The position numbers and the translations under genes are program-made. A stretch of 19,860 nt of DNA. It comes from Candidatus Heimdallarchaeota archaeon. Its GTDB lineage: Archaea; Asgardarchaeota; Wukongarchaeia; Wukongarchaeales; JBHIFL01. The notes beneath the pieces were generated by a model that was not told the origin of the DNA, did not search any database, and was given only the letters and a program-made list of their open reading frames with translations. Of this stretch, positions 1 to 19,860 are shown piece after piece (position 1 is the stretch's first letter; the number at the start of each line of letters is the position of its first letter). The DNA is taken from NCBI GenBank assembly GCA_046761065.1, contig JBHIFL010000073.1, positions 1 through 19,860 on the forward strand. The letters are read 5' to 3'.

Positions 1-262
1 TAGCAATTTTGTGAGACATGAGAATGGATAAGAACAATGAATGAAAGTTTTTGGTTAATACTGATTGATTCAACACCCTGAAGTACGCCAAGGACTTAGC
101 GATTCTCCTGCTGAAAATAGAGAACTCATTAAAAGAGAAAGGGATGTTTAAGGGGAGTTGCAGGGAGTAAGTAGTCATGAAGAGACCCAATTAGAATTCC
201 AAGTAGTATTTGTACTTTAAGAATAATTAAATCGAAGAGGATAGTTTATCACTTGGTTCGAG

Positions 263-811
263 TCAAGCAGGGATTGGTTGTTGCAAAATAGAGGCTTGTT
301 GCTGTGTGATAAGCTTAGCAAGGGTTTGAAACGGAACCAGAGTATCAACTCCAGTTTTGGCACTCGTCTCAACATAATAATCGGCGCCAATTTCCATCGC
401 AAGGTCTAGTGCCTCTTCTTTTGAAATTTCACGGAACTCCTTGAGATCGATCTTGTTCCCAACTAGCACAAAGGGCGCATTAGGAGCCGCAGATCTGAGC
501 TCATAATACCACTCGCGGACTCGATCAAAACTATTTCGCTTGGTTACGTCGAATAGAATAATGAAGCCTCTCATTCCGGTGTAATAGGCTTGGCGGATGC
601 AAGCAAAGCGACTTTGCCCCCCACTGTCCCAGCAAATGAGTTTTGCCGTGGCAGTTCCATCAAAATCTAGGTCGAGCACTGCAAAGTCGCAGCCTACTGT
701 AACCTGGTAACCAGTCGTAAATACGCCATTGAGGGCCTGTTTGAGCAAACTGGTTTTGCCGGTTGCGCCTTCGCCCCCTAGAACAATTTTAAATGGCCCA
801 TAAATTGCCAT
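263..811 (-). CDS. Rab-like (Ras superfamily) small GTPase
   Basis: G1 GEGATGKT, G2 T in YQVTVGCDF, G3 WDSGGQ, Rab-type RF..IRQAYYTG, G4 GNKID, G5 ETSAK. No C-terminal Cys prenylation motif. ATG at 811 preferred over TTG at 823 because a GGGGTTGG SD-like tract precedes it. Confidence 0.93.
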   Translation of the reverse strand: MAIYGPFKIVLGGEGATGKTSLLKQALNGVFTTGYQVTVGCDFAVLDLDFDGTATAKLICWDSGGQSRFACIRQAYYTGMRGFIILFDVTKRNSFDRVREWYYELRSAAPNAPFVLVGNKIDLKEFREISKEEALDLAMEIGADYYVETSAKTGVDTLVPFQTLAKLITQQQASILQQPIPA

Positions 812-839
812 TTTAATTTCCAACCCCGATATTGTATAG

Positions 840-884
840 TTTTCACGAGAAAATCGTGAAAAAGAGAACTTATTGTAAGTTCTC
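840..884. repeat. Two adjacent perfect 9-bp inverted repeats upstream of the GTPase gene
   Basis: TTTTCACGA-GAAAA-TCGTGAAAA (840-862) and GAGAACTTA-TTG-TAAGTTCTC (864-884). Confidence 0.8.
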
Positions 885-922
885 CAATTAACTGTGCTAC
901 AAGGAATGAATTATAGTGAGAA

Positions 923-936
923 TATTTAAACATTTT
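923..936 (-). promoter_or_regulatory. Putative BRE/TATA promoter of the GTPase gene
   Basis: Minus strand reads AAAATG-TTTAAATA, about 110 nt upstream of the ATG at 811. Confidence 0.45.
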
Positions 937-1227
937 AGTCAAATCGTTTAATGTTTCAAGAAAATTTCTCCCGTTTATTAGGAAAAGTATCCGGATTTTC
1001 GACTAATATAATCGGTAGCTACAACAAGTGGTTGCCGGTTACCAAATTCAAGAATTATTAGCACACCCCTGCCACAAAATTAGAAGAGCTTGAAGAAACT
1101 ATCCTGTTAATGAATACTTGTTCTTAAAATCCGCAGAACTGTGAAACTACTGCTTCCTATAAACTGATTCATAATTCCCATTATAATCCCTGAGGACATT
1201 TTAATCTTAAACGAAAAATAAGCTTTC

Positions 1228-1863
1228 TCATGGGAGAGAGGTCTGATTCAAGTGGAGAAGTTCGACATGAGCTTTGAGAGTTTTTAATGTTGCTTCAAGG
1301 GGTTCAATGACAATACGGGTTCCTCCGATTACCTCCATGAAATTCAATTCAGCACCATAACGAGGTACAATATGAACATGAAGGTGCAGGATACTTGCAC
1401 CACCCCATTTGCCCTGATTGAGGCCAATATTAAAGCCATAAGGAGAATAGGTTTTCTGAAGTAAGAGAATACACTGCTGGATCATCAGGTTTAAATGAAT
1501 TAACAGATCTCTCGGAAGGTGCTCATAATGTTCAAAGTGCTCTAATGGCACGATCATCAGATGACCTGTGGTGTAAGGATAGGCATTGAGCATCACAAGT
1601 GTTCTTTGGTCACGATAGATCTCCCATGATGGGATTTCAGAGGTTTTTTTTACAATTTCACATAATAGACACTTGTGTGGATCTTCCATCTTACCATCAC
1701 CCCGCACATATTTGATCTTATCCCTCGATAAAATATAGCAAGGAAACCGGAGACCAGTAGGAGGCAATTCATGCGAATTCTGGAGATGTTTTTGAGGATC
1801 TTGAGAATTTTTGTTACCGTTGTGCGGCTGCTGAGCAATCTTAGACAAATCTTTTTTCCTCAT
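1228..1863 (-). CDS. HIT family nucleotide hydrolase (Fhit/Ap4A hydrolase-phosphorylase-like)
   Basis: Histidine triad HLHVHIVPR, CLLC, NAYPYTTGHLMIVP and GFNIGLNQGKWGGAS motifs. ATG at 1863 follows AAGGTGG. The start is uncertain (ORF is open to 1914) and the N-terminus is a polar extension. Confidence 0.9.
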   Translation of the reverse strand: MRKKDLSKIAQQPHNGNKNSQDPQKHLQNSHELPPTGLRFPCYILSRDKIKYVRGDGKMEDPHKCLLCEIVKKTSEIPSWEIYRDQRTLVMLNAYPYTTGHLMIVPLEHFEHYEHLPRDLLIHLNLMIQQCILLLQKTYSPYGFNIGLNQGKWGGASILHLHVHIVPRYGAELNFMEVIGGTRIVIEPLEATLKTLKAHVELLHLNQTSLP

Positions 1864-2152
1864 CTGATACAATTCCACCTTAATCATGTCGGGATTTTTA
1901 GGGGAACACCTCAAGGGCTCAGTAAGCTTCCTTGACCAGCCACACTATTAGAAAGTTAGTTATCGCTTGAGGGATAGGGCAACATTCTTTATTTAAAGCG
2001 CCGTTGGGTTTTCGATTAGAGATTTGGGGGAGTGGAGAAGAAAATGATTTCTATCAGAGTATAGTTCTGGATGTTGTCCGCTTTTTTAAATTCAGGGTTT
2101 GTAACTAACAGATGTTCTACATTATTAAGTTCTAAAAGGTGGTGCAGCTGGC

Positions 2153-2629
2153 TTGGATAAGCGTTTATACCACTCATATCTCCGAATTATGCGTTTACAA
2201 GGCAAAAAAGGATATTACGCCAGATGTCCACACGAAATGGAGATTCTGAGGATTTTAGAAGCTCAAGAATTAGTAACACGGAAGAAAAATAGGAAACACA
2301 TCTTTACATTAACAAAGAAAGGGCAAAATTTCATCGAGCGGTTAGATTTCGGTCGCAAAGATATCACTAAGGTGGAATTTGTTAAAAGCGTGAAAGAGGC
2401 TTTTCAGCAGGTAACAAGCCCGATGAGACCCATCGCGAGGATTCCGGAGCTTCGGAGTCAAGTCACTCGGAAATTGAGGTGTTCAGATCAGCTCTTTGAC
2501 ACCTACATGCTTAGGCTTCACGATGCGGGAATTCTCACTCTGCAAACAGCAATGACTCTTCCTGGAGCATATGAAGGAATTAATACGCCCAATGGGACTT
2601 ATGCATACTGTATACTGGAGGAAGAGTAG
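2153..2629 (+). CDS. Uncharacterised tandem winged-helix protein
   Basis: wHTH-like segments LRILEAQELV...FTLTKKG and IPELRSQV...FDTYMLRLHDAGILTL. TTG start after AGGTGGTG. Ends 3 nt before the ATPase gene. Confidence 0.7.
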   Translation: MDKRLYHSYLRIMRLQGKKGYYARCPHEMEILRILEAQELVTRKKNRKHIFTLTKKGQNFIERLDFGRKDITKVEFVKSVKEAFQQVTSPMRPIARIPELRSQVTRKLRCSDQLFDTYMLRLHDAGILTLQTAMTLPGAYEGINTPNGTYAYCILEEE

Positions 2630-2632
2630 GGA

Positions 2633-3988
2633 ATGGTCTCAAAATCTACCCAAGAAATTCTTTTTCAAAAAAATCCTTTTATTGAATTTGTTTCAAGAAA
2701 AGATCGACCTGATATAATTGATATTGAACGACCACATATCAAAGCTGACAATGTCATCTTGACAGCAGTTCGAATGGTTAAACAGGGTTGCAGTCCTAGA
2801 ATCATTCCAATTCTTGGAGAAGCAGGCTATGGTAAAACACATACATTTTGGACTCTACGACGCAAACTCGCCGATAGTCTCGTCGTTTATGTATCACCAC
2901 CACCAGCTCCAGAACGAGTAATTCCTCACTTCTATTTTTCCCTTCTCCGAGAAATCGGTCTAGAATTACTTCAAAAACTCGCAGAACATGTGTTTTCTAA
3001 ATATGAAACATTTGAAGAGGCCCTTATGAATCACCCAGGGCCAGAAACTTGGATAATCCAAGCCCTTCACGCGTTAACAACAACAAATCCCTCATTACGA
3101 AAGCAGGCGAAGAAATGGTTTGCCGGAATTGCTACAGGTCAAGCTAAAGTACCTGAGGAAAGTTTATTGGATGATGATGAGCTGGCATTGGCGGCCTTAC
3201 GCGTTCTTTTGAAGTATATCGATATCCCAGTTATCTTTTTTGTAGATGAGTTGGAAACCACCTACTTAGCTTTTGGATCGGAAGCACAGGTGCGCTATCT
3301 AGAGAGTATTAAACGGATTTATAACGAATGTAAAAATCATATCATTATCTTAGCATGTATCACAGAACTCTATGACAGAATCTTGGAGCTGGTAAGTCCC
3401 AGTGTTCAAGGACGGATGGAACGGCCCGTATTACTTCGGCGGTTTACGCGGGAAGACATTGAGACATTTGTTAAACGTACTTTAGGAGAATTTTGGAAAC
3501 AACACGGAGTAGAAGTGCCTTCACCTCTCTTCCCATTGCAACGTAAAGATATTGACAAGGTATCCAAAAAAAGTCGGGGTAACCCCAGAGAGGTAATTCG
3601 TTGGTTACGGGACACTATAGAACTCTCTAAGTTAACAATGTTCGATAAAAATGACACCACGACCAAAAAGGACTATCGTCGTGTACGAGAACTCGCAGAT
3701 TTAATTAGAGAGAAGCTAAGCACAGTAGGAGTCAGTGTTGTGAATAAAGGAACATCTGGCGCTGTTATCGTCTTTTCCCCTAGGAACAAGTCAAAAAAAG
3801 TGGCTGTCATATCAGGATCAAACAATTCCGATGGGCAGTTTCTACAAGAAGTTCTTGAAGCCTTCAACAATGAAATTTATGACCTTTTCTCATTGTCTGG
3901 GTCATTAAATGGTCATGAAGAGATAAAAGAGCTTCCTAAAGATTTAGACGACGCAGCTCAAACCATAATCTCTGTGCTATCAGAATAG
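2633..3988 (+). CDS. P-loop NTPase (AAA+/STAND-like) with C-terminal alpha/beta domain
   Basis: Walker A GEAGYGKT, Walker B IFFVDELE, Arg-finger-like VQGRME, and SRGNPREVIR (GxP motif). Confidence 0.85.
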   Translation: MVSKSTQEILFQKNPFIEFVSRKDRPDIIDIERPHIKADNVILTAVRMVKQGCSPRIIPILGEAGYGKTHTFWTLRRKLADSLVVYVSPPPAPERVIPHFYFSLLREIGLELLQKLAEHVFSKYETFEEALMNHPGPETWIIQALHALTTTNPSLRKQAKKWFAGIATGQAKVPEESLLDDDELALAALRVLLKYIDIPVIFFVDELETTYLAFGSEAQVRYLESIKRIYNECKNHIIILACITELYDRILELVSPSVQGRMERPVLLRRFTREDIETFVKRTLGEFWKQHGVEVPSPLFPLQRKDIDKVSKKSRGNPREVIRWLRDTIELSKLTMFDKNDTTTKKDYRRVRELADLIREKLSTVGVSVVNKGTSGAVIVFSPRNKSKKVAVISGSNNSDGQFLQEVLEAFNNEIYDLFSLSGSLNGHEEIKELPKDLDDAAQTIISVLSE

Positions 3989-4024
3989 CAGAGAATTTAC
4001 ATCTCAGCTCGAGAAGATATTGTA

Positions 4025-7000
4025 TTATCCCGTTATTTGGAGTTCTAAAGCCATATCTGCTACTTCTGTCAGAGTTTGAAGTATGGATTCTACATCGGTT
4101 TGTGCTTCAGATATCTTATTTTTGTACGCAGTGAAATGTTCGTTTATCGTTTGAGCTGTTTTAGTGACTTCTTCGGTAAGTTTGGTTTTTGTCAAGGTGT
4201 TCTGTTCTTCAAAAATCTTTGAAGTTTTTCTTGCGATCTCGTTTACTTGTTTAGAGAGTATTTCGAGTGCATTCACCAGTTGAGTTTTTGTGTCCTTCAG
4301 TTTCTGTTTTAATTCGCTAAATGACACCTCGTTTCCTAGCATCGCCGCTTCTTTCATTTGGATTTGTTCAACTAATTCAAGCAGGGATTGGTTAGCTGCC
4401 TTAACTCCCTTTTTAAGGGCTTTTCCGCTCTTAGTGAGCTGCTTAAGGATCGCGTCAACTGCTGACTCCATTTGTTCCGGTTCAATGCTCTTTACTTCTT
4501 CAGAGTCCATTAAGGCCCCAAGGTGTTCATTTAAGGTTTCAAAGTGGACATCAAGCCTTTGGTTTAGTGTGTGACATGACTCCTCAAGTTGTTTGATTGT
4601 GTTTCTAATGGAATCAACAGTGCTGGTACATAATTGATCGTTGACAATGTCATTAAGCCGCTTCTCAATCAATGCCAAATTTTCCAATAATGTTTCAACT
4701 TGTTTAGAAAGTGTAGGTAGTTTGTTATAATGTTCATGGGCCAGAATTTCTTCAGTTAGTGACAATAGTTGGCTAACTGAGGATTGATTATTTTGGATGT
4801 TGGCCTTAACCTCATCAATCCCTGGTAGAACATTTGTGGCCATTTCCTCAGCGGCAGTATGTGCGTCTTCAATATTTTCTTGAATTGCGTGAAAAGCGGC
4901 CTCAATTGCCTCCATGTATTGGTGAGAGAAGCTTTGGAGGGCTTCCTTTTTTTGATAAAGCCCAGAAATCCTTTTCTCCAACCCTTCTTTAAGCACTTCT
5001 CCGATTCTGGTTCCAAGGGTTGTCCCAATTTCCTCCAGTAAGTTCTCGAGTTGATTGTTAGCTACAGTTATATTTTCGGTCAAGGTTTGAGTTGAGCGTG
5101 TCATATTTGTGCTTGTGTCTTCTATCTCGTGAAATTGATCTGAGACCAACTTCCTAGTAATCAGTAATGTCTGGGTTAAGAATTCTTCGACCTTTAGATT
5201 TATTTCTCCACTTAATTCTGTAAATATATCCACTGTTTCATTTATTTTTTCAGTAAAAATCGTTTCAACGCTTTTATATTGTTCATCCAGTTCTGAACAT
5301 AATTCATCCGCTTTAGATTTCAGCTCTTGTTCAACCGCATCCAATTTTTGAACGATTTCTGTCTCTACTTGGAGTCTGAATCCTTCAAGTAGGTCGGTTG
5401 TTTCGGTTAATAATTCTTCATTTCTTTTTTCTCTTTGATGAGCACGATTTAAAATTTGCCTTATTTCTGAGAAAAGATTGGTTAATCGATCCATATGTGC
5501 TGTAACGGAATCTTGTAGAGTTTTTGGTAATATTCCCGCCAAATCTCCCAAGGATTGTTGTATTCCCTCTTGGACATCACGTTTAGCTGTTTCAAGCTTG
5601 GATGTGGTTTGGTTTTGGCTTTTCAAAAGACTATCAATCGATTCTTGTTCTACTGTCTCAATACCAACTCTCTGATTTGCCGACATATCCTCTAGTCGAG
5701 ATACGAAAGAAGTAGTTGTAGTCCCCAATTGAGATACAGTCGCTGCGGTGATAGCCCTAACACGTGATGCGATCATGCTTGTTTTTTCACGGATACTATC
5801 TTCTAATTGCGTTTGAAGCTGTGAAACAATTTCAGGAGTTTTTTCATTTACTGCAACCTGCATATTCATTATTGTATTTGCAAATTGCTCCAGTTGCGTT
5901 TTTTGCTTCAAGACGGATTCTTCAAGATGACCTGCTTCCTGTATTAGGTTTGTATGCCATGTCTTTGCATGTTCAGTAAGAAGAGTAGATACTTCTAGCT
6001 GCGTTTCCTTTAATAAATCAGTTCGCTCATTGATAATCTCCTTGATCGTCGCTTCTATCTTTGAAACCGTCTGTTCACCTACCTTTTCCACATTTCCTTG
6101 AAGGGTATCTACGGACCCAAATACCAATTTGACTGTTTCTTCAAGAGTTCTTGCCACCTCACTTGTCATGTGATCTAATTCGACTATAACAATGTCCCGT
6201 ATTTTACTAACCTCGGCTTGAGCTGTGGCATTGTTTTCCCGCGCCCCCGTATCAAGGGTCATCTCGATCTTTTCGAGTTCAGTTTTGACTTTGTTCTTTA
6301 AGACCTCCATAGATTTCTGAATTTTTTCTATCATAGGCCACATAGACGATTTGTACAACTCAACAGCTTCTTTCGCATAGCGGGCTAGTTTATCTTGGAA
6401 ACCAAATTGCATCTCATCCGATGTACGATCGTAAAGGGCTCCAACTTCCCGAATGATGTTTTCGGCCGTATCGATCATTCCCTGTTGTCGAACGATCAAT
6501 TCGTTAAGTGATTCCCTGAAGTCACTTATTAATTCCTCATTTTGAGTGATCTGACGCTTTAATGAAGTTAGTAGCGTATTTTTGGTGTGAGATTGAGATT
6601 TATTTAGAATTTGATTTAGATTATCTTTGTACGCAAGATCCACCCGTGTGACAGCATTTACCCAATCAGATGAAAATGCTTCTGAGCTTTTAAGTTGTTG
6701 ATCAAAGGCGATTCGCAGTTTACCGAGGATTAAGTCTTTAGTTTCCGTAATGTTCTTCATAATCTCAGTCAATGAACGAGGTACATTCGTTTCTTGCGCT
6801 TTCATATTAATTTCTAACTGTTCCAATGTGTTCGTAAAATCGTCATAACCTTTCTTTTTTCGCCCAAAAATCTTGCTTATTCGGGGTTCGATGAGCTGTC
6901 GAAGTTCTTCGATATGTTTGAGTAACTGTTCGATACTTTCCAGAATTGTTTGACGAGTTTGAATAAGGAGTTCTTGCTGTCGCTCCTCAATGCGGTTAAA

Positions 7001-9847
7001 CAACTTTTGTGAAAAATCAAGAATTAAATGTTGATCTTCTCTAAGTTTTGGGATGAATATCCCAATTTGTTTTTCTAATTCTTTCCGAACGTCATTGAAA
7101 AGCTGAGGGAGATCTATTTGAAGCGAAGCAAGGCTACTCTTGAGCGTCTCAGTAACTCCATCAATTGTATGGTTTATTATAAGATTATTTTCTTCCAAAA
7201 ATGCTTGCAGAGACTCATTAAATTGTGAGAGTCTATCAAATAAGTCTGATTTTTTATTGAATAATTCACGTTCGGTTGTTTTCATCGTTTCCGCAAATGA
7301 AGCCATTTGTTTATTGACCAACCCTTCAATAAATTCACGCGAATCGCTTTCAAATCCTTCTAACGCTTGTGTTGTAGTTTTAAGGGCTAAAGCCATCTTT
7401 GTTTCTAAAAGATTTGAGAGATTTTTAGTTTCTTCATCAACTAGGTCATAGCTGTTCTTTCCTGAAGCGATTAAAACGTTGGTAGTCTTTTCCACTCGCT
7501 TTAGAATATTCTCAGTCCTTTCTTTTAGCGCGTTATAAATTTTCTCGCGAGTTTCCTCGACAACCCCTGATATGGTCATATCTTCCTTATCGGCACGCTT
7601 CTCTAACTCAATTCTTGCCTTCTGCACTAATTGTGCAAATTCATCACGTATCGTTAAAAGATTTGTGCGGACTGTTTCCAGTAGTGTCTTTTGGGCATGT
7701 TGGAGATCTCGTATGGTATCAGAAAATCTAGGATCTATGCTCTCAACTGTCCTCTTGGAAGCTTCTAAAATGTCTTCGGCAGTTGTTGAAACTGTCTTCG
7801 CTGTTGTTAGTGTGATTTTTTCGAGAATTTGTAAAGTGCGCTCAAATTCGGCAGTACTCTGAGAAATGATGTTCTCGCCTAATTCCATAAGAATTGTTCG
7901 TATACCATCCGTTAAGATTTGGAGAGATGGACTTACATCGATGTTATTTAGCGTTTGTTCCGCCTCTTCGGTTAATTGTTGCCAACTTCCAGTCAGTTGT
8001 GATTTCAGTTCCCCCAAGAGTTCTACCGTAGAGTTGGTGAAGCGTGCAATTGATGTTTTTAGTCCCTTTGAATATATTGTAAAGAGCCCCTTCTGGACTT
8101 CCACGATTTTTTCAAGCTCTAGTGTGAATTCATTTTGCCCCCGTTCTAAGGTTTCTGTGATCTCCGAACCAATTCGATTCAATGCTAATTCAGTAGCATT
8201 TTCCATTGACTTCATCAAATTGGTTAATTCTCCTCCTAATTGCTCATTTAGATCACTAAGCCGATCTGTGAGATGTCCCAATTTTTCTTTGTCTCCGTCT
8301 AATAGCGTGGCAAATGTAGAACTAAGTCTGTCGTTCAGATCTTCATACAAGGAGACAACTATTGTAATGAGTTTTGATGTAAAGGTCTTATAGAACTCTG
8401 AACTTGTTTGTAGCCACTCTGTTGTTTGTGTGAGAGAAGTTTGAAGTAAATCAATAACGGAGGTCTTACCTTCTGTGGGTATTATCGTTCCCATGGAAAT
8501 TGTGCGCTTTGAAATTGATGTCAAAAAGTCTTGGATTTCAGTTTTAAGCTCAGTAAGGGTAGGATCAGTTCTGATAAAATCTTTATCAAGTGATTTCCGC
8601 TTATCCAGAACTTGTTGATGGATGTTTTCAAGCTTCGAAATCTTTTCTTGCACTTGATTCTTAAGCTCATCAAAAGTTTTCTTAACGGATGAGATTGTTG
8701 GTTGCAGAACTTCATCTATTGTTGAATTAACTGTTGCTAATGTGCGTATAAGTTGATCTTCAGAACCTTTTTGATTGTTTGTAAGTTCAATAGGCGAATC
8801 CTTCATATCTCCTTGTGTTTCAAGAAATTGCGCAATGAGAGTTGAGATCGTCGAATGTCTTTCTTTCAGAGTGCTGGAAGCTGACGCAATTTGGGAGGAA
8901 AAGGACTCTAGTAAGTTTGTTGCCGATGTATTAGTCGTTGAAAGGGTGGGGACGGTTTCGTGAAGGATTTCGACAAGTTGCTTTTGAGCTGTTGTGTCCT
9001 GCTTAGTAATGGTCGCATATTCCCTGACAATTGTCGAAAACTCGTCTTTCCAATTGTCCAACCCTTGGAGAATCGCTTCTTCAAGTGTGGTACATATTGT
9101 CCCAAGTGTTGAATCGATCTGGGCAAGATCTTCAGCTTGTTTGGACAGCTGGCGAATCTGTTCTTGAAGTTCTTTCCGTGTTTGAGTCGAATCTTGGAGG
9201 AGTTGGGTGAGTCTTGATCCATAGATTTTACGAAGTGAACTTATCGGTTGCCCCTCACTGATCGCTTGATGGACAAATTCCCCTAATGTCTGTAATGTAT
9301 TGTCAATTTGTGATTGAAGCCCTTCAACAACTTCTGTGATCCTCTCTTTAGGATGGTTTACTTCTTTTTTTCCCCCGACTATATCCTTTTGGGTTTCTAA
9401 TAAAGGAACCAGGGCTTCATTTAATGTGGATAATTTTTCATTGGATTCAGCAACCAACGAAGCAACTAGATTCGGGAACTCCTCTATTGCCTTCGAAAAA
9501 TAACCACCTAAGTCCTTAAATCCGACTTGGATGTGTTTAGTTAGTTCAGATAAGTCTTCGGATGTGTTTTTTTCCAGGTTATCAAGATCTTCAGTCAATT
9601 CGCCCAATAACAAGTTGGCTACATGTAATCCAATGGGAGTGGGTACCAGAAGTTCGCCCTCTTCACTCAGTTTCTTGACAATTAGTCCTTGCTTTACTAG
9701 CTCATCCACAGCGCGAGTGATCTGGACCTTCTTCAGACCCGTATGAGACCTTATTGACTCAGGAGAACGGATCCCAAAGGCCATCAGGGCTCCCAATATG
9801 GTTTTTTCCGTCTCCTTGAGAGTAACAATACTTTCTGAGGCAGGCAA
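4025..9847 (-). CDS. Giant protein: N-terminal TrmB-like wHTH plus ~1850 aa of amphipathic helical/coiled-coil repeats
   Basis: 1940-aa ORF with TTG start after AGGGGG. The N-terminus LKETEKTILGALMAFG...TGLKKVQITRAVDELVKQGLIVK is wHTH-like. The remainder is rich in L/E/Q/T/K/S, poor in P/G, and shows 11-residue hydrophobic periodicity. Confidence 0.85.
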   Translation of the reverse strand: MPASESIVTLKETEKTILGALMAFGIRSPESIRSHTGLKKVQITRAVDELVKQGLIVKKLSEEGELLVPTPIGLHVANLLLGELTEDLDNLEKNTSEDLSELTKHIQVGFKDLGGYFSKAIEEFPNLVASLVAESNEKLSTLNEALVPLLETQKDIVGGKKEVNHPKERITEVVEGLQSQIDNTLQTLGEFVHQAISEGQPISSLRKIYGSRLTQLLQDSTQTRKELQEQIRQLSKQAEDLAQIDSTLGTICTTLEEAILQGLDNWKDEFSTIVREYATITKQDTTAQKQLVEILHETVPTLSTTNTSATNLLESFSSQIASASSTLKERHSTISTLIAQFLETQGDMKDSPIELTNNQKGSEDQLIRTLATVNSTIDEVLQPTISSVKKTFDELKNQVQEKISKLENIHQQVLDKRKSLDKDFIRTDPTLTELKTEIQDFLTSISKRTISMGTIIPTEGKTSVIDLLQTSLTQTTEWLQTSSEFYKTFTSKLITIVVSLYEDLNDRLSSTFATLLDGDKEKLGHLTDRLSDLNEQLGGELTNLMKSMENATELALNRIGSEITETLERGQNEFTLELEKIVEVQKGLFTIYSKGLKTSIARFTNSTVELLGELKSQLTGSWQQLTEEAEQTLNNIDVSPSLQILTDGIRTILMELGENIISQSTAEFERTLQILEKITLTTAKTVSTTAEDILEASKRTVESIDPRFSDTIRDLQHAQKTLLETVRTNLLTIRDEFAQLVQKARIELEKRADKEDMTISGVVEETREKIYNALKERTENILKRVEKTTNVLIASGKNSYDLVDEETKNLSNLLETKMALALKTTTQALEGFESDSREFIEGLVNKQMASFAETMKTTERELFNKKSDLFDRLSQFNESLQAFLEENNLIINHTIDGVTETLKSSLASLQIDLPQLFNDVRKELEKQIGIFIPKLREDQHLILDFSQKLFNRIEERQQELLIQTRQTILESIEQLLKHIEELRQLIEPRISKIFGRKKKGYDDFTNTLEQLEINMKAQETNVPRSLTEIMKNITETKDLILGKLRIAFDQQLKSSEAFSSDWVNAVTRVDLAYKDNLNQILNKSQSHTKNTLLTSLKRQITQNEELISDFRESLNELIVRQQGMIDTAENIIREVGALYDRTSDEMQFGFQDKLARYAKEAVELYKSSMWPMIEKIQKSMEVLKNKVKTELEKIEMTLDTGARENNATAQAEVSKIRDIVIVELDHMTSEVARTLEETVKLVFGSVDTLQGNVEKVGEQTVSKIEATIKEIINERTDLLKETQLEVSTLLTEHAKTWHTNLIQEAGHLEESVLKQKTQLEQFANTIMNMQVAVNEKTPEIVSQLQTQLEDSIREKTSMIASRVRAITAATVSQLGTTTTSFVSRLEDMSANQRVGIETVEQESIDSLLKSQNQTTSKLETAKRDVQEGIQQSLGDLAGILPKTLQDSVTAHMDRLTNLFSEIRQILNRAHQREKRNEELLTETTDLLEGFRLQVETEIVQKLDAVEQELKSKADELCSELDEQYKSVETIFTEKINETVDIFTELSGEINLKVEEFLTQTLLITRKLVSDQFHEIEDTSTNMTRSTQTLTENITVANNQLENLLEEIGTTLGTRIGEVLKEGLEKRISGLYQKKEALQSFSHQYMEAIEAAFHAIQENIEDAHTAAEEMATNVLPGIDEVKANIQNNQSSVSQLLSLTEEILAHEHYNKLPTLSKQVETLLENLALIEKRLNDIVNDQLCTSTVDSIRNTIKQLEESCHTLNQRLDVHFETLNEHLGALMDSEEVKSIEPEQMESAVDAILKQLTKSGKALKKGVKAANQSLLELVEQIQMKEAAMLGNEVSFSELKQKLKDTKTQLVNALEILSKQVNEIARKTSKIFEEQNTLTKTKLTEEVTKTAQTINEHFTAYKNKISEAQTDVESILQTLTEVADMALELQITG

Positions 9848-10021
9848 AAGAATTCCCCCTAGTAACTAATTAAGTCCGCTTCTCTTACAAAAAGTAGTAG
9901 GTAGTGATAATACTAAAGATTAGGGAATCAAGAATTACTAATGAGCGGGTTAAACCAGCATAAGAAAAAACCTACTAATTGTTTGAAATGCGGGAGGATG
10001 AGATAAGAAGAGTCAAACCAA

Positions 10022-10783
10022 TTATATTGGAGGTGAGAGAGAAACATACACCTCTACATCTCCAATATTAATTGCTTTTTTCCATTCTCCGCCCTTTATT
10101 GCGATTAAAATAAAGACACCACCAATCGTAGATTTGAATCCATAGGCAAGGTTGATCAAAGCGCGTTGCGTATGCCCTGACCGAATGATGTCGTCACAGA
10201 TTAAAACCCGATCTCGATTATTAAGAGCCTTTTTGGGAACATAAAGAGTCTGAACCGTTCCACTGCCTGAAGGAATATATGTTTCCTCATGGTATGCCTG
10301 GACACCAACTTCCCTTGATTTTTTCGCAATGATCAGCTCGCACCTCAGCTCTTTTGCGATTAAGGCGGCAAGTGGAATCCCATCCACAGCAGCTGTCAAC
10401 ACTTTTGTAATCCCTAAAGGCAAATACTTCCTTGCAACGTCCATTGCGATCATCCCAAGGAGTCGAATATCGCTAAGGAGAGCGGTATTGTCAATGAATT
10501 GCCCTTCCCAGCGAATTCGCTCCTTGACCGCCTTTCTCAAATTAAGTTTTGACAAACAAAGATCAATCAGTTTTTCTGCACGTTGCCCTCTTGGAAGAAC
10601 GTGACCTCTCACATACCGATTAAGAATCGTCGTGGAGAGGGGTTTTGGTTCACCCTTCGAATCCGTAAAAACCTTCATGTCTTTGGTGAATTGCTCAATT
10701 TCTTCATAGGAGTGCTTCTTTTTAAGTTGTGCGAGCAATTCAACAGCCCAGATTTTTCTGAGGATACTTTCCAACTGCGACAA
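10022..10783 (-). CDS. HTH-fused type I phosphoribosyltransferase (archaeal APRT/PurR-like)
   Basis: PRPP-binding loop VLICDDIIRSGHT, KVLTAAVDGIPLA, and N-terminal HTH (YEEIEQ...ILNRYVRGHVLP). Likely start is TTG at 10783 (MSQLES..., 253 aa) after SD-like AGGTTGAT. The ORF track extends it to 10822. Confidence 0.85.
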   Translation of the reverse strand: MSQLESILRKIWAVELLAQLKKKHSYEEIEQFTKDMKVFTDSKGEPKPLSTTILNRYVRGHVLPRGQRAEKLIDLCLSKLNLRKAVKERIRWEGQFIDNTALLSDIRLLGMIAMDVARKYLPLGITKVLTAAVDGIPLAALIAKELRCELIIAKKSREVGVQAYHEETYIPSGSGTVQTLYVPKKALNNRDRVLICDDIIRSGHTQRALINLAYGFKSTIGGVFILIAIKGGEWKKAINIGDVEVYVSLSPPI

Positions 10784-10961
10784 CGCGATCAACCTTTTGC
10801 ATGACCCATATGATATGGGCATGACAGCATTTATGACATCATCTTCCAGTTAAGGGAATTCCCCACTTGCTGTTGCTTCCACACTTTAATTGCAGCAAAC
10901 TCTATTTTTGATTATACTATACTATTCAGATAACAAAGAACTTTTGCAAATCAAGGGTAAA

Positions 10962-11204
10962 TCAACGACTTTTCTGCTCAAGCCAAGTTATCACACTCAT
11001 TCTTCTATTACAACCAGGACAACAAAGAGCTCCTGCACTTCTAGGCAATCCTTCCGTGTATGAAGGTTCGAACAAAGATATGTTGATTCTCGACCTTTGG
11101 TTGATACCATTCGACGTAAAATGCGGAGCTTCAGCGGCGTAATTCACTAAATCAATCGAATTTTTGGCATTGAACAGACAAACAGAACAGAAGTTGGATG
11201 CCAT
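10962..11204 (-). CDS. Small putative zinc-binding protein (80 aa)
   Basis: From ATG 11204: MASNFCSVC...LCCPGCNRR, with two CxxC pairs near the ends. The ORF-track extension upstream overlaps promoter-like DNA. Confidence 0.5.
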   Translation of the reverse strand: MASNFCSVCLFNAKNSIDLVNYAAEAPHFTSNGINQRSRINISLFEPSYTEGLPRSAGALCCPGCNRRMSVITWLEQKSR

Positions 11205-11246
11205 ACTGAATATTGCTTTAAACTCGCGTATGGGTTTTCTGACGAG

Positions 11247-11327
11247 ATATGTTGATTTGAAAAATTCAATCAATGTACTCGCCCAATAAAACTCCTGAGA
11301 AATCTTTATAAATATGTTGATTTGAAA
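11247..11327. repeat. 16-bp direct repeat ATATGTTGATTTGAAA (2 copies), candidate operator
   Basis: Identical copies at 11247-11262 and 11312-11327, and a partial copy ATATGTTGATT at 11078-11088. Confidence 0.7.
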
Positions 11328-11349
11328 TCCATTCATGTTAAAAATAGAC

Positions 11350-11363
11350 AAAAAAATTTAAAT
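11350..11363 (+). promoter_or_regulatory. Putative BRE/TATA promoter for the ABC operon
   Basis: A-rich tract followed by TTTAAAT (11357-11363), predicting a TSS near 11385. A second candidate, GAGAAATC-TTTATAAA, lies at 11297-11312. Confidence 0.45.
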
Positions 11364-11389
11364 CACCAACAATTCATCAGGAACCATGA

Positions 11390-11573
11390 TCATCTAACGG
11401 CAGATGAAGAAGCATACCAAGAACCCTTACAGGCGATCAGACTACAAAAGCTGTTCTCCAACAATAAAGATAGTGAAATACCTTTGCAAAGACCTAAAAA
11501 TTGCACCCTGCCGTTCGGAGATGAGACCCACGACGGGTTGATAGCCTTCTACATGAAGGAATGCAAATGGAGG
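11390..11573 (+). promoter_or_regulatory. Candidate structured 5' leader (riboswitch-like) of the nucleoside ABC operon
   Basis: TCATCTAACGGCAG (11390-11403) pairs with CTGCCGTT-cgg-AGATGA (11508-11524), or alternatively forms a local hairpin 11390-11407. Further hairpins at 11485-11505, 11525-11539 and 11545-11559. SD GGAGG at 11569-11573. Confidence 0.4.
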
Positions 11574-11580
11574 AAAGAAT

Positions 11581-12846
11581 ATGCAACGAAAAATTCATAG
11601 ACAAGCGCTTTGGGGATTTTTGCTTTTAGCCTTGTTTATAATAGGGATATTTGCCATTTCTGGATGCGTTGGGCAAGAAGGAGGAGTCACAGAGACCGTG
11701 ACCACTACCAAAACCGTGACAGAAGCCGCAGAGACCGTGACCACTACCAAAACCGTGACAGAAGCCGAAAAGAAAATAAAAGCCGCTTTCATATATGTCG
11801 GTCCAATAGGAGACTACGGTTGGAGCCACGCCCATGACCAAGGCCGCCTTTACGTAGACGAACAGTTTGACTGGCTCGAAACAGTCTATGCTGAGGCTGT
11901 TCCAGAAGCGGATGTAGACCGGTTCATTGATCGGTTTATCCAAGAGAAGAATAGTGATATCGTCTTCACCACATCTTTCGGATTCATGGATGGGACAATC
12001 GCTGCCGGTGAACGCTACCCTGACAAAGTGTTTATGCATTGTTCCGGGTACAAGAGATCAGTAAATGTTGGAACATATTTCGCCGAGTTCTATCAATTGT
12101 ACTATTTGAACGGGCTTATGGCTGGTGCGCTCACTAAGACAAACAAGCTGGGATATGTAGCCGCGCATCCTATTCCAGAGGTGATTCGCCATATCAATGC
12201 TTTCACATTGGGAGCAAAAGAGGTTAATCCCGATGTTGAAGTTCATGTTCGGTGGTTATTTGCGTGGTATGATCCCACTCTAGCCCGAGCAGCTACGGAA
12301 GAATTGATTTCGTTGGGATGTGATGCAATCGCTTTCACAGAGGATAGCCCGACGGTGTTACAAGTTGGTCAAGAACACACAGAACAAGGCGATCAGATCT
12401 ATACCTTTAGCCATTACTCACCTATGCAATCATTTGGTCCCGATTCCTGTGTGAGTGGCCAGTTGGTTCATTGGGAAGTACTTTATGAAGAGATCCTGAT
12501 GCGGCTTTATTTGGGAGTTTGGGACAACAGGGACTACTATTACCTGCTTGCGCAAAATGCTGTTGAACTCGGCGGGGAATTCGGGGTTCCAATCAATCCA
12601 AAATTCGAAGGAGAGCTCAAAGAGAAAATGGTAACGGATCCCATCCTCGGATCAATCAGTGTTTACGATTTAGTTATGACAAGGCTCAATCAAATGAGTG
12701 AAGTAGTTCCGCCTTTTGACCCATTTACAGGACCAATCTTTGATCAAGATGGGGCATTAAAAGTGCAAGATGGAGAGCGCCTCGGGCATGATCCTCTCTG
12801 GACCATGGATTATTTCGTAGAGGGTGTTGTTGATAGGATCCCATAG
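11581..12846 (+). CDS. BMP/PnrA-family ABC transporter substrate-binding lipoprotein (nucleoside/purine)
   Basis: Signal peptide with lipobox (ISG-C), Thr-rich linker, KAAFIYVGPIGDYGWSHAH, VFTTSFGF and IPEVIRHINAFTLGA motifs. SD GGAGG upstream. Confidence 0.93.
   Translation: MQRKIHRQALWGFLLLALFIIGIFAISGCVGQEGGVTETVTTTKTVTEAAETVTTTKTVTEAEKKIKAAFIYVGPIGDYGWSHAHDQGRLYVDEQFDWLETVYAEAVPEADVDRFIDRFIQEKNSDIVFTTSFGFMDGTIAAGERYPDKVFMHCSGYKRSVNVGTYFAEFYQLYYLNGLMAGALTKTNKLGYVAAHPIPEVIRHINAFTLGAKEVNPDVEVHVRWLFAWYDPTLARAATEELISLGCDAIAFTEDSPTVLQVGQEHTEQGDQIYTFSHYSPMQSFGPDSCVSGQLVHWEVLYEEILMRLYLGVWDNRDYYYLLAQNAVELGGEFGVPINPKFEGELKEKMVTDPILGSISVYDLVMTRLNQMSEVVPPFDPFTGPIFDQDGALKVQDGERLGHDPLWTMDYFVEGVVDRIP
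11690..11767 (+). repeat. Perfect 2 x 39-bp tandem repeat encoding a Thr-rich linker
   Basis: CAGAGACCGTGACCACTACCAAAACCGTGACAGAAGCCG at 11690-11728 and 11729-11767. Confidence 0.95.
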
Positions 12847-12897
12847 TTGCTTGCCAAAGAACCCAGATCCCGCTTCCGTACTGCATTATATCCTCCC

Positions 12898-12911
12898 TTT
12901 TTTTCTTTTTT
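12898..12911 (+). terminator. Oligo-T archaeal-type terminator/attenuator after the binding-protein gene
   Basis: T7-C-T6 tract about 50 nt after the stop codon at 12846. Confidence 0.5.
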
Positions 12912-13016
12912 GAACCGTTGAAAGTCTTTTTATTATCTTTCATCATGAAGGATGGAACTGATGAATTTAGTTGAATGAAGCTCGATTGAAAACAAGCCGA
13001 AATTGAGGAATCATAA

Positions 13017-14598
13017 ATGAATAACCAGCCAATTGTCGTATTACGTCAAATTAGTAAGGCATTTCCTCCGATTATTGCAAATGAAAAGATCAATTTCGAG
13101 ATGAAAGCGGGAGAGATCCACGCGCTTCTTGGTGAAAAATGGTCAGTGTAGTCTAGACCAGATTCCAGGAATCTCACTGACCATTCACCAGAATGGAGCG
13201 GGGAAAACAACCTTAATGAAGATTCTATTCGGCTTGTACAGACCAGATGCAGGAGACATTTTTATCAAAGGGGAACATTTTGAAAGTTTATCTCCTGCAA
13301 TTAGTGTGGCACATGGAATAAGTATGGTCCACCAGCATTTCAAATTGATTGAACGTCATACAGTTGCAGAGAATATTGCTTTGGGCTTTGCAACACACCA
13401 ATTGTACCCAACACGTGAAGTTGAGAAAAAAATTGAAGAGTTTTCAAAGAGATACGGACTTTTAGTCAATCCAAAAGCTTACATTTGGCAGTTGTCCGCG
13501 GGTGAACGTCAACGAGTGGAAATCATCAAGGCACTCTATCAAGATCCGGATATCCTAATTCTAGATGAACCTACATCTGTTTTAACGCCAGGTGAAGTGC
13601 AAGAGTTATTTTCAACACTCCAGCTGATGAAAAAAGAAGGGAAAGGAATTGTTTTCGTCACTCACAAATTAGATGAAGTGATGGCAATAAGCGACCGAGT
13701 CACAGTACTAAGACGCGGAAAAGTGGTGAATACGCTCAACTGTCAAGAAACAAATAAGCAAGAACTCGCGAAAATGATGGTGGGGCGTGAAATTCTATTT
13801 ACCTTGCAAAAAGCACCGGTGGAACAAGGTAAAGTAGTAGTAGAGATTCAAAACCTTAGGGTATTTGATGATATGGGTGTCCTTGCTGTCAAAGATATAT
13901 CCCTCATCGTACACGAGGGAGAGACCGTGGGCATCGCAGGAGTGGCAGGGAATGGGCAACGAGAGTTTGTAGAAGCGATCACAGGGTTGCGAAAAGTGAG
14001 TAGTGGGAGAATACTGCTTATGGATAAAGATGTGACTAATCGATCACCACGAGTCATCACCGAACTTGGGGTGGCCCACATTCCTGAAGAGCGCATCAGA
14101 CTCGGACTTTCCCCTAACTTGTCTGTAGAGGAGAATCTCATTTTAAAGACGTACTATATTTCGCCCTACAGCGACGGAATCTTCTTAAATACAAGCTATA
14201 TTTCCTCGTTAACAAAGAATTTGATGGCGGAGTACGAAATAATGGCCCCTAGTCCGTCAATCCCAGCAAAACATCTTTCGGGGGGGAATATTCAACGCTT
14301 GATCCTCGCGCGGGAACTGACAGGTGAGCCTCGCGTGATTATTGCAGCACAGCCGACGTACGGCCTAGACGTCGGAGCGACGGAATATATCCGGCAACGG
14401 CTCTTGGAGGAAAGAAAACGAGGCGCGGCTATCTTGTTGGTATCCGGGGATCTTGAAGAGATCCTGGCACTCAGCGATAGGGTAGCTGTAATGTTTGAAG
14501 GAACAATCATGGGAATAGTCACTGTAGAAGGAGCTAATATTGAAGAAATTGGGTTAATGATGGCTGGAACCAGAAAAGTTGAGGATGAGAGGATATGA
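13017..14598 (+). CDS. Nucleoside/sugar (CUT2) ABC transporter ATP-binding protein, intron-containing: join(13017..13136,13192..14598), 508 aa
   Basis: Exon 1 from ATG 13017 (GAGG at 13005) reads MNNQPIVVLRQISKAFPPIIANEKINFEMKAGEIHALLGE. Exon 2 reads NGAGKTTLMKILFG... and contains LSAGERQRVEI, ILILDEPT, VTHKLDE and a second NBD with LSGGNIQR. The unspliced frame stops at TAG 13149-13151. Confidence 0.9.
13137..13191 (+). other. Putative 55-nt bulge-helix-bulge (tRNA-endonuclease-type) intron in an mRNA
   Basis: Central 4-bp helix GGTG(13131-34)/CACC(13186-89). 3-nt bulges AAA(13135-37) and AGA(13190-92). Perfect 11-bp intron stem 13138-48/13175-85. Exon-exon stem 13123-30/13193-200. Removal restores GGT GAA AAT GGA GCG GGG AAA ACA. 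Confidence 0.85.
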
Positions 14599-15656
14599 GG
14601 CTTAAAATTCAAAGACGAGAAAAGACGTCGGGGTGGGTGTCCATTGTTGTGCTGATCAGCTCTATTCTTCTCAGCTTAGTTGCTGTCGGGGTCATTTTTA
14701 TGGGATACGGGATTAATCCATGGGTCGCCTATACACAGATCTTCCGTGCGGCTTTTGGAAGCTATTACGGAATTTCTGAAACCTTTGTTAAAACAATTCC
14801 CCTCTTATTGTGTAGTTTAGGATTAGTCGTTGCATTCAAAGCCCAAATATGGAACATTGGAGCGGAGGGACAACTTTTTATGGGAGCAATCGCAAGTACT
14901 TGGGTTGCTTTATCCTTTCCAGACATGTCGGCTTTCTTGCTCCTCCCCATTATGTTTATAGTTGGATTTATGGCAGGTACCTTCTGGGGTATAATTCCTG
15001 GGATCCTCAAAGCGAAATTACAAACCAATGAGGTGATTTCAAGTCTCATGTTCACGTATATAGCTGCAAAATTACTCGAATACCTTGTTTATGGTCCATG
15101 GCGAGAACCTGGAGCACTTGGAGGTTTTCCTCACACTCCAATGTTCTCACCTTCAGCACAGCTGCCCCGCATTCCCGGGACACGGCTTCATTACCCGACA
15201 CTTATTGTCGGATTGATTTTAACGGGCATACTCTTTGTAATGTTGCAACGAACCAAAATTGGATACGAGATCCGAGTGACAGGAGACTCGCAAGAAGCGG
15301 CACGGTATGCTGGAATGAACTATCTGAAGACAGTAGTCTTTGTGATGGCTGTCAGTGGAGGTCTAGCGGGACTAGCAGGAGTCGGGGAAGTAGCAGGAAT
15401 TCAACATCGATTGAGAAAAGGAATTAGTCCCGGCTATGGCTTCACAGCGATTATCGTGGCATGGCTAGGGCGGTTAAATCCCATTGGAACACTCTTTAGT
15501 TCAATTCTGTTTGGTGGCCTGCTAGTAGGAGGAGACATGATTCAAGTCTCTCTAGGGCTTCCAGTCGCTGCAATTTACATTTTTAACGGCATTATGCTCT
15601 TTTTTGTGTTAGGAGGGGAGATTTTATTGCATTATAAGGTGAAATGGGAAAGGTGA
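14595..15656 (+). CDS. Nucleoside ABC transporter permease 1 (BPD_transp_2 family)
   Basis: Multi-TM protein with WNIGAEGQ, NEVISSLM, GYEIRVTG and GYGFTAIIVAWLGRLNP. ATGA overlap with the ATPase stop. Confidence 0.93.
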   Translation: MRLKIQRREKTSGWVSIVVLISSILLSLVAVGVIFMGYGINPWVAYTQIFRAAFGSYYGISETFVKTIPLLLCSLGLVVAFKAQIWNIGAEGQLFMGAIASTWVALSFPDMSAFLLLPIMFIVGFMAGTFWGIIPGILKAKLQTNEVISSLMFTYIAAKLLEYLVYGPWREPGALGGFPHTPMFSPSAQLPRIPGTRLHYPTLIVGLILTGILFVMLQRTKIGYEIRVTGDSQEAARYAGMNYLKTVVFVMAVSGGLAGLAGVGEVAGIQHRLRKGISPGYGFTAIIVAWLGRLNPIGTLFSSILFGGLLVGGDMIQVSLGLPVAAIYIFNGIMLFFVLGGEILLHYKVKWER

Positions 15657-15661
15657 ATAAT

Positions 15662-16585
15662 ATGGAAATGGAAGCGATAATGGATTTTTTATCCCTAACA
15701 ATAATGGCAGGTACCCCTCTTTTGCTTGGCACTCTCGGAGAGATCTATGCAGAACGCGCGGGAATCCTTAATCTCGGAATAGAGGGTATGATGATTATGG
15801 GTGCAATAACAGGATTTAGTGTTACTCATTTAACAGGTAGTGCATTATTCGGTGTGCTTCTTGCGATGCTAGTTGGAGGTCTACTATCACTGATCCATGC
15901 GTTTGTTAGTATTTCATTACGTGGCAATCAAGTTGTCTCCGGATTAGCCCTTACAATGTTTGGTCTGGGTTTAAGCGGGTTAATAGGCCGGAACTATATC
16001 GGTATTCCGGGAAAATCCCTTAAAACGAAACCTATTCCAGGTTTGGAGCGTATCCCATTTTTAGGACGAATTATATTTCAGCAAGACATCTTAATTTATC
16101 TATCATTAATTCTTGTGCCCGTTCTATGGTTCTTACTTTTCCGAACAAAAGTAGGGATTGTGATTCGCTCTGTAGGAGAGGATCCAAGCGCTGCAGATGC
16201 AATAGGCATCAATGTACATCGTGTCCGATACTTCTGTGTGGTGTTCGGAGGAGCTATGGCGGGTCTAGGAGGTGCGTATCTCTCCCTTCGACTGGCACCC
16301 GCATGGATAGAGGGAATGACAGCTGGGAGAGGCTGGATTGTAGTTGCTTTGACGATTTTCGCGATGTGGAATCCGAGCCGTGCATTGATAGGAGCCTATT
16401 TGTTTGGTGGAGTAGAAGTTTTACAGTTTCGATTACAGCCCTTCGGCATCCCACCCAGCTTTTTAGGAATGCTCCCATATCTTGCTACAATCATTGTCTT
16501 GCTCATCGGGTCTAAAGAAACGTTGAAGAAAAAGATGGGGGCACCTACAGCGCTGGGGTTTCCATATAGCCGAGAAGAAGCCTAA
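15662..16585 (+). CDS. Nucleoside ABC transporter permease 2 (BPD_transp_2 family)
   Basis: ERAGILNLGIEGMM, IRSVGEDPSAADAIGINV, GMTAGRGWI and LPYLATI motifs. ATG 15662 follows SD AGGTGA (ORF open from 15644). Confidence 0.93.
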   Translation: MEMEAIMDFLSLTIMAGTPLLLGTLGEIYAERAGILNLGIEGMMIMGAITGFSVTHLTGSALFGVLLAMLVGGLLSLIHAFVSISLRGNQVVSGLALTMFGLGLSGLIGRNYIGIPGKSLKTKPIPGLERIPFLGRIIFQQDILIYLSLILVPVLWFLLFRTKVGIVIRSVGEDPSAADAIGINVHRVRYFCVVFGGAMAGLGGAYLSLRLAPAWIEGMTAGRGWIVVALTIFAMWNPSRALIGAYLFGGVEVLQFRLQPFGIPPSFLGMLPYLATIIVLLIGSKETLKKKMGAPTALGFPYSREEA

Positions 16586-16800
16586 TCCGTTTATTTTTCT
16601 AATCCTAATCAAATTGAGGGGAGCGGAAAGTACAAATAACTGGGGTAAATGAGCTGTCTTGCAACTTTGCGATTCAATACTGGAAACACTCGTATATTAT
16701 TACCAGAATTCTAGACGGAAAAGAAGCATTGGAAAACTATCTAATAGCATGGATCTGTGATTTACTGTGCCCTCACTAGACTGAAACAGGAGAAGTTAAG

Positions 16801-17952
16801 ATGGCTTATAAAAGGGAACCAGATGAAAGTTCTTGGCTAAGCCGAATCCCATGGCAAAAGAGTTTGTTTCTTTTCGTCCTTGGCTTAGTTCTTCTGGTTA
16901 TCTATGTCGCTTTTGCAAATTTGACACAGGTAATCCAAATTCTTGTTGCAGCAGATCCTAAACTTGTGGGTCTCGCCATTATGGTTATTATCATTGGATC
17001 ATTTTTTTATGCAATAGCTTGGCAAAAGCTATTAAATCGAATGGAGCTACAAACCTCATTTTTCCGCACCTTGTACTACGCTTATATTGGCATGTTTTTC
17101 GATATCATTATTCCAATAGGGGGCACCGCAGGGATTGCTGTTCGGTCATACCTGATAAAAGAAGATCAAACAAAAAAGAACTTCATTGAGAAAGATATCT
17201 GGGGGCGAGCTCTTACCTCCCAAACCGCTATGAAAATCTGTGTAACCATGTGGATCGTTATATCCGGCATATTGGGTTTTATGTATCTCTTTTTGAGATT
17301 TTCACTTCCACGATACACTATGATTGCTATGGGGTTTTTCCTTTCTGTTTCCATTATAGGTAGTATTGCACTCATCCTACTCTCAACTCATCCAGACGCC
17401 CCTACTCGCTTAGCTCACGGCTTATTAAATGTCGCAAAGCGTGCGTTTCCTTTTATCAAATCACGGATCGAAGAGTTGCGACCACGCGCCGTAGAGAATG
17501 CCCGTAGTTTCAGCAATGGCATGAGAGTTCTGATCAGAGAGAAAACAATCTTGATTTATATCCTTATCTTCACTTTATTGTATTATCTTTCATTCATCAT
17601 GGCTGCATGGCTTAGTTTCGTAGCACTTGGGCTCCGACAATCGGTCCTTGTGATTTGCGCAATTTCTACTGTTGCATTAATCATCGAATTTCTTGGCTGG
17701 GGATTACCGGGCGGGATCGGTGTTAAAGAGATCGTCACCGCAGAAATTTTTGTAGTAGTTATAGGAACCTCCCGACTCTCCAATGAGATCGCTCCCCGGG
17801 CCGTCGCCGCAGCGGCAAGTATTATGGTGAATATTCTAATGTTCTGGATTCCTTTAGTTCTGAATGCCGTATTTGCCTTCAAAGCCCTCCCAATTCTTCG
17901 AAAAGCATGGAAATCAATGATAGAGATCCAAGAACAAGATTTTCCTATGTAA
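16801..17952 (+). CDS. UPF0104 / lysylphosphatidylglycerol-synthase TM domain (flippase-like) membrane protein
   Basis: About 8 hydrophobic segments, AIAWQKLL, FFDIIIPIGGTAG and LPGGIGVKE motifs. AGGAGA SD upstream. Confidence 0.82.
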   Translation: MAYKREPDESSWLSRIPWQKSLFLFVLGLVLLVIYVAFANLTQVIQILVAADPKLVGLAIMVIIIGSFFYAIAWQKLLNRMELQTSFFRTLYYAYIGMFFDIIIPIGGTAGIAVRSYLIKEDQTKKNFIEKDIWGRALTSQTAMKICVTMWIVISGILGFMYLFLRFSLPRYTMIAMGFFLSVSIIGSIALILLSTHPDAPTRLAHGLLNVAKRAFPFIKSRIEELRPRAVENARSFSNGMRVLIREKTILIYILIFTLLYYLSFIMAAWLSFVALGLRQSVLVICAISTVALIIEFLGWGLPGGIGVKEIVTAEIFVVVIGTSRLSNEIAPRAVAAAASIMVNILMFWIPLVLNAVFAFKALPILRKAWKSMIEIQEQDFPM

Positions 17953-18009
17953 TAGTCAAATTCAAAATCCAACCGAAAACTTAATGCCTTCCTGAGGAGA
18001 GCATTAATA

Positions 18010-19005
18010 CTAATATGCGGTGACTGTATTAACTAAAAAATTCAGGACGACAGAGCGATCCAAGCTATAGAGCAGAGATGGTTCCACCGCGAAGGAAAGC
18101 GTGCACTTTGAGCAATTTTCAGCTGCTTGAACATGAGCTGCGTATGTATAACTGTTTAAAATTCGTGCAAGGGTTTCATTCTGAGCTGAGCCGAAATCAT
18201 GGTTGGGCATACCACATCGTTGAATTTGACCATCTGGTCCTAAAAAAAGCGTAACTTTAGGGCTATGACAGGTATACCTAGGGAGCTCGTTTCGTGCGAG
18301 AAGTTGCAGATAATATAATGAATTATTAATAACTTGGTCTGTCTTTTTTAATTCAACGAGGTACTCAAAGGCTTCTTTTTGCTCACGAAGGGTAAGACAA
18401 AGCGCCTCGTTGTATTTTGGGATCTTTACGATCGGTTCGAAGGCGATATTTACTCCTAACTGTTTGGCAAAGTTGACCATTGCACCTAAGTCTTGAAGAT
18501 TAAGCTTGCTTACAACACAGTTTAGGAGGATTTTACTGTGGCGTTTCATTTGATTAATTCCATTTAAAACTTTACACAGTAGATTGTTGATTCCCCGTAG
18601 TTCATCGTGCCGTTTGTCAGGAAAATCTACTGAAACGATACATAGATCCATAGAGGTTAGTTTAGTGGCAAAATGAGATAATAATGAACCATTTGTTATT
18701 ACAGTGTTGTGGAAACCAAGTTCTTTTGAAAAATCTAAAATAGCTGGAAGATCTTGGCGGAGCAAGGGCTCGCCGCCCCAACAGACATATGAGACAAAAC
18801 CCAGTTCTTGTGCTTCTTCAAGAATCCTGAAGATCTCTTGAGTGGAAAGTTCGGGTTCTTTAGGAAGTTTCCAAAAATTACATATAGCACATTTCGCATT
18901 ACATGCTTTGGTTATGAAATGAGAAAGCACGATTGGTCTATGGGAGAAGAGTCTCCAGCGAATTATTCGCAAGAGAACCCCGGCTTTCCACAACAATTCA
19001 CTCAT
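18010..19005 (-). CDS. Radical SAM protein with C-terminal SPASM/twitch-like Cys cluster
   Basis: CNAKCAIC (CxxxCxxC), WGGEPLLR, ITNGSLL, HDELRG, and C-terminal C...GQIQRC...CSKC. ATG 19005 follows GGGGAT (ORF open to 19017). Confidence 0.9.
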   Translation of the reverse strand: MSELLWKAGVLLRIIRWRLFSHRPIVLSHFITKACNAKCAICNFWKLPKEPELSTQEIFRILEEAQELGFVSYVCWGGEPLLRQDLPAILDFSKELGFHNTVITNGSLLSHFATKLTSMDLCIVSVDFPDKRHDELRGINNLLCKVLNGINQMKRHSKILLNCVVSKLNLQDLGAMVNFAKQLGVNIAFEPIVKIPKYNEALCLTLREQKEAFEYLVELKKTDQVINNSLYYLQLLARNELPRYTCHSPKVTLFLGPDGQIQRCGMPNHDFGSAQNETLARILNSYTYAAHVQAAENCSKCTLSFAVEPSLLYSLDRSVVLNFLVNTVTAY

Positions 19006-19338
19006 GGATATCCCCAAAGTCCAACGTTAGTCACTCTTAAGTAGAGTTTGCTAAAAACCGGTGGAATTCTCAGCACTTCTCCTTTGGGAGTGATATCAGA
19101 AGTAATTTATTTTCTTGACAAAAAATTAGTTACTATGATCGTTTTCAGCTTTGATGGTCCCTTCAGACTATAATATGCAAGTAATCTGCTTGGACCCTCG
19201 TCTTTCTGTAGCTAACTTTTAATATTAGAATAGAAAAACACCTAGGAGTCGAAAACTTTCCATTTGCATTAGCTAGCTCTTTTGCGTCAGCAGATAAATA
19301 TTTCTAGAAAGGATTCACAGATTGGTGTGGTTAAACAT

Positions 19339-19839
19339 ATGAATAAAAGACAGACAAAGGAAATCGGGCTTGTATTGTTAAATCAATTTAATAGTAGTTG
19401 GAAGATGTTGCGACAAGCAATTGAGATTATAGGAGACGAAAATTGGTCAAAGACAGCAAATAATTGGTCGTTTGTTTGGACAGTTTACCATATTATTGAA
19501 ACAGCTGATTATTACAGGCGGAACACTCCCAAAGGGATGGAATGGGGAAAAAGAGCAGGAATCAATTGGGAAACGGATTCAGAAGAGATTATTGAGCAGA
19601 AAAAAATAGCAATTACCAAAGCTCAAGTACTAGCTTACCTTGAGGATGTCAAAACCCAAATAATTCATTTTCTAGAAAATGCGACAGATCCGGATCTCTT
19701 AACAACCAATGACTTTGATGAGGGGAAACTGCTAATCTTAGAAAAAATGCTATATTTATTAAGGCATAATATGCATCATATTGGGGAATTAAATAAAGCC
19801 TTAAGAGACTGGAAATCTCAGAGAATCCAATGGAGATAA
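19339..19839 (+). CDS. DinB/YfiT-like four-helix putative metalloenzyme
   Basis: VYHIIE and LLRHNMHHIGEL His pattern. ATG 19339 follows GGTGTGG (ORF open from 19282). Confidence 0.8.
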   Translation: MNKRQTKEIGLVLLNQFNSSWKMLRQAIEIIGDENWSKTANNWSFVWTVYHIIETADYYRRNTPKGMEWGKRAGINWETDSEEIIEQKKIAITKAQVLAYLEDVKTQIIHFLENATDPDLLTTNDFDEGKLLILEKMLYLLRHNMHHIGELNKALRDWKSQRIQWR

Positions 19840-19860
19840 TTACCTATTCATTCTTTTTTC

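What the first reader, a model, noticed from the sequence alone, without database searches (positions are those of the whole stretch)
13123..13200. Canonical bulge-helix-bulge intron interrupting the Walker A motif of an ABC ATPase mRNA
Seen: the 5' strand is CGCTTCTT-GGTG-[AAA]-AATGGTCAGTG and the 3' strand is CACTGACCATT-CACC-[AGA]-ATGGAGCG. This gives an exon stem (7 of 8 paired, one G-U), a 4-bp central helix, two 3-nt bulges on opposite strands in the correct geometry, and a perfect 11-bp intron stem. Known: archaeal splicing endonuclease EndA cuts after the second nucleotide of each bulge and RtcB ligates. Applied here, the cuts fall at 13136/13137 and 13191/13192, excising 55 nt and giving ...GGT GAA|AAT GGA GCG GGG AAA ACA, i.e. 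GEIHALLGENGAGKTT in a 508-aa protein. Unspliced RNA stops at TAG 13149 (44 aa), while the rest of the operon is intact. BHB introns are established in tRNA and rRNA, and the mRNA example I know well is crenarchaeal cbf5. Inference: tRNA-type splicing of a transporter mRNA in a probable Asgard archaeon, which pipelines would mis-start or call a pseudogene. More such introns may exist genome-wide.
Basis: partly seen in the sequence, partly recalled or inferred. Interest (0 to 1): 0.96.

Follow-up and report, generated by a model that had tools for sequence, protein, structure and literature searches.

The report
tRNA-type intron in Asgard transporter gene
A 55-base insert shaped like an archaeal tRNA intron splits the ATP-binding motif of a nucleoside-type ABC transporter gene in an Asgard archaeon, and the gene stays under strong selection in three lineages, so the mRNA is very probably cut and rejoined by the tRNA-splicing enzymes, which has been published inside a coding sequence for only one archaeal gene (cbf5).

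Summary
Window 13123-13200 can form helix, 3-nt bulge, 4-bp helix, 3-nt bulge, helix. Removing 13137-13191 (55 nt) joins a 40-codon exon 1 to a 468-codon exon 2. The result is a 508-aa tandem ABC ATPase with an exact Walker A (GENGAGKT) that aligns without gaps to intron-less homologues.

The insert is real DNA: four runs give identical contigs. Three diverged lineages keep it at 55 nt, and both exons evolve as coding sequence (dN/dS about 0.09-0.13). This rules out a pseudogene.

The genome encodes alpha and beta EndA subunits and RtcB. Their nearest named relatives are Asgard. I confirmed short inserts in its single-copy rpoA1 and uS5 genes, so this organism has to splice mRNAs.

Caveats:
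- No RNA data exist.
- Covariation has no statistical power, because there are only three distinct sequences.
- The productive 4-bp register is not the minimum-energy fold (-30.0 against -36.9 kcal/mol). "Canonical" holds for geometry only.
- A weak rival remains: the insert is open in the exon-2 frame and 5 of 8 substitutions are synonymous there.

Verdict: first reading supported, about 85%. It is a new member of a known kind. This scan has noted similar introns in other Asgard NTPase genes.

The parts
13017..13136 (+). Exon 1 of the ABC ATPase gene: 40 codons, from the ATG to ...HALLGE, the first half of Walker A.
   Evidence: Translation is. It aligns gap-free to the N-termini of 12 intron-less homologues. 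dN/dS is 0.08-0.13 between the three lineages. A GAGGA lies 7 nt upstream of the ATG.
13137..13191 (+). 55-nt intervening sequence, the predicted BHB intron.
   Evidence: Its removal restores the frame and the motif. It is present and identical in four DNA runs. Relatives L023 and L024-L026 keep it at 55 nt. It diverges by 0.09-0.11, against 0.25-0.31 at synonymous sites and 0.14-0.22 in nearby spacers. It has no copy elsewhere in the genome and no Rfam match.
13192..14598 (+). Exon 2: 468 codons plus the stop. It starts NGAGKTT and carries the rest of NBD1 and all of NBD2.
   Evidence: Pfam ABC_tran, two stretches, E 1e-42. It matches NCBIfam profile positions 37-510 of 510, so about 36 N-terminal residues are missing without exon 1. 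dN/dS is 0.09-0.16.
13123..13130 (+). 5' strand of the exon-exon helix (h). It pairs with 13193-13200.
   Evidence: 7 of 8 pairs. 90% of cells are paired across the three lineages. The U-U mismatch at 13129/13194 is forced by the second base of the Leu codon and the third base of the Asn codon.
13131..13134 (+). 5' strand of the 4-bp central helix, GGTG. It pairs with CACC 13186-13189.
   Evidence: Pair probability is 1.0 in the ensemble. It is paired in 100% of cells in the relatives, with one G-C to G-U change.
13135..13137 (+). 5' bulge AAA. The predicted cut is at 13136/13137.
   Evidence: The sequence is invariant in all relatives. The cut rule comes from established EndA knowledge.
13138..13148 (+). 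5' arm of the 11-bp intron stem (h'). It pairs with 13175-13185.
   Evidence: The pairing is perfect in the window. In the relatives, one pair appears as U-A, C-G and U-G, and each relative has one internal mismatch.
13149..13151 (+). TAG that ends the unspliced exon-1 frame after 44 aa.
   Evidence: It is conserved in the relatives.
13175..13185 (+). 3' arm of the intron stem.
13186..13189 (+). 3' strand of the central helix, CACC. It is the 3' end of the intron.
13190..13192 (+). 3' bulge AGA. The predicted cut is at 13191/13192.
   Evidence: It is invariant in the relatives. In the naked-RNA minimum-energy fold, A13190 and G13191 pair with U13130 and U13129 instead.
13193..13200 (+). 3' strand of the exon-exon helix.
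11581..12846 (+). Substrate-binding protein of the same transporter, Bmp/PnrA family.
   Evidence: Pfam PF02608, E 7e-42.
14595..15656 (+). Permease 1. Its start overlaps the ATPase stop by 4 nt.
   Evidence: Pfam BPD_transp_2, E 7e-46.
15644..16585 (+). Permease 2.
   Evidence: Pfam BPD_transp_2, E 1e-38.

Best explanation
Window 13137-13191 is an archaeal bulge-helix-bulge intron inside the coding sequence of the ATPase of a Bmp/PnrA-type (nucleoside-type) ABC importer of an Asgard archaeon.

Proposed mechanism:
1. In the pre-mRNA the two exon ends pair with each other. The last exon-1 bases GGUG pair with the intron's 3' end CACC. The intron closes on itself with an 11-bp stem.
2. This presents two 3-nt bulges 4 bp apart.
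3. The heteromeric (alpha-beta)2 splicing endonuclease EndA cuts after the second base of each bulge, at 13136/13137 and 13191/13192.
4. RtcB joins the exons, and the 55-nt intron is released, probably as a circle.
5. Only the spliced mRNA encodes the 508-aa ATPase with an intact Walker A. Unspliced mRNA ends translation after 44 codons.
6. Because permease 1 overlaps the ATPase stop codon, unspliced mRNA probably also under-translates the coupled permeases.

Shown here: the DNA insert, the fold, exact restoration of the motif, the enzymes in the genome, conservation of the insert, and selection on both exons. Inferred: the cleavage, the ligation, the circle and the polarity effect.
For: 1. 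Geometry and cut sites follow the tRNA rule and restore GENGAGKT and the frame.
2. The spliced product aligns with no gap at the junction to 12 intron-less homologues. The spliced 29-mer occurs contiguously in 29 distant intron-less ABC genes.
3. Fold z-scores are -4.9 and -5.4. A motif of this quality occurs at about 8.5e-8 per site and length in this genome.
4. The insert is in the DNA of four runs at 17-37x with no variant and no insert-less joint. It was assembled independently in SRR30758827, in SRR10836659 and SRR10836660, and in ERZ23499022.
5. The three lineages differ by dS 0.30-0.40, yet all keep 55 nt, 120-nt and 1404-nt exons, and no stop or indel. dN/dS is 0.09-0.16 for exon 2 and 0.08-0.13 for exon 1. 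In exon 1, 9 of 13 changes are synonymous, P about 0.001.
6. All three versions fold on their own into the same two-bulge hairpin. The bulges and central helix are conserved, and one stem pair is seen as U-A, C-G and U-G.
7. The genome has a catalytic EndA alpha subunit, a beta-like subunit and RtcB. The (alpha-beta)2 type is the broad-specificity form reported for Asgard and linked to cbf5 splicing (PMC5829648, PMC10485636).
8. The same genome has a 31-nt BHB insert followed by an immediate stop in its only rpoA1 gene, and a 35-nt frame-breaking insert in its only uS5 gene. mRNA splicing must therefore work in this organism.
Against: - No RNA run holds this DNA, so neither the spliced junction nor a circle has been seen.
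- The productive 4-bp register is 6.9 kcal/mol above the minimum-energy fold. With only the bulges forced open it is still 3.3 kcal/mol above. In the ensemble the U13130-A13193 pair has probability 0.003. EndA would have to capture a minor conformer or accept a relaxed exon-side helix.
- Covariation is not significant with three distinct sequences: 331 of 500 shuffles reach the observed score.
- Each relative has one mismatch inside the 11-bp stem.
- The apical loop is more conserved than BHB recognition alone requires.
- The insert is open in the exon-2 frame, and 5 of 8 substitutions are synonymous there.
Confidence: 0.85

Rival explanations
1. The insert is not spliced but translated. There are two versions.

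(a) Gene fission. A 44-aa peptide comes from ORF 13017-13151. A 488-aa or 489-aa protein starts at GTG 13132 or TTG 13129 in the exon-2 frame, and the two ORFs overlap by about 20 nt.

(b) A +1 ribosomal frameshift on GAA AAA T joins the two frames. This puts about 19 extra residues (KGQCSLDQIPGISLTIHQ) in front of NGAGKT.
For: - The exon-2 frame is open through the whole insert in all three lineages.
- 5 of 8 substitutions in the insert are synonymous in that frame, against about 0.23-0.3 expected by chance. P is about 0.02-0.06 by my own binomial, from the counts.
- Read in the exon-2 frame, the insert's pS and pN resemble those of the exons.
- A gene caller did predict the GTG-start product in L023.
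- ISLTI before NGAGKT alternates hydrophobic residues like the native strand IHALL.
Against: - None of the 12 aligned homologues has an insertion or a break at this point.
- Version (a) splits the P-loop from its strand and removes the first 40 residues from the catalytic chain.
- Version (b) puts 19 residues inside the motif.
- There is no Shine-Dalgarno-like sequence 5-10 nt before GTG 13132.
- GAA AAA TGG is not a known +1 shift site, because no stop or rare codon follows it. This rests on my knowledge of prfB and Ty1-type sites.
- An 18-codon open frame arises by chance with probability about 0.4.
- Neither version explains why the boundaries of the insert coincide with a two-bulge, 4-bp geometry built partly from exon bases.
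Confidence: 0.07
2. The gene is dead. A small palindromic insertion, such as a mobile-element remnant or a replication error, broke the ATPase gene, and the transporter is a decaying pseudogene or works without this subunit.
For: - The unspliced frame stops after 44 codons.
- A paralogous ATPase at 50% identity exists on contig C26.
- The transporter is not essential.
Against: - Three lineages separated by dS 0.30-0.40 keep both exons free of stops and indels, with dN/dS about 0.1. Neutral decay over that distance would give many disabling changes in 1524 nt.
- The insert keeps its exact length and is more conserved than the neighbouring spacers.
- The rest of the operon is intact.
- The insert has no other copy in the genome, so it does not look like a repeat element.
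Confidence: 0.03
3. Translational bypassing of the T4 gene 60 type. The ribosome takes off at GAA 13134-13136, skips the hairpin, and lands downstream without any RNA processing.
For: - A stable hairpin and a stop codon lie shortly after the take-off region.
- The gap length of about 50 nt resembles that of T4 gene 60.
Against: - The only matching landing codon, GAA at 13191-13193, would resume translation at 13194. That is the wrong frame; NGAGKT needs translation to resume at 13192.
- The stop codon is four codons after the take-off codon, not adjacent to it.
- No nascent-peptide signal is known here.
- Bypassing has not been described in archaea, as far as I know.
Confidence: 0.01

Closest known systems
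BHB intron in the cbf5 (pseudouridine synthase) pre-mRNA of Crenarchaeota (Watanabe 2002; Yoshinari 2006; Yokobori 2009, PMC2738675)
   Same: - A short intron lies inside a protein-coding sequence and folds into a somewhat relaxed bulge-helix-bulge.
- The host has the heteromeric (alpha-beta)2 EndA, and the exons are rejoined by the tRNA ligase.
- The intron is patchily distributed among relatives.
   Different: - The gene differs: a transporter ATPase rather than an RNA-modification enzyme.
- The phylum differs: Asgard rather than Crenarchaeota.
- There is no sequence relationship between the introns.
- This intron sits in the Walker A codons.
- cbf5 splicing was shown by RT-PCR and in vitro cleavage, whereas here there is no RNA evidence.
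- This genome carries several such inserts, including in rpoA1 and uS5.
BHB intron in the 5' UTR of Haloferax volcanii HVO_1309 mRNA (Schwarz 2020, PMC7714728; spliced product noted in PMC10485636)
   Same: An mRNA is a substrate of the archaeal splicing endonuclease through a BHB motif.
   Different: That intron lies in the untranslated leader and does not interrupt a reading frame. It is cut by the homodimeric form of EndA. It was shown by knock-down and in vitro assay.
Archaeal pre-tRNA and pre-rRNA BHB introns and processing stems (EndA plus RtcB pathway)
   Same: The recognition motif and the predicted chemistry are the same. Asgard tRNA genes are heavily interrupted (bioRxiv 10.64898/2026.10.13.758758). 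In this genome aragorn finds only 17 tRNA genes, 14 of them called with introns.
   Different: Here the substrate is a translated mRNA. The exon-side helix is constrained by codons, which explains the forced U-U mismatch. Splicing also has to compete with ribosomes.
HAC1/XBP1 unconventional mRNA splicing (Ire1 plus tRNA ligase/RtcB)
   Same: A protein endonuclease cuts an mRNA at two stem-loop sites, a tRNA ligase joins the exons, and removing the intron changes the reading frame.
   Different: The nuclease and its recognition motif differ. HAC1/XBP1 splicing is regulated by stress. No evidence of regulation exists here.

Membership tests
Archaeal bulge-helix-bulge (BHB) intron, substrate of EndA | Two 3-nt bulges on opposite strands, separated by a 4-bp helix, in the tRNA geometry. 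The central helix is made of 5' exon plus intron 3' end. The 3' bulge abuts the exon helix. | tested here: met
   GGTG/CACC is flanked by AAA and AGA. Caveat: this register is -30.0 kcal/mol against an MFE of -36.9, and the MFE places the bulges 7 bp apart.
Archaeal bulge-helix-bulge (BHB) intron, substrate of EndA | Flanking helices h (exon-exon) and h' (intron). | tested here: met
   h' is 11 bp and perfect. h has 7 of 8 pairs, but only one pair lies between the 3' bulge and the mismatch, so h is relaxed.
Archaeal bulge-helix-bulge (BHB) intron, substrate of EndA | Cutting after the second base of each bulge yields a functional mature RNA. | tested here: met
   Removing the 55 nt restores the frame and GENGAGKT, and the product is collinear with intron-less homologues. 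Three adjacent registers give the same product.
Archaeal bulge-helix-bulge (BHB) intron, substrate of EndA | The host encodes the splicing endonuclease and the RtcB ligase. | tested here: met
   EndA alpha is at C15:7589-7843 and the beta-like subunit at C2:24654-24914. RtcB is at C14:28843-30144 with 534 bits.
Archaeal bulge-helix-bulge (BHB) intron, substrate of EndA | The structure is kept in relatives through compensatory change. | tested here: inconclusive
   94% of cells are paired. One pair changes on both sides and two changes give G-U. Only three distinct sequences are available, and 331 of 500 shuffles reach the observed score.
Archaeal bulge-helix-bulge (BHB) intron, substrate of EndA | The spliced RNA and the excised (circular) intron are observed, or cleavage by EndA is shown in vitro. 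| not testable with these tools
   No RNA run holds this DNA. The spliced 29-mer was found only in distant intron-less genes.
Tandem-NBD ABC ATPase of Bmp/PnrA-type (CUT2-like) importers | Two ABC_tran domains with Walker A intact, in an operon with a Bmp binding protein and two BPD_transp_2 permeases. | tested here: met
   The Walker A of NBD1 is complete only after the insert is removed. The substrate was not determined.
Programmed +1 frameshift or translational bypass site | A known slippery or take-off sequence, with a product that keeps the protein functional. | tested here: not met
   A +1 shift would insert about 19 residues into Walker A. The only landing codon for a bypass gives the wrong frame.

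The most novel reading that the evidence does not exclude
This Asgard lineage may use the tRNA-splicing enzymes as a general mRNA-splicing system. At least four protein genes in this one genome would depend on it: this ABC ATPase, the only rpoA1, the only uS5, and probably trm112.

The introns would be mobile mini-elements that repeatedly settle in highly conserved codons such as P-loops. Other notes of this scan report the same pattern in GTPase, RFC, MoxR and ABC genes of other Asgard genomes.

For this operon, splicing efficiency would then set how much ATPase, and how much of the translationally coupled permeases, is made relative to the binding protein.
Probability: 0.4. Interest if true: 0.88.

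Novelty: new member of a known kind. Interest (0 to 1): 0.74.

Why it matters
**State of the literature.** Since 2002 the literature I could search holds one archaeal coding sequence that needs tRNA-type splicing (cbf5) and one 5' UTR case (HVO_1309). A 2023 review says more probably await discovery (PMC10485636).

**What this case adds.**
- The phenomenon is placed in Asgard archaea, the closest known relatives of eukaryotes.
- The interrupted gene is an ordinary metabolic gene.
- The same genome also has inserts in rpoA1 and uS5.

**Practical consequence.** Gene callers split or mis-start such genes. In the relatives they produced 44-aa plus 460-aa or 488-aa products. Asgard proteomes and pseudogene counts are therefore distorted.

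**Conceptual consequence.** This is a concrete, testable substrate for asking how a protein-only splicing system copes with translated mRNAs, and whether such introns are selfish, regulatory or both.

Tried and rejected
- **RNA evidence.** No RNA holder was listed for the operon. The only runs were four DNA runs from one hydrothermal-vent study, which may be the source of the assembly.
- **More intron-bearing relatives.** A metagenome scan for intron-bearing relatives found nothing.
- **Spliced junction scan.** A scan for the spliced junction found 29 contigs. All are distant intron-less homologues at 51% identity or less. None is a transcript or a close allele.
- **Genome collection.** Genome contigs gave only bacterial homologues at 50% identity or less. 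Forty relatives in the genome library gave intron-less homologues at 54% or less. The gain of the intron therefore cannot be dated beyond the three lineages.
- **Genome-wide BHB scan.** With loose criteria and an ORF-joining filter, the scan gave as many hits as controls with shifted splice sites, about 4400 each. It has no discriminating power. Only the strictest class (57 motifs) was readable by eye. It contained this intron and the trm112 candidate.
- **tRNA positive control.** aragorn's tRNA introns could not serve as a positive control for my scan, because most calls in this multi-intron genome look unreliable or relaxed.
- **Rfam.** No family matches 12850-13350.
- **Other copies.** No second copy of the intron exists in the genome. 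A 16-nt match on C83 lies inside an aminotransferase gene (it encodes KIPGIS) and is probably chance.
- **Rejected readings.** I rejected assembly artefact, pseudogene and gene 60-type bypass (wrong frame).
Full report
**1. The observation**

- The exon helix is CGCTTCTT (13123-13130) paired with ATGGAGCG (13193-13200). It has 7 of 8 pairs, one of them G-U, and a U-U mismatch at 13129/13194.
- The central helix is GGTG (13131-13134) paired with CACC (13186-13189).
- The bulges are AAA (13135-13137) and AGA (13190-13192).
- The intron stem is a perfect 11 bp, 13138-13148 with 13175-13185.

The exon-1 frame starts at ATG 13017, with GAGGA 7 nt upstream, and stops at TAG 13149-13151 after 44 codons. 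Removing 13137-13191 (55 nt) gives a 508-aa protein that reads AGEIHALLGE|NGAGKTT.

The region folds far better than shuffled sequence: -38.1 kcal/mol, z -4.9, and 0 of 200 shuffles fold as well. My scan of the whole genome found only 57 motifs of this quality with introns under about 100 nt. The genome is 4.4 Mb and I scanned both strands. That is about 8.5e-8 per site and length.

**2. The geometry**

In pre-tRNA, the 3' bulge is made of two intron bases plus nucleotide 38, and it abuts the anticodon stem. The central helix pairs exon bases 32-35 with the intron's 3' end. This is established knowledge, and it is the basis of the eukaryotic anticodon-intron pair. The motif here has the same handedness, and both predicted cuts fall after the second bulge base.

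Because of the A run, cuts one or two bases further along on both sides give the same product. The product alone therefore does not fix the exact register.

**3. A caveat on "canonical"**

The minimum-energy fold is a shifted register. U13129 and U13130 pair with G13191 and A13190, the 3' bulge becomes AAU, and the bulges lie 7 bp apart.
- The productive 4-bp register scores -30.0 kcal/mol against -36.9 for the MFE.
- With only the bulge bases forced open, the best fold is -33.6 kcal/mol and has a small internal loop on the exon side.

The U-U mismatch cannot be repaired, because 13129 is the second base of a Leu codon and 13194 is the third base of an Asn codon. The exon-side helix is therefore relaxed, as was also described for cbf5 (PMC10485636). 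The strong parts of the motif are the central helix, the 5' bulge and the intron stem.

**4. What the gene is**

Exon 2 holds two ABC_tran domains. It matches a 510-position NCBIfam ATPase profile from position 37 onward. Exon 1 supplies the missing N-terminus.

The spliced protein aligns to 12 full-length homologues from Thermoproteota, Korarchaeia and bacteria with no gap at the junction. The gene sits between a Bmp/PnrA-family binding protein (11581-12846) and two permeases (14595-16585). The first permease overlaps the ATPase stop codon. This is a nucleoside-type (CUT2-like) importer whose substrate I did not determine.

**5. The insert is real and old**

Four DNA runs from a hydrothermal-vent study give identical contigs over 12700-13700 at 17-37x. 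There is no variant, no change in the A run and no insert-less joint. These runs may be the assembly's own source.

Independent support comes from the protein search. The only close relatives (92% and 90% identity) were called as 488-aa and 460-aa proteins. Their contigs come from other data sets and show the same operon, a 44-aa or 67-aa orphan ORF, and the same 55-nt insert at the same place.

The next nearest homologues, at 65% identity, are full-length and uninterrupted.

**6. The gene is alive**

Values between the three lineages:

| Measure | Value |
|---|---|
| dS | 0.30-0.40 |
| dN/dS, exon 2 | 0.09-0.16 |
| dN/dS, exon 1 | 0.08-0.13 |
| Exon lengths in all lineages | 120 nt and 1404 nt, no stop, no indel |
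| Divergence of the insert | 0.09-0.11, no indel |
| Divergence at synonymous sites (pS) | 0.25-0.31 |
| Divergence of two neighbouring spacers | 0.14-0.22, with indels |

In exon 1, between the window and L024, 9 of 13 changes are synonymous (P about 0.001). Exon 1 is therefore translated in its own frame and is needed, which only makes sense if it is joined to exon 2. These figures reject the pseudogene reading.

**7. Structure in the relatives**

Each of the three versions folds on its own into the same two-bulge hairpin. The bulges are invariant, and the central helix has one G-C to G-U change. One stem pair occurs as U-A, C-G and U-G. Each relative has one mismatch inside the 11-bp stem. 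With three distinct sequences the covariation test has no power: 331 of 500 shuffles reach the observed score. I count this as compatible with the structure, not as proof.

**8. The machinery and the organism**

The genome encodes two EndA-like proteins and one RtcB.
- A 195-aa EndA-like protein aligns to the C-terminal, catalytic half of the two-unit EndA models. By eye its sequence contains a Tyr, a His and a Lys placed like the catalytic triad.
- A 214-aa EndA-like protein matches the N-terminal half and the beta-subunit models.

This is the (alpha-beta)2 architecture. It was reported for Asgard archaea with the loop that confers broad specificity (PMC5829648), and it is linked to cbf5 splicing (PMC10485636).

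The nearest named relatives of the alpha subunit are all Asgard: Loki/Promethearchaeota, Jord, Hel, Frey, Baldr, Njord, Odin, Heimdall and Hod. "Probable Asgard" is supported. I did not settle the class.

**9. Context in the same genome**

Following leads from earlier notes of this scan, I checked three cases myself.
- **rpoA1.** The only rpoA1 gene has a 31-nt insert at C2:18012-18042 on the minus strand, followed by an immediate stop. It has a 4-bp helix and two 3-nt bulges. Removing it joins ...SAARIITAD to TYDEDGTPISSGLMDSRLG... and an 854-codon frame.
- **uS5.** The only uS5 gene changes frame between LVQR and QTDAGRKSRFK across a 35-nt hairpin at C19:7215-7249.
- **trm112.** A Trm112-like gene has a strict BHB of 36 nt at C41:5404-5439. 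The Pfam domain ends at that junction, so this case is weaker.

An organism whose RNA polymerase and ribosome genes carry such inserts must remove them from mRNA. This raises the prior for the ATPase intron considerably.

**10. Rivals**

*Translated insert.* The most serious rival is that the insert is translated.
- The exon-2 frame is open through the insert, though the chance of that is about 0.4.
- 5 of 8 substitutions are synonymous in that frame. P is about 0.02-0.06 by my own binomial, from the counts.
- GTG 13132 could start a 488-aa product that overlaps the 44-aa ORF. Alternatively, a +1 shift on GAA AAA T could fuse the frames.

Against it:
- Either product breaks or expands the P-loop region, and no homologue does so.
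- There is no ribosome-binding sequence before the GTG.
- The two-bulge geometry at the insert's boundaries would be left unexplained.

I give this rival about 7%.

*Other rivals.* I give the pseudogene reading about 3%. A bypass of the T4 gene 60 type gets about 1%, because the only landing codon gives the wrong frame.

**11. Literature and novelty**

In the library I could search, splicing of a coding sequence by the tRNA endonuclease is documented only for cbf5 of Crenarchaeota (PMC2738675, PMC7714728, PMC10485636). HVO_1309 is a 5' UTR case. A 2026 preprint treats the heavy interruption of Asgard tRNA genes but not protein genes. Searches combining Asgard, splicing endonuclease and mRNA found nothing relevant.

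This scan has noted similar introns before, in this genome and in other Asgard genomes. Several lie in P-loop codons, and one is said to have environmental RNA support. I did not verify those reports for other genomes.

The mechanism is a known kind, so this is a new member of it, in a new gene and a new phylum.

**12. Verdict**

RNA-level proof is missing, and the productive fold is a relaxed, non-optimal register.

Noticed in passing
G000 contig C2:18012-18042, minus strand (outside the window): The only rpoA1 (RNA polymerase A') gene of the genome carries a 31-nt insert followed by an immediate stop. It has a 4-bp helix and two 3-nt bulges: GCAG[ATC]...CTGT[AAA]. Removing it joins ...MSAARIITAD to TYDEDGTPISSGLMDSRLG and an 854-codon frame.
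   Followed up: partly
G000 contig C19:7215-7249, plus strand (locus L027): The only uS5 gene changes frame between ...NISLVQR and QTDAGRKSRFK across a 35-nt hairpin-forming insert. The motif is relaxed and failed my strict BHB scan.
   Followed up: partly
G000 contig C41:5404-5439, minus strand (locus L058 405-440): A strict BHB of 36 nt, TCCT[TAA]cttgcaag..cttgcaagGGGA[AGT], follows ...YPVIDGIP of a Trm112-like gene (Pfam E 1e-12). Removing it builds a TAT codon and continues with MLPDKL. The Pfam domain ends at the junction, so the need for splicing is less certain here.
   Followed up: partly
whole genome G000: aragorn finds only 17 tRNA genes in a 91%-complete genome, and calls introns in 14 of them. 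This suggests that most tRNA genes are interrupted too heavily to be recognised.
   Followed up: no
window 13138-13191, read in the exon-2 frame: The insert is an open frame (NGQCSLDQIPGISLTIHQ) continuous with exon 2. 5 of 8 substitutions among the three lineages are synonymous in that frame. The apical loop is more conserved than BHB recognition alone requires. This could be chance, a function of the excised RNA, or some translation of unspliced mRNA.
   Followed up: partly
window 12897-12950: An oligo-T run directly after the binding-protein gene, followed by an A/T-rich TTTTTATTAT box, is conserved in the relatives. The ATPase and permease genes may therefore have their own promoter, with partial termination after the binding-protein gene.
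   Followed up: no
window 4025-9847, minus strand: A 1940-aa ORF with a strong AT skew lies upstream. It is conserved next to the operon in relatives L024 and L026, with only a faint Apolipoprotein-type repeat hit on record. I did not examine it.
   Followed up: no
G000 contig C83:14118-14133: A 16-nt exact match to the apical hairpin of the intron (AGATTCCAGGAATCTC) lies inside an aminotransferase-like gene, where it encodes KIPGIS. E is 0.036 in this genome, so it is probably coincidence.
   Followed up: partly
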